This document shows, piece after piece, positions 1-57,340 of a stretch of DNA of 57,340 nucleotides. Every line of letters starts with the position of its first letter. The first letter of the stretch is position 1. Source of the DNA: an uncultured Candidatus Saccharibacteria bacterium. Lineage in GTDB: Bacteria; Patescibacteriota; Minisyncoccia; Minisyncoccales; JANBVM01. The DNA lies in NCBI GenBank assembly GCA_964514375.1, contig CAZEQH010000005.1, forward strand, positions 1-57,340, given 5' to 3'. Position numbers and translations under genes: made by a program. The notes below the pieces were generated by a model. It ran no database searches. It worked only from the letters and a program-made list of their open reading frames with translations, and was not told the origin of the DNA.

Positions 1-13
1 TTTATAGAATAGA

Positions 14-124
14 CGCGGCTTTACCCGAAGGGTGACTCGCGATTTCATATCGCGGCTTTACCCGAAGGGTGACTCGCGATTTCATATCGCGGCTTTACCC
101 GAAGGGTGACTCGCGATTTCATAT
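14..124. repeat. Three perfect tandem copies of a 37-bp unit (CGCGGCTTTACCCGAAGGGTGACTCGCGATTTCATAT)
   Basis: Units at 14-50, 51-87 and 88-124 are identical, with no spacers; the array abuts the tRNA at 125. Confidence 0.95.
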
Positions 125-195
125 CGCGGTGTGGAGGAGTAGTACCTCGCCAGTCCCATAAGCTGGAGGCCTCCGTGCAATTCGGAGCACCGCAA
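125..195 (+). tRNA. tRNA-Met(CAT), initiator-like and atypical
   Basis: Cloverleaf: GCGGTG/CACCGC acceptor with C1-A72 mismatch, CCAGT-CCCATAA-GCTGG anticodon arm, CTCCG-TGCAATT-CGGAG T arm; no encoded CCA. Confidence 0.85.
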
Positions 196-232
196 CACTT
201 CGACTCGCTCATTGCAAGCACTTTATGAGTCG

Positions 233-305
233 GCCGGTGTAGCTCAACGGTTAGAGCAATGGCATCATAAGCCAGAGGTTACAGGTTCGAATCCCGTCAC
301 CGGCA
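233..305 (+). tRNA. tRNA with CAT anticodon (elongator Met or Ile2)
   Basis: GCCGGTG/CACCGGC acceptor, GCTC/GAGC D stem, loop ATCATAA, GGTTCGAATCC T arm. Confidence 0.9.
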
Positions 306-406
306 TAAAAATTGCTTAAGCAATTTTTAGTTATTAGTATTTAGTTTTTAATTTCTTGTCTAATTACTGATTACTAAGGACTAATAACTACGCACACAGT
401 GCGTAA

Positions 407-482
407 GGGGACGTAGTGTAGCCTGGTTTAACACGCCTCCCTGTCACGGAGGAGATCGTGGGTTCAAATCCCATCGTCCCCG
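407..482 (+). tRNA. tRNA-Asp(GTC)
   Basis: GGGGACG/CGTCCCC acceptor, CCTCC-CTGTCAC-GGAGG anticodon arm, G73. Confidence 0.95.
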
Positions 483-488
483 CTATGG

Positions 489-514
489 AACCCGAGCCAA
501 GAGCTCGGGTTTTT
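489..514 (+). terminator. Intrinsic terminator after the tRNA cluster
   Basis: AACCCGAGC/GCTCGGGTT stem plus T tract. Confidence 0.7.
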
Positions 515-558
515 GGTATAATATTAGCATAATAACCATCAACGACTTAACTCTAATA

Positions 559-1317
559 ATGGGAAAATCATTTTCAAAAATTAGTTTTTATATTTTACGG
601 GCGCGAGAAGTATATAATGAAAAAGGAATCTATTACGTTATATGTGGAGCGGTCAAGGTGATTTTTGAGTACCTCAAAAGTTTTTTGAGCTATTTTTCCT
701 ACCTGTACTACAAGATTTTCAAGACATCAAGAACTTTTCGTGTTCAGGGAGAAACATATACTTACTTTTGCCACAGATATAATGGGGCCTGGATAAACGA
801 AAGGGCGGTTGAAGTTCCGATAATCTGGAAAATTATAAAAGAAAATAAGGGAAAAAACATTCTTGAGGTAGGCAACGTGCTGTCCCATTATTTCTCCGTA
901 AATCACGATATCTTAGATAAATATGAAAAAGCAGAAGGTATAATAAATGAGGATGTTATTAATTTCAGACCTTCTAAAAAGTACGATTTAATTGTCAGTA
1001 TATCTACCCTGGAGCACGTAGGGTGGGACGAAAGCCCAAGGGAGCCTAGAAAAATTTTACTTGCCATTGATAATTTGAGAAATATTCTTACTGAAGAAGG
1101 AAAAATAGTAGTTACTTTACCAATGGGTTATAACCATGATATGGACAAACTTTTGAAAAAGAGAGAAATACCTTTTGACAAGGCACTTTACTTAAAACGG
1201 GTCTCCAAAGAGAGTTTATGGATTGAAGCTGAATGGAAAGAGATTAAGGATTTAAGCTATAACTCACCATTCATCAGTGCTAATGGATTAGTTATCGGCT
1301 TCATTAATAAAAAGTAG
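559..1317 (+). CDS. Class I SAM-dependent methyltransferase-like protein
   Basis: ILEVG motif I-like segment and YDLIVSISTLEHVG motif. Confidence 0.7.
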   Translation: MGKSFSKISFYILRAREVYNEKGIYYVICGAVKVIFEYLKSFLSYFSYLYYKIFKTSRTFRVQGETYTYFCHRYNGAWINERAVEVPIIWKIIKENKGKNILEVGNVLSHYFSVNHDILDKYEKAEGIINEDVINFRPSKKYDLIVSISTLEHVGWDESPREPRKILLAIDNLRNILTEEGKIVVTLPMGYNHDMDKLLKKREIPFDKALYLKRVSKESLWIEAEWKEIKDLSYNSPFISANGLVIGFINKK

Positions 1318-1507
1318 CTCTTTTATTATTTTTTCAAGTCCATAACCAGCTTGTGATTTTGAAAAAACCCGAAACCCCGACGCACCAGCGCATAGAGTTT
1401 TTTGGTTATATGGGTTTGCGCTTGATAACTGTAAAGTAGTATAATAAACATATAAAGGTTATAAAAAGGCCGGTTAATAAATTATTAAAATCTTTATTTA
1501 AGCTAAT

Positions 1508-2116
1508 ATGAACGAAGAATTAACCGCCGAAAAAGTAAAAGAGCTGCTGGCAATTCCCGGGGAGGTGAAGGGAGCCGTTTTTAAAACAGACGCAGCCTTT
1601 GTTATCAAGGAAAAGGGGGAGGAAGGACTAAAGCAGTTAGAAGAAGAGCTGAAGAAATTGGGCTGTCCCATAAAGTATGAGGAGGCTAAGAGCGTAAGCT
1701 TTCATCCGGTAGGAATGAGGGCCATTTCTCTCTTGGCCATGAAGAAGGTTTTTGGATTTGATAACGAGAAGATAAAGGAAATAGGCCGTTTTGCTACAAG
1801 GGTATCATTGATCGTCAGGCTTTTCGTAAGGTATTTTTCTTCAACTGAGAAATTTCTTAAAGAAAAAGCCCCCGAGCTTTGGAGCGGACACTGGACCAAA
1901 GGAACTCTGGATATGGCGGACGTGAACGTCAAAGAAAAGTATGTCGTGGCCAGAGTAAAGGATTTTAATCTTTGCACTACTTTTTGTTATTATTTGAGAG
2001 GATATTTCGAGGGTATATTGGAACTTACTACCGGAAGTGAAGAGGTTCACACCGAGGAAGTAAAGTGCACTTTCCGCGGAGATGACTATCACGAATATCT
2101 GACAAGATGGAAGTAG
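1508..2116 (+). CDS. V4R / DUF2378-like protein (paralog 1)
   Basis: C-terminal EEVKCTFRGDDYHEY; aligns by eye with 3834-4460 and 36890-37489. Confidence 0.65.
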   Translation: MNEELTAEKVKELLAIPGEVKGAVFKTDAAFVIKEKGEEGLKQLEEELKKLGCPIKYEEAKSVSFHPVGMRAISLLAMKKVFGFDNEKIKEIGRFATRVSLIVRLFVRYFSSTEKFLKEKAPELWSGHWTKGTLDMADVNVKEKYVVARVKDFNLCTTFCYYLRGYFEGILELTTGSEEVHTEEVKCTFRGDDYHEYLTRWK

Positions 2117-2140
2117 TTTCAGACGACATGGTATTTTAGT

Positions 2141-2168
2141 AAAAACGCCTTTTAGGAAAGGCGTTTTT
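2141..2168. terminator. Intrinsic terminator (bidirectional)
   Basis: AAAAACGCCTTT-TAGG-AAAGGCGTTTTT, 12-bp stem. Confidence 0.8.
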
Positions 2169-2188
2169 AATTCTAAGTAAGGGAAAAC

Positions 2189-2217
2189 TTGACAAGCGAT
2201 TGTTATGGGTATATACT
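2189..2217 (+). promoter_or_regulatory. Sigma70-type promoter
   Basis: TTGACA-17-TATACT. Confidence 0.75.
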
Positions 2218-2276
2218 CATAATAGCAGCAAAAGGTCAGATTATTAATCATTATTACCTTAAAATAAAAAATCAAT

Positions 2277-2510
2277 ATGCCTAGATTTGATGGGACAGGA
2301 CCTTCAGGATACGGTCCCGGTACGGGATGGGGCTTAGGGCCCTGCAGAAGGGGAATGGGACGGGGTAGAGGATACGGAAGAGGTTTCGGTTGGAGAAGAT
2401 CTTACTCTGGGAGTGAAGAATCAGAGATATTGAAAGACGAAATATCCGTTCTGGAGGATGAATTAAAATCCGCCAAGGAGCGCTTGACCGAACTGAAGGC
2501 TAAAAAGTAG
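2277..2510 (+). CDS. DUF5320 family protein
   Basis: MPRFDGTGPxGxGPGTGWGLGPC signature, Gly/Arg-rich segment, C-terminal coiled coil. Confidence 0.85.
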   Translation: MPRFDGTGPSGYGPGTGWGLGPCRRGMGRGRGYGRGFGWRRSYSGSEESEILKDEISVLEDELKSAKERLTELKAKK

Positions 2511-2585
2511 GAAAGCTTTTGCCCGGTGCTTTTTTAATAAAGCCTGGGTTTTAGCTTGTTTATAGACATTATTATTTATAATCTC

Positions 2586-2873
2586 ATGGTAAGACCAAGA
2601 CTTCATAGAAGAATCAGGTTTGAGCCGAAGGCAACCTATTTCAAGCCTCGGGGGATACCTTTAAGGTACTTGGAAGTGATAGAGCTCAGTTTTGAAGAAG
2701 CCGAAGCTTTAAGGCTGAAGAATTTAGAAGGCCTGGGACAGATGGAGTGCTCTAAAAAAATGAATACTTCGCAGAGTACTTTCCAGAGAATTTTGTCCTC
2801 CGCCTACCAAAAAGTAAGCGAAGCTCTGATAAAGGGTAAAGCCATTAGGATAATAAAAGAAAAAATTTCTTAG
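2586..2873 (+). CDS. DUF134 domain HTH protein
   Basis: MVRPR...YFKPRG...EAEALRL...MNTSQSTFQRIL...ALIKGKAI; ATG at 2586 preferred. Confidence 0.85.
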   Translation: MVRPRLHRRIRFEPKATYFKPRGIPLRYLEVIELSFEEAEALRLKNLEGLGQMECSKKMNTSQSTFQRILSSAYQKVSEALIKGKAIRIIKEKIS

Positions 2874-2953
2874 ATTTTTGGCTAATCAAAAACTGCCCTT
2901 CTACGGTCCGGCTGTCCGAGATCTTGGGCAGTTTTTGTTATTTCCTTTTTCTA

Positions 2954-3667
2954 TTAATCTTCGTCTGCCGTAGCAAAGAAGAAGATAAGCAAAGGAACGA
3001 CGCTCTCCCCGGCTCGGGAAATTAATAGCCTCCATCCTTCGGCGCTCCCCAGGGCATCAAAAACTCCTATTACGAAATAAATCAGGAAAGTAGAGGCGAA
3101 TCCTAACATCCATTTAGCTGTCGGACTTTTTGTTTTTTTCCAGCTCATTATTCTTCTTGCCAGTTCTATCGCGATTATCAAAGATAGAGGGAAGAGTACG
3201 CCGATAGTGAAAATTTTCTTGGCAAAAGCATTAGCTGAAGGGTCGGTACCCCAATAGGTAGCTTCTCCAGGCACAGCTCCCTTTGAAACGAGCACAAAGG
3301 TGGCTGCTAATATAATAATGGCAAAAAAAACGTTAAACCAGTTTCTTGTCTTACTATTATGGAAAAAGCTCCATCCGAAGTAATAGAAGAGGGGCATCAT
3401 GTGAAGATAGGTAAGAGTTCCTGCGAAATAAGTAAAGATGAATAGATCAAGTGCGGGTCTTCCTGCCCAGAAGAAGAAAGTTCTCAGGGCTACGAAAAAC
3501 CACATAATTCCGAAAAGGAGTAAGAAACAGTCAATACTTTCCGGAAATTTTAAACTACCCTCTTTTCTTCTTCTTTTTCTTAAACTCCACCATACCACCA
3601 GACTCACTACGGCAGTTAACAGGCAGGCCAGAATATTGTATATGGCACCTGCATATATTGAAGGCAT
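2954..3667 (-). CDS. Hypothetical multi-pass (about 7 TM) membrane protein
   Basis: Repeated hydrophobic segments; no soluble domain. Confidence 0.7.
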   Translation of the reverse strand: MPSIYAGAIYNILACLLTAVVSLVVWWSLRKRRRKEGSLKFPESIDCFLLLFGIMWFFVALRTFFFWAGRPALDLFIFTYFAGTLTYLHMMPLFYYFGWSFFHNSKTRNWFNVFFAIIILAATFVLVSKGAVPGEATYWGTDPSANAFAKKIFTIGVLFPLSLIIAIELARRIMSWKKTKSPTAKWMLGFASTFLIYFVIGVFDALGSAEGWRLLISRAGESVVPLLIFFFATADED

Positions 3668-3833
3668 ATATTAGTTGTTTTATTTAGATGTTATATTCTC
3701 GACTGTTTTAAAGAAAACCACTGTTCCTCCGAAAAACTTATCTTCTTTTATTTTACACATTATTTCTCTTAATGTAACCCCTTGCAGGGCGAATTGTGGT
3801 TAGATAATTTTTAGGTTAAAATGTAGAAATATT

Positions 3834-4460
3834 ATGGAATATCCAATTTCTCCAACAGAATTAAAGGAACTTGAGGATAAATATAAGGGCAAGGGAGAGG
3901 AAAGGGGTTTAACTTTCAAGAGTGAAACCATGTATATAGAAGAAAATGAAGGAGCGGACGGTTTAAAGAAACTTGAAGAAGCCATGGCGTCTTTGGGGTA
4001 TCCTATAAAGTATCATGATGTAAAGTTCAGCCACTTTTATCCCATCATTATAGAAGTGCTTACCCTGGTCCTTATTCAGAGAATTTTTAATTATAAGGAT
4101 GAAGATTTTGAGAAAATCGGCAAATATTCCTTAAAGGTTCCCGGAGTGGTGAGAACCCTTTTTATGATCCAGAAATATCTGCTTACTTCCAAAAGCATAT
4201 TGGATAGATTAGTTTCCAGGGTTTGGAAGCAGTATTATATGATTGGTGATTTAAAGATAGTCGAATATGAGTTGAATAAAAAGGTGGTATTGAGGGTTGA
4301 GGACTTTATGCACCATCCCTTAAATTGCCTGATGATAAAAGGCGGTCTTACTACACTTTTCCAGATGGCTACGAGAAAGCCTACCGTGTGTGAGGAAGTA
4401 AAATGCATGCACCGGGGAGATGAGGCGCATGAGTTCGTGATAACATGGAACAATAAATAG
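3834..4460 (+). CDS. V4R / DUF2378-like protein (paralog 2)
   Basis: [20 protein letters not shown]. Confidence 0.65.
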
Positions 4461-4471
4461 CTGTCTTTCCT

Positions 4472-5230
4472 GTGTCTATTCTAGAAACCAAAAATCTTTT
4501 TAAGATATATAAAAATAAAACAGCCGCCATTAAGGATGTCAGCTTTTCTATTAAACAGGGGAATACCATTGTGGGCCTGCTCGGTCCTAACGGTTCCGGG
4601 AAAACAACCTTTATCAAAATGTGCTGCGGTCTCCTAAAACCTACCCGAGGAGAAATTCTGATAAAAGGGATAGACATTGAACATAAGCTCCCCAAAGCAC
4701 AAAAGAAGATAGGATATCTGCCTCAGCAGAATGCTTTATTTTCTGAGCTTACGGTTTATGAAAATTTGTACTATTTCGGCACTAACTACGGCATTTTCGA
4801 CGGTGCAGAACTTCATAAAAGAATAGAGCATCTCATGAAAGTCTTTCGCCTGGAAGAGTTCAGGAATACCCTTTTAGAGAAGTTGTCTTCCGGCTTCCGC
4901 AGAAGAGTAGCAGTAGCAGCCACTTTGCTCCATAACCCGGAGATTCTTTTCTTGGACGAGCCCACCATTGGCTTAGACCCTTATATCAGAATTCAGTTTT
5001 GGAGTCTCTTTCACGACCTTAAACGGCAGGGTAAAACAATCTTAATAAGCACCCATTATATGGAGGAGGCCGATAACTGCGACAAAGTTGCTATTCTGAG
5101 GAACGGAACGTTGGTGGCCTTCGATAAACCCGATGAACTGAGAAAGATTATATTCGGAAGCGTCTTCAAGAACAAGGAGGATGAAACAAAAATAGAATTC
5201 GAGAAAGTCTATCTTAAACTTATCAAATAG
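4472..5230 (+). CDS. ABC-2 type transporter ATP-binding protein
   Basis: Walker [13 protein letters not shown] signature variant, LFLDEPT, H-loop STHY. Confidence 0.9.
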
Positions 5231-5233
5231 ACC

Positions 5234-6304
5234 GTGAACTACCTAAAAGTAATCTATCGAAATCTAATAAGAGAGTATCTTATCCTGGTAAGAAAACCGG
5301 CCGGTTTGATTTTCGCCCTTTTCCTGCCCACCTTGATTCTAGTGGTCATCGCCACATCTTTTCCCGGAGAATTTCTCGATGTTAAACATGCCAAAGTACC
5401 CATTATGGACGATGGGAGCAACAGTCAATTCGTTTCAGAATTAAAGGAAAAAGTATCCTCCGAAGAATTAAGCGTTGTTATAGAACAGGGAGCTTTGAAC
5501 AAGCTTGAAGACTTGGTAGGAGATAAAAAATACTTACTGGGACTTTATCCCCATTTATCGGAGGGAAGATTTGAAAATGTTGTAGTGGTTGATAATTCTA
5601 ATCCTCTGGCCAGAGACGCTGTCTTGTCAAAGATTAAGTCCCGCCTAGGAGCGGAAGAAGATTATAATGTTGTCCAAAAGGATATATACGAGGCCGATTT
5701 AAGGTTTATTGATTATTTATTCCCTGGAATCATCGCCTTGGGAATAATGTTTTTCTGTTTGAGTTTGGCTTCTATTGGGGTGGTGAGAGAGAGAGTGTCA
5801 GGCACCCTGGAAAGGATTAGAAGTTCTTTTTTGCCATTGGGTGTTCTTTTGGTAAGCAAGTATATTACCTATATTGTTCTGGCTGCTATATCCGGGATAT
5901 TTATTCTGGTATGCGGGTACGTCTTCTTCAATATTCCTATCGCCGGTTCCATCTGGTTGGTAATAATTCTGGAAATTATCACCGCAACCCCCTTTATCGG
6001 ATTAGCCCTGATTACCTCCACTATCGCCAAGACAGAATTTGAGTCCCAGGTAATAGTGCTTTTTGTAAGCATTCCTTCTATTTTTATCTCGGGAGTGTTT
6101 TTCCCCATTGAATGTATGCCGGAATATGTAGCCCGGGTGGTCAAATATTTTCCTCTTTCTTTTTCTGTGGAAGCTCTAAGAGACGTAATTATCAGAGGTT
6201 TTAATATTTATGAAGTAGCGCCTGCCATCCTGGCTCTTTCTTTGTATTCCCTGGTCTTTTTTGTAACAGCTTTAGCTATGTTTAAAAAAAGAGATACTGA
6301 ATAA
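5234..6304 (+). CDS. ABC-2 type transporter permease
   Basis: ERVSGTLERI motif, SGVFFPIECMP, about 6 TM. Confidence 0.85.
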   Translation: MNYLKVIYRNLIREYLILVRKPAGLIFALFLPTLILVVIATSFPGEFLDVKHAKVPIMDDGSNSQFVSELKEKVSSEELSVVIEQGALNKLEDLVGDKKYLLGLYPHLSEGRFENVVVVDNSNPLARDAVLSKIKSRLGAEEDYNVVQKDIYEADLRFIDYLFPGIIALGIMFFCLSLASIGVVRERVSGTLERIRSSFLPLGVLLVSKYITYIVLAAISGIFILVCGYVFFNIPIAGSIWLVIILEIITATPFIGLALITSTIAKTEFESQVIVLFVSIPSIFISGVFFPIECMPEYVARVVKYFPLSFSVEALRDVIIRGFNIYEVAPAILALSLYSLVFFVTALAMFKKRDTE

Positions 6305-6305
6305 C

Positions 6306-8060
6306 GTGAGATTCTTCACTAACGTTAACAAAAAAGTATTTTATTTCTGGCTTGTTTGGGCGGCTTTGAGCATTATTTTTTCCGCAGTTTCACATTTCTT
6401 TTTCTCAGCTTCCCTCTGGGGTTCTTTAGTCGGTATTATTGTTACTGCTGCGCTGTTTACACCCATCTTTTTAATTATTCTTAAGGTTATTTTTAAAAGG
6501 CTGGGTATAGCGGAACGGGAAAATACAGTCTTTTTCTTGGCACTTGCGGCCCTGGTCTTTTTTTCATTCTATACTGCTTTTTCCCTTCACAAGCATAATG
6601 ATTTTTTTACAGGTTACGACCTGGCTATCTTTGACCAGGCCGTTTGGCATATGAGCCGGTTTGAGGTTCCCTCCAGCAGCATAAGAGATGTCCCTGTTGT
6701 TTTCGGTGACCATTTTGACCCTGTTTTGGTGTTCCTGGCACCCTTTTACTGGATAGCCTCCGATGCCAGGACTCTTCTGATACTCCAGGGTATCATATTG
6801 CTTGCTCCCGCAGTCCTCATATATCTATGGGGAAAGGAATGGAAAATCAGTAATTTCCAGATAGCTGCTGTATCCCTGTTTTATTTAACCTCCATTCCCG
6901 TGCAGGCATTAGCAAATTTTGACTTCCATGAAATAATTTTCGCGCCCCTGTTTCTCTTGCTGACATTTTACTTTTTAATTAAAAAGAGATGGCCTTATTA
7001 TTTCCTAGGACTGTTTCTGCTGCTCTTTACAAAAGAAGATCTGGCACTTCTGGTTTCTGCCGTCGGTCTTTTCATTATACTGGAGGAGAAAGAATATTTT
7101 AAAGGACTGATGACTTTTTTTCTGGGTATCATTGGTCTTATTATTATTACGGGAGTGCTGATGCCGGCAATGAACTATGCCGTTTCCTATGATTACTGGA
7201 AGATGTATCCCGGTTTTGAAAACGGCATTACGGAGGGGATTATCCGTTATATAAAGGACCCGGGTGCCCTCTTTAATTTTCTGTTTCTCACCATGCAGGA
7301 AAAATGGTGGACTATAATCTTCTTTATAGTTTCCTGCATAATACCTGCGATTTTCGTACCTGCCTTTGTCTTGCTGGCAATACCAGTGATAGCAGAAAGA
7401 GTATTAAGCTCTTATCCGTATTTTGGGCTTATGAGGGTTCAATATAATATTTTATTTGTGCCTATAGGAGTGATAATCATGTTTTATTTTTTGAAAAAAA
7501 CTGAGCATTCCGCACTGGTTAAGAAAATTCAGGAAAGATTTGATAAATTGGAAATTTCTTTCGCCAATTTAGTGATTGCCTTTCCCCTGGTCGTTAATCT
7601 GGTTTTTAGCTACCAGTTTAGTTATATGTTTTCTCCGGTAGAGAATTGGAAGAGCGTTGAGGAACCGGGCAGGGAGGAGGGTTTACAGGAACTGCTTCAG
7701 GAAATCCCAGAAAACGCCGCTGTTTCAGCTTCCCAGGTTTTTCTTCCTCATTTGAGCCACCGCCAACAGCTCTATACCGTGCCCAGGATAAGTGACGCCG
7801 ATTTTATTATTCTGCACTTTTGCTACACCCAAGTTTGTAATGCCTGGCCTCTTACTCCGGACATGCTGGGAATCTTCTACTTATATCTCAAGGCCTATCC
7901 CTCTTTCGAAGCCATAAAGGAAAATCAATGGGGGGCCGTGTTCAGAAAGGTACATCCTCTTGATGAGGAGGCCGTCTCATCTATCTGCTCCATATTCATT
8001 AAATCTTCGCATCTGGAACCTGTTCATGAAAGCTACCTTTTAAACAGCTGCGAGCGGTAG
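6306..8060 (+). CDS. DUF2079 domain membrane protein (GT-C-like glycosyltransferase)
   Basis: YDLAIFDQAVW, FGDHFDP, DFHE and TKEDL motifs; multi-TM. Confidence 0.8.
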   Translation: MRFFTNVNKKVFYFWLVWAALSIIFSAVSHFFFSASLWGSLVGIIVTAALFTPIFLIILKVIFKRLGIAERENTVFFLALAALVFFSFYTAFSLHKHNDFFTGYDLAIFDQAVWHMSRFEVPSSSIRDVPVVFGDHFDPVLVFLAPFYWIASDARTLLILQGIILLAPAVLIYLWGKEWKISNFQIAAVSLFYLTSIPVQALANFDFHEIIFAPLFLLLTFYFLIKKRWPYYFLGLFLLLFTKEDLALLVSAVGLFIILEEKEYFKGLMTFFLGIIGLIIITGVLMPAMNYAVSYDYWKMYPGFENGITEGIIRYIKDPGALFNFLFLTMQEKWWTIIFFIVSCIIPAIFVPAFVLLAIPVIAERVLSSYPYFGLMRVQYNILFVPIGVIIMFYFLKKTEHSALVKKIQERFDKLEISFANLVIAFPLVVNLVFSYQFSYMFSPVENWKSVEEPGREEGLQELLQEIPENAAVSASQVFLPHLSHRQQLYTVPRISDADFIILHFCYTQVCNAWPLTPDMLGIFYLYLKAYPSFEAIKENQWGAVFRKVHPLDEEAVSSICSIFIKSSHLEPVHESYLLNSCER

Positions 8061-8375
8061 TTTCCTGGAAATACAAAACAGTCGGAAAACCGCTTTTCAC
8101 CTTATTTTGGGTATATTTTTAAGGCTTTCCTCCTTTTTTATTCACAGATTATGATTTGCTTTTAGCTTAATTTTAAGCTAAAATAAAGGCATATAAGACA
8201 GCCTGCAAGAGAGGTAAAAACAGTAGAAATAAGGCTGAAAAAAGTTTAGCAAGTAGTCACTTTTAAAGCGTTTCAAGAACAGAGGATGGTATGGGAAATT
8301 AATTTCAGATTTAACCATGAAAGTTGTTTTTTGTTTCTTAAACGCAGGATAAATAAAACTTATTATTAATTGAAA

Positions 8376-10361
8376 ATGGTGAAAAAAAAGAAAAAAGTCA
8401 GCAAGAAATCCAGGGTTCTCTCCAGGACTAAGAAAAGCGCAGCAGTTGGCACAGAAGAGAAAAAATCTTATACAGCCAAAGATATCTATGTTTTGGACGG
8501 GTTGGAACCTGTCAGGAAGAGGCCGGGAATGTACATAGGTTCCACCGGAGTGGAAGGTCTTCATCATCTTATAAAGGAGTGCGTTGGGAACAGCATAGAC
8601 GAGGCTATTATGGGGTACTGCAGTAATGTCGAGGTTACGCTTTTGGCGGACGGCGGGGTAAGGGTGGAAGACGACGGCAGGGGTATTCCGGTAGATAGGC
8701 ATCCCCAGACTAAAAAGTCCGCCCTGGAAACCGTAATGACTACACTGCACGCGGGAGCAAAATTCGGAGGAAAGGTGTATGTATCCAGCGGAGGGCTTCA
8801 CGGAGTGGGTATCTCGGTAGTCTGCGCCTTATCTAAAAACATGAAGGCTGAAATATGCCGGGACGGATACAGGTATATCCAGGAATATTCACGAGGAAAG
8901 GTAGCCAGTAAGCTTAAGAAATCCGAGAAATGCAAGAACAGCGGAACTATCATCACCTTTTATCCAGACTCGCAGATATTTAAAGACATTACATTCAAGA
9001 AGAAAGACATACTAAAATATTTGCGCCAACAGGCTTATTTAACAAAGGCCTTGAGAATTTCTCTGGTCGATGAACGCTTCCAACCCAGCGGCAGTTATTC
9101 GTTTTATTTTGAGGGAGGTATAGTTTCTTATGTAAAACACCTAGTCAGGGGGAGGACTCCTATCCAGGACAGGATTTTTTACTGCAACGAAAAGAGTGAA
9201 GACATAATAGTAGAGTCTGCTTTTATTTACACAGATGAATACGAAGCTTATGAGGATGCTTTTGCCAACAATATTTTTACCGGAGAAGGAGGCATGCATC
9301 TGACCGGTTTCAGGAGCGCCTTGACCAGGTCTTTCAACGATTATGCCAGGAAGAATGAATTAATAGACGAAAAATCCAATAATTTTTCAGGTAATGACAC
9401 CCGTGAGGGATTAACAGCCGTGGTGTCTATTAAGATAAAAGATCCTCAGTTTGAGGGTCAGACTAAGGCTAAGCTAGGCAATTCAGAGGCCAAGACCGCC
9501 GTAGAGCAGGTGATAGGCACCACTCTCACCGATTTTTTAGAAAGAAATCCCAGGGACGCCAGATCTATTATTCAAAAATTCCTTTTAGCTCAGAAAGCCA
9601 GGAAGGCAGCCAAAGCCGCCAAGGATATAATACTTAAAAAGAGAGTATTAGACGGGCTGGCCCTGCCGGGAAAACTTGCTGACTGTACTTCGCGGAAACC
9701 GGAAGAATCCGAGCTTTATATCGTGGAGGGGGAATCTGCAGGCGGCAGTTCCAGGCAGGCGCGCGACCGTCACTTCCAGGCAATCCTTCCCTTGAGAGGA
9801 AAAATTCTTAACGTGGAGAGAGCCCGATTAGACAGGATTCTTTCTTCCAAGGAAATCAAGTCCCTGGTCATAGCACTGGGAACAGCCATCGGGGAAGATT
9901 TCAACATTGAAAACAGCAGATATCACCGTATTATTATCATGTGCGATGCCGATTCTGACGGCAATCACATCAAGGCTCTGCTCTTGACTTTATTCTACCG
10001 TTACTTTAAACCTTTAATTGAGAACGGTTATATCTATTTAGCCCAGCCTCCCTTGTATAAAATTCAGTCTGGTAAGAAAATGGAATATGCCTACACTGAA
10101 GACGAAAAAGGGAAGATTATTAAGGAGTTGGGAGAAAAAACCAGAGCTTCTATTCAAAGGTATAAAGGTTTAGGAGAGATGAACGCCGGCGAGCTTTGGG
10201 ATACCACCATGGATCCAGAGAACAGGACTTTGCTTCAGGTTAGCATAGAAGATGCCAGAGAGGCCGACAAAATATTTGATACCTTAATGGGTAAGGAAGT
10301 TTCTTCGAGAAAGAAATTTATCCAAAACTACGCTAAGAAGGTAAGGAATCTGGACATATAA
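8376..10361 (+). CDS. gyrB: DNA gyrase subunit B
   Basis: VRKRPGMYIG, DDGRGIP, LHAGAKF, GGLHGVG, VEGESAGGS, PLRGKILN, QRYKGLGEM. Confidence 0.95.
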   Translation: MVKKKKKVSKKSRVLSRTKKSAAVGTEEKKSYTAKDIYVLDGLEPVRKRPGMYIGSTGVEGLHHLIKECVGNSIDEAIMGYCSNVEVTLLADGGVRVEDDGRGIPVDRHPQTKKSALETVMTTLHAGAKFGGKVYVSSGGLHGVGISVVCALSKNMKAEICRDGYRYIQEYSRGKVASKLKKSEKCKNSGTIITFYPDSQIFKDITFKKKDILKYLRQQAYLTKALRISLVDERFQPSGSYSFYFEGGIVSYVKHLVRGRTPIQDRIFYCNEKSEDIIVESAFIYTDEYEAYEDAFANNIFTGEGGMHLTGFRSALTRSFNDYARKNELIDEKSNNFSGNDTREGLTAVVSIKIKDPQFEGQTKAKLGNSEAKTAVEQVIGTTLTDFLERNPRDARSIIQKFLLAQKARKAAKAAKDIILKKRVLDGLALPGKLADCTSRKPEESELYIVEGESAGGSSRQARDRHFQAILPLRGKILNVERARLDRILSSKEIKSLVIALGTAIGEDFNIENSRYHRIIIMCDADSDGNHIKALLLTLFYRYFKPLIENGYIYLAQPPLYKIQSGKKMEYAYTEDEKGKIIKELGEKTRASIQRYKGLGEMNAGELWDTTMDPENRTLLQVSIEDAREADKIFDTLMGKEVSSRKKFIQNYAKKVRNLDI

Positions 10362-10369
10362 TAAAATCT

Positions 10370-10567
10370 ATGAAAATCACGGAATTTCCAAAAAAGACAT
10401 CAGTGTTTTTCAAGGAGGTACAGACGGAAATCAAAAAGGTAAGCTGGCCCACTTCCAAAGAAACCTTAAGAGACACTTTGATAGTCGTCGGGGTTTCCAT
10501 TGCGGTGGCTATCTTTCTGGGGAGCATGGATCTTATCTTTACCACCCTATTAAACAGACTTATATAG
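10370..10567 (+). CDS. secE: Preprotein translocase SecE
   Basis: EVQTEIKKVSWPT plus single TM; precedes nusG. Confidence 0.9.
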   Translation: MKITEFPKKTSVFFKEVQTEIKKVSWPTSKETLRDTLIVVGVSIAVAIFLGSMDLIFTTLLNRLI

Positions 10568-10592
10568 TAAGGAAATCTAATCATTATTCTTT

Positions 10593-11138
10593 ATGCCTAA
10601 ACAAAAATTGCCGCAGAAAAGGAATTGGTACGTTCTGCACACCTATTCCGGTTACGAAGAATCGGTAGCAAAAAATCTAAGACAAAGAATTGAATCTCTG
10701 GGTATGGAAGATAAGATATTCAACGTTATTGTTCCCAAGGAGAAGAAGATAAAAATAAAGAACGGTAAGAGAAAGGTAGTGGAAGAGAAGATATACCCCG
10801 GGTACGTACTGGTAGAAATGGTAGTGACGGATGATTCCTGGTATGTGGTAAGGAATACCCCGAACGTTACCGGCTTTATCGGTGCCGGCACGACGCCCGT
10901 TCCTGTTTCCGACAAGGAAATTACCAATCTCAAGGAAAGGATGAAGGTTGAAGAGCCTCAATTTAAGATAGACGTGAAGGAGGGAGACCTGGTCAAGATT
11001 ACGGATGGACCTTTCAAGGATTCGGATGGCAGGGTGTCTGAGATAGACCAGGAGAGAGGTAAAATCAAGGTCTTAATAAATATGTTTGGAAGGGATACGC
11101 CAGTTGAACTGGATTCCCTGCAGGTCAAGAAGCTCTAA
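10593..11138 (+). CDS. nusG: Transcription factor NusG
   Basis: WYVLHTYSGYE, YPGYVLVEM, VRNTPNVTGF, KOW GPF...MFGRDTPVEL. Confidence 0.97.
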   Translation: MPKQKLPQKRNWYVLHTYSGYEESVAKNLRQRIESLGMEDKIFNVIVPKEKKIKIKNGKRKVVEEKIYPGYVLVEMVVTDDSWYVVRNTPNVTGFIGAGTTPVPVSDKEITNLKERMKVEEPQFKIDVKEGDLVKITDGPFKDSDGRVSEIDQERGKIKVLINMFGRDTPVELDSLQVKKL

Positions 11139-11154
11139 TTTATTTTAAAATATT

Positions 11155-11589
11155 ATGGCTAAAAAAGTTGTTTCCGTGGTAAAACTGATAGTCCCAGCCG
11201 GAGAGGCAACTCCTGCTCCTCCGGTCGGGCCCATTTTAGCTCAACACGGCATTAATATTCCCGACTTCTGTCAGAAGTTCAATGATGCGACCCAGGATAA
11301 GAAGGGTTTTACTCTTCCGGTAACCGTTAAGGTATATGAGGACAGGAGTTATGATTTTCAGGTTAAGCAGCCTCTGGTTTCAGATTTGCTGAAAAAAGCA
11401 GCTGGAATAGAAAAGGGTTCCGGGGAGCCTAATAAGAAGATAGTTGGCAAAATTACCAAAGAGCAGTTGAAGGAGATAGCGGAGCAGAAGATAAAAGACC
11501 TCAATACCGAGGACGTGGAAAAAGCCATGAGAATAGTGGCTGCCACCGCCGGCAATATGGGAATAAAAATAGAAGGTTATAGTTTATAA
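11155..11589 (+). CDS. rplK: 50S ribosomal protein L11
   Basis: [25 protein letters not shown]. Confidence 0.97.
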
Positions 11590-11600
11590 AGGTTGATTAT

Positions 11601-12149
11601 ATGGAAGAAAAATCCATTAAGAGGCCGTCTAAAGACCAGTATTACCTTAAGATTGCCAGGGAAATATCTAAGCGTTCTACCTGTTTTAGGGCCAGGTCGG
11701 CCGCTATCATAGTCAAAGACGACGTGATTGTGGCGACCGGGTACATAGGCGCTCCCAGAAAGACCAAGGACTGCCTGGAAAGGGGTTTTTGCATCAGAGA
11801 CGAACTTAACATACCTCACGGCAGGCAGTATGAACTCTGCCGCAGCGTCCATTCGGAACAGAATGCCATTATCAACGCGGCACGCTCCGGGGCCAACGTC
11901 CTGGGAGGGGACATGTATCTTTACGGCGAAAAACCAGACGGGGAAAAATTCGACGCCCTTCCATGTTTTATCTGCAAAAAAATGATTATTAACGCCGGCA
12001 TCGACAGGTTTATCGGCTCTACCGCAGACGGCAGCTATAAGGTGTTTTATATAAAGGATTGGATAAAGGACTGGCAGAAGGGGGATATCATAGACGACAA
12101 ACAACAGTACGGGGCGGACCAGAATAAAAGAGCAGGAATGGAGAGCTAA
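11601..12149 (+). CDS. dCMP deaminase (ComEB-like)
   Basis: RSTC, TGYIGAP, HSEQNAII, PCFIC zinc motifs. Confidence 0.9.
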   Translation: MEEKSIKRPSKDQYYLKIAREISKRSTCFRARSAAIIVKDDVIVATGYIGAPRKTKDCLERGFCIRDELNIPHGRQYELCRSVHSEQNAIINAARSGANVLGGDMYLYGEKPDGEKFDALPCFICKKMIINAGIDRFIGSTADGSYKVFYIKDWIKDWQKGDIIDDKQQYGADQNKRAGMES

Positions 12150-12274
12150 AATTCACAAAGCAGAAACTTATACAGAGAGAGCCGAAGCGCTCTTTTTTTA
12201 TTGACTAATTTCCAGAGCTGTTTAATATGGTCACAGTACTTAAAGTACTTTTAAAAAATAGAAAAGTGATATTG

Positions 12275-12973
12275 ATGAATGGGATTTTACCCGTATTATT
12301 AATAGAAGCGAAAAATTTGGCCGAAGCATGGGAGAAAACAGTTCTTGAAGTCTGGGAGAAAGGTTTCCATATAAAGACGGAATACGGAGGCTCGAGCAAG
12401 GATGCTACCGTGCTCATTCATGTAGTCAACCCCTTACAGGAACCTAGGAAACACAGAGGTGATTACGTGACTTTTCTTGAGGTCAAAAATTATGTGCCCA
12501 TGGTACTGGAAGGCAGTATTGATTACAAAATCGGCAAAGGAGTTACGTATACTTATCATGACAGATTGTTTAAATATAAGCAGGATTCCAATAATCTTTC
12601 CTGGGAGATAGACCAGATAGAAAAGATTGTGGAGAAACTCAAAAAGAGCCCCTATTCAAGGAGAGCCCAAGCTATTACCTGGTTTGTTGACCGCGACTGG
12701 TTAACAGATGAACCTCCATGCCTTCAGAGAGTTTGGTGCAGGGTTTACGAAGGAAGATTAATTATGGAAACCACGTGGAGGTCCCGGGACCTATTTCATG
12801 CCTGGGGTTCCAATGCTTATGCTCTGACAGAGCTGCAGAAAGTCATGGCAGAAAAAATCGGCGTGGAGGTCGGCCAATATACAGACTTTTCCAATTCCCT
12901 CCACATCTACGAAAAGGATTTCAAGGAAGTTGAGAGATTTATCGCTACTCTTGAGATAAAAAAGAAGAATTAA
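12275..12973 (+). CDS. thyA: Thymidylate synthase, short archaeal-type ThyA
   Basis: YTYHDRL, SRRAQA, PPCL, RSRD, AWGSN, SLHIYE; ATG at 12275 preferred. Confidence 0.8.
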   Translation: MNGILPVLLIEAKNLAEAWEKTVLEVWEKGFHIKTEYGGSSKDATVLIHVVNPLQEPRKHRGDYVTFLEVKNYVPMVLEGSIDYKIGKGVTYTYHDRLFKYKQDSNNLSWEIDQIEKIVEKLKKSPYSRRAQAITWFVDRDWLTDEPPCLQRVWCRVYEGRLIMETTWRSRDLFHAWGSNAYALTELQKVMAEKIGVEVGQYTDFSNSLHIYEKDFKEVERFIATLEIKKKN

Positions 12974-13095
12974 ATATTTTTTTATTCAGGCTTCTTAAAG
13001 GAGCCTTTTTATTTTGTGATTGAGGGGTGCTATTTTTGGATTGACAGCGATAGTAATTTAATGTATGCTACGACAACGCTTGTTTATAATTTAAT

Positions 13096-13683
13096 ATGGA
13101 GGAGATAGATTTGGAAAATTCATTAAACAAAAAGAAGGTTGAGGGAAAAACAGGTAAAACTCTTATTTTCATAGATAATGATAACTTGTTTATCGAGCAG
13201 ATACATATAAATAAGAGGGTTGACCTGACTAACTTTTTTAAATTTCTGGCAGAATGCCGAGACAATAAAACCTTTATCTACTTTTATTATACGCCCGGTG
13301 ACATAGATAAAGCTAATTCCTCTTTTATGGGATTTCTGCGTTTTATATCCCGCAAGCTGTGGAGACAACTGGAACGGGAAGGAATATATTTTAAAGATTT
13401 TCCTTCCGCCAAGACCAAGGGGGGCGTAGACTCAATGATAATCTATGATCTGGCCGAGATTCTTCACAGAGAAGAAAATTCCATAGAGGAAATAGTTCTG
13501 GTTTCAGGAGACGGAGATTTTACAGAGAGCCTGGAGGACGCCAAAGCTAAGGGAATTCAGATAAAGATAATAGGAGGGAAAGAGAGCATTTCGGAATCCT
13601 TGAAAAAAATAGCCGACAAAGTTTTATGCCTGGAAGATATTCTAGAACAGCACAAAGAACTTGTCAGAAATGACGAAGACTAA
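13096..13683 (+). CDS. NYN (LabA/DUF88) PIN-fold nuclease
   Basis: IFIDNDN, KGGVDS, LVSGDGDF, SESLKKIAD. Confidence 0.85.
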   Translation: MEEIDLENSLNKKKVEGKTGKTLIFIDNDNLFIEQIHINKRVDLTNFFKFLAECRDNKTFIYFYYTPGDIDKANSSFMGFLRFISRKLWRQLEREGIYFKDFPSAKTKGGVDSMIIYDLAEILHREENSIEEIVLVSGDGDFTESLEDAKAKGIQIKIIGGKESISESLKKIADKVLCLEDILEQHKELVRNDED

Positions 13684-13737
13684 AGGGTTTTTTACACCCT
13701 TTTTTTATTGGGTAAAATCGATTAAAATAACAACAGT

Positions 13738-14391
13738 ATGTTAGATAAATATTTTAAAAATCTTGACGGCACCGTGGCCTTGCCCAGGAAAGGAAGGGCA
13801 GCCTTTATTGTATTCGAGGGACTGGATGGTTCAGGGCAGAGTACCCAGGCTGAGCTTCTAAAGGAGTTCCTTAAAGAAAAAGGATGTCAGGTTATCTTGA
13901 CCAAAGAACCCACTTCTGATTCTGAACCAGGCAGAGAAGCAAAAAAAATGCTCAACAAAAAAATTAATTCATCTCCAAGGAAAATCCAGGAACTTATAAC
14001 CAAAGACAGGAAAGAGCATCTGGAAAAAACCATTACCCCCGCTTTAAAAGAAGGTAAAATTGTCATATCCGACCGCTATTTTTTCTCTACCTTGGCCTAC
14101 GGTGCAGCTGATGGTATTGGTTCCGATTGGCTTTTCGAAATAAACAAACTATTTTTATATCCCGACATAATATTTCTTTTCAAGGTCAGACCCGAGGTCT
14201 GTATGGAAAGGATTATTAAAAGGGGAAGGCAGATATCTGTGTTTGAAGAAGAGAAAAAGCTGGCTTCCATTTGGGATGTTTATAAGACTTTCCCTGAAAA
14301 ATTTTCTAACTTCCATTTAATTGACGGAGAAAAGGACATCAGGGGAGTTTCTGAACAAATAAAAGCGCTAATCAGTAAAAACCTACTTTAA
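13738..14391 (+). CDS. tmk: Thymidylate kinase
   Basis: FEGLDGSGQST, TKEP, DRYFFSTLAY, PDI. Confidence 0.93.
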   Translation: MLDKYFKNLDGTVALPRKGRAAFIVFEGLDGSGQSTQAELLKEFLKEKGCQVILTKEPTSDSEPGREAKKMLNKKINSSPRKIQELITKDRKEHLEKTITPALKEGKIVISDRYFFSTLAYGAADGIGSDWLFEINKLFLYPDIIFLFKVRPEVCMERIIKRGRQISVFEEEKKLASIWDVYKTFPEKFSNFHLIDGEKDIRGVSEQIKALISKNLL

Positions 14392-14498
14392 TTTTAAGTT
14401 TCATTTAAGATTGACAAATTATCTTAATAAAAGTTAAATACAAGAAAAGGCCAACACCTTTTTAATCGTTCTTTTAAATTTTTTTGAGGTAATTTTAT

Positions 14499-15224
14499 TT
14501 GGTTGAAAAAGAAAATATATCTCTTTATAAATTTCAGTACGGCGTTATCCGTTCTATTTACCACATCAATAAGGTGACGGAGTTCGGCTCGAATTGGGCT
14601 GTTTTTGCCCATCTGGTGGAATCTCTTTCTGATGTATCGGAATCCATGCGTAAAAAGGAACAGAAGAAGATTAACGAAGAAAAAGCAAAGGATATGATTT
14701 CTGAAAACATAACAGTTACGCTTAAGCGTATGCTTTGCTTGGCTAACCTTCTTGAAGTGAACGTAGAAGAGAGCGTATGGAACAAATATCCCAACGTATG
14801 CCCTTATTGTTTAAAAGAAGAAAACTGCAGATGCGGAAAATACGAACCGATTTATGAAAACAGGGAGGACGAATATCCAAAAAAACTTGATGATTACAGA
14901 AAAAAGCAGGAAGGAAGACCTAAGAACCTATATGAATTTCAGCTGATGTCAAAAAGGATTTACGGCAACGTTAACAAGGAAGACGGAAGAGAGTCTTTAA
15001 GGACAATACTGGACCATGTTTTTGAGGAAGCAGGGGAAATAAGTAAAGCTATTAGGATAAAGAACAGGAGTAATCTTAAGAATGAATTCGCAGACCTTTT
15101 TATGTGGATCGTAGCCTTCGCTAATGAACTTGGTATAGCGGACCTAGGGAAGTCTCTTTGGGATTTATACCCCGGTAGATGCCGAAAGTGCGGTAGAAAA
15201 GAATGTGAATGCAAAGTTTGTTAA
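14499..15224 (+). CDS. Tandem MazG-like nucleotide pyrophosphohydrolase with Cys clusters
   Basis: FEEAGE...EFADLFMW in the second repeat; CPYC-CRC and CRKC-CEC motifs; start codon uncertain. Confidence 0.75.
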   Translation: MVEKENISLYKFQYGVIRSIYHINKVTEFGSNWAVFAHLVESLSDVSESMRKKEQKKINEEKAKDMISENITVTLKRMLCLANLLEVNVEESVWNKYPNVCPYCLKEENCRCGKYEPIYENREDEYPKKLDDYRKKQEGRPKNLYEFQLMSKRIYGNVNKEDGRESLRTILDHVFEEAGEISKAIRIKNRSNLKNEFADLFMWIVAFANELGIADLGKSLWDLYPGRCRKCGRKECECKVC

Positions 15225-15314
15225 ATTGAAAATTACGCCCTCTAATTGTTTAGAGAGCTTTTTTTTTCGGAAAATTCTGCTAAAATAGTGTTATAAAATA
15301 AGCTTGATTTAAAT

Positions 15315-15971
15315 ATGAACAAAAAAGACATATTAAAGAGGATAGACCATACCAACATTGAAAAGGGAGCAAAGGCTGCAGACATTAAAAAGCTCTGCCT
15401 GGAGGCTAAGAAGTACGGCTTCAGGGGGGTCTGTGTGAGGCCGAGATGGGTAAGGTTGGCTAAACAGGAGCTCCGGGGCACTAGCATCAAGGTAGTAGTC
15501 CTGGTAGACGATCCCATGGGCCTCAGTCCTCACCAAAAAAGAGTTCAGGTTTGCAAAAAGGCCAAACGCGATGGAACAGACGACCTGGATATCGTTATAA
15601 ACATAGTTGATTTGAAATACGAAAGATACGATAAAGTACTCACGGATCTCAAAGGTATCTGTAAAATAGGCCCGACCAAGGTTATAATCGGTTCAGGCTA
15701 TCTTACGGACTCTGAGATAGAAAAGGCTTCTTCACTAGTCAAGAAGGCGGCATGTGAATGCGTCAAAACAGCCACCGACAAGGACCCCTTGGAACACAGA
15801 GAACTGAAGGAAAAATTCCATCATTTAAGGCTGATGAGAAAATCGGCCCCTGGACTGTTGATAAAAGTGGCAGGTAAAATAAAAACTCTGGAGGATGCTA
15901 AAGCCGCCGTCAAAGCAGGAGCGGACATTATCGGGACCAGCTCCGGAGTGGAAATCGCAAAAAAAATCTAA
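15315..15971 (+). CDS. deoC: Deoxyribose-phosphate aldolase (divergent)
   Basis: IDHT, VCV, VKTAT, IKVAG, IIGTSSG. Confidence 0.85.
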   Translation: MNKKDILKRIDHTNIEKGAKAADIKKLCLEAKKYGFRGVCVRPRWVRLAKQELRGTSIKVVVLVDDPMGLSPHQKRVQVCKKAKRDGTDDLDIVINIVDLKYERYDKVLTDLKGICKIGPTKVIIGSGYLTDSEIEKASSLVKKAACECVKTATDKDPLEHRELKEKFHHLRLMRKSAPGLLIKVAGKIKTLEDAKAAVKAGADIIGTSSGVEIAKKI

Positions 15972-15990
15972 ATCACAACTGATAACTATC

Positions 15991-17445
15991 ATGGCTTATA
16001 GGCCGACCATAGGTCTGGAAATACACGTTGAGCTTAAGACGAAATCCAAGATGTTTTGTTCGTGCCTGAATGACCCGGAAGAGAAAAGACCCAATACCAA
16101 TATCTGTCCAATTTGTCTGGGCCATCCGGGTACCTTGCCTGTAATTAATAGAGATGCCGTCAGGAGAGTACTTAAGGCAGGATTGGCTCTGGGATGTAAT
16201 ATATCGGAAAAATCCAAGTTTGACAGGAAAAATTATTTTTACCCGGACTTACCCAAGGGATACCAGATTTCTCAGTATGATATGCCCTTTTGCGAGAAGG
16301 GAAACCTTAAGATAGGGGACAGGAAAATCCGGATTACCAGAGTGCACCTCGAAGAAGATACAGGCAGACTCGTCCATCCGGAGGGAGCTGATTACAGTTT
16401 GGTTGATTTTAACAGGGCCGGCATCCCTTTAATGGAACTGGTTACAGAGCCAGATATTAACTCGGCCGCAGAAGCTAGGAGTTTTGCTCAGGAACTACAG
16501 CTTATTCTTAGATATCTGGATGTTTCCGATGCCGATATGGAAAAGGGACAGATGAGGGTAGAGGCCAATATTTCCATAGCTTCGGCTTCTTCCGAATCAG
16601 GTAAACTGGGAACCAAAGTTGAGGTAAAAAACTTAAACTCTTTCAGATCAGTAGAAAGAGCTATTGATTATGAAATTAAACGGCAGGCCAAGGTTCTGGA
16701 CGGAGGCAAGAAAATTATACAGGAAACGAGAGGATGGAACGCTGGCAAGGAGATAACTTTTTCTCAGCGCGAGAAAGAAGAAGCGCACGACTATCGTTAT
16801 TTCCCGGAGCCAGATTTAATCCCTCTTAATTTTACAGAAGATGATTCAAAAGAGATAAAACAGGAGATTTCAGAACTTCCCCAAGCCAAGAGGGAGAGGA
16901 TGGTCGGAGAATACGGTCTTGATAATAAGGAAACAGAATTTTTTGTGCAGAACAAGGGAATGGGAGAATATTTTGAAAAAGTAATAAGCGAATTTGAGTC
17001 AGGAATTTCCGGGAAAGAAACCTCCAAGCTTATCAAGTTGGCAGCTAATTATCTTATTTCCGACCTTCAGGGCATTATGAAGACTGCCGGAGCCTGCGAG
17101 GAAGAATTAGTGATCAGCCCGAAAAGTTTTGCAGAATTCATCTCAATGATAGATAAAGGGGAAATATCCAGCAAGATAGCCAAGACGCTTTTGGCGGAAA
17201 TGTTTAAATCAGGAAAAGCTCCTTCGCTTCTAATAAAGGAAAAGGGTTTGGAGCAGATTGGAGACTCAGATATTATCAGCAGCACCGCAAGTGATGTGGT
17301 GGCGGAAAACCCAAAAGCTGCCGAAGACTTTATAAAAGGGAAAAAAGAAGCTTTACAATTCTTAATAGGTAAGATGATGGCTAAAACCAAAGGAAGGATA
17401 GACCCAGATGAGGCGCGTAAGGCTTTAGAGGAGAAACTTTCTTAG
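15991..17445 (+). CDS. gatB: Asp/Glu-tRNA amidotransferase subunit B
   Basis: IGLEIHVEL, RKNYFYPDLPKGYQISQ, EVKNLNS, DYRYFPEPDL; ATG at 15991. Confidence 0.97.
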   Translation: MAYRPTIGLEIHVELKTKSKMFCSCLNDPEEKRPNTNICPICLGHPGTLPVINRDAVRRVLKAGLALGCNISEKSKFDRKNYFYPDLPKGYQISQYDMPFCEKGNLKIGDRKIRITRVHLEEDTGRLVHPEGADYSLVDFNRAGIPLMELVTEPDINSAAEARSFAQELQLILRYLDVSDADMEKGQMRVEANISIASASSESGKLGTKVEVKNLNSFRSVERAIDYEIKRQAKVLDGGKKIIQETRGWNAGKEITFSQREKEEAHDYRYFPEPDLIPLNFTEDDSKEIKQEISELPQAKRERMVGEYGLDNKETEFFVQNKGMGEYFEKVISEFESGISGKETSKLIKLAANYLISDLQGIMKTAGACEEELVISPKSFAEFISMIDKGEISSKIAKTLLAEMFKSGKAPSLLIKEKGLEQIGDSDIISSTASDVVAENPKAAEDFIKGKKEALQFLIGKMMAKTKGRIDPDEARKALEEKLS

Positions 17446-17494
17446 GTGTTCTGCGTAAGATGATTATTGAAGTACTGAGCTCGACTCAGTATTT

Positions 17495-18403
17495 TTATTT
17501 TGTAAGGAAATTTTTTACCAGTTTCTCGGCCTTATGATAATCCGCAACCCATTTAATTGTTTCGTCTTTCTTAAACCAGGTCATCTGGCGTTTGGCAAAT
17601 TGTGCGGTGTGCAGAGCGATTTCCTTTTTTATTTCTCTTTTTTCTTCTCTTGTTATATTTTCTTTTTTTAAATAAGGTAACCACTCTTGATATCCGATGG
17701 TGTATAAGAGGGGAGAAGAACCGTACTCCTTGAAAAGCCTTCTTACTTCGACTTCCAATCCTGATTTAAACATCTTTTCCGTTCGCAGGACGATTCTTTT
17801 CCTGAGCTCTTTATTTGCTAGCTTGATGCCTATCTGCAGTACGCCGAATAATCCTTCCCCCTTTTTTCGTATTTCCCAGAAAGGTTTACCCGCACTCTCG
17901 CAGACTTCAATAGCCCTTATTAATCTTCGTTTGTTATTTCTGTCTATTATCGAGGCCCCTTTTAAGTCAAGCTTCTTGTATATGGCGAATAATTGTTTTA
18001 CAGTCTTTTTTTCTAATTTTCTTCTCAGTGCCATTTTAGGGGTTACTTTCGGGAAAAGATAATTATATACAACTGCGGCAATATACAAACCGGTTCCGCC
18101 TACCAAAAAAGGGATTTTTCCTCGGCGGACAATATCTGAGATGGCTTCAAGAGCCCTTTTCTTATATAGGGCTGCATTGAATCTTTCGTCAGGAATCAGA
18201 AAATCCACTAAATGATGGCGGATTCTTCTTCTTTCTTCCGCCGTAGGCTTGGCAGTACCTATCCCCATTTCTTTATAAATCTGCCTGGAATCTGCCGACA
18301 CGATTTCTCCGCCGAATTCCTCAGCCAATCTCAATGCGAACTCCGTCTTGCCGGAAGCCGTAGGGCCTAAAACAACTATTATTTTTGGAAGCTTCTGTTC
18401 CAT
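17495..18403 (-). CDS. miaA: tRNA dimethylallyltransferase
   Basis: GPTASGKT, SADSRQIY, VGGTGLY, AKRQMTWF. Confidence 0.97.
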   Translation of the reverse strand: MEQKLPKIIVVLGPTASGKTEFALRLAEEFGGEIVSADSRQIYKEMGIGTAKPTAEERRRIRHHLVDFLIPDERFNAALYKKRALEAISDIVRRGKIPFLVGGTGLYIAAVVYNYLFPKVTPKMALRRKLEKKTVKQLFAIYKKLDLKGASIIDRNNKRRLIRAIEVCESAGKPFWEIRKKGEGLFGVLQIGIKLANKELRKRIVLRTEKMFKSGLEVEVRRLFKEYGSSPLLYTIGYQEWLPYLKKENITREEKREIKKEIALHTAQFAKRQMTWFKKDETIKWVADYHKAEKLVKNFLTK

Positions 18404-18405
18404 AT

Positions 18406-19710
18406 TTACTTAATAATCTCACCCGCTAAACCCCAGGGGAATGCTTTTATCACTTTCACTTGTGCGAAACTGCCCATCATTTTCCCGGAATTTTTTCTTC
18501 CCTTAGGGAAATACACTGTTTTATATGAGCTTGTTTTAGCGGAAAAGAATCTCTTTCCGTTCTTTACCACCTCTTCCATGACCAAAACCCTTACCTTCCG
18601 ACCGACGTATTTTTCATTCTGTTCCAGAGCGGTGTGCTTCAAGACGCGGGTTAACATTTTAAACCTGCTTTCCTTTTCTTCTTCCGGCACTCTATCTTTG
18701 ATTTTACCAGCCTTAGTATCCGGCCTTGCGGAATAGCGGGCGATATAAGCCATATCAAACTTTATTTTCTTGAACAGTTTTATTGTGTTCTGAAAATGTT
18801 TTTTGGTCTCTCCCGGAAATCCTACAATCACGTCGGTAGAAAGGGCGATGTCGGGAACGGTCTTTCTTATTTTGTTTACCAGGTTTGTGTATTTACTTGC
18901 AGTATAAGGTCTGTTCATTTTTTTCAATATTGTATCGTCACCCGACTGGACCGGAAGATTCAGGTATTTACCCAGTTTTTTAGAGGCATCCATTGCCTTT
19001 ATTAGTTCCTCGGAAAAGTCCTTGGGATTGGGGCTGGTAAACCTGAGCCAGAAATCTCCGGAGATTTCATTTATCTTTTTTAAAAGCTGCGGAAATCTTA
19101 CGGAAGAGTTTGTGGGGCTCTGATAATCGTTGACGTTTTGCCCTAAAAGCCATATTTCCCTGGCGCCTTCCGCAATCCATCTTTTTGCTTCCTTAATAAT
19201 CTTTTCATGAGGACGGCATACGAGAGGGCCGCGGGTATAGGGGACAACACAGTAGGAGCAGAGATTATTACATCCCGTGGAAATAGGTATAAAGGCCGAT
19301 ATCTTGCTTGAAGGGGTACAATTTTCAAGATATTCTGTCCTTGAATCAAGCTTTTGTAATTTAAGAAAATAGTTTTTTTCCTGCAGGAACTTAGACCAGG
19401 AAGGCAGGAATTTGATGGGCAGGATAAAATCAAAAAATTTCCGGAATTTTTTCTCATCTTTCTTTAAAATACAGCCCGTCAGTATGGTTTTAAGAAGCGG
19501 TTTTTTTTCTTCTAATTGCTGGAAAAGTGGTGCCAAGCCGAAAACCCGATCAACCGCAGACTGTCTTACAGAACACATATTAATGATAATTAAGTCAGCA
19601 GTCTCCATTCCAAAGGCTTTCTCGTATCCATCGTTCTTGAGAACGCACTCAATCTTCTCACTATCACTCTTATTCATCTGGCATCCGAAAGTTTTAATAT
19701 AGTACTTCAT
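18406..19710 (-). CDS. miaB: tRNA-i6A37 methylthiotransferase
   Basis: TFGCQMN, CNNLCSYCVVP radical SAM motif, PVQSG, IVGFPGET. Confidence 0.95.
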   Translation of the reverse strand: MKYYIKTFGCQMNKSDSEKIECVLKNDGYEKAFGMETADLIIINMCSVRQSAVDRVFGLAPLFQQLEEKKPLLKTILTGCILKKDEKKFRKFFDFILPIKFLPSWSKFLQEKNYFLKLQKLDSRTEYLENCTPSSKISAFIPISTGCNNLCSYCVVPYTRGPLVCRPHEKIIKEAKRWIAEGAREIWLLGQNVNDYQSPTNSSVRFPQLLKKINEISGDFWLRFTSPNPKDFSEELIKAMDASKKLGKYLNLPVQSGDDTILKKMNRPYTASKYTNLVNKIRKTVPDIALSTDVIVGFPGETKKHFQNTIKLFKKIKFDMAYIARYSARPDTKAGKIKDRVPEEEKESRFKMLTRVLKHTALEQNEKYVGRKVRVLVMEEVVKNGKRFFSAKTSSYKTVYFPKGRKNSGKMMGSFAQVKVIKAFPWGLAGEIIK

Positions 19711-19723
19711 AAGCTAATATCCC

Positions 19724-19789
19724 TTATTCATCCCTGCCCTGCACCGAATGGTGCGGATGACACCCGAATGTTTTAATGTAGTATTTCAT
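19724..19789 (-). pseudogene. Mini-ORF MKYYIKTFGCHPHHSVQGRDE duplicating the first 10 codons of miaB
   Basis: Read from the sequence: identical first 10 residues with 5 synonymous differences, then a GCACC/GGTGC hairpin and a stop. Confidence 0.75.
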
Positions 19790-19864
19790 AGCTTTCTCCC
19801 TTATTTATAGCAGAAAATGACTTTTTATAAAAAAAGAACACCAAAGAATTTCTTTGATGCGTAA

Positions 19865-20170
19865 TTATTTCTTCTTTCGGACAAATAGTACTATTATTGG
19901 CGCTAGTACCATCGTCCCTATTATTATTCCGGAATTACTTCCGGAAACATCGGCGTTAATCCGTACCATAACCATTATAAAAATTAGAACACTGAAGATC
20001 GTCAATCTTATTCGGTATCCCGCGTACATCAGCGACCCAATGATCATCACAACTAATCCTATTATGGCCATCTCCAATTTATTATCGAATATCGGGTAGA
20101 AGTTCGCCGCAAGAACAAGCATTCCTATGACGAACAGAAAAGAAGCGAATACTTTTGTTGCATTTCCCAT
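19865..20170 (-). CDS. Small hypothetical membrane protein (about 4 TM)
   Basis: ORF with hydrophobic segments. Confidence 0.6.
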   Translation of the reverse strand: MGNATKVFASFLFVIGMLVLAANFYPIFDNKLEMAIIGLVVMIIGSLMYAGYRIRLTIFSVLIFIMVMVRINADVSGSNSGIIIGTMVLAPIIVLFVRKKK

Positions 20171-20287
20171 TATTGATCACCAAAAATTTTAATTTGCTAC
20201 TTTCATATTATAACATATTTTTATCTTATAGTCAAACACATTGAAACAAAAAACAGCCCTTATACAGTGCTGTTTTTCCCATAAAAT

Positions 20288-22012
20288 TTACTTTTTCTTT
20301 TCTACTTCTTTCCTGGCTTTTTCTATGAACTTTTTCAATTTAAACTCACCCATATCTTTTCCTTTTTTTCTGGCTCTGATGGTTTTTGCCTTCATTTCCC
20401 TGTCTCCCACCACCAGCAGGTAGGGGATTTTCTGTATTTCCCCCTGCCTGATTTTTTTGGAAACGGTTTCACCGCCGTCTTTCAGCTGACAGCGGAATCC
20501 GGCTGCCTTTAATTCCTCAGCTATGACTTTGGCGTACTTTTTATGGACAGAGCCCACCGGTATGGCCCACATCTGCTCTGGTGCCAGCCAGAGAGGCAGG
20601 TTGCCTGCATAATTCTCCAGCAGCACACCTATAAACCTTTCCAAGGAACCGAGCAGGGCCCTGTGTATCATGTAAGGTCTTTCCTTGTTACCTTTTTGGT
20701 TAACGAACGTCATGTCAAATCTTTCCGGCAGGTTGAAGTCTATCTGGATGGTGGTACACTGCCATTCCCGTCCGATGGAATCCTTTACCTTAATGTCTAT
20801 CTTCGGCCCGTAAAATGCGCCGCCTCCTTTGTCTACGTGATAATCCAGCTTGTCTTTCTTCAGCACGTATTCCAGGGCGTTGGTGGCTTTTCCCCAACCC
20901 TTATCAGTGCCCACGTATTTTTCCGGCTTGGTGGAAAGGTAAAGTTTGCATTCCTTGAAGCCGAAGGTGCGGAAGATTTTAAGAGCCTGCCTGAGCAGTT
21001 TTGCCGTTTCCTCATTGAGTTGGTCGGCCCGGCACCAGATGTGGGCATCATCCTGGGTAAACCCTCTCACCCTAGTCAGTCCGTGCAGGACGCCTGACTT
21101 TTCGTAGCGGTAGACCGTTCCGAATTCCGCGTACTTGATGGGCATATCCTTATAGCTCCTGATTTCCGACTTGTATACCTTGATGTGGAATGGACAGTTC
21201 ATGGGTTTTATCAGGTACTGCTCGTCTTCCACCTGCATAGGAGAATAGAGATTTTCTCTGTAAAAATCCCAATGTCCGGAAGTCTTCCAGATATCTATTT
21301 TCCCGATGTGCGGGCTCACTATCCACTGATATCCATGAGCACTCAGTTCTTCGTAAAGATAGTCTTTGATAATTTTAAGCAGGATAGCTCCCTTGGGATG
21401 CCAGACGTGGAGGCCGGCTCCGATTTCTTCGTCAGAAAGAAATAGTTTCAGTTTGCTCCCCAACAGGCGGTGGTCTCTCTTTTCTGCTTCTTCCTGCATT
21501 CTGAGGTAATTGTCCAGCTCTTTCTTTTTTGCAAAGGCTACTCCGTAAATCCTCGTAAGCATGGGGTTTTTCTCACTGCCCTTCCAGTAAGCTCCGGCCA
21601 GACGGGTCAACTTGAAGGAATCACTATCAATTTCTTTGCTGGATTTTATGTGAGGGCCGCGGCATAGGTCCGTGAAGTCTCCGGACTGGTAAATCGTCAC
21701 CTCCTTGTCTTCCAGGTCGCGGATCAGCTCTTTTTTATAGGATTGGTCCTTGAAAATTTCGGCAGCTTCCTTTTTGCTGACCTTTTTCTTTTTGAAGGCA
21801 ATGTCCTTTTTTATAAGTGCCTTCATCCGTTTCTCAATCCTGGGGAGGTCTGAGGGCTTCAAACTCACCGGCAGGTCGAAATCATAATAGAAGCCGTTTT
21901 CTATGGCCGGTCCCATCCCGATTTTTGCTTTTGGGAACATTTCCAGGACAGCATAGGCCATGAGATGGGATAAGGAATGGCGCATGCTGTCTATTTTTGC
22001 TTTTTTATCCAT
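20288..22012 (-). CDS. thrS: Threonine--tRNA ligase
   Basis: HSLSHL, DLCRGPH, RDHR, KPMNCP, RVRGFTQDDAH, IHRALLGSLERF. Confidence 0.98.
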   Translation of the reverse strand: MDKKAKIDSMRHSLSHLMAYAVLEMFPKAKIGMGPAIENGFYYDFDLPVSLKPSDLPRIEKRMKALIKKDIAFKKKKVSKKEAAEIFKDQSYKKELIRDLEDKEVTIYQSGDFTDLCRGPHIKSSKEIDSDSFKLTRLAGAYWKGSEKNPMLTRIYGVAFAKKKELDNYLRMQEEAEKRDHRLLGSKLKLFLSDEEIGAGLHVWHPKGAILLKIIKDYLYEELSAHGYQWIVSPHIGKIDIWKTSGHWDFYRENLYSPMQVEDEQYLIKPMNCPFHIKVYKSEIRSYKDMPIKYAEFGTVYRYEKSGVLHGLTRVRGFTQDDAHIWCRADQLNEETAKLLRQALKIFRTFGFKECKLYLSTKPEKYVGTDKGWGKATNALEYVLKKDKLDYHVDKGGGAFYGPKIDIKVKDSIGREWQCTTIQIDFNLPERFDMTFVNQKGNKERPYMIHRALLGSLERFIGVLLENYAGNLPLWLAPEQMWAIPVGSVHKKYAKVIAEELKAAGFRCQLKDGGETVSKKIRQGEIQKIPYLLVVGDREMKAKTIRARKKGKDMGEFKLKKFIEKARKEVEKKK

Positions 22013-22105
22013 AATTTTAATTTAATAAATTATTTTAGCACAGCTGAGTGCCTTTACCCAGCATGACAATTTTCAGGGAAAAATCATTTGTCCGGGTTTA
22101 CAAAC

Positions 22106-22126
22106 AAAAACCTCTTTTTCAAGAGG
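22106..22126 (-). terminator. Attenuator terminator in the thrS leader
   Basis: Minus strand CCTCTT-GAAA-AAGAGG-TTTTT. Confidence 0.8.
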
Positions 22127-22159
22127 CCAGTTTTTTCATTGGACAAACCAGCCCCTTAA

Positions 22160-22210
22160 CTAAGAGGTAGTGGTAGTAGTGATTGCGTTGGTCAATGTTG
22201 GTGCCTTCAT
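22160..22210 (-). CDS. Thr-rich leader peptide MKAPTLTNAITTTTTS
   Basis: 16 codons, 7 Thr with 5 consecutive; lies upstream of thrS within alternative hairpins. Confidence 0.85.
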   Translation of the reverse strand: MKAPTLTNAITTTTTS

Positions 22211-22221
22211 AATCTTTTTTA

Positions 22222-22249
22222 ATTCTAAAATATTGTATTTTTTTGTCAA
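22222..22249 (-). promoter_or_regulatory. Promoter of the thrS leader
   Basis: TTGACA-16-TAGAAT on the minus strand. Confidence 0.6.
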
Positions 22250-22257
22250 TAAAAATT

Positions 22258-25200
22258 CTAAGCCTCTATTATTTCTTCGATGTCTTCACAGATGAGCTTG
22301 GGCTCATCACTTTTCCTGTCCAGTCTTCCAGAAACGAAAACCACCTTGTTTTCTATAAAGGCCGCAGGGTTTTTTTCTAAAATACTGGGGAATACCACGA
22401 CCTCTATTCGGTCTGAAAGGTCTTCCAGATTTACAAAAAGCATGGCCCGTCCTGACTTGGTTATTATCTTCTTAATTTTTGATATGATGCCTCCCAGGGT
22501 TACCTGATGTCTGGCAGGAGGAGCGTCGGGGAGGTCGGCTATCTGGACGGTTCTTTTATGCAAAATATCCTTGTAGTCTTCCAGGGGATGGGAGCTGACG
22601 AAAAGACCCAACAGCTCCTTTTCCCAGGACAACTTTTCCTTTTTGGCGGCCGGCTTGATGGGTCTTAAATGAATCTTATGAGCAAAGTCGCTCCCACCGA
22701 AAAGATTCTTCTGGCCTGATTCTTTCACCTTCTGGCTTTCCCTGTTGCTCTGCAGTATTTCCTCCAGGTTGTAGAGGAGGAGATTCCTTTCAGCCAGCTT
22801 GTCGAAAACGCCCGCCTTAATCATGCTTTCCATGGACTTCTTGTTTAGATTCTTGGAGTCTATTCTGGAGATAAAGTCGTCAATGGATTTGAAGTGGCCG
22901 TTTTTCTTTCTCTCCGCTATGATATTTTCAACGATATTCTCTCCTACATTTTTAATCGCCAGCAGTCCGAATCTTATTTTCTTTTTCATGGGGATTACCG
23001 TGAAGTTGCGCCAGCTTTCATTGGCGTCTGGAGGGAGTATTTCTATACCCATCTTCTTACACTCTCCGATAAGAAAACCTATTCTTTCAATGTCAGACTT
23101 TTCCGAGGTTAATAGGGCGGCCATAAAGGAAACAGGGTAATGGGATTTCAAGTAAGCTGTTTGATAGGCGATAATGGCATAGGCACAGCTGTGGCTCCTG
23201 TTGAATCCGTAGCTGGCAAAAGGCAAAATCCACTGCCATATCTTATTGGCTACAGAATCTGTGATGCCGTTTTCTCTCATTCCCTTTATCAGTTTTTCTT
23301 TCTGGTCCATCAGAAGTTCCTTTATTTTCTTCCCTACGGCTTTTCTCAGAATGTCAGCTTCAGCTAAGCTGAAACCCGCTATTTCCCGGGCGATGAGCAT
23401 CAGGTCTTCCTGATAAACCGGCAATCCATATGTCTTTTTTAGAATTTTTTCCAGTTTCGGATGGATGTACTCCACTTTTTCTTTTCCTTTTTTCCGGTTT
23501 ATGTACGAAGGAATCAGCGACATGGGTCCCGGCCGATAGAGAGCCACCATGGCCACGATGTCTTCGAACTCATTGGGCTTAAGCTGTTTCAGATAGCGCT
23601 GAAATCCTCCGGACTCCATCTGAAATACCCCTACGGTATTTCCCTTTTGCAGAAGCTTGTATGTTCTTAGGTCGTTTAAAGGCAGGTTTTCTATGTCCAC
23701 CTTCTTTTTCTTTGTGGCGTATATTCTGGCCAGGGTGTCCTCAATAATAGTTAGGTTTTTTAGGCCGAGAAAATCCATTTTCAGCAGCCCGATATCTTCC
23801 ACGGCATGCATTTCATATTGGGTTACTATACTGTTGTCATCTTGGGTAGGATGTTGTAGAGGCACGATAGTATCAAGCGGCTCCTTGGACATGACTACTC
23901 CGCAGGCGTGGGTAGATGCGTGCCTGGCCACACCCTCCATTTTCTTTGCAAAATCTATCAATTTTCCGGCCTGCTGGTCTGTTTCGTAGAGCTGCCTGAA
24001 TTCAGGCACCTTAGCCAGGGCTTCGTCCAAAGTGTATCCGAAGGGAATCATCTTGGCCACCCTGTCGCAGAAGCTGTAGGGCATGGCTAGTGCTCTTCCC
24101 ACGTCCCTGACTGCCGCTCTGGCCGCCATGGTTCCAAAGGTGATAATTTGCGCCACCCGGTCCCTCCCGTATTTGTTGGCTACGTATTCAATGACTTCAT
24201 CTCTTCTCCTGTCCGTGAAATCCAGGTCGATATCAGGCATTGATATCCTAGAAGGATTAAGGAATCTTTCAAACAGTAGGTTATATTTCAGCGGGTCTAT
24301 ACTGGTAATGCCCAGCAGGTATGAAACCAGAGAGCCTCCAACCGAGCCGCGTCCCGGTCCTACCACAATCCTCTGTTCCTTGGCCCAATTAACGAAATCC
24401 TGCACTATCAGAAAGTAGGAGGAAAATCCCATCTTTTTAATCATTTCCAATTCGTAATCCAGCCGTTCCTGTACTTCCTTGCCGGAAAAAGCTCCGAATT
24501 TTTTATTCAGCCCTTTCAGGCATAACTCTCTCAAATATTCATCTTCGGTTTTGTTGTCCGGTGTTTCGAAATAAGGAATTTTTGTTTTTCCGAGTACGAA
24601 CTCAAAATTACACATCTCTACTATCTTCTGAGTATTTTCTATAGCTTCGGGTACATCCCGGAAAGCTTCTATCATTTCTTCGGGCGACCTCAGTGAAAAA
24701 TCATCCGATTTCATGGTTATTCTTTCTGGGTCGTTGGGGTCAGCCCCCGTGTTTATCAGCATCAGCACATCCTGTGCTTCGGCATCTTCGTGCCTTAAAT
24801 AGTGAGAATCGTTTGTGGCTACCAGGGGAATATCGAGTTCTTTAGAAAACTTTATCAGTTGTTCATTAACTATTGCCTGCTCCTTAATGTGGGGATGGTG
24901 CTGCAGCTCCAGATAGAAGTTGCCTTTCCCTAAAATCTTTTGATATTTGAGAGCGGTCTTCTTAGCCTCCTCAATCTTACCTTTTAGTATCATCCGGGGT
25001 ACTTTTCCCGCAATGCAAGCCGATAGACCTATGAGGCCTGAAGCGTGTTTCTGTAGGAGCTCCTCGTCAATCCTGGGTTTATAATAAAATCCTTCCAGAT
25101 GTGCTTTGGTCAGAAGCTTAACAAGATTCTTATATCCCTCCTGATTCTTAGCCAAAAGAACCAGGTGATACCTGGCGTTGTCGATATTTGGCCTTTTTTG

Positions 25201-25428
25201 TTCCATTCCTTCGTAGGCCACGTACATTTCACAACCTATAATCGGCTTTATTCCCTTTTTTTTCGCTTTCTTGTAAAATTCTATGGCACCGTACAGGGCG
25301 CCGTGGTCGGTCAGGGCGAGAGAATCCATACCCAGTTCTTTGGCATATTCCAAAAGGTCATCTATCTTAGATAGCCCATCCAGTAAAGAATAGTGTGAGT
25401 GAACGTGTAGGTGAGTAAACTTTGACAT
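22258..25428 (-). CDS. dnaE: DNA polymerase III alpha subunit
   Basis: PHP HLHVHSHYSLLDG, GPGRGS, MPDIDLDF, LLKMDFLGL, YGFNRSH. Confidence 0.98.
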   Translation of the reverse strand: MSKFTHLHVHSHYSLLDGLSKIDDLLEYAKELGMDSLALTDHGALYGAIEFYKKAKKKGIKPIIGCEMYVAYEGMEQKRPNIDNARYHLVLLAKNQEGYKNLVKLLTKAHLEGFYYKPRIDEELLQKHASGLIGLSACIAGKVPRMILKGKIEEAKKTALKYQKILGKGNFYLELQHHPHIKEQAIVNEQLIKFSKELDIPLVATNDSHYLRHEDAEAQDVLMLINTGADPNDPERITMKSDDFSLRSPEEMIEAFRDVPEAIENTQKIVEMCNFEFVLGKTKIPYFETPDNKTEDEYLRELCLKGLNKKFGAFSGKEVQERLDYELEMIKKMGFSSYFLIVQDFVNWAKEQRIVVGPGRGSVGGSLVSYLLGITSIDPLKYNLLFERFLNPSRISMPDIDLDFTDRRRDEVIEYVANKYGRDRVAQIITFGTMAARAAVRDVGRALAMPYSFCDRVAKMIPFGYTLDEALAKVPEFRQLYETDQQAGKLIDFAKKMEGVARHASTHACGVVMSKEPLDTIVPLQHPTQDDNSIVTQYEMHAVEDIGLLKMDFLGLKNLTIIEDTLARIYATKKKKVDIENLPLNDLRTYKLLQKGNTVGVFQMESGGFQRYLKQLKPNEFEDIVAMVALYRPGPMSLIPSYINRKKGKEKVEYIHPKLEKILKKTYGLPVYQEDLMLIAREIAGFSLAEADILRKAVGKKIKELLMDQKEKLIKGMRENGITDSVANKIWQWILPFASYGFNRSHSCAYAIIAYQTAYLKSHYPVSFMAALLTSEKSDIERIGFLIGECKKMGIEILPPDANESWRNFTVIPMKKKIRFGLLAIKNVGENIVENIIAERKKNGHFKSIDDFISRIDSKNLNKKSMESMIKAGVFDKLAERNLLLYNLEEILQSNRESQKVKESGQKNLFGGSDFAHKIHLRPIKPAAKKEKLSWEKELLGLFVSSHPLEDYKDILHKRTVQIADLPDAPPARHQVTLGGIISKIKKIITKSGRAMLFVNLEDLSDRIEVVVFPSILEKNPAAFIENKVVFVSGRLDRKSDEPKLICEDIEEIIEA

Positions 25429-25558
25429 TGGAATTTAGTGAACGCCTGCTTTGGCATGGAGATAAAATTATGCCCTTTTGATTTTGAGCATTGTTTCATT
25501 TTACTTTCTTGTCTATGCTTCGTCAAATCATAAAAAACAGAGGAACTTTTTAGTTCCT

Positions 25559-25972
25559 CTAAGGGTCTTTTTTTTCAACCCTCCCTCTAATTTTAGGATT
25601 CCCGATTAGGGAATTTGTTATTATATTGTATCCTCTACCTGATTCGATCTCGGCGGCTTCAATGCTTTCTGCTTCTATAAATTGCCCTGCCTTTACTCTC
25701 CCGGCCTTCAAGAGTCCTTTTATCTTAATATGGCCTCCTGCGCTTATTAAAGCTTCATCAGCATTCATTATTAAGTCTCCTTCTATTTGCATGTTCCATT
25801 TTGTTTTTACCAGCCCTCCATCAACCGCCAAGTTTTTAGCTTTCAGCTCTAAGACCTCGAGGCTTGTTTCTACTTTGCAGTCTTGCTCAATTACTAGTAT
25901 GCTTTTCGGATTATATAATCCCAATAATGTTTTACTCCTTACTTTTCTTATATCTATAACCAACAATATCAC
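25559..25972 (-). CDS. Hypothetical protein with beta-helix (bactofilin-like) repeats
   Basis: Repeated I/V-x-A/G pattern (IKIKGLLKAGRVKAGQFIEAESIEA). Confidence 0.5.
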   Translation of the reverse strand: MILLVIDIRKVRSKTLLGLYNPKSILVIEQDCKVETSLEVLELKAKNLAVDGGLVKTKWNMQIEGDLIMNADEALISAGGHIKIKGLLKAGRVKAGQFIEAESIEAAEIESGRGYNIITNSLIGNPKIRGRVEKKDP

Positions 25973-26043
25973 TTTTAAAGGTTCTTTTTAATTAAAAAAT
26001 AAACTCATTGTTTTGTCAATGAGTGAAATAAAAAAGAGAAGGA

Positions 26044-26280
26044 TTATTGGAGAGGTTTCAAGATTACTTCCGGCAAATGTTCCGGAAAGACAGTGACGCT
26101 TGCAACCTCAAATTTGTTCGTTTTGAGGTTTATTTCTTCACCTATCCTTGCTGGTACAATAAGCTTCAGGTCTATCGCCACGTAATCTCCTTCTTCCAAT
26201 AATCCTTCCTTGGTAAAATTGGCGATGGGAATAATTTTCCCATCCATTTCCAGTCCGCTAATTAAATAACGATCTAGCAT
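26044..26280 (-). CDS. Small hypothetical protein, probably leaderless
   Basis: ATG at 26280 lies 8 nt downstream of a consensus -10; the track's TTG start is the -35 hexamer itself. Confidence 0.55.
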   Translation of the reverse strand: MLDRYLISGLEMDGKIIPIANFTKEGLLEEGDYVAIDLKLIVPARIGEEINLKTNKFEVASVTVFPEHLPEVILKPLQ

Positions 26281-26287
26281 GTCTACA

Positions 26288-26316
26288 ATTATAATATTAA
26301 AATACAATTTTGTCAA
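26288..26316 (-). promoter_or_regulatory. Consensus sigma70 promoter
   Basis: TTGACA-17-TATAAT on the minus strand. Confidence 0.8.
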
Positions 26317-26356
26317 GAAACTTCACCTAATCTGTTTTTCCCTTTATAATTGAGGA

Positions 26357-27055
26357 ATGGAATATCCCAACCTCTCAGAGGAAAAGAAATTGTGGAAGAA
26401 AGACTTTGATAGTGTAATAGGAATAGATGAAGCGGGCAGGGGACCTTTGGCCGGTCCTGTGATGGCCGCAGCCGTACTTATTAAATCAGATTTCAAACGC
26501 AGCGCCTCCGGCATTAAAAAGCTGACCTCAGACCTCAAAGTAAGAGACTCAAAATTGCTTTCAGAAAAAAAAAGAGAGGAGATTTACGATATTCTAATAC
26601 ATTATCCTCATATAGAATGGGGGATAGGAAGGGTTTCACACAAGGTGATAGACAGGATAAATATTTTACAGGCTACCCGTCTGGCTATGAAAAGGGCCGT
26701 TATAAATCTCAATAGAAAAATTGGCAGAGGTCCGACCTCTGTCAATTTAGCAGAGGCCCGTCCTCTGTCGGGCCGGGAGTTTCTTCTGCTGGACGGCCGC
26801 ATCACATTGGACTTGGATATTCCTCAGAAATCTATAGTCAATGCTGACCGCACCGTTTTTTCCTGTGCAGCAGCCTCCGTCATTGCCAAGGTGAGGCGGG
26901 ACCGGCTCATGAAAAAGTATGCTAAGATTTATCCAGAATACGGCTTTATTTTCCATAAGGGTTACGGCACCCGACTTCACTTTGAGAGACTGGAGAAGCA
27001 CGGTTCCTGCCCCATCCACAGAAAGTCTTTTAAGCCGGTTTCAAATATAGGGTGA
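26357..27055 (+). CDS. rnhB: Ribonuclease HII
   Basis: GIDEAGRGPLAGPV, RDSK, LDG, AAASVIAKV, HKGYGT, HRKSF. Confidence 0.97.
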   Translation: MEYPNLSEEKKLWKKDFDSVIGIDEAGRGPLAGPVMAAAVLIKSDFKRSASGIKKLTSDLKVRDSKLLSEKKREEIYDILIHYPHIEWGIGRVSHKVIDRINILQATRLAMKRAVINLNRKIGRGPTSVNLAEARPLSGREFLLLDGRITLDLDIPQKSIVNADRTVFSCAAASVIAKVRRDRLMKKYAKIYPEYGFIFHKGYGTRLHFERLEKHGSCPIHRKSFKPVSNIG

Positions 27056-27148
27056 TTAAAGGACAGGTATTGCCAAAGAATTGAGAATTTGTTATTCTTG
27101 TATTATATCTTTGGTCGAAATTTTTCATTTCGGCCCCGCTTAATTATC

Positions 27149-27445
27149 ATGCCGGCACCGAAAAAGAGAACAACCAAATCAAAGAGAGACAAAAGAAGAC
27201 AGCACATCTTTATCAAGAAGCCTGCTTTAGGAAAGTGTCCTAAATGCGGCAAAAGCATCATACATCATACGGTGTGCCCTTTTTGCGGCCATTACGCCGG
27301 CAGGGAAGTAATAGATGTTATGGCTAAGCTTAATAAGAAGGAGAAGAAAAAGAGAGAAAAAGAGATTAAGGAAAAAGAAAGAGAAGACAAAGGAATTTCT
27401 CCCAAGAAGAGGTCGTTGGATTGGAGATCTTTATCGCGAAAGTAA
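27149..27445 (+). CDS. rpmF: 50S ribosomal protein L32 with charged C-terminal extension
   Basis: [32 protein letters not shown]; ATG at 27149. Confidence 0.92.
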
Positions 27446-27452
27446 AAATTTT

Positions 27453-27941
27453 ATGGCTTCACGTCATCTTTCTCGTTCCATCGCCATGCAGTCACTCTAC
27501 GAGTGGGATTTTTCTGACCAGGAACCGGCCCTGGAAGGGTTGGTAGAAAGGAACCTGGAAGAATTCGGCCCCGGCCTGGAAGACCATGAGTTTGTCTGGA
27601 AACTGGTGACCGGAGTGATAGAGCACCTGAAGGAAATTAACGAAATCATCAAGAAAGCCGCTCCTCAGTGGCCCATTGCACAAATTTCCATTGTAGACAG
27701 GAATATTTTAAGGTTAGGAATTTATGAATTGCTGTATTCAGACAAAAAAGCGGTTCCTCCGAAAGTAGCCATTAACGAAGCCATAGAACTGGCCAAATCA
27801 TTCGGAGGAGAGAACTCAGGAAAGTTCATCAACGGAGTTCTGGGTACGGTTTATGAGCTGATAGCTCCCGAAGAGAGCTCCCAGAAAAAAGAAACAAAGA
27901 CTCCGCCAGCTGGCGGGGAGGAAAAAGAGTCAAACGAATAA
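27453..27941 (+). CDS. nusB: Antitermination factor NusB
   Basis: [40 protein letters not shown]. Confidence 0.95.
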
Positions 27942-28037
27942 AATAATAAATAATAAACAATAAACAATAAACTGGTGGTTGGTAGTTAATAGTTGAATCT
28001 CTTAGCTGCTAACTACAAACTACTAGTTTGAAAGTCT

Positions 28038-28727
28038 GTGAAGGAGTTTTCAAAATTTGAAAAAGGATTAAGTATTAATTTTAAAAACCGTGATTTGCTG
28101 ACCCAGGCTTTTGTCCATAGGTCTTATCAGAACGAGCATCCTGATTTTCATCTTTCCAATAACGAACGGCTGGAATTCTTGGGCGATGCAGTACTGGAGC
28201 TGGTGGTAACAGAGGATCTTTTCCAGAAATATCCGGATAAACCCGAAGGAGAGCTTACTAATTGGAGAGCATCCCTGGTGAACTCCAAGATACTCTCCCG
28301 AATCGCCAGGAGATTGGGATTTAACGATTTTCTTCTGCTTTCCCGGGGAGAATCAAAGGAAATAGGTAAGGCCAGGAAATATATCTTAGCCAATACCTTT
28401 GAGGCAGTCATCGGCGCCATCTATCTTGACCAGGGATACGAAGTTTGTCAGGATTTCATTATAAAGAACCTTATGGGGGAGCTTCCTCAGATAATAGAGA
28501 AGGGTCTATATAAGGACTCCAAATCACGTTTCCAGGAAGAAGCACAAGAGAAGGTGGGGATTACCCCTACTTACCGGGTGTTGAAAGAATGGGGTCCCGA
28601 CCACGCCAAAAGTTTCGTGGTAGGAGTATTTTTAGGCAAAGAGCTAATAGCCGAAGGCGACGGTTCCTCCAAACAGGAGGCTGAAGAATCATCCGCCCGC
28701 CAAGCACTAGAAAGTAAACAATGGTAA
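28038..28727 (+). CDS. rnc: Ribonuclease III
   Basis: NERLEFLGDAVL, dsRBD KSRFQEEAQ. Confidence 0.97.
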   Translation: MKEFSKFEKGLSINFKNRDLLTQAFVHRSYQNEHPDFHLSNNERLEFLGDAVLELVVTEDLFQKYPDKPEGELTNWRASLVNSKILSRIARRLGFNDFLLLSRGESKEIGKARKYILANTFEAVIGAIYLDQGYEVCQDFIIKNLMGELPQIIEKGLYKDSKSRFQEEAQEKVGITPTYRVLKEWGPDHAKSFVVGVFLGKELIAEGDGSSKQEAEESSARQALESKQW

Positions 28728-28741
28728 ACCAGTAAAAAAAT

Positions 28742-29380
28742 ATGTTAATGATAAGATTATTCCGTGTAGGAAAAAGGAATCAGCCGATTTTTAAGATAGT
28801 AGTTACGGAAAAAAGGAACTCTCCGAAGAGAGGGCGTTTTACTGAGGAAATCGGTTTTGTAAACCCTTTAACCAAGGAAAAGAAAATAAATAAAGAGAGA
28901 GCAAGTTACTGGCTGTCGGTGGGGGCTCAGCCTTCAGCTACGGTATATAATCTTTTGATAGATGAGAAAATTATAAAGGGACAGAAAAAGAGAAAGCACG
29001 GAAAATCCAAGAAGAAAGTTTCTGCTGAAACTTCAGAAGAACAGGAAGTTAAAGCTGGAGCTGCAGAAGGGGAACAGGCAAAGGAGAAATCCAAGGAAGA
29101 AATTAAGGAGGAAGCGAAGGAAAAAACTCCCGAGGAAAAACCGGAAACCCCTATCAAGGAAGAGGAAAAAGAGCCCCAGGAGAAGGCTCAGGGACCAGAG
29201 CAGGAAAAAGAATCTGGCGCAGAACCAAAAGAAAAAAAAGAAACAGTTGAGGATAATAAAGAGATTGAAGCCCCCGAGAAGAAAGAAGAAATAGAGGCGC
29301 CGGAAAAAGGAGAAGAAAAAAGAGAAGAAAAAAGAGAAGAAGAACCTTCTGGAGAACGGGAAAATATAGAGGAAAAATAA
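28742..29380 (+). CDS. rpsP: 30S ribosomal protein S16 with long Glu/Lys-rich tail
   Basis: IRLFRVGKRNQP, GRFTEEIG, WLSVGAQPS. Confidence 0.93.
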   Translation: MLMIRLFRVGKRNQPIFKIVVTEKRNSPKRGRFTEEIGFVNPLTKEKKINKERASYWLSVGAQPSATVYNLLIDEKIIKGQKKRKHGKSKKKVSAETSEEQEVKAGAAEGEQAKEKSKEEIKEEAKEKTPEEKPETPIKEEEKEPQEKAQGPEQEKESGAEPKEKKETVEDNKEIEAPEKKEEIEAPEKGEEKREEKREEEPSGERENIEEK

Positions 29381-29479
29381 CCATTATTTTCGAGTTAATT
29401 CTATGAAATGAACGGAATCACCGTTCATTTTTGTGTAATAAATATCGTCTTTAGACGTCATACTATAAAGAGCACTAAT

Positions 29480-29637
29480 ATGGCCGAATTTTACTTACCA
29501 TTGTTATTTTTCTATTTTTTACCAAGAGGCCTTTTCGTCACTGCCACTACCTCTTCTTAGTGAGGTTGGTTTGTAGTTTAAATAAAAAAGTATATAACAC
29601 TGAAAAACAAACCAACCTCTCTGCGAAGAGGTTTTTT
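29480..29637 (+). promoter_or_regulatory. Attenuator-like leader (26-aa ORF 29480-29560 plus alternative hairpins), homologous to the thrS leader
   Basis: ORF ends GTC ACT GCC ACT ACC TCT TCT TAG; 13-bp 2:3 helix; AACCTCT/AGAGGTT terminator plus T tract. Confidence 0.7.
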
Positions 29638-29675
29638 CGTACTTTTACAATCAAAAATAAAGAGGTGAAAGCCGA

Positions 29676-29915
29676 ATGGAAAGCGAATTGGTATCAGTTA
29701 AGGATTTATTAATAGGAAGAGCCATTGTCGATATAAAGGAAATATCAGATAACCAGGGATGCAATATTATTAAATTTTGCCTGGATAATAACAGTGTCCT
29801 GGAGATGGGCATGAAAGACGGGATAAGAGACAACGGTATTTATCTGTACTCCTATTTATCTTTGGACGGCCGGGAAATATATAATGACGTTGACGGCCAA
29901 ATCAGCTCCTTCTAA
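29676..29915 (+). CDS. Hypothetical protein (79 aa)
   Basis: ORF with GAGGTG SD; followed by terminator 29927-29947. Confidence 0.6.
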   Translation: MESELVSVKDLLIGRAIVDIKEISDNQGCNIIKFCLDNNSVLEMGMKDGIRDNGIYLYSYLSLDGREIYNDVDGQISSF

Positions 29916-30050
29916 AGAATAATATTAAGGCCTTTCAGGCCTTTTTTATTACCTAATTCACTGTTTGGGCGGATGCCGAAGAACTCAGCCTGTTTCTCCC
30001 GTCGGGCGGGAGCGTAGTCGTTTATCCTGAACGAAGTCGAAGGAAATCCG

Positions 30051-30078
30051 TTGACAAATCATACTAAAATGTTATAAT
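30051..30078 (+). promoter_or_regulatory. Sigma70 promoter with extended -10
   Basis: TTGACA-16-TATAAT with TGn. Confidence 0.75.
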
Positions 30079-30313
30079 ATTAATAGTCGCGACTGGACAG
30101 AATCAAATAAAGATTCCCTTTCCTACACCATTCACGTAATGGTAGGGAAAGGGATGGAGGAGGGAGCACTTTTTATTACAAAATATAATCTCCTCCATCC
30201 CTTTCCCTATAGAGGGAATTGTTCTTTATAAGGAAAAAAGGGAAGAACCCTCGGATGGTGTAATTTGTTCGCTGAAAAAGAGAGGATAAATTACACCATC
30301 TGAGGTAAACTAG

Positions 30314-30595
30314 ATGAAAGAAAAAGTTTTTAAAGATGAGAAAGACATAGAAATATTCAGAAGGATCAGTATGCCTAACGTAGAAGATCTTTTGGATATA
30401 GAGATAGAAATCAAAAACCTGTCCAGTTTTTTCAACGAAGAGAGAGTTATGAAGGCGGTTGAAAAATTGATTATCCGCTTTGCCAGGATGGTTATTGTGT
30501 CTGGTATCACAACAGATCTCTTGGGGGACTGGTCAATGTTGGATAGAATAGACTCGTTTATAGAAGAGCTCAACAAAGAGTTAACATTATTTTAA
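30314..30595 (+). CDS. Hypothetical protein (93 aa)
   Basis: ORF with GAGGT SD buried in a long hairpin. Confidence 0.6.
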   Translation: MKEKVFKDEKDIEIFRRISMPNVEDLLDIEIEIKNLSSFFNEERVMKAVEKLIIRFARMVIVSGITTDLLGDWSMLDRIDSFIEELNKELTLF

Positions 30596-30782
30596 AATCT
30601 TCCTTTTTTCTTTTTTAATATTAACCCTGAGCTTGTCGAAGGGTTGACAAAGTCATCATAAACATTAATAATTTTAGTAGGCAGTAGCTTTTTTCTGAAT
30701 AGCCGTTTCTCCGAAATGATGGGAAACAGTTAGGCTGAAAGGTCGGGCTACTGGGAAAATACGAACGAATTCTGTTGGAACT

Positions 30783-31094
30783 ATGACAAAAGATTCAATT
30801 GACAAGGAATTTCTTGAGTATATTGTCAAAGCCTTAGTCGATAATCCCAGCGACGTCAAAGTTGATAGAAAAGTTGACGAAATGGGCGTATTACTTTCCC
30901 TGAAAGTAAACCCCGAAGATATGGGCCAAATTATCGGTAAGGGCGGCTCTACTGCTAGAGCTATCAGGAATCTGGTTCGGATTGTTGGGCTGAAGAATCA
31001 CGCCCGCGTGAACCTCAAAATAGAGGAACCAGAAGGCTCTGCTAAAGGAAAAAAGTCCTCAGCAGACGAAAGTCTTGAAGACTTAAAACTGTAA
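30783..31094 (+). CDS. khpA: KH-domain RNA-binding protein (KhpA/YlqC family)
   Basis: LEYIVKALVDNP, DMGQIIGKGGSTARAIR; in the rpsP-trmD neighbourhood. Confidence 0.88.
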   Translation: MTKDSIDKEFLEYIVKALVDNPSDVKVDRKVDEMGVLLSLKVNPEDMGQIIGKGGSTARAIRNLVRIVGLKNHARVNLKIEEPEGSAKGKKSSADESLEDLKL

Positions 31095-31160
31095 ATCTTA
31101 AACTCGATTTACTTTGCGAGAAAGCGATGCTATAATTATTAGCATCGTTTTCTTGTGTTT

Positions 31161-31859
31161 ATGCTGAAAATTGATATCGTTAGTATTTTCCCGGAAATAT
31201 TTGACCCTTTCCTTAAGACAAGCCTGATAAACAGGGCACAGAAAAAGGGGCTTCTTGGAATTGAAGTACACAATCTGAGAGACTGGACCGAAGATAATCA
31301 CCAGACGGTTGACGACAGGCCCTATGGGGGAGGTATCGGCATGGTGATGAAAGTTGAGCCCATATTTCGGGCCGTGAAAGACATCAAAAAATTAAAGCGG
31401 ACCAGTAAAAGAAAAGTCATCCTGTTTTCTCCCCGCGGAAAGAAGTTCAATCAGAAAGCAGCCCATTCTTTAAGCAGATTAAATCATATTATTATGCTGT
31501 GCGGAAGATACGAGGGGGTGGATGAGAGGGTGGCTAAGAATATAGCAGATGTCGAACTTTCCATAGGAGATTACGTTTTGATGGGAGGGGAATTACCTGC
31601 TATGGTGGTAATGGAATCTTTGGCTCGCCTCATTCCCGGCGTGCTGGGAAAACCCGCCTTTCTAAAGGAAAGAGTGACCAAGCAGAAAGGGTTTGTAGAA
31701 TATCCGCAGTATACTCGTCCCGAAGTATTCAGTCCGGGTCCTCGGCAGAGTAAAAGCAAGAAAACAGCGAAATGGAAAGTACCCGAGGTCTTGCTTACAG
31801 GCGATCACAAGAAGATTCAAGAATGGAGAGAAGAGCACTCTAAAGTTATTGAGGAATAG
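31161..31859 (+). CDS. trmD: tRNA (guanine-N1)-methyltransferase
   Basis: [42 protein letters not shown]. Confidence 0.97.
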
Positions 31860-31972
31860 GTTGAAATTCCGATTAAAATAATGTAAGGTGATAAATTGAG
31901 AAAACGTTAGAAACCGTGGGTTTCTAAAGAGCGAAGCCTTTAAGGCTGAGCGACTGATTACATATTACCACA

Positions 31973-32054
31973 GGGTGGTTGGCGGAGCAGCTATCGCACC
32001 AGTCTGTAAAACTGGCGTCTTATGACTTCGGGGGTGCAAGTCCCTCACCACCCA
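31973..32054 (+). tRNA. tRNA-Tyr(GTA)
   Basis: GGGTGGT/ACCACCC acceptor, CCAGT-CTGTAAA-ACTGG anticodon arm, long variable arm. Confidence 0.92.
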
Positions 32055-32216
32055 CACAAAGAGATATTAGTACGCTCGCCTTGCGAGCTTTAGTAGATGA
32101 GTAAAGAGAACTTATTTGCTTATTAACTCATCTCCCCATCTGCTCATTAACTAATAAACTTTTAATTACACGGTAATTACAAGGAGCGTAACGACTGATT
32201 CCTATTACTAGTTATC

Positions 32217-32289
32217 GCCGATGTAGCTCAGTTGGCAGAGCACCTCCATGGTAAGGAGTAGGTCGCCAGTTCAAGTCTGGCCATCGGCT
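32217..32289 (+). tRNA. tRNA-Thr(GGT)
   Basis: GCCGATG/CATCGGC acceptor, loop ATGGTAA, T arm GTTCAAGT. Confidence 0.92.
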
Positions 32290-32383
32290 CATAAATGTGT
32301 ATTGTTTAAATTAGAAACATAACCTGGAGTTTTGAAAATTAATCCTGAATTAGAGGGATTTAATTCGAAATTCTTCTACGGGG

Positions 32384-32545
32384 ATGCCGAAAAAAAAGAA
32401 ACCATACGTAAAAATGAAGTGTACCATTTGCAAGAGGGTGAACTATTACACCCGCAAATCCCAAAAAATGATAGGGGAAAAGTTAGAGTTGAAAAAGTAC
32501 TGCAAATGGTGCAAGAAACATACCCTTCATAAGGAGGCGAAATAA
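32384..32545 (+). CDS. rpmG: 50S ribosomal protein L33, Zn-binding form (missed by the ORF track)
   Basis: [25 protein letters not shown]...[20 protein letters not shown]; lies before tRNA-Trp. Confidence 0.93.
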
Positions 32546-32577
32546 TCCTGTGTTTATAGTTTAGTATTTGACTATAT

Positions 32578-32651
32578 GGGGGCGTCGGTTAATAGGCAAA
32601 CCACCGGTCTCCAAAACCGGCATACTGGGGGTTCAATTCCCTCCGCCCCTG
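32578..32651 (+). tRNA. tRNA-Trp(CCA)
   Basis: GGGGGCG/CGCCCCT acceptor, CCGGT-CTCCAAA-ACCGG anticodon arm. Confidence 0.93.
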
Positions 32652-32873
32652 CAACCCTTCGCTAAAGCTACGGAATTGCTTCGGGGCTTTAAAATAAGAT
32701 ATCCGCATAGTCAATCAGGTGTTCTGAAGCTTTAGCGAAAGACACCTCTCCGCCCCTGCTTGTCTCGCCGGAGCCTTGTAGGGCGAAGGTGGGCCTTTCT
32801 TAAATGGCGTGGAAACACGTCATTTATTCTTCTCTTAAAGGGTATCTTCGTGTTATAATAACGTAGTAAAGAT

Positions 32874-33203
32874 ATGAATCTTCCCAAGCTGAATAAAACT
32901 AAAATTCTACTTACCGTCCCATTAGCCGTTATTTCTCTGAAAATATATCTAGGAGCTGTTTTTGGATATTTTTTTGCCAGGTTTATGGCCGAGCATCTGG
33001 ATTCAGTTATTCTTTCATTCGGTAGCTACCACCTGCATTTTCACCATTGGATGATGGGCTCGATAGGAGTATTATTTTTCCTGTTGTACGAATTTACTCC
33101 TTCAATAGAGCATTTCATCTTCGGATTCTTAGGAGGATTAATCTTCCAAGGGGTGACTTCTTATCCTGATTGGTATCGCATACTTAGAAAGGGTCAAGAT
33201 TAA
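32874..33203 (+). CDS. Small membrane protein
   Basis: Hydrophobic ORF with HLHFHHW motif. Confidence 0.65.
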   Translation: MNLPKLNKTKILLTVPLAVISLKIYLGAVFGYFFARFMAEHLDSVILSFGSYHLHFHHWMMGSIGVLFFLLYEFTPSIEHFIFGFLGGLIFQGVTSYPDWYRILRKGQD

Positions 33204-33280
33204 TTTTTTTAAAATATATTATAATTATTAAAGTACGAAAGTACCACTAATTTATAATTAAAAAATAATTTTTCACTTTT

Positions 33281-34888
33281 ATGAATAAAGCAATCATTTT
33301 CTTAATAGTCGTTGTGGTGGCAGCAGGGGTTATCTATCAGACCCTAGTCAGGAAGTCTGAGCCGGAATTCAAGACGGCCGAGGTTGCCCGGGGGCAGGTA
33401 GTTCAGGAAGTTTCGGAAACAGGACAGGTGGAAAAAGGTGACAAAATAAACTTAAACTTTCAGCTTTCCGGTACCATTAAGGATATTTACTTGGAAGTGG
33501 GGGATGAGGTGCAGAAAGGAGACATTCTTGCCAAGCTTGATGATGAGCAATTAAGAATCAGGATAAACGATGCCGAAGCGGCCTTGGATCTGGCAGACGC
33601 CCAGTTCAATAAACTCCTGGCCGGGGCCACCCCTCAGGAAATAAAGATTGCCGAGACATCTGTTAAAAATGCTCAGACTGCCCTCTCCTCAGCCCAACAG
33701 GGCCTTAATGATGTTAAGGCTCAGGCTGCAGAAGGCCTTGAATCTGCATACGAAGACTCCTTGAATTTATTAGATGATGCTTCTCTTCAGCTTGCCAACA
33801 GTTATCATTTAGCTGATTCTGTCCAGACCACTTATTTTAAAGCCAGCGATCAGGAAGGCATAAAGGTGCAAAATCAGGCCCAGGAGATAAGGATGGCTCA
33901 GAACGAATTTAATCCTGTTAACAGCAAGGCTCAGGTCTCAGGGGAGGAACAGGATATTGACGCAGCCCTTATTTCAGCCCAGCAAGCACTAGGAAGGGTT
34001 TCAGAAGCTCTAAAAACCATCAGACAGGCCTGTACCGGTCTTACTTATAAAAACCTTGTTTCATCAGCAGATAAAACCTTGCTGGAGACCCAGCAGGGTT
34101 ATGTGCTTGCGTCCTTGACCAACATAGTCAATTCACAACAGGCTGTGGCTTCGGCCAGATTAAGTAATCAGACGAACGTAAATACAGCCCAGGCCAAGGT
34201 GGAAGTTTCTTCCGGTCAGCTTGCCGCGGCTCAGGACGAACTAGACAGATTAAAAGCGCCTCCCCGGCAGGAGGACGTCAATCTATATCAGGCTCAGGTT
34301 AAACAGGCCAGAAGTCAGATTACTTTGCTGGAAAACCAATTGGAAGAAACATTACTTACCAGTCCTTCTTCCGGCCAGATTGTCCAGATTAATAGAAGAA
34401 AGGGGGAGGTGGTCCAGTCCGCTTTACAGGAGCCGGTTATGGTGCTTCTGCCTCAGGACCCATTTGTTATAAAGGTGGACATTTATGAGGAAGACGTAGC
34501 CCATATGAGCCTCGGCAATCCCGTATCCATCTCTTTAGTGGCTTTTCCTGACCAGAGCATTGAAGGCGAAGTGGTGGCCATAGATCCGGCTGAGAAAATG
34601 ATAGAAGGAGTAGTTTATTACGAGGTGACCGTAGATTTTTCTCAGGTTCCCGAAGGAATCAAGCCTGGTATGACAGCAGACTTGATTATTACGACCCAGG
34701 TTAAGGACAACGTGTTGTTTGTGCCGGATGAAGCGATTCAGCAGCGGGACGGAAATACCGCCGTTATTGAGATAATGGATTCTGGCAAACCACGGGAAAT
34801 AACCGTGGAGCTTGGTTTAAAAGGGAGTTCTGACCGCCAGGAAATACTATCCGGGCTCAGCGAAGGAGATTTGGTGGTGATAAGATAA
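33281..34888 (+). CDS. Efflux periplasmic adaptor (HlyD/MacA-like)
   Basis: N-terminal TM, VGDEVQKGDILAKLD lipoyl half, long coiled coil, beta-barrel IKPGMTAD. Confidence 0.88.
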   Translation: MNKAIIFLIVVVVAAGVIYQTLVRKSEPEFKTAEVARGQVVQEVSETGQVEKGDKINLNFQLSGTIKDIYLEVGDEVQKGDILAKLDDEQLRIRINDAEAALDLADAQFNKLLAGATPQEIKIAETSVKNAQTALSSAQQGLNDVKAQAAEGLESAYEDSLNLLDDASLQLANSYHLADSVQTTYFKASDQEGIKVQNQAQEIRMAQNEFNPVNSKAQVSGEEQDIDAALISAQQALGRVSEALKTIRQACTGLTYKNLVSSADKTLLETQQGYVLASLTNIVNSQQAVASARLSNQTNVNTAQAKVEVSSGQLAAAQDELDRLKAPPRQEDVNLYQAQVKQARSQITLLENQLEETLLTSPSSGQIVQINRRKGEVVQSALQEPVMVLLPQDPFVIKVDIYEEDVAHMSLGNPVSISLVAFPDQSIEGEVVAIDPAEKMIEGVVYYEVTVDFSQVPEGIKPGMTADLIITTQVKDNVLFVPDEAIQQRDGNTAVIEIMDSGKPREITVELGLKGSSDRQEILSGLSEGDLVVIR

Positions 34889-34902
34889 GGAGGTTTTGGA
34901 AT

Positions 34903-35625
34903 ATGTCCAATGAGCCTTTGATTAAATTAGAAAAAATATTCAAGACGTATCAATTAGGCAAGACTGACATAGCCGTTTTAAAGGGTTTAGACCTTAATAT
35001 CAGGGAGGGTAGTTTTGCAGTGATTTTGGGGCCTTCCGGTTCTGGTAAATCGACTCTTCTTAATATCGTGGGCCTGCTGGACACTCCCGATGCAGGGAAA
35101 GTCTTTTTTAAAGGACGTGATACATCTCACCTTTCTGGAGATGATTTGGCAGAGATAAGAGGCGGGAGCATAGGTTTTGTTTTTCAGCAGTTTAATCTCT
35201 TGTCCAACCTGACGGCCTTGGAGAATGTGATGATTCCAATGCTTTTTCAGGATATCGAGGAAAAGAAGAGAGTGGCAAGGGCGGAAAACCTGCTTTCTTC
35301 CATGGGTTTGGCCGAAAGATTGGATCACCGTCCATCAGAAATGTCTGGAGGGGAGCAGCAGAGGGTAGCGATTGCCAGGTCTTTAGCCAATCAGCCGGAT
35401 GTTATAGTGGCAGACGAGCCAACGGGAAACCTGGATTCCACCACCGGCAAGATTATTATGGAAATCTTGATAGACCTCCACAAAAAAGAGAAGAAGACCA
35501 TTATCGTGGTTACCCATGACCCGACCATAGCAGACTACGGAGAGGAAACCATACGGATTAAAGACGGCATGCTTCTGAAAGACCATAAGCATGAAGAAGA
35601 AGTGGTCTGGGAAGAAAAAAAATAG
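34903..35625 (+). CDS. ABC transporter ATP-binding protein (MacB/LolD-like)
   Basis: GPSGSGKST, MSGGEQQRVAIAR, ADEPTGNLD. Confidence 0.93.
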   Translation: MSNEPLIKLEKIFKTYQLGKTDIAVLKGLDLNIREGSFAVILGPSGSGKSTLLNIVGLLDTPDAGKVFFKGRDTSHLSGDDLAEIRGGSIGFVFQQFNLLSNLTALENVMIPMLFQDIEEKKRVARAENLLSSMGLAERLDHRPSEMSGGEQQRVAIARSLANQPDVIVADEPTGNLDSTTGKIIMEILIDLHKKEKKTIIVVTHDPTIADYGEETIRIKDGMLLKDHKHEEEVVWEEKK

Positions 35626-35633
35626 GATAAAAT

Positions 35634-36851
35634 ATGAGCCTTAAAGAATATTTTAAAATTGCAATAAAGAATCTGATGACCAGGCCCCTGAGAAGCTGGC
35701 TGACTATTCTGGGGATTGTTATCGGGGTTTTTCTGATAACTTCACTTCTTTCTATTAGTGAGGGGCTGCAGAATACGATTATGAAAGAACTTAAAATGAT
35801 AGGAAAAGACATTGTCATTATTGTTCCCGGAGAAGCTACCAATTTCGTTACGGCTTTTCTTGGACATCTTAAGTTGAGTGACGAAGACCTCAAGGCCATC
35901 AGGAAGACGGAAGGCGTGGAGGCTGTAGTGCCCGTCATAGATAAAACCGAAATTGTCAGATACAGAGGCGAAAGCAAGCCCATTCTGATATCCGGGTCTG
36001 ATTGGAGGAATTCCCTGGAGATTTACCAGACAGACATGGGTCTTTCATTAAAAGAGGGAAGATGGCCTGTGGCCGGAAAGAAAGAGGTGGTGGTTGGCAG
36101 TTTAATTCCAGAGGAAATCTTTAAAGATTTGATAATAAACACCTACCTCAGCATCCAGGGCAGAAACTATGAGATAGTGGGAATACTTAATTCCATGGGT
36201 TCGAAAATGGACGATTCTCTTGTCCATCTGGATGCGGATATTTTCAAGGAAATAACCGGAGAAAGGAAAGGAGCCAATCAGGCCTTGGCTAAAATAAAGT
36301 CTGGCTATTCTCCGGAGACGGTTGCTGAGAACATCAAAGAGAATCTGAAGGAAGTGCAGAAAAGAAGACAGGGACAGGATGAAATTCCATTTTCCGTCTT
36401 AACCAGTGAAAAAGTGGGAGGTATTGTGAGTAATGTTACCGGAGTGATTCAACTGGCAGTTTTCAGTTTCGCCAGCATAGCCATCGCCGTCGGAGGAATC
36501 GGCATTATGAACACTATGTATACTTCCGTTCATGAAAGGACCAGGGAAATAGGTATCCTAAAAGCGGTGGGAGCCAAGAGCTCTGTCATTACTTTTTTAT
36601 TCCTTGTAGAGTCGGGAATCATAGGAGTAGTTGGGGGATTGGGAGGTCTTTTGCCGGGATTGGCTTTAGCAAAACTGATTGAAAGCGTGGCTCAAGTGCA
36701 TCCTGTATTTTATATCGAAGCTTCTTTTTCACCATTTATCCTTTTCTTTGGAGTGTCATTTTCATTCTTTGTCGGATGTCTGTCGGGATTTTTGCCGGCC
36801 AGGAGGGCGGCCTCATTAAAGCCTGTTGATGCACTAAGAAGTTATGAATAA
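35634..36851 (+). CDS. ABC transporter permease (MacB/FtsX-like)
   Basis: RSWLTILGIVIG, GGIGIMNTMYTSVHERTREIGILKAVGA. Confidence 0.92.
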   Translation: MSLKEYFKIAIKNLMTRPLRSWLTILGIVIGVFLITSLLSISEGLQNTIMKELKMIGKDIVIIVPGEATNFVTAFLGHLKLSDEDLKAIRKTEGVEAVVPVIDKTEIVRYRGESKPILISGSDWRNSLEIYQTDMGLSLKEGRWPVAGKKEVVVGSLIPEEIFKDLIINTYLSIQGRNYEIVGILNSMGSKMDDSLVHLDADIFKEITGERKGANQALAKIKSGYSPETVAENIKENLKEVQKRRQGQDEIPFSVLTSEKVGGIVSNVTGVIQLAVFSFASIAIAVGGIGIMNTMYTSVHERTREIGILKAVGAKSSVITFLFLVESGIIGVVGGLGGLLPGLALAKLIESVAQVHPVFYIEASFSPFILFFGVSFSFFVGCLSGFLPARRAASLKPVDALRSYE

Positions 36852-36889
36852 ATTTAATTTAAGAACATTTTATTATAATTATTAAAAAT

Positions 36890-37489
36890 ATGCTTCAAGT
36901 ATTTTCACCGCAGGAAAAGGAGGAAATGGAAAAGGTGAAGGGGCAGGTTAGGGGTCTGGCCCTAAAGTCAGAATTGGGCTTTGTTTTCCGCGAAGAAGGG
37001 AGAGATGGCCTGCATCAGATGGAGCAAGCCTTAGCCGAAGCAGGGTATCCTTTGAAATACAATGAGATTCAGTCCGGCACATTCTATCCCTTGAAGGTTT
37101 GGGGCTATCTGTTGCTCGGTATAAGAAATATCTTTCATTATGATGATGCTAAATTTTTCAAGATAGGTGAATTTGACGTCAAATTATCCCGGTTAATTAC
37201 TCTTTTCGTCCAGCACTTCGTGACCGTGGACAGGGCTTTCAAGGAGGCGGAGAAAATGTGGAGCAAATACTTTACTGTAGGGAAGCTGGAGGTTAAGGAA
37301 CTCGACAAAGAACAAAGATATATCCGGGTTGTTTTGGAAGACTTCTATTTGCATCCGCTTCACTGCCTGGTTTTTGCCGGTCATTTCACGGGAGCCATGA
37401 AAATGATATTTAAGGGAGGGGGCAGCTGCGAGGAAGTGAAATGTATGTACCGGGGCGACAAATATCATGAATTTATTTTAAGGTGGTAA
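36890..37489 (+). CDS. V4R / DUF2378-like protein (paralog 3)
   Basis: CEEVKCMYRGDKYHEFILRW. Confidence 0.65.
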   Translation: MLQVFSPQEKEEMEKVKGQVRGLALKSELGFVFREEGRDGLHQMEQALAEAGYPLKYNEIQSGTFYPLKVWGYLLLGIRNIFHYDDAKFFKIGEFDVKLSRLITLFVQHFVTVDRAFKEAEKMWSKYFTVGKLEVKELDKEQRYIRVVLEDFYLHPLHCLVFAGHFTGAMKMIFKGGGSCEEVKCMYRGDKYHEFILRW

Positions 37490-37498
37490 ATTATTAAC

Positions 37499-37825
37499 AT
37501 GTACCTACAACTTTTCGTCGCAGGTTTCCTGGGAGGGGTGGTAAGGGGGCTGGTGGGGTTCATGAAACACCAGTTTGCTTACAAAAACGTGCCTTTCAAA
37601 CCTTCTTACTTTCTGGGCACCACCATGCTTTCCGGTATAATAGGAATGGCTTCCAGTTTGGCCGTTCAGAACGTAGGATTTACCCTGCAAGGGACTTTTA
37701 CTCCCGCCCTGGGTTTTATTATAGGGTATGCGGGAGGAGATTTTATAGAGAACGTCTATAAGATTATTATAGCAAAGTCATCTCTCACCAAGACAGAAGA
37801 AGAGAAAAAGCTGCCTTCAGAATAG
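37499..37825 (+). CDS. Small Gly-rich 3-TM membrane protein
   Basis: Hydrophobic ORF in an operon. Confidence 0.6.
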   Translation: MYLQLFVAGFLGGVVRGLVGFMKHQFAYKNVPFKPSYFLGTTMLSGIIGMASSLAVQNVGFTLQGTFTPALGFIIGYAGGDFIENVYKIIIAKSSLTKTEEEKKLPSE

Positions 37826-37835
37826 CTTTATTGTC

Positions 37836-38486
37836 ATGACTTTAATAGAAAAGCTAATAGACGGCGGCTGGCTAAAAAGCCCTAAAATCATAGAAGCCTT
37901 CCGGGAAATAAAGAGGGTGGATTTTTTGCCGAAATACATGGCGGGTCTGGCAGAAATTAACGAAGCCCTGCCCATAGGTCGCGGACAGACCATTTCCCAG
38001 CCCTTGGTAGTGGCTTTTATGATGGAAAAACTGCAGCCTGAAGAAGGTGATAAAGTTTTAGACATAGGTTCGGGTTCTGGTTGGACAACCGCCATATTGG
38101 CTCATCTGGTGGGAAAAACGGGTAAGGTGATTGCACTGGAAATAATCCCGGAATTAAAAGAATTCGGAGAAAAGAACGTAGCCAAATACAGCTTTATAAA
38201 TAGGGGAATAGTGGAATTTATCTGCGCGGACGGTTCCCTGGGATGTCCCGACATTACTTCGCGTCCTGAATTTGTCGAAGGCTTTGATAAGATTCTGGCT
38301 TCCGCCGCAGGAAACTCCTTGCCTAAAAAATGGAAAGAACAACTGAAAATAGGGGGTAAGATAGTGACTCCCCTTAAATCTTCCATCTGGGTTTTCGAAA
38401 AGAATCCGCCAGCCGGCGGGAAGGACGGATTTAGAGAAACAGAATATCCCGGCTTTGCCTTCGTTCCTCTGATAACGGGAAAATAG
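37836..38486 (+). CDS. pcm: Protein-L-isoaspartate O-methyltransferase
   Basis: ALPIGRGQTISQP, VLDIGSGSGW, FAFVPL. Confidence 0.93.
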   Translation: MTLIEKLIDGGWLKSPKIIEAFREIKRVDFLPKYMAGLAEINEALPIGRGQTISQPLVVAFMMEKLQPEEGDKVLDIGSGSGWTTAILAHLVGKTGKVIALEIIPELKEFGEKNVAKYSFINRGIVEFICADGSLGCPDITSRPEFVEGFDKILASAAGNSLPKKWKEQLKIGGKIVTPLKSSIWVFEKNPPAGGKDGFRETEYPGFAFVPLITGK

Positions 38487-38490
38487 ATTA

Positions 38491-39549
38491 ATGAGCAGCT
38501 CAAAAGTTTTCAAAATAATAATAGTTATTTCACTGTTCCTGTCGCTTTCAGCGGCTGTCTTTATTCTTGTCTGGCAGGGTATTTACATACCTAAAAACCC
38601 TGCAGATAAAGAAAATAAGATTTTTGCCGTAGAACAGGGAGAAGGTCTATTCCAGATAGCTTCTGGTTTGGAGCAGGAGGGTTTTATAAAAAGCAAATTA
38701 TTTTTTGACCTCCATGTTTTTATAATCAAATCTCAGGGAAAGTTGCAGGCGGGAAATTATTCTCTCAGTCCTTCTATGAACGTATCTCAAATAGCCAAGA
38801 TAATGATTGCAGGGCAAACTGTTAAAGAAACCATTACCATTCCCGAAGGATGGAATATCAGGGATATAGGGCAATATCTTGAAGAGAGGGGACTGGTAAG
38901 GAAAGATGATTTTTACAAAGTGGCGGGATTTCCGGCAGCAGATTATTCTATACCCGGCGAACTGCCCTTTCCCGTGGATTTCAGCCCAGACTATAACTTT
39001 CTTTCAGGAAAAACTGACCGGGTGGGCCTGGAGGGTTTTCTTTTTCCCGATACCTACGAGATTCAGGGGCGTGATGCGGAAAAAATAGTGAGGAAAATGC
39101 TGGATAATCTTCAGGAGAAACTTTCTCCTGGTGTTATGGGAGAAATAAAGCGGCAGGGAAAAAGCGTTTTTGATATCCTGACCATGGCTTCCCTTTTGGA
39201 AAAAGAAGTGAGGACCGTAGAAGACAAGAAAATCGTGTCCGGAATATTGTGGAAGAGGTTGGAAAATGATTTTCCTTTACAGGTTGACTCCACCATAACT
39301 TACGTTACAGGCCGAAAGTCCAGTAAGGTTTCCAAGGAAGAAACGGAAATCAACTCCGCTTTCAACACATACAAATATCCTGGTTTGCCGTTGGGACCTG
39401 TCTGTAACCCGGGCTTGGACAGCATTATGGCAGCTCTATATCCTAAAGTTAGTGATTATTGGTATTATTTGTCTACTCCCGAAGGAGAAACCATTTTCAG
39501 TATTACCCTGGCTGACCACAATACAGCTAAGGATATGTATTTAAGATAA
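38491..39549 (+). CDS. mltG: Endolytic transglycosylase MltG
   Basis: TIPEG, LEGFLFPDTY, MASLLEKE, LQVDST, FNTYKYPGLPLGPVCNPG. Confidence 0.93.
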   Translation: MSSSKVFKIIIVISLFLSLSAAVFILVWQGIYIPKNPADKENKIFAVEQGEGLFQIASGLEQEGFIKSKLFFDLHVFIIKSQGKLQAGNYSLSPSMNVSQIAKIMIAGQTVKETITIPEGWNIRDIGQYLEERGLVRKDDFYKVAGFPAADYSIPGELPFPVDFSPDYNFLSGKTDRVGLEGFLFPDTYEIQGRDAEKIVRKMLDNLQEKLSPGVMGEIKRQGKSVFDILTMASLLEKEVRTVEDKKIVSGILWKRLENDFPLQVDSTITYVTGRKSSKVSKEETEINSAFNTYKYPGLPLGPVCNPGLDSIMAALYPKVSDYWYYLSTPEGETIFSITLADHNTAKDMYLR

Positions 39550-39552
39550 AAT

Positions 39553-40095
39553 ATGGAGAATAATCATCAAAAAGCAGTTATAGTGGTTGCCTTCCGCGAT
39601 TTCCGCGACCCGGAGTATTTTATCCCCAGGCAGATTTTGGAAGAAGCCGGAGTCGAGATAAAAACGGCCTCCAACAAAAAGGGCACTGCCATTGGAGCTG
39701 AAGGAGGAGATACGGAAGTCGATTTACTGGTTTCTGAAATTGATATTGCGGATTTCAATGCCGTAATTTTTGTCGGCGGACCGGGATGCCTTAAAGGTCT
39801 CGACAACGAGGACTCCTATAAGGTAATTCACAGCGTGATTCAACAAAAGAAAGTTTTGGCTTCCATTTGTATTTCACCCGTTATCCTGGCCAAGGCAGGA
39901 GTCTTGAAAGATAAACAGGCAGTGGTTTGGAACTCTCCTATGGACAAGAGCGGCATAAGGGAGCTGGAGTCAAGAGGAGCAAAATACCTTAATAAGCCCG
40001 TTGTCCAGGACGGATTGATTATTACTGCCAGCGGCCCCCAGGCAGCCGAAAGCTTTGCCAAAACCGTACTGGAAGAGCTTAGAAATCAATCCTAA
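39553..40095 (+). CDS. DJ-1/PfpI family protein
   Basis: FRDPEY, FVGGPG, ASICISP, IITASGP. Confidence 0.9.
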   Translation: MENNHQKAVIVVAFRDFRDPEYFIPRQILEEAGVEIKTASNKKGTAIGAEGGDTEVDLLVSEIDIADFNAVIFVGGPGCLKGLDNEDSYKVIHSVIQQKKVLASICISPVILAKAGVLKDKQAVVWNSPMDKSGIRELESRGAKYLNKPVVQDGLIITASGPQAAESFAKTVLEELRNQS

Positions 40096-40100
40096 AGGGG

Positions 40101-40129
40101 TTGACACGTTTTGAGGGAAAGTATATACT
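40101..40129 (+). promoter_or_regulatory. Promoter of rplJL
   Basis: TTGACA-17-TATACT. Confidence 0.8.
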
Positions 40130-40140
40130 TTATTATTATT

Positions 40141-40224
40141 CCACAGACAGCAGGCAGCTTTAAAAAGCGTAAACACTCCTGCCGAGGAAACTTAAAAGTT
40201 TATTTTTTTGTTTTTTGTCTGTGG
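40141..40224 (+). promoter_or_regulatory. L10 leader RNA
   Basis: AGACAGCAGG...CCTGCCGAGG core, closing CCACAGACA/TGTCTGTGG; upstream of rplJ. Confidence 0.8.
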
Positions 40225-40300
40225 TATTCCACAGATTTTTATTTTTCCCATAGAGAAATTTCTGTTCAATATTAGTAGATATCCGAATTATTATATTAGT

Positions 40301-40822
40301 ATGGCTAAAACAAAAAAACAAAAAGAAGAAGCTCTAAAGGGTTTAAAGGAGAAAGTTGCCAAAGGGCAAACCCTTTTACTGGTTGACTTTAAGGGTCTTA
40401 AGGTCAGCGATATGTTTGACTTAAGAACCAAGCTTAAAAAGGAAGGGGGGGAGCTTAAGGTAGCCAAGAAAACCCTTATTAAGCTCGCTCTTAAAGAGAA
40501 TAAGTTACAGATAGATGACGAAAGACTAGAAGGTGAAATTGCCCTTGTATTCGGATATGAAGACGAAATAGCTCCTGCTAAAATAGTTTACGAGGTGGTT
40601 AGAAGAAACCAATCGTTAAGGATTTTAGGAGGGTTTTCCGGAAACGAATTCAAGGATGCTGATTATTTCACAACCCTGGCCCAGCTTCCTTCCAGAGAAG
40701 AATTATTGGGTCAGCTTGTCGGGAGCTTATCAGCTCCGGTAGGGAATTTCGTTCGCGCTTTACAATATAATATTAAAGGTCTACTTTTCGTTTTTAACGC
40801 AATAAAAGAGGTAAAACAATAA
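40301..40822 (+). CDS. rplJ: 50S ribosomal protein L10
   Basis: [22 protein letters not shown]; ATG at 40301. Confidence 0.95.
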
Positions 40823-40824
40823 AT

Positions 40825-41271
40825 ATGGCAGAAGAAACAAAAAATCCGCCAGCTGGCGGAGAGGAAAAGGAAGTGGAAGTCCCTGCCAAATTCAAGGATT
40901 TGGTGGAAAAGATTGAAAAGATGAACGTCCTGGACCTGGCTGAACTGGTGAAGATTTTAGAGAAGAAATTTGGAGTTTCGGCAGCCCCTCAGATAGTTGC
41001 CGCAGCCGGTGCCGCAGCAGGTGCCGCCGCAGGCGATCAGGGAGGCGAAAAAAGCAGCTTTAACGTAGTTCTGGCAGGCGTGGGAGAAAAGAAAATAGAG
41101 GTCATTAAGGTTGTCCGTGATATTACCCAGAAGGGCTTGAAGGAATCCAAAGACCTGGTTGACGCGGCAGCTTCAACCCCTCAGGTGATAAAGGAAGGGG
41201 CCAAGAAGGAAGAAGCAGAGGAAATGAAGAAGAAGTTTGAAGAGGCGGGAGCCAAGGTTGAACTGAAGTAA
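40825..41271 (+). CDS. rplL: 50S ribosomal protein L7/L12
   Basis: [42 protein letters not shown]. Confidence 0.97.
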
Positions 41272-41384
41272 AAATTTCCTTGTGTAAAAACAAAAAAGGC
41301 CTTGTTGAAAGGTTCTTTTTTGTTGAAAAATCCGATTTTTAAGCAAAAAAAATAAGGGACTTATCATCGCGTTGGTAGGCGCCC

Positions 41385-42668
41385 TTAAGCCTTTTTTTCT
41401 TCGAAGCCTTTTAATGTTTCCGCTACTATAGTTACGATAGCGTCTAATTTTATTTGTGTTGGAGGCACATCCGGGGCAGTAAGACTGCCGTTGAAAATGA
41501 ATATGCCTCTTTTTCCGTCGCTTTGAGCGTCGCCCAGAAAGTAGTACCATTCCGGGCACTCCAGAATGCTTCCTTCGTTATTCATGCTTTCCCTATCTTT
41601 AGGAAATTCTCTGTTTTGTTTCATTACCTCTAATTTTCTTAAGTCGTGAACGATTTTATCTGTCATTTCCTTTGTCACAGCTGCTTTATTAAAGAATATC
41701 TGCACCTGCTTCGTCTTATTTTTTTGTACTACAGCCATCGCTCCGCATTTAAGAGCAACGACATGGCTCTTTTCGTTCAATAAAATTTCTTTGGAAAAGG
41801 CATCGATTACCATAATAAAGTGACCTCCTCCTATTCCTATCCTCTTATAGTCTTCCACGCTATTTTGTGCTTTCCTATATTTCAGGAAACTCCCATACAG
41901 GAGTTCCATTAGTGTTTCTCCTAGCTCTTGAGTCGCTTTCTCTCCGTATTTCTGCAAAGAGGAAGATAATATTTCACAAAGGTCGCAAGGCCTCTGGAAA
42001 TTCTCTTTGCCTAATTGGTTATAGTATCTTCTAAACCGCTCAGGAGTTTTTATCTTTTTCTTATCAAAGAAATCCTTAAGCAGTTCCCTCGTTAAATCAG
42101 TATTCCTCTCAATTCCCTGTTTGTGGAATAGAAGCACCAAATAAGCTGCTTTTATTCCCAATTCCGATTTTTCTTTTTCAGATAAATTGCTCCTGCCGAT
42201 GACTTTCGACACTTCATTGCAGTCGAAGGGGTTTGATAACCCTTTTCTTTCCGCGTTATATATTATTTTACGGACAGTCAAAAGCCATTCCTCTTCTGCC
42301 AATCCCAGCTTTTTTACCGCCATGTCGAAGCTGCTAGATTCTCCGGTTCCGTGGTGGTCATAATCTTTCCGACCTCTGTCAACAAAATTGCCGTTTTTAA
42401 TGCTAACCGTGTATCCGTCTCCGTTCTTCAGAGACAGAAATTTCATTTTTTTTAGACTATCTTCTATTCGTATCCCGCTGAGTTCTTCATGCCTCATGAG
42501 CAGTATAGCTTCAGTAAAATCCACGTCACTGTCTTTTTGCGCGTGATGAGCAAAAGTCTCCGGGAGCTTTATTTTTTCTTTCCTTTTTTTCTTTTCGGCT
42601 TCTTTCCCTTCAAGCGTTTGGAACTTTTTGAAGGGATCTTCTTCGTCCGGGTTTAATTCTTTTTCCAT
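41385..42668 (-). CDS. Hypothetical protein, possibly DHH/MYG1-like phosphoesterase
   Basis: TFAHHAQKDSD and VDRGRKDYDHHG resemble MYG1/DHH motifs; start ambiguous (42680 or 42668). Confidence 0.45.
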   Translation of the reverse strand: MEKELNPDEEDPFKKFQTLEGKEAEKKKRKEKIKLPETFAHHAQKDSDVDFTEAILLMRHEELSGIRIEDSLKKMKFLSLKNGDGYTVSIKNGNFVDRGRKDYDHHGTGESSSFDMAVKKLGLAEEEWLLTVRKIIYNAERKGLSNPFDCNEVSKVIGRSNLSEKEKSELGIKAAYLVLLFHKQGIERNTDLTRELLKDFFDKKKIKTPERFRRYYNQLGKENFQRPCDLCEILSSSLQKYGEKATQELGETLMELLYGSFLKYRKAQNSVEDYKRIGIGGGHFIMVIDAFSKEILLNEKSHVVALKCGAMAVVQKNKTKQVQIFFNKAAVTKEMTDKIVHDLRKLEVMKQNREFPKDRESMNNEGSILECPEWYYFLGDAQSDGKRGIFIFNGSLTAPDVPPTQIKLDAIVTIVAETLKGFEEKKA

Positions 42669-42955
42669 TTTTTGAATCACCCCGATTTACCCATCTTTTT
42701 AGCCGGGCAAATCGGGATGATTTTCTTTGTAAAGAACAGGTAAAAGTGAATAATTTTCACTTTCTATCATAATTATAATATCAAAATATAATTTTGTCAA
42801 CAGAAACCATGAATTTTCTAAAATACCTGAATCTTCTAAATACTCACTAATTATGCATATGCATAATTAGCGCGTATCGAGAGAAAAGAAGAGGGTGGGA
42901 AAAGTAAAAAACCGGGGGTTAGCCGGTTTGCGAATCCAGAGAAAATTTAATTAGA

Positions 42956-44995
42956 TCAGAGGTCTATTTTGTAGAGGATGAGGCCGTTTAATAAATAAAC
43001 GGCCTTTTCGTCTTCCGATACGGTAAAGTCAAGCAGGTTATCAAACTTTTCACTTTGAAACTGCTTTATGGTCTCGCCGTCTTTATCTAATATGACAAGC
43101 CGTCTTTGCTCGGGCTCCAGTATATAAAGGTAAGAGAAATGAGAATCGGTAATCACTTTGGAGAATTTCTTGGGGGCAGGGAAGATATTGATGTCCAGTT
43201 CTCTCTGTAATTCTCCTCCATAATATTCCTGGAGTTTGTTTTCCCTTAGAATCCACACAGAGCCGTCGATGGCAATGGAGTCAGCTCCTACCACTTTGGT
43301 AGTTTTTCCCGTAAGCCAGAGCTGGGGAGAACCCCATTGGAACGCTGAAAGATACGGATATTTTATTATTTGACCGGACTTTTTATCAAGGAAATATAAA
43401 CTCTGATTGAAAGAGTCAAAATCACTCAGCGCATAATCAGGATAAGGACTTTCCAGAGAGAATCTGGAGGGCGAGTCGTTCTTCAGCACGATTACCTGGT
43501 TGGGAGCAGAGAAAAAGGCTGCCGCCTTCTCGAGAACTGCGGAAGAGTTTATTTGTTTTTCCGTTCCGATAGTATTTTCCTCACCGTTTGTCTTGAGTTC
43601 AAAAATATTGGCGGCGTAAGGGCTGGAAAAATAAATATCGGAGCCTGATATTACCACCTTATAAGGCACAAAGGATCCATTTTCAAATTGATGAAAGGCG
43701 GTCGGTTCTTCTATAGTTTCCAGACTGTTGAGCTTAAACAATCTGTCGGTAATCTCATTCTTAATGATGGAAACCTGATTGTTAAAGGATTCGGGAAGGC
43801 CCGAGGTTTCTTTTGACAGGGAAGAAATCTTTTCCAAGCTTTCCATCAGAAGAAGATTGGCTTTTTGTACAGCTTCGGGTTGAGTATCTTTTAAAATTAG
43901 ATAGCTGTCTATGGTGGTAATGTTCTGCTCTATGCCTTCCAGTTCCTGAGTATAAACATCAATCTTTTTCTGCTCATTTCTGGTGGCAAAGAAAGAGCCA
44001 ATTATCAGAATGAAAAGAAGTGTTGCTATTAAAATTACTTTTCTGTTTTTAATAAAAATGCGGGTTTTTTCTCCGAGAGAAGCAAAAAACATCCTGATTT
44101 TGAGTGAGATTTTTCCCAAAAAGTCTACTGCGAACTTCGGAGCGGGGAGTTTAATTTCCGGTATCTTTAGCGCCTTAGGCATACTCATCTTCCTTCCGGA
44201 TTTTCCGGATACAGACTCGGTTCTCTCTTCGCGCTGCAGGAATTTCAATAAGGGAGAGAACACTTCCTTGAAAGAGAATTCTTTAAGTGTTTCGGGCGCG
44301 AAAGTCTCTTTGGTGCCGATAACAGCCTCTTTGGTGAGAGCTGCGACCAGCATAATTCCCTGGATGTTGGTCATCCGCTCTCTTCTTTCCTCCAAAATCT
44401 TTTTTAAGGCCTTTTCGTCAAAGAATGGGATTTGAGCCATCGCATCAAGCACTTTTTCTTTTTGGAAGAAATCAAAAACGTTTTTTGTTAAAACCAATAT
44501 CAGGTCGCCTTCAGCTAACTTCCCTGAAACCGTATTACTAAAAACCTTCAATGGATATGGTTCCAAGTCCTGACCGTTTATTTTCTTGTCTATGTCTATA
44601 AGTATATTCTTCCTCAATACCATAATTTTAATATCTCCCACTTTTGCGAAATTCAATTTGAAGTCCTTAATGGATAAAACGGTGAAATTAAGGTTTCCCA
44701 GCCAGCTGACATTACCCTGTTTGATTAGTTTGTCCAGAAATTCATTAGCCACCTTTAAACTTTCTTTCAAAGACTTTTCCGGTTTTAAGATGCTTTTTCG
44801 GTAATAGTAATCCTTTATCACTTTGGCCAGCTTTTCTATAAAATGGTTGTTCTGGGGAATGGTATTTTCCAAGAGACCTACCATATATAGGCTGCCCATC
44901 CTTTTTTCATAGATATTTATCGGCTCATAACAAAAACTGTCGAAATTCAGATTCGGTTTAACTTTCGGATTGAAATGGAACTCAAAAACCTGCAT
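42956..44995 (-). CDS. Large membrane-anchored protein (PP2C-like N-terminus, one TM, beta-propeller-like C-terminus)
   Basis: FAKVGDIKI...GDLILVLT resembles a PPM fold without a clear metal motif; TM near residue 330; NHL-like LYILEP repeats. Confidence 0.5.
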   Translation of the reverse strand: MQVFEFHFNPKVKPNLNFDSFCYEPINIYEKRMGSLYMVGLLENTIPQNNHFIEKLAKVIKDYYYRKSILKPEKSLKESLKVANEFLDKLIKQGNVSWLGNLNFTVLSIKDFKLNFAKVGDIKIMVLRKNILIDIDKKINGQDLEPYPLKVFSNTVSGKLAEGDLILVLTKNVFDFFQKEKVLDAMAQIPFFDEKALKKILEERRERMTNIQGIMLVAALTKEAVIGTKETFAPETLKEFSFKEVFSPLLKFLQREERTESVSGKSGRKMSMPKALKIPEIKLPAPKFAVDFLGKISLKIRMFFASLGEKTRIFIKNRKVILIATLLFILIIGSFFATRNEQKKIDVYTQELEGIEQNITTIDSYLILKDTQPEAVQKANLLLMESLEKISSLSKETSGLPESFNNQVSIIKNEITDRLFKLNSLETIEEPTAFHQFENGSFVPYKVVISGSDIYFSSPYAANIFELKTNGEENTIGTEKQINSSAVLEKAAAFFSAPNQVIVLKNDSPSRFSLESPYPDYALSDFDSFNQSLYFLDKKSGQIIKYPYLSAFQWGSPQLWLTGKTTKVVGADSIAIDGSVWILRENKLQEYYGGELQRELDINIFPAPKKFSKVITDSHFSYLYILEPEQRRLVILDKDGETIKQFQSEKFDNLLDFTVSEDEKAVYLLNGLILYKIDL

Positions 44996-45081
44996 TCTTT
45001 GAAGTTATATCTCCCTTAGAATATTTTACTTTTTATTTATCTTATTGTAAAATAGCAAAGTTGCTTTAAAGGTGAAAAATT

Positions 45082-45555
45082 GTGATAATAAGATTAGATA
45101 AAACTATGTTAATAGAAGGTTATAAACAAGAAATTAAAAAGATAGGGTTCGACTTTGACGGGACCTTCACTTATTGTAATCAAGAATTAAAAAGAACGCT
45201 GGAATCTCTCAGAATTCCCTGGAGCATAATCAACTTGTTGTTTATCAATAGCCGTCCCAATAAGAGACTCATCAAGGCCTTGAAAAAAATCCAAAGAGAC
45301 TACAAAATAGTCATAATTTCTTCGAGGCCGACGTTCCTCAGGAAAAAGATAGAAAATTTCCTGGTAACCCAAGGATTGCAGGAGATAGAGATAATATGCA
45401 CCGGCTGGCTGCGCAGAAAGAACAGGAAGCTCAAGGCGTTGAAGGAGACTGGAATCAATGTTTATATTGATAACGAAAAAGATATCAGGGAATTCTTGAA
45501 GGAAAACCTGATATCGACTTTTTCTCCGTTGGCTTTTTGCAAGCTTGTTTCATAG
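45082..45555 (+). CDS. HAD-superfamily hydrolase (5'-nucleotidase-like)
   Basis: GFDFDGT motif I, ISSR motif II, K, YIDN motif IV. Confidence 0.7.
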   Translation: MIIRLDKTMLIEGYKQEIKKIGFDFDGTFTYCNQELKRTLESLRIPWSIINLLFINSRPNKRLIKALKKIQRDYKIVIISSRPTFLRKKIENFLVTQGLQEIEIICTGWLRRKNRKLKALKETGINVYIDNEKDIREFLKENLISTFSPLAFCKLVS

Positions 45556-45625
45556 GGCATTTTAACAGTGCCCTTTGTTTTTTATTTACTTGCAGCGCGA
45601 TATCTGTTAAATTAATGTAGGTTTG

Positions 45626-45699
45626 GGGCGAATGGCTCAGTTGGTCAGAGCGCTGCATTCACATTGCAGAGGTCACAGGTTCGAATCCTGTTTCGCCCA
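45626..45699 (+). tRNA. tRNA-Val(CAC)
   Basis: GGGCGAA/TTCGCCC acceptor, CTGCA-TTCACAT-TGCAG anticodon arm. Confidence 0.93.
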
Positions 45700-45853
45700 C
45701 CTTTCCCTTCAACTAGGTTCAGGGCAAGCGACTCGCGTTGCTCGCTCCCTTCGACAAGCTCCGGATAAAACAGGACAGGCTATTTAATCGCTTTTTGGCG
45801 ATTTTTTGTTTACAAAATTATTAGGAAATGAGATGATTAACTAATAGTCTTAT

Positions 45854-46183
45854 ATGAAAAAGATATACATTGAAGAAGAATTATATAAAAAAGCTCCGGT
45901 TAACGATTTGATTATATTCAGCGCCTACCTGATGATGGAGTCCGGGAAGAAATGCGATTTTGAAAGTTTAACAGAAAAATGTTTCGGTTTATTTCCTAAG
46001 GTTTTTTCAATTTCCGGATATCCCAAATGGCCCGATACACGCAAACTTGACCGCCCCCTGAGAGCTTTGCGGAGTGACAGTCTTATTACGGGAAGCCCTC
46101 AGGCAGAATTCGGGCTGACTAAAAAGGGAAGGAAACGTGCCGTAGAAATAGCAGAGAATTTCAGGCAGGGAAAGCTGCTTTAG
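45854..46183 (+). CDS. Hypothetical protein, probably winged helix
   Basis: Helical ORF ending in a wing-like FGLTKKGRKRA. Confidence 0.5.
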   Translation: MKKIYIEEELYKKAPVNDLIIFSAYLMMESGKKCDFESLTEKCFGLFPKVFSISGYPKWPDTRKLDRPLRALRSDSLITGSPQAEFGLTKKGRKRAVEIAENFRQGKLL

Positions 46184-46260
46184 CGGCTTGATTATCGACT
46201 TTTTTTCCGTTAGAATAATCTTATGAAAGGTCGTATTAATAGAGTAATTTGACATCAAAA

Positions 46261-46386
46261 ATGGGATCGTCGTCGCTAATTGACCTTTACGAAACATTCG
46301 TATTTGGAGTAACCGTTTTGTTTACAATAGGCTTTATAGTAACAGCATTATTTGCTGCTTTAATTAAAAGCCTAAGAGGATTTTAG
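46261..46386 (+). CDS. 41-aa single-TM small protein (not in the ORF track)
   Basis: MGSSSLIDLYETFVFGVTVLFTIGFIVTALFAALIKSLRGF; promoter TTGATT-17-TAGAAT at 46188-46216. Confidence 0.55.
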   Translation: MGSSSLIDLYETFVFGVTVLFTIGFIVTALFAALIKSLRGF

Positions 46387-46412
46387 AAAAAATCTTATAA
46401 AAATTATCTTAT

Positions 46413-46694
46413 ATGGCAAGCCCGGCCAGAATTCATATGCTGGTATCAGGCCAAGTCCAGGGTGTCTATTTTAGAGAGAACACCCGGAAAAAGGCTGAAG
46501 AGCTGGGTATTTCCGGTTGGGTTCAAAATATGCTTGACGGGAGGGTTGAGATTGTAGCTGAAGGAAACAAAGAAAAATTAGAGGAACTGGCGCGCTGGGC
46601 CAAACAAGGTCCAGCTTTTGCTAAAGTGGAGGAATTCCAAACAGATTGGCAGGAATATAAGGGAGGCCTGGAAGAATTTCAGATAAGATATTAA
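46413..46694 (+). CDS. acyP: Acylphosphatase
   Basis: GQVQGVYFR, GWVQNMLDGRVE, GPAFAKV. Confidence 0.93.
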   Translation: MASPARIHMLVSGQVQGVYFRENTRKKAEELGISGWVQNMLDGRVEIVAEGNKEKLEELARWAKQGPAFAKVEEFQTDWQEYKGGLEEFQIRY

Positions 46695-46732
46695 GCAGCT
46701 TACCCCCTGTATTTATATGCCGAAGAAAGACA

Positions 46733-47209
46733 ATGATTAACGAACTTTTCCTTCAACTTTCGGGCTTGGGTTATGTAGGCATTTTTATTATAAACCTGAT
46801 AGGTGCTTCGACTATAATTTTTCCCATGCCAGCTGCAGCTTTCGTGCTGGCCTCGGGAGCTTTCTTGAACCCCGTTCTTTTGGGTCTTAGTGCGGGCTTG
46901 GGAGCAGCTTTGGGTGAGTTGGTTGGATACGGTTTAGGATTGGGAAGCAGGAAAATTGGAGAAAAAAAATTTGATAAGGAATTATTGAAGGCGGAAAAAA
47001 TGTTTGAGAAATACGGAGGGTTTGTGACGCTGATGGTGTTCGCCGCTACTCCTCTGCCGGATGACGTAGTAGGTGTGGTGGCTGGCATATTAAACTACAA
47101 GGTTAAGAAGTTTTTCATAGCTGTCCTAATTGGGAAAATCGTTCTTAATATAACTTTAGCTGCAGCAGGTTTCTACGGTATTAAAGGAATAATAAAGTAT
47201 TTTTTTTAA
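46733..47209 (+). CDS. VTT / DedA-family membrane protein
   Basis: GAALGELVGYGLG, FAATPLPDD, GKIV. Confidence 0.85.
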   Translation: MINELFLQLSGLGYVGIFIINLIGASTIIFPMPAAAFVLASGAFLNPVLLGLSAGLGAALGELVGYGLGLGSRKIGEKKFDKELLKAEKMFEKYGGFVTLMVFAATPLPDDVVGVVAGILNYKVKKFFIAVLIGKIVLNITLAAAGFYGIKGIIKYFF

Positions 47210-47212
47210 TCT

Positions 47213-47515
47213 ATGAATATCGTCAAAAAGATTATCTTTTTTATCAGGAAAATTCTGGAAAAACTGCTGGTTTTCCTGGAACTATTTTTGTTTTTGAGAT
47301 TGCTTTTGAAGCTCTTGGCCGCTAATCCCTTTACTCCGGTAGTAAAATACCTATACAGATACAGCGGTCTTCTGGTAGAGCCATTTCAATATATATTCCC
47401 CGATTTCTATTGGAGAGGGAAGCTTGTTGAGATGTCCGCTATTTCAGCCATGATAGGGTATGGTATTGCGGTATATGTTGTCGTGCGTCTAATAAACATA
47501 TTGTTAAAAGATTAA
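47213..47515 (+). CDS. YggT family membrane protein
   Basis: LRLLLKLLAANP...LVEPF. Confidence 0.8.
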   Translation: MNIVKKIIFFIRKILEKLLVFLELFLFLRLLLKLLAANPFTPVVKYLYRYSGLLVEPFQYIFPDFYWRGKLVEMSAISAMIGYGIAVYVVVRLINILLKD

Positions 47516-47520
47516 TCTCT

Positions 47521-48003
47521 TTGCCTTTCGGACGGGACACTATGCCTGCTGAAAATAAAGAAAAAAGGAAACCTAAGATAATAATGTTTTTAATAGATAC
47601 GCTGTTGGGTATGCTGTTGAAGAATATCTTTTCTATGGCGGGCTATGAGGTTAAAGCTTTCTACAGCTATCAGGGTGCCGCGGAGACCATTATTAAGGAG
47701 AAGCCCGACATTTTAATCTGCGATGTTTTGTTAGACAAAACCAAAGAGAGGGTGGACAAGATAGGAGGATTTGATGCCATCAAAATATTCAAGTCAGACA
47801 AGAAAACTGCCGATATTCCCGTGGTTATCTTAAGCGACCTCTGTTATGAAGAAAACGTCAAGATGGGCTTGAGATTGGGGGCGGAAGAATATCTGTGTCT
47901 TGCCTTGTATCCTCCTTATAAAACTTTGGAGTTTGTAACAAACTTTTTGATAGAGAAGAAATATTTTAAGAAGGAGGATTTTAATCTCGTGAGAGGAAAA
48001 TGA
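47521..48003 (+). CDS. Single-domain response regulator
   Basis: KPDILICDV, IPVVILS, GAEEYL. Confidence 0.8.
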   Translation: MPFGRDTMPAENKEKRKPKIIMFLIDTLLGMLLKNIFSMAGYEVKAFYSYQGAAETIIKEKPDILICDVLLDKTKERVDKIGGFDAIKIFKSDKKTADIPVVILSDLCYEENVKMGLRLGAEEYLCLALYPPYKTLEFVTNFLIEKKYFKKEDFNLVRGK

Positions 48004-48617
48004 AGTCTTTTAAATCTATAGAAGCAGTTTTGGCTTTTCTGCTGATGATTGCAGTGGTTTTTGGAGTCTGGCATTCAAGGGAGACAAAACCTGAAGAAGA
48101 AACCGTAAAAGACAAAATTTTTTCTGTTCTGGCAGGATTTGATTTCCGTGACCCCGAGAGCTTTTCTTCGGTTTCCCAGATAGAAGAATTAGGGGAAAAG
48201 ACGGTGCCCGTGCTTCAGGGTCTGCTTGACAGTGATTCCATTTCCGAACGCTGGGCGGCCGTAATTCTTCTGCCCAGGTTTGCCGCACAAAATGAGGAGC
48301 TTGTGCCGTCAGTTGTTTCCGGGCTGACTAAGACCTTAGATGACCATGACGATACCCTGCGGATGCTTTCAGCCGTACAGCTAGCTTCTTTGGGGGAGAA
48401 AGATGGCATAAGGGTTTTGATTGAATCTTTATCTTCAGAAGAAACCACTCATTTTGGAGAACCGCCGGAATTGGTAAGGGAAAGAGCTTTGATTTACTTA
48501 CAACATTATACCGATTTTAACGGGACTTCTTTGTCGGCGTGGGAGAGCTGGTGGCAGGAAAACCAGACAGGATTGTTTTGGAACGCAGAGAAGAAGGTTT
48601 TTGAAACAAATCAATAA
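48000..48617 (+). CDS. Membrane-anchored HEAT-repeat protein
   Basis: N-terminal TM; LDDHDDTLRMLSAVQLASLG HEAT-like repeats. Confidence 0.7.
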   Translation: MKSFKSIEAVLAFLLMIAVVFGVWHSRETKPEEETVKDKIFSVLAGFDFRDPESFSSVSQIEELGEKTVPVLQGLLDSDSISERWAAVILLPRFAAQNEELVPSVVSGLTKTLDDHDDTLRMLSAVQLASLGEKDGIRVLIESLSSEETTHFGEPPELVRERALIYLQHYTDFNGTSLSAWESWWQENQTGLFWNAEKKVFETNQ

Positions 48618-48623
48618 ATTATC

Positions 48624-50192
48624 ATGAAAGGGAAGTTGATAACATTGCTAATAATTATATCTCTGTTCGTTCTTGGCGGGACGGCTCAAGCCAGGACTAC
48701 CGTTACCGTAAAGAATCGTACCATTGAAGTGGCTTTGAATCTTGCCTTTTCCTTTAAGGACAAAATTTCCTCAAAGGAACAGGAGCGCCTGATTGCAGAA
48801 TGGGTGGACGGTATGATGGATATATGGAACAACCCTGATTTTTCTTACGGGTCCTGTCGATATCCTGTCCATTTTCAGGTTACAACCGAGATACTGCCCG
48901 AAGACAAGACTTGTCTTGATGCACAGGAAAAGATGCCTGGTTTCCACTGCATCACCGTGGTCAGCAGTCCTGTTAATGCACGAGGCAATATCTCTGATTC
49001 TTCTTTAGTCTCACAGCAGTCTCCCAATAGTTACGGCGAGTGGACTGTCCACGCCACACCGGAGGACGCCGCCCATGAAATGGGGCACATGATGGGTTTG
49101 GGGAGAGAATATTACAGAGATGAGCGGGGTAATTGGATAACTGATAAACCTGAGGCGAATGACAGTATCATGGCCAGGGTCTGGAGTGAAGCCCAAGCCA
49201 AACAGTATCACATCGACGAGATTATGGAAGAAGCCGGAATTTCCTGTCCAAAGTCTTATGCCGGCGGCGAAGTAAAGGATATTATTCTGGTGGGGGACAT
49301 CATGATGGACAGGGGAGTTGAGTATTTTATGGACAAAAACAGCAGTGTTTTTTATCCCTTTGAAAAATTTAAAGATTTTTCCGAGGGCAAAGATATAATA
49401 TTCGGCAATCTTGAAGGGCCCATAGTTACAAATTATCAGATATCTCCTGAGGAAGAGTATCGTTTTGCCTTTGCCCCGGATACTGCCGAAGCCCTCAGCT
49501 TTGCCAATTTCAATCTGGTTTCTCTGGCCAATAACCATACCCTCAATATGGGGAGGGAAGGCTTTGAAGAAACCAAAGATTTTTTGAGTGTTTCTGGTAT
49601 AGATTTTATCGGAGATTCTGTCTACTGCAACCCGGAAGACGGCTGGCAAACGGAGGGTTTGGTTTTTTTGGCTTTCAATAAGACATTTCCTTTTAATTGC
49701 GGAGACGAAGAGATTACAGGAGTTATAAGAGATGTTTCAATAGAAAATCCTGATAAATTGCTGATAGTCAGTTTTCACTGGGGCAATGAATACCAGGAGA
49801 CGAGCTCTATTTTTCAGCAGGAACTGGCCCATAAGTCCGTGGACGCCGGAGCAGACCTCATAGTAGGCCAGCACCCCCACGTGGTGCAGGAAATCGAAGA
49901 ATACAAAGGAAAGCTTATTTTTTATTCCTTAGGCAACTTTTTATTCGACCAGTTTTTTTCCGAAGAAACCAAGCAGGGCTTGGTGGTTGAGGCCGTATTA
50001 TTCCAGGATTACACAATTTATAAGCTTTTCCCTTTTGACTTAAGCTTGGCCCAGCCGACTATGATGCAGGGTGAAGATAAAAACAATTTTTTAGGAAAAT
50101 TGGCACTGAGGTCTGATGAGGCCCTTACCTATCAAATAAAAGAAGGAGTTATAACAATCGAGTCGCAAAATATTATTTTAAATGTAGATTAG
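48624..50192 (+). CDS. Secreted zincin-like domain fused to a CapA (PGA_cap) metallophosphatase domain
   Basis: Signal peptide; HEMGHMMGL; VGDIMMDR, GNLEGP, LANNHTLN, SFHWGNEY, GQHPHVVQ, YSLGNFLFDQ. Confidence 0.85.
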   Translation: MKGKLITLLIIISLFVLGGTAQARTTVTVKNRTIEVALNLAFSFKDKISSKEQERLIAEWVDGMMDIWNNPDFSYGSCRYPVHFQVTTEILPEDKTCLDAQEKMPGFHCITVVSSPVNARGNISDSSLVSQQSPNSYGEWTVHATPEDAAHEMGHMMGLGREYYRDERGNWITDKPEANDSIMARVWSEAQAKQYHIDEIMEEAGISCPKSYAGGEVKDIILVGDIMMDRGVEYFMDKNSSVFYPFEKFKDFSEGKDIIFGNLEGPIVTNYQISPEEEYRFAFAPDTAEALSFANFNLVSLANNHTLNMGREGFEETKDFLSVSGIDFIGDSVYCNPEDGWQTEGLVFLAFNKTFPFNCGDEEITGVIRDVSIENPDKLLIVSFHWGNEYQETSSIFQQELAHKSVDAGADLIVGQHPHVVQEIEEYKGKLIFYSLGNFLFDQFFSEETKQGLVVEAVLFQDYTIYKLFPFDLSLAQPTMMQGEDKNNFLGKLALRSDEALTYQIKEGVITIESQNIILNVD

Positions 50193-50206
50193 CCTAAGAT
50201 AATTTT

Positions 50207-50422
50207 ATGCCTGAAAAATTTGAGAATTTGGACAAATGGCTGAAGCCTGAGGAGGAAGAAGAGAAAAAAAAGGAAGAAAAAGACGGAAAAGCCAAAAAGC
50301 CGACCTTAGATAAATGGATGAATCCGCCGGCTGGCGGAAAAGAAAAAGAGGAGGAAGAAGAGGATGATGACATGAAAAAACAAGGTTACGGAGATAAAGA
50401 TTTTCTTCGTCCTTTTGGATGA
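50207..50422 (+). CDS. Small highly charged hypothetical protein
   Basis: Two LDKW motifs, poly-Glu, NPPAGG. Confidence 0.5.
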   Translation: MPEKFENLDKWLKPEEEEEKKKEEKDGKAKKPTLDKWMNPPAGGKEKEEEEEDDDMKKQGYGDKDFLRPFG

Positions 50423-50692
50423 GTTTGCTTGACTATTTTTACAAAAGATTTACAGTTTATTAGTAAAACAAAAATTTAAAAACGAGGTGGGAATGAATGT
50501 TCAAAAAATTAAAAGCAGTTTGTAAGCTTTCGAAGGTAATGTCTGAATTGAATTTATATAAATTCAGGCTCCCCAGGTCTTTTTAAATTAATTATCTGTA
50601 AGCTCTTTCTAAAAGAGCTTTTTATTTTACCCCCGGGCAGTTGTCAATTTAAGGGAATGGCGGTAAAGTAGATATAGTAACCAGATAAACAT

Positions 50693-51529
50693 ATGAAAAA
50701 AACATTTATTCTGCTTATTGGCATCGTTCTTGCCACATTAATTACAGGTATTTTCACGGTTTGGTATTGTCCTGCCTGCCGCCAGAAGCTTTTCCCGCAA
50801 AAGGAAGCTCCGGCAGCTACTTTCCAGGAATGTGTGGACAGAGGGTACCCTGTTATGGAGTCCTATCCCCGCCAGTGCCGGACACCCGAAGGCAGGGTGT
50901 TTATTGAAGATATAGGCAACGAACTGGAGAAAGCGGATCTCATAAGAGTTTCAAACCCTCGCCCTAATCAATCCGTAGCCAGCCCCTTAACCATTAATGG
51001 GGAAGCCAGGGGTTACTGGTTTTTCGAAGCGAGTTTTCCCGTAGTATTGTTTGATGCAGAAGGCAATACGTTAGCCCAGGGTATTGCTCAGGCTAAGTCA
51101 GACTGGATGACCGAAGACTTCGTTCCTTTCGAGTCAGAGCTTCAGTTTGCAGCTCCTGCTACTGTGGAGGGAAATCTGGTTTTAAAGAAGGATAATCCTT
51201 CCGGGCTTCCGGAAAACGATGACGAACTGATAGTGCCTGTGCTGTTCAGTCAGGTCTCGCAGCTGCCCAATCCTGCTTCCGTTTACTGCGAGCAGCAGGG
51301 TGGTACTGAGGAAAATAGGGATTTCACGGCTGGAACTAAAGGATTTTGTATTTTTGATGACGATTCTGAGTGCGACGAATGGAACCTTATGCGGGGAAAT
51401 TGCCATGCGGGAGAAATTTTCTGCAAAGATCTCTGCGGAGACAGCCAGTGCCAGGAAATAGTCTGTGCGGCAGTGGGATGTCCTTGCGCCGAAACCCCCG
51501 TTTCCTGTCCCCAGGACTGCGGAGAATAA
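50693..51529 (+). CDS. Gmad2 Ig-like plus DUF333 plus Cys-rich exported protein
   Basis: FQECVDRGYPVMESYPRQC, GYWFFEASFPV, LPNPASVYCEQQGG. Confidence 0.8.
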   Translation: MKKTFILLIGIVLATLITGIFTVWYCPACRQKLFPQKEAPAATFQECVDRGYPVMESYPRQCRTPEGRVFIEDIGNELEKADLIRVSNPRPNQSVASPLTINGEARGYWFFEASFPVVLFDAEGNTLAQGIAQAKSDWMTEDFVPFESELQFAAPATVEGNLVLKKDNPSGLPENDDELIVPVLFSQVSQLPNPASVYCEQQGGTEENRDFTAGTKGFCIFDDDSECDEWNLMRGNCHAGEIFCKDLCGDSQCQEIVCAAVGCPCAETPVSCPQDCGE

Positions 51530-51671
51530 CTCCATTATATTGTGATTATCATTAAGAACAGCCTTGAATTAAAGGCTGTTCTCATTCAAGCTCTTATTTT
51601 CGAAGAATAATTCTTCTGACGTATAAGTATTCCTGGGTGAGAGTTTTCCACAGTTTTTACACTATGGAGGG

Positions 51672-51699
51672 TTGACACTATGACAGGGTCTGTTAAGAT
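51672..51699 (+). promoter_or_regulatory. Promoter of ncRNA candidate 1
   Basis: TTGACA-16-TAAGAT with TGn extended -10. Confidence 0.6.
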
Positions 51700-51705
51700 T
51701 TAAAA

Positions 51706-51980
51706 CGCAGACGGGAAAACTATGGGATAGTCTGCAAACACACTCGACGGTAATCCGTCACTTTGTAAATTTTTTACGAAGGTCCGCAAGGAGAGGGTTA
51801 GGTCCCATACAATGTATTTTTCAACGCACAGATAGCAGGTAATACTGCCGTCAAACAAAATATATACCTCGAAAGGGGAAATCAGGCGAAAGCTAGTTAT
51901 TATATATTAAATACGTTGAAAATAAAAATACATTGAAGAGAACAATCCGAAAGGAGAATCTCAAGACCACTCCTTTTTTC
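51706..51980 (+). ncRNA. Unidentified structured RNA candidate 1
   Basis: Many helices, four GNRA tetraloops, 8-bp pseudoknot, no ORF in the track. Confidence 0.6.
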
Positions 51981-52016
51981 TTTATACTGAGTAAAACCGA
52001 AGTATTTGTTTACATT

Positions 52017-52047
52017 AAAAAAGCCGGCTCTTACGAGGGCCGGCTTT
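52017..52047. terminator. Terminator-like hairpin
   Basis: AAAGCCGGCTCT-TACG-AGGGCCGGCTTT; the longer U tract is on the minus strand. Confidence 0.7.
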
Positions 52048-52278
52048 CAGTTCTATTATTATCCGACAGAGGTCCGACCTCTGTAAATTTATGAGCAAAG
52101 GAGGGAAGTATTTGTGGTGCCGCCTTTGGCCCGCTTCGCCGTCGAATCGGGGCGAGCGATCCTCGCCCGTTGGGCGGGAGCGAAGTCGTACATCATGAGC
52201 GGCGCCGAAAGAAACCACTTGTACTGGGCGAGCGGAGGAGAAGGAGGGAATGATCTTGTGGTGAGCTGCGCCGAACCA

Positions 52279-52307
52279 TTGACAAATTCAATAATATATT
52301 ATATAAT
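52279..52307 (+). promoter_or_regulatory. Perfect consensus sigma70 promoter
   Basis: TTGACA-17-TATAAT. Confidence 0.85.
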
Positions 52308-52314
52308 AGTGATT

Positions 52315-52735
52315 ATGATAGTGAGAAAAAATACAGAAGTATTTTCCTTCTCCTTCATTATTAAAAATTAGAACCGAGTGAGAAAGGTTTTAAATAGTCG
52401 CCTAAAAATCAACCCAAGAGGGTAAAGCACGACTGTTATTACCCACGGTAGAACAACGTTGACGGTTCCTGCTGCGCTGCGGCTAGAGAGCTGAGTGAAA
52501 TGACGCCAAAGAGAGGCGCCGAAGCAGGTATTGCACTATGGCTGAGATAGCAAAGTTCCTGTTTGTTCTAGGTAGGGGAAGAAAGCGTGTAAAGTAGCGG
52601 GCTTGACTATACCATTAACTCCTCGTTTCTATTTTCCAATTTTCTTACTTTTTGAGCCTTTCAGGCAGCTGGAAAGTTCAAAAAAGTTGACAGAAGTATT
52701 AAAAAAGGACGGCATCTCAAGGCCGTTCTTTTTTT
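52315..52735 (+). ncRNA. Unidentified structured RNA candidate 2 (with an 18-codon 5' sORF)
   Basis: Lies between a promoter and a terminator; long-range helices; no long ORF. Confidence 0.5.
52701..52735 (+). terminator. Intrinsic terminator
   Basis: AAAAAAGGACGGC/GCCGTTCTTTTTT. Confidence 0.8.
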
Positions 52736-52809
52736 AATGCTTAATTTGACAAGGAAATATTTTGAAACTAAATTAAAGTAGAAACTTAAATCATACAAAA
52801 GGAGGTGGT

Positions 52810-53073
52810 ATGAAAATGGGAGAGGTAATGCTCAGGTGTGAAAAGTGCAAACAGATAGTCGATGAAGACCCGAGGTGCTACCGGGAAGGATGCGACGGAA
52901 AACTGGAAATAGTTGCCGAAGACAAAACAGCCAACGTAGTTTTTTGCAAGAAATGCAGAAGGTCTTGCCTCATCGACGATTACAAAGTGCAGTGTCCTTT
53001 CTGCGGAAGCTCAGCGATATTTTTCATAACGGCAGACCTGGCTAAAAAAGAAAGGGAAAGAGCGGCATCTTGA
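52810..53073 (+). CDS. Double zinc-ribbon small protein
   Basis: CEKC, C-x4-C, CKKC, CPFC; AAGGAGGT SD; own promoter TTGACA-17-TAAATT at 52746-52774. Confidence 0.7.
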   Translation: MKMGEVMLRCEKCKQIVDEDPRCYREGCDGKLEIVAEDKTANVVFCKKCRRSCLIDDYKVQCPFCGSSAIFFITADLAKKERERAAS

Positions 53074-53091
53074 ATGCCGCCCTTTATTTTC

Positions 53092-53502
53092 TTATTGTCT
53101 TCTAGCTAAGGAAACGACTTTTGATTTGATGATATCCCTGATCTTCCGGACGCCATCCATGTTCTCGTGGTAGGGGTCTTTTATCTCCCAGAATACAGCC
53201 TTCTTGCTATTCAGCACAAAATCCGGGCAATATTGTTTCTGACACATAACAATTACTTTATCGCTTTCGTCTATCATTCCCTTGGTAACAATCTTCACTT
53301 TTTTATCGGACACATCAATTCCTTCCTCTTTCATTACTTCAATAATGTCTTCTGTGGGATGAGCGTATCTCTCAGGCGTTGTGGAGTCTACGCCCGCACT
53401 TATGGCTTCCCCGGAGCTGGTCAGATGATTGTAAAATGCCTCTGCCATCTGGCTCCTTCCTATATTCCCGCGGCAAATGAAAAGCATTTTTTTGTCACTC
53501 AT
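53092..53502 (-). CDS. Low-MW protein-tyrosine phosphatase / ArsC family
   Basis: FICRGNIGRSQMAEA P-loop, W-x-I-x-DP. Confidence 0.9.
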   Translation of the reverse strand: MSDKKMLFICRGNIGRSQMAEAFYNHLTSSGEAISAGVDSTTPERYAHPTEDIIEVMKEEGIDVSDKKVKIVTKGMIDESDKVIVMCQKQYCPDFVLNSKKAVFWEIKDPYHENMDGVRKIRDIIKSKVVSLARRQ

Positions 53503-53608
53503 AATTTGTATTACAAATAATACGATTAATAATTAAAGATAATTAATAGTTATGACTTTGGCAAATTCTTAATTTAAAAAAGAAAAAAATCTGATAATAT
53601 TAAAGCAT

Positions 53609-54325
53609 ATGGACAAATCTATTACCATATTATCGACCTTTGCCCAGGATAAAATTATCAATAAAGATGCGGGAACGGAAAGAATCGTAAGAGGCGGTCC
53701 TGCCTTTTATATTTCCAAAGTTTTTGAGGAAGAAAAATTACCATTCAATCTCATAACGGCTTCCAATGCCGAAGTAGAGATATTGATAAAAGAGGACAGT
53801 GAGAAAGGAAGATTAGTGAAAAAACCCGTTATTAAGAAAGTAGATTTTATTAAAATCAAAACTCCTTTTCTTCTGATTTCCACTATTCTGGATGATTTCG
53901 ATTTAGAAAATATATCTGCTTTTAAGGGTAAGGTGTTTTTAGATATACAGGGGTATGTGAGAGACGGAGAGAGATTTGGAGGAAAAAAATTGTACAATCT
54001 TCAGACGAAAGTACAGTCTTCGATATTCTGCTTAAAGGGAACGGAAGAGGAACTGAATTATATCCCTAGGAATTGGCTAACCTCCCAGAAGAAAAAAATT
54101 CTAATTATCACCAAGGGAAAGTCTGGATGTATTTTATTTACATCTGGAGAAGAGTTTGAGTTGAATGTTTCAAGAAAAATAGTTTCTCACAATACTATCG
54201 GAGCCGGAGACACTTTTTTTGCTTATATTATCAGTCACTTTATCAATACCAATAACATCAAGGAGAGTATAGGCTATGCCATTGAGAAAACCTCGGATTT
54301 TTTACTCTCTAAAAGCAGTCCATGA
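53609..54325 (+). CDS. PfkB-family carbohydrate/nucleoside kinase
   Basis: GGPAFY, IITKGKSG, NTIGAGDTF. Confidence 0.85.
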   Translation: MDKSITILSTFAQDKIINKDAGTERIVRGGPAFYISKVFEEEKLPFNLITASNAEVEILIKEDSEKGRLVKKPVIKKVDFIKIKTPFLLISTILDDFDLENISAFKGKVFLDIQGYVRDGERFGGKKLYNLQTKVQSSIFCLKGTEEELNYIPRNWLTSQKKKILIITKGKSGCILFTSGEEFELNVSRKIVSHNTIGAGDTFFAYIISHFINTNNIKESIGYAIEKTSDFLLSKSSP

Positions 54326-54382
54326 CAAGCTTTACGGTAGATAGAAATTAAGCTCGTAAATAGTTATTTTGCGGGCAATTTT

Positions 54383-55207
54383 TTATAATTTTGACTTAGT
54401 GTTAAAAAATCTCTGTTCAATATAATTCAGAATATCAACAACCCCCTTAGTATATGCTTTATTAGAAACGTAATCGGCTTCCTCCTTAACTTCACTCAGA
54501 GCATTTGCAACCGTAAAAAATCCCTCTGCTTCTTGACGTGTTTCTGAATCAATTAAATCGTCACCAATCATAAATAAAAGGTATTCAGGGTAAAATTTCC
54601 TTATTTTATTTAGAGCTTTTGTTTTGTTTACATATCGCGGCCAAAATATAACGTTTCCAAAAGATTTTGTACTTTCCACTGATAAGCCTAATTGTTTTTT
54701 AAGAAAATACTTTTTTAAAAAAATGCATAATTCATTCGCTAATCGGATATCTCTCTTTCCATATCGGAAGATGTGGACACTTCCTGTATACTTCCTAAAT
54801 TTATTCAGGAATATTCCGAGAGGAATTTTCTTGAGTTTTTTAGACCTGATAGCTTTTACCGTATTAGTGCTCGAAAACTGGCAGCTTAACCTGTTTTCCT
54901 TGATAAAAGCCTTTATCGCTTCAACTGACATTTTATTAAGCAAGGGAGGTCTTTTTATCAAAAAAATTTTTCGTGCATTTAAGGATTTTAAGAAATACAC
55001 CCCATTCTCTAAAATAACCGGACCATTGAGTCCAAATTGACTATAAATAGGTACGATATCTTCGAGTGAACGATTAGAGTTCAAACCAAAAAGCACTCCC
55101 AGCTTGGCTAACTTTTGGATAATAGAGGGTAACTTTTTGGTATTCGGACGTTGATTTGGTTGAATCAACGTACCGTCAATATCTAAAAAGGTTAATACTT
55201 TTTTCAT
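54383..55207 (-). CDS. HAD class IIB (Cof-like) hydrolase
   Basis: LDIDGTLI, ENG, VNKTKAL, MIGDDLID. Confidence 0.85.
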   Translation of the reverse strand: MKKVLTFLDIDGTLIQPNQRPNTKKLPSIIQKLAKLGVLFGLNSNRSLEDIVPIYSQFGLNGPVILENGVYFLKSLNARKIFLIKRPPLLNKMSVEAIKAFIKENRLSCQFSSTNTVKAIRSKKLKKIPLGIFLNKFRKYTGSVHIFRYGKRDIRLANELCIFLKKYFLKKQLGLSVESTKSFGNVIFWPRYVNKTKALNKIRKFYPEYLLFMIGDDLIDSETRQEAEGFFTVANALSEVKEEADYVSNKAYTKGVVDILNYIEQRFFNTKSKL

Positions 55208-55261
55208 AATATATTATATAAAAAAATAGAGTAGTATTTTTAAACTACTCCTTATTATGAA

Positions 55262-56161
55262 TTAATTAACGATTTTGTCCAGATACTTCTTGCCTTGATT
55301 AAAAAGTGCAAGTGCTTGTGTCGGCTCCTTTTCCATTCTAAATCGGGCCGAGAGGAAACATTGTAAAACTCTCCCTAAGAAAAATACTTTTTTAGCAATC
55401 TCATTCGATACCTCCAGGAGAGAAGCTACTTGACCCATTGCAAAGTCGTATAATAACTTATATCCTTCTATGGTTCCAGGAGCTTTATAAGCATCGCGCA
55501 CTACTCCGCCGAAACAAGCTAAATCAATTATGGGTATACCGAGAACATCCTCATGAGGATCTCCGTATTTAATTCCTTGAGGAGTCAAGTAGATATCTTC
55601 TGGAGTAAAATCCCAACTCGAGAAACAAGAAAATCGAAGATTGAGGGAATTTAAAAAATTTAAGAGTTTTCTGAGCTGCGGTAACGCCTTATTCAAGTCA
55701 AGAGGATTTAAATAACGTTCGTATTGTTCTATCACCTTATTCGCAACGCTAATTATCATACGCTTACTGTCTTCGCTAACGCGTAAACTTTCAAAATAGA
55801 TGGTTTGCATTTCCGTGATCAACCTTCGGAACAATTGGATTGGTTTCTGAGCTTGACGCAACAAAGTAATGAAATTGGGACCGCAATATTCCAGAAGAAC
55901 AAAAGCTGAATCCTTGGAAACCTGCGAGCCGATGATTGTTGGAATAAATTTATTCAATCCCATATTCTTTAGCTTCTGATAACCCGCAATATTCATCTGA
56001 ATCTCTGCAATGGTACGTTCAGTAGTCCCAATTTTTAATACTAGGGGACTGCCATCTTCCTGCTGGACTTTGTATACGGCGTTGCAAATGTTACCTCCCG
56101 TCAATACTTTTTCTACTTTAAGCCGGTATTTATTACAAATCATTAAAAGATATTCTTCCAT
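55262..56161 (-). CDS. APH/choline-kinase-like phosphotransferase (divergent)
   Basis: GGNICNAVYKV Gly loop, VLK, SWDFTPEDI and YGDP in place of HGDxxxxN and DFG; DLA. Confidence 0.6.
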   Translation of the reverse strand: MEEYLLMICNKYRLKVEKVLTGGNICNAVYKVQQEDGSPLVLKIGTTERTIAEIQMNIAGYQKLKNMGLNKFIPTIIGSQVSKDSAFVLLEYCGPNFITLLRQAQKPIQLFRRLITEMQTIYFESLRVSEDSKRMIISVANKVIEQYERYLNPLDLNKALPQLRKLLNFLNSLNLRFSCFSSWDFTPEDIYLTPQGIKYGDPHEDVLGIPIIDLACFGGVVRDAYKAPGTIEGYKLLYDFAMGQVASLLEVSNEIAKKVFFLGRVLQCFLSARFRMEKEPTQALALFNQGKKYLDKIVN

Positions 56162-56177
56162 TTTTGCACCTCCCGTC

Positions 56178-56813
56178 CTATATCAGTGAATCTAAATAAA
56201 AATCCGGTGTCCAATCTAAATGATTTTGTTTTCCAATCAAAGCAACAATACAACCCATCTTTTTCGCCATCTGTGCGTTTTCTGAATTATCTTCTACAAC
56301 GACTACTAGTTTTCCCTTCCCCAACTTTTCTTTCAAAGGATTGAAAGCTTCTGGTGCCGGTTTTATCATAAAATTCAACTCTTCCATGCCAAATATATTA
56401 GAGAAAAGAGATAATACCCCTAACGTTTTTAGGATTCGTCTAGCAAAATTCGAGGGATTATTTGTGAGTATGATTTTATCGCCCTTTAGACTAGATATCA
56501 ATTCGTAAAGAGGCTTAGACTCTCTAATCCCATAATCTTCAGGCGAGACAGAGAGGTATGTAGATTGAATAAAACGCGATACGTCTATTCCTTCATTCCT
56601 TAATGCTATGGCAGTATATCTAGTATCATACTTTCTTAACAAAGCTTCTCTTAATGCTTTTGCTTCACGGAAACCAATATTATACTCCTTTTTGATGAAA
56701 GCGACCATTAAGTTCTCTACGGCGGACTTGATTTCTTGTGTATTAGTATATAACGTCCCATCACAATCAAAAACCCATAAATCAGCAGGAATTTTTCTTA
56801 AACAGTTATGCAT
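56178..56813 (-). CDS. HAD class IA hydrolase (pyrimidine 5'-nucleotidase-like)
   Basis: VFDCDGTLY, ILTN, IKPAPEAF, VEDNSEN. Confidence 0.85.
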   Translation of the reverse strand: MHNCLRKIPADLWVFDCDGTLYTNTQEIKSAVENLMVAFIKKEYNIGFREAKALREALLRKYDTRYTAIALRNEGIDVSRFIQSTYLSVSPEDYGIRESKPLYELISSLKGDKIILTNNPSNFARRILKTLGVLSLFSNIFGMEELNFMIKPAPEAFNPLKEKLGKGKLVVVVEDNSENAQMAKKMGCIVALIGKQNHLDWTPDFYLDSLI

Positions 56814-57030
56814 GAATACACCTCCTTATTTTCTTATAAAAGTACGAATTAATTTATTGCATTACCTTTTTTTGGTACTATGCATATAAAACCATAACAG
56901 ACCAAGAAACTTTCGTCAATAATAACCATACTTAAATATTGATAATGATTAGCTTAACGGAGTCTTACATTCGTTTGACAGCGACTCGTTGTGATTTAAA
57001 AAAATCTACTGCATTGTTTTTATACAAGGC

Positions 57031-57059
57031 TTGACAAAGTTTTTAAACTCTGATATTTT
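57031..57059 (+). promoter_or_regulatory. Promoter of the T-box leader
   Basis: TTGACA-17-TATTTT with TGn. Confidence 0.6.
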
Positions 57060-57109
57060 AGTAAGCAGTTGTAAGAAATTTGAAAATTAGAAAATCCATA
57101 ACTAAGTCC

Positions 57110-57329
57110 CGGGTTTTAAATTCGGGGTTGGGCTTAGTTCTCTCGATTTACGAGAAGGATGGCCTTTGCGACAGTGAAGGCCCGGCAGTCTCCGTAACCA
57201 AGGACTAACTGATGCTGCTATCAGCAAAGTCGGTAAAAGTGATTTTGATTCGTTTTACTGACGAATTTTTTCGTTATAACGGGTTAAAATAAAAAAGGTG
57301 GCACCGCGGGAAATACCTCTCGCCCTTTT
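57110..57329 (+). promoter_or_regulatory. T-box riboswitch leader (regulated gene lies outside the window)
   Basis: AAGG-TGGCACC-GCG...CTCGCCCTTTT antiterminator at 57293-57329, preceded by multiple hairpins. Confidence 0.8.
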
Positions 57330-57340
57330 GTCCAAGCTTT

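Follow-up and report, generated by a model that had tools for sequence, protein, structure and literature searches.

The unit at 52279-52735 of the window (the whole analysed stretch of 57,340 nucleotides) raises the question of whether a gene-free region in the genome of a very small bacterium holds a gene whose product is an RNA, and what such an RNA would do. The unit is harboured by a 1.28-kb stretch without genes (51530-52809), flanked on one side by the gene of a secreted DUF333/Gmad2 protein and on the other by an orphan gene for an 87-aa double zinc-ribbon protein, after which a convergent LMW phosphatase/ArsC-like gene follows. Relatives of the DUF333/Gmad2 gene occur in Patescibacteria (CPR, Parcubacteria-type) MAGs. 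As for the habitat of the source organism, the metagenome sequence search returned matching sequence solely from salt-marsh and marsh metagenomes; in the salt-marsh sediments its coverage ranges from several-fold to tens-fold (runs X1-X10). Among the sequencing runs matched by the RNA, and among those matched by the rplJL region of the organism, none was an RNA-seq run. Patescibacteria have tiny genomes and few regulators, and to our knowledge their non-coding RNAs are almost unexplored; a literature search found nothing specific to structured RNAs of CPR. Because these genomes are so small and so poor in regulators, an intergenic region of ~1.3 kb with two apparently separately promoted, strongly structured RNAs (the unit itself and candidate 1, at ~51706-52050) is unusual and suggests that RNA-based functions are worth keeping.

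The perfect promoter that the preliminary description placed at the head of the unit is there and exceeds chance. Shuffles predict 0.01 perfect TTGACA-N17-TATAAT sites for the window and three are present, a ~300-fold excess, which argues that they are real promoters. From the promoter position, transcription is predicted to start at ~52314-52315. In L002, a diverged homologue introduced below, 28 of 29 promoter positions are the same (97%). The strong terminator said to close the unit is canonical, is 100% identical in L002, and is bidirectional, since the consensus scan also reported it on the minus strand; promoter-like sites on the minus strand are weak (9-10/12). A separate promoter for the next gene was also recovered, as a promoter-like site. 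Both signals of a unit with its own promoter and terminator are thus found at the level of predicted transcription. The unit had also been called standalone: this holds in the window genome, but in L002 and in a third variant (as far as the contigs reach) a small membrane ORF follows the RNA. The coordinates of all features are collected in Table 1.

Table 1. Features of the RNA unit and its flanks (window coordinates; helix pairs compared with L002)
Feature	Position	Strand	Remarks
Secreted DUF333/Gmad2 protein gene	50693-51529		one flank of the gene-free stretch
Sigma-70 promoter TTGACA-17-TATAAT	52279-52307	+	12/12 match; TTGACA 52279-52284, 17-nt spacer, TATAAT 52302-52307
P0, 5' terminal stem-loop	52315-52358	+	18 bp (52315-52334 with 52339-52358), 2-nt bulge, loop AGAA
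18-codon ORF MIVRKNTEVFSFSFIIKN	52315-52371	+	judged incidental
A/U-rich linker from P0 to domain	52359-52393	+	weakly conserved: 53% identity with 6 gap columns
Whole structured domain	52394-52610	+	rod of stacked helices P1-P5 with variable, probably branched apex
P1, 5' strand GUCGCC	52397-52402	+	pairs with 52600-52607 (GGC-UU-GAC)
CCUAAAAAUCAAC	52401-52413	+	longest invariant stretch within the domain; mostly the strand linking P1 to P1a/P2
P1a, optional small hairpin CCC-AAGA-GGG	52413-52422	+	absent from L002; third variant CCC-AGGGG-GGG
P2, 5' strand	52427-52437	+	with 52582-52590; 9 bp, 3 compensatory pairs
P3, 5' strand	52442-52444	+	with 52576-52578; 3 bp, 1 compensatory pair
P4, 5' strand	52449-52458	+	with 52560-52570; 10 bp, 5 compensatory pairs and 1 single compatible change
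P5, 5' strand	52461-52463	+	with 52555-52557; 3 bp, 1 compensatory pair
Apex of domain	52464-52554	+	conserved blocks CUGAGUGA, (G)GCGCC-loop-GGCGCC hairpin, GGUAUU
3' strands of P5, P4, P3, P2, P1 (in this order)	52555-52610	+	
Pyrimidine-rich tract (AACUCCUCGUUUCUAUUUUCCAAUUUUCUUAC)	52617-52648	+	L002 has two, flanking its extra ORF
3' A/U-flanked hairpin ACUUUUUGAGCCUUUCAG-GCAG-CUGGAAAGUUCAAAAAAGU	52647-52687	+	terminator on neither strand
Intrinsic terminator AAAAAAGGACGGC-AUCUCAAG-GCCGUUCUUUUUUU	52701-52735	+	13-bp hairpin, then U-run
Next-gene promoter-like site TTGACA-17-TAAATT	52746-52774	+	10/12; would serve the 87-aa zinc-ribbon gene
Orphan 87-aa double zinc-ribbon gene	52810-53073		other flank of the gene-free stretch

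Homologues were sought by a metagenome scan with the 87-aa protein, which returned two loci. One of them, L001, is identical to the window over 50736-53735 and then ~20% divergent; since it is a recombination mosaic that is identical across the RNA, it is uninformative for the RNA. The other, L002, comes from the same salt-marsh metagenomes, is the sole diverged homologue, and shares the promoter, 5' hairpin, domain and terminator with the window. A third variant, assembled in Logan contigs of runs X6 and X10, is L002-like and carries a 12-nt insertion (CCAGGGGGGGGT, after L002:455), which restores the small hairpin P1a of the window, together with a 79-nt replacement in the apex. Because the population shows mosaic recombination, identical stretches are not read here as constraint.

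In L002, ~290 extra nt lie downstream of the domain and ahead of the 3' hairpin. The extra segment consists of a second, diverged pyrimidine tract and hairpin and of a 64-codon ORF (L002:746-940) with two TM segments, so that promoter, 5' hairpin and domain are followed by a pyrimidine tract with hairpin copy 1, then by the ORF, and then by another tract with hairpin copy 2 and by the terminator. The two tract-plus-hairpin copies are direct repeats that flank the indel, the pattern expected of recombination between direct repeats. Hairpin copy 2, next to the terminator, is 95% identical to the 3' hairpin of the window, the diverged copy lies ahead of the ORF, and more variants of this hairpin are found among the Logan contigs. 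The 64-codon ORF is preceded by a weak ribosome-binding site, and the nearest GGAGG lies ~35-40 nt before the ATG; no homologue was found among 5.8 billion proteins, and searches of Pfam, PADLOC and PHROGs gave no match. The third variant has contigs that extend from the domain as far as the beginning of the ORF region, and another contig from the same run matches the ORF. Either the RNA is the leader of this ORF and was orphaned in the window, or else the ORF is a passenger restricted to its lineage. An integron-like cassette, with attC-like hairpins around the ORF, was considered and rejected: GTTRRRY core sites were missing, as was an integrase, and the window contains no additional copy of the hairpin.

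The first segment of the predicted transcript had been described as a leaderless 18-aa ORF. Its ATG is confirmed at the expected +1 (52315, 7 nt past the -10 element), and this exact coincidence with a perfect promoter is what speaks for a dual-function transcript whose short ORF is translated. The frame, which is at chance level, is the last part, in the same reading phase, of an 85-aa GTG ORF (52114-52371) that spans the promoter. In L002 its counterpart begins with GTG, and a 2-nt insertion brings a TAA after seven codons, while the nucleotides persist as the arms of the 18-bp stem-loop P0. At 77% identity between the two 5' hairpins, all 18 of the 18 pairs are retained (GAGAAAAAAUAC with GUAUUUU..UUCUC), two of them as A-U to G-U changes, with 0 compensatory and no broken pairs; the loops differ (AGAA in the window, AUAAAG in L002). 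No conserved ORF was found on either strand between window and L002, and the peptide has no recognisable features. Because the frame is broken in L002, the conserved part is the P0 pairing and no other frame is shared, we dropped a small peptide from 52315-52371; conservation tracks the stem-loop and not codons, and translation of the ORF appears very improbable. The 85-codon GTG frame is called as a gene by the JGI gene caller in contig L088.

The structured domain (~215-220 nt) has 59% identity to L002, and helices P2-P5 are kept. An RNAalifold consensus of window:52314-52625 and L002:360-665 contains 65 pairs; in 13 of these both bases differ and the pairing is maintained, 10 of the 13 lying in P2-P5. 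These counts amount to one comparison, between two independent sequences, the partial third sequence being a mosaic of one of the two. When the 3' partners were slid by 1-3 columns as a control, 0-1 double changes and 42-48% pairing were obtained. To allow for the fact that both sequences had already served to derive the structure, a column-shuffle null was added (300 alignment shuffles, with alifold rerun each time). It gave 5.0±2.2 double changes with a maximum of 12 in 300, against the 13 observed, and a consensus energy of -15.5±3.9 against -42.5 observed (z = -6.9). Because the double changes exceed the shuffle null and because of this alifold z, we conclude from the one pairwise comparison of sequences that the domain is a conserved RNA structure. 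The multi-helix domain of the preliminary description is upheld in this sense, and the compensatory changes looked for in a homologue are found.

Folding energy by itself does not mark the domain as special, because the window domain alone folds no better than shuffles (z = -1.26); the value for the L002 domain is -3.32. The whole transcript reaches z = -3.3, a value to which the 5' and 3' hairpins and the terminator contribute most. The plus strand folds at -54.7 and the minus strand at -46.3 kcal/mol, with 10 G-U cells on the plus strand; the better plus-strand fold agrees with the orientation of promoter and terminator.

Among the helices, P4 stands out: the pairing of TAGAACAA (52449-56) with TTGTTCTA (52563-70), one of the inner helices seen earlier, becomes GGCAGUGA/UCGCUGCC in L002, and its five compensatory pairs give it strong support. 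P1 is present in the MFE structures of both window and L002 and was omitted from the RNAalifold consensus; covariation neither backs nor contradicts it because its core is invariant in L002. Its outer extension, AUA (52394-96) with UAU (52608-10), exists in the window and is missing from L002. Of the closing helix originally drawn (ATAGTC-GCC, 52394-52402, with GGC-TT-GACTAT, 52600-52610) the invariant core therefore stood, but the outer AUA/UAU part is not conserved, and the match as such may be no more than chance. The last two bases of the P1 5' strand are also the first two of CCUAAAAAUCAAC. An alternative partner had been noticed for ATAGTCG, namely CGACTGT at 52430-36. This match is present, with 6/7 positions kept in L002, but it may be no more than chance, and the pairing would compete with P2, which has three compensatory pairs.

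Outside its conserved blocks, the apex differs among all three variants, the third of which swaps 79 nt. Two further helices of the earlier drawing lie here. CCTGC (52468-72) and GCAGG (52524-28) are present, but a 5-bp helix is at chance level and this one is lost in L002; CGCC (52504-07) and GGCG (52515-18) are present and invariant, but may be no more than chance. Between the variants, the peripheral hairpin P1a is gained or lost and the apex is replaced, and the rod is retained. A variable periphery over a conserved rod is typical of real structured RNAs.

Searches with cmscan covered all 4227 Rfam models and assigned the RNA to no Rfam family. At gathering thresholds, Rfam 15 returned only tRNAs and an L10 leader in the window, both elsewhere. 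In the permissive E-value mode, run on short stretches (the 1.6-kb region, the 350-nt core and L002), the matches lay far below their thresholds, were driven by terminators or hairpins, and disagreed between the window and L002. The nearest comparison in kind is with the raiA motif RNA, ROOL, OLE, GOLLD and HEARO, orphan 'ornate' or large structured bacterial non-coding RNAs that are all Rfam families. Like them, the RNA is intergenic, has a promoter and a terminator of its own, covarying helices and no coding potential, and its neighbour genes give no obvious function. Unlike them, it matches none of these families in sequence or structure and is found in one population and not in many genera; it is also smaller than OLE, ROOL and GOLLD. 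As in 6S RNA, a highly paired rod of ~200 nt stands behind a strong sigma-70 promoter and is possibly trimmed from a longer precursor. However, there was no cmscan match to 6S RNA (RF00013 and relatives) at E <= 10, and in place of the central bubble of 6S RNA there is a variable, probably branched apex of ~90 nt with several small hairpins.

Two other kinds of system share single traits with the locus. In L002 the domain lies 5' of the two-TM ORF within one unit, as a riboswitch or a structured 5' leader would, but it belongs to no known aptamer class and has no recognisable expression platform: inspection of folds and repeats found no mutually exclusive pairing that ties the domain to a terminator or a ribosome-binding site. 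Moreover, the window unit is without an ORF. Type I (hok/sok-like) and type III (ToxIN-like) toxin-antitoxin systems are the known architectures to be compared. With its small hydrophobic ORF downstream of an extended, folded 5' UTR, L002 resembles type I, but no antisense RNA gene is evident, and the two-TM ORF has no homologue and is absent from the window. The window order of promoter, non-coding RNA, terminator and protein gene (87-aa) resembles type III, but there are no tandem RNA repeats and the zinc ribbon has no PADLOC or Pfam toxin match. A search of Pfam, PADLOC and PHROGs with the 87-aa protein gave no family match at all.

Based on these results, we suggest that 52279-52735 is a self-contained gene for a structured non-coding RNA of ~420 nt, predicted to be transcribed and belonging to a family new to Rfam, a reading to which we assign a probability of roughly 55%. 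We infer both its transcription and its action as RNA. The unit appears to combine the general features of an independently transcribed structured RNA, namely a promoter and a terminator, a structure backed by covariation, and no conserved ORF. The consensus sigma-70 promoter would start the transcript at ~52315, and its first 44 nt would fold into a stable 5' stem-loop, which would be the true nature of the '18-aa ORF'. An A/U-rich linker would lead to the conserved rod core of ~215 nt (P1-P5) with its variable apex, and the RNA would end with the pyrimidine-rich tract, the long A/U-flanked hairpin and the intrinsic terminator. The 5' hairpin and the terminator would act as stabilisers. Such an RNA would most likely work in trans, as a protein- or ligand-binding scaffold, because the window genome keeps the promoter, fold and terminator though no ORF follows in the unit.

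The main rival is that the RNA is a cis-regulatory leader, riboswitch-like or a protein-binding 5' UTR, which controls the 64-aa two-TM ORF, because in L002 this orphan ORF follows the RNA inside the same promoter-terminator unit. The L002 arrangement would then be ancestral, and the window ORF would have been lost by recombination between the tract-plus-hairpin copies, leaving a leader without its ORF, which may be in decay or may have been put to a new use. The repeat-bounded indel of ~290 nt, the third-variant contigs that reach the ORF region and the weaker folding of the window domain all fit this history. It is, however, difficult to reconcile with the lack of a matching aptamer class, with the absence of any alternative pairing that connects the domain to the terminator or to the ribosome-binding site of the ORF, and with the ORF itself, which, with its weak ribosome-binding site and without homologues or family matches, may not be a real gene. 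The window copy also retains every pair of P0 and P2-P5 as well as the promoter and terminator. Because the window copy keeps these signals and all supported helices, we rank the standalone non-coding RNA first and the leader second, as a tentative and somewhat doubtful possibility. That the unit is instead an attenuator or leader of the 87-aa zinc-ribbon gene, whose level would be set by read-through of the terminator, we consider quite improbable. RNA and gene lie side by side in each of the two lineages and, as orphans, share one very narrow distribution, and the terminator lies only 75 nt before the start codon, in a stretch down to the UTR that is 95-100% identical between the lineages. 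This identity is, however, explicable by the mosaic recombination of the population; a separate promoter-like site lies between terminator and gene, inspection found no antiterminator pairing, tandem repeats like those of type III antitoxins are absent, and the protein matches no defence or phage family.

It is also conceivable, although improbable, that the unit has no function of its own, being part of a hypervariable recombining island whose apparent structure arose as a side effect or is left over from a mobile or decaying element. The 1.28-kb region is indeed strain-variable (copy number of a GC-rich repeat, the ~290-nt indel, the 79-nt replacement), near-identical promoter and hairpin modules stand beside other sequences in the same metagenomes (a contig of runs X1 and X4 shares the promoter and pyrimidine tract and carries 168 nt of other sequence), in a relative at 75-77% identity another gene directly follows the DUF333 gene, and the distribution is tiny. 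Yet 13 compensatory pairs at 59% identity, far over the shuffle null, are hard to explain without selection on pairing; promoter and terminator are intact, there is no transposase, integrase or terminal inverted repeat, and no further copy of the RNA exists elsewhere in the 57-kb window. The idea that the shared promoter marks a mobile cassette was dropped, the strong promoters of this genome being near-identical in general. Returning to the non-coding RNA gene that we prefer, a bolder form of it, unlikely as it stands, would be a CPR-specific regulatory RNA class with the domain as its sensor or scaffold, acting as a new aptamer or as the RNA component of a small ribonucleoprotein, in a modular, recombining locus that exchanges its cargo between lineages. 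The modules would be promoter, cargo, hairpin and terminator, the cargo being the RNA alone, the RNA with the membrane ORF, or other sequences. If this were true, the locus, together with an equally well-folded candidate 1, would be a place where RNA-based innovation is concentrated in an ultra-small bacterial symbiont. Should the domain bind a ligand or protein, it would represent a new class of structured RNA and a handle on regulation in uncultivated symbionts. Its present value is that of a well-documented candidate from a single salt-marsh population, in a family new to Rfam.

The family is known so far from this one salt-marsh population and has a very narrow distribution. A covariance model (R1) found the RNA in none of 84 loci of related CPR genomes, and the covariance-model and nhmmer searches taken together covered about 90 related loci; in the 80 CPR loci reached via the DUF333/Gmad2 gene neither method found it. 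The closest genome contig (L007, 85%) stops 31 nt beyond the DUF333/Gmad2 gene. Among homologues of the LMWPc gene, the contig of an 82% relative stops at the gene, and the RNA is absent from the 61-62% relatives. In L094, a member of the DUF333 cluster with 75-77% nucleotide identity, a gene for a DUF2178 membrane protein comes directly after the DUF333 gene; because this gene is there instead, the RNA-bearing island appears to be lineage-specific. Four other loci (L096, L089, L090 and L097) are the window strain or a near-identical one, and the 87-aa gene has no relatives in genomes. Pattern scans of GTDB gave four matches to CCTAAAAATCAAC..CTGAGTGA, judged on inspection to be chance, and one match to the 29-nt promoter, before an ordinary gene in a Bacilli MAG, which we regard as coincidental. 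The terminator 21-mer had 0 matches in GTDB genomes, pattern scans of IMG/VR gave 0 matches, and blastn found no match in phage and plasmid collections.

The preliminary description had further proposed that the unit and candidate 1 form a functionally paired two-RNA locus. Candidate 1 is probably real as well, because it folds strongly (z = -6.3) and because a strain variant changes GUAAA-UUU-UUUAC (51765-51777) to GUAG-CUUG-CUAC, a compensated hairpin. The pairing of the two is unsupported: the energy of an RNA1-RNA2 duplex is no better than that of shuffled controls. As to their co-occurrence, the terminator of candidate 1 adjoins the RNA in L002 too, but the genomes are close relatives. 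Within the window, a search for targets that could pair with the conserved single-stranded blocks found none. The 3' ends of candidate 1 and of the RNA unit share short motifs, namely ACnGAAGUAUU...AUUAAAAAAG with a GC hairpin and AUCUCAAGnCC loops, which hints at duplicated terminator modules rather than pairing.

Candidate 1, the predicted RNA unit lying upstream of candidate 2 (the structured-RNA unit under study) in the same gene-free stretch, folds far better than shuffled sequence (z = -6.3), and no match to it was found in Rfam. In a strain variant, the hairpin at 51765-51777 changes from GUAAA-UUU-UUUAC to GUAG-CUUG-CUAC, so that the change is compensated, and the -10 box of the same variant is improved from TAAGAT to TAATAT. 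Candidate 1 also contains a terminator-like hairpin (~51952-51979), the loop and tail of which are similar to those of the candidate-2 terminator (repeat family D5). The palindromic hairpin listed in the table looks like a REP-like repeat: it occurs again at 26725-26770 as two tandem copies (96% over 25 nt) and is retained in L002, the diverged homologous locus from the same metagenomes (L002:68-92).

Features around candidate 2, elsewhere in the window and in the homologous locus L002
Feature	Location	Strand	Remarks
Candidate 1	51672-52047		promoter-to-terminator unit beside candidate 2
Palindromic hairpin CAGAGGTCCGACCTCTG, then (T/C)AAATTT	52065-52091		3' of the candidate-1 terminator
GC-rich stretch	52099-52275		64% GC in an AT-rich genome; immediately 5' of the candidate-2 promoter
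GTG frame, 85 codons	52114-52371 = L088:1379-1636		spans the GC-rich element, promoter and 5' hairpin
87-aa protein	52810-53073		four CxxC-type motifs (double zinc ribbon); orphan
Perfect TTGACA-17-TATAAT promoter	26288-26316	-
Perfect TTGACA-17-TATAAT promoter	42772-42800	-
Two-TM ORF, 64 aa (82 aa from a TTG start)	L002:692-940		orphan

The GC-rich stretch carries the direct repeat AAGGAGGGAAnnAnnTTGTGGTG (copies at ~52099-52120 and 52241-52263), and a related repeat unit, longer than that of the window, is present in two copies in L002 (L002:100-320). Within this stretch, 52 nt (52163-52214) are 79% identical to 29995-30046. This second copy (region 29960-30046) is likewise located directly 5' of a strong promoter. 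From that promoter (30051-30078), a leader of ~235 nt with strong hairpins is transcribed ahead of an ORF at 30315. Motifs resembling CCTGAG...TCGAAGG recur immediately 5' of -35 boxes, for example, at 30627-30643.

The two perfect promoters found elsewhere in the window are near-identical to one another through the spacer (TTGACAAAATTnTATTTTnATATTATAAT), and the strong promoters of this genome have an extended sequence in common. This probably explains why the metagenomes that contain candidate 2 also show its promoter 30-mer ahead of several unrelated sequences.

In the JGI annotation of contig L088, the 85-codon frame crossing the candidate-2 promoter counts as a gene. It has no match in Pfam, and the corresponding frames of L002 encode unrelated peptides; the frame is probably a spurious gene call. 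The zinc-ribbon protein encoded by the next gene after candidate 2 is represented by only two 90% clusters in a collection of 5.8 billion proteins, both from these salt-marsh samples, and its distribution is that of the candidate-2 RNA.

The two-TM ORF of L002, for which a homologue was absent from every library searched, is missing from the window, where the equivalent point is ~52614/52615. In L002, direct repeats (a pyrimidine tract and a hairpin) are located on both sides of this ORF.

The metagenome locus L001 is identical to the window over 3 kb (50736-53735), is ~20% divergent from 53736 onward, with the break inside a PfkB-family gene, and in its final ~260 nt matches 57083-57340 at 90%. 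L001 is a sharp recombination mosaic, with rearrangement, between co-occurring strains. Between the window and L002, the stretch 52649-52809 (L002:949-1124), which includes the 3' hairpin, terminator, next promoter and 5' UTR, is 95-100% identical, whereas the flanking sequence of the two lineages differs by 12-40%. Such identity could arise either because the stretch is strongly constrained or because it lies in a tract that recombined recently.
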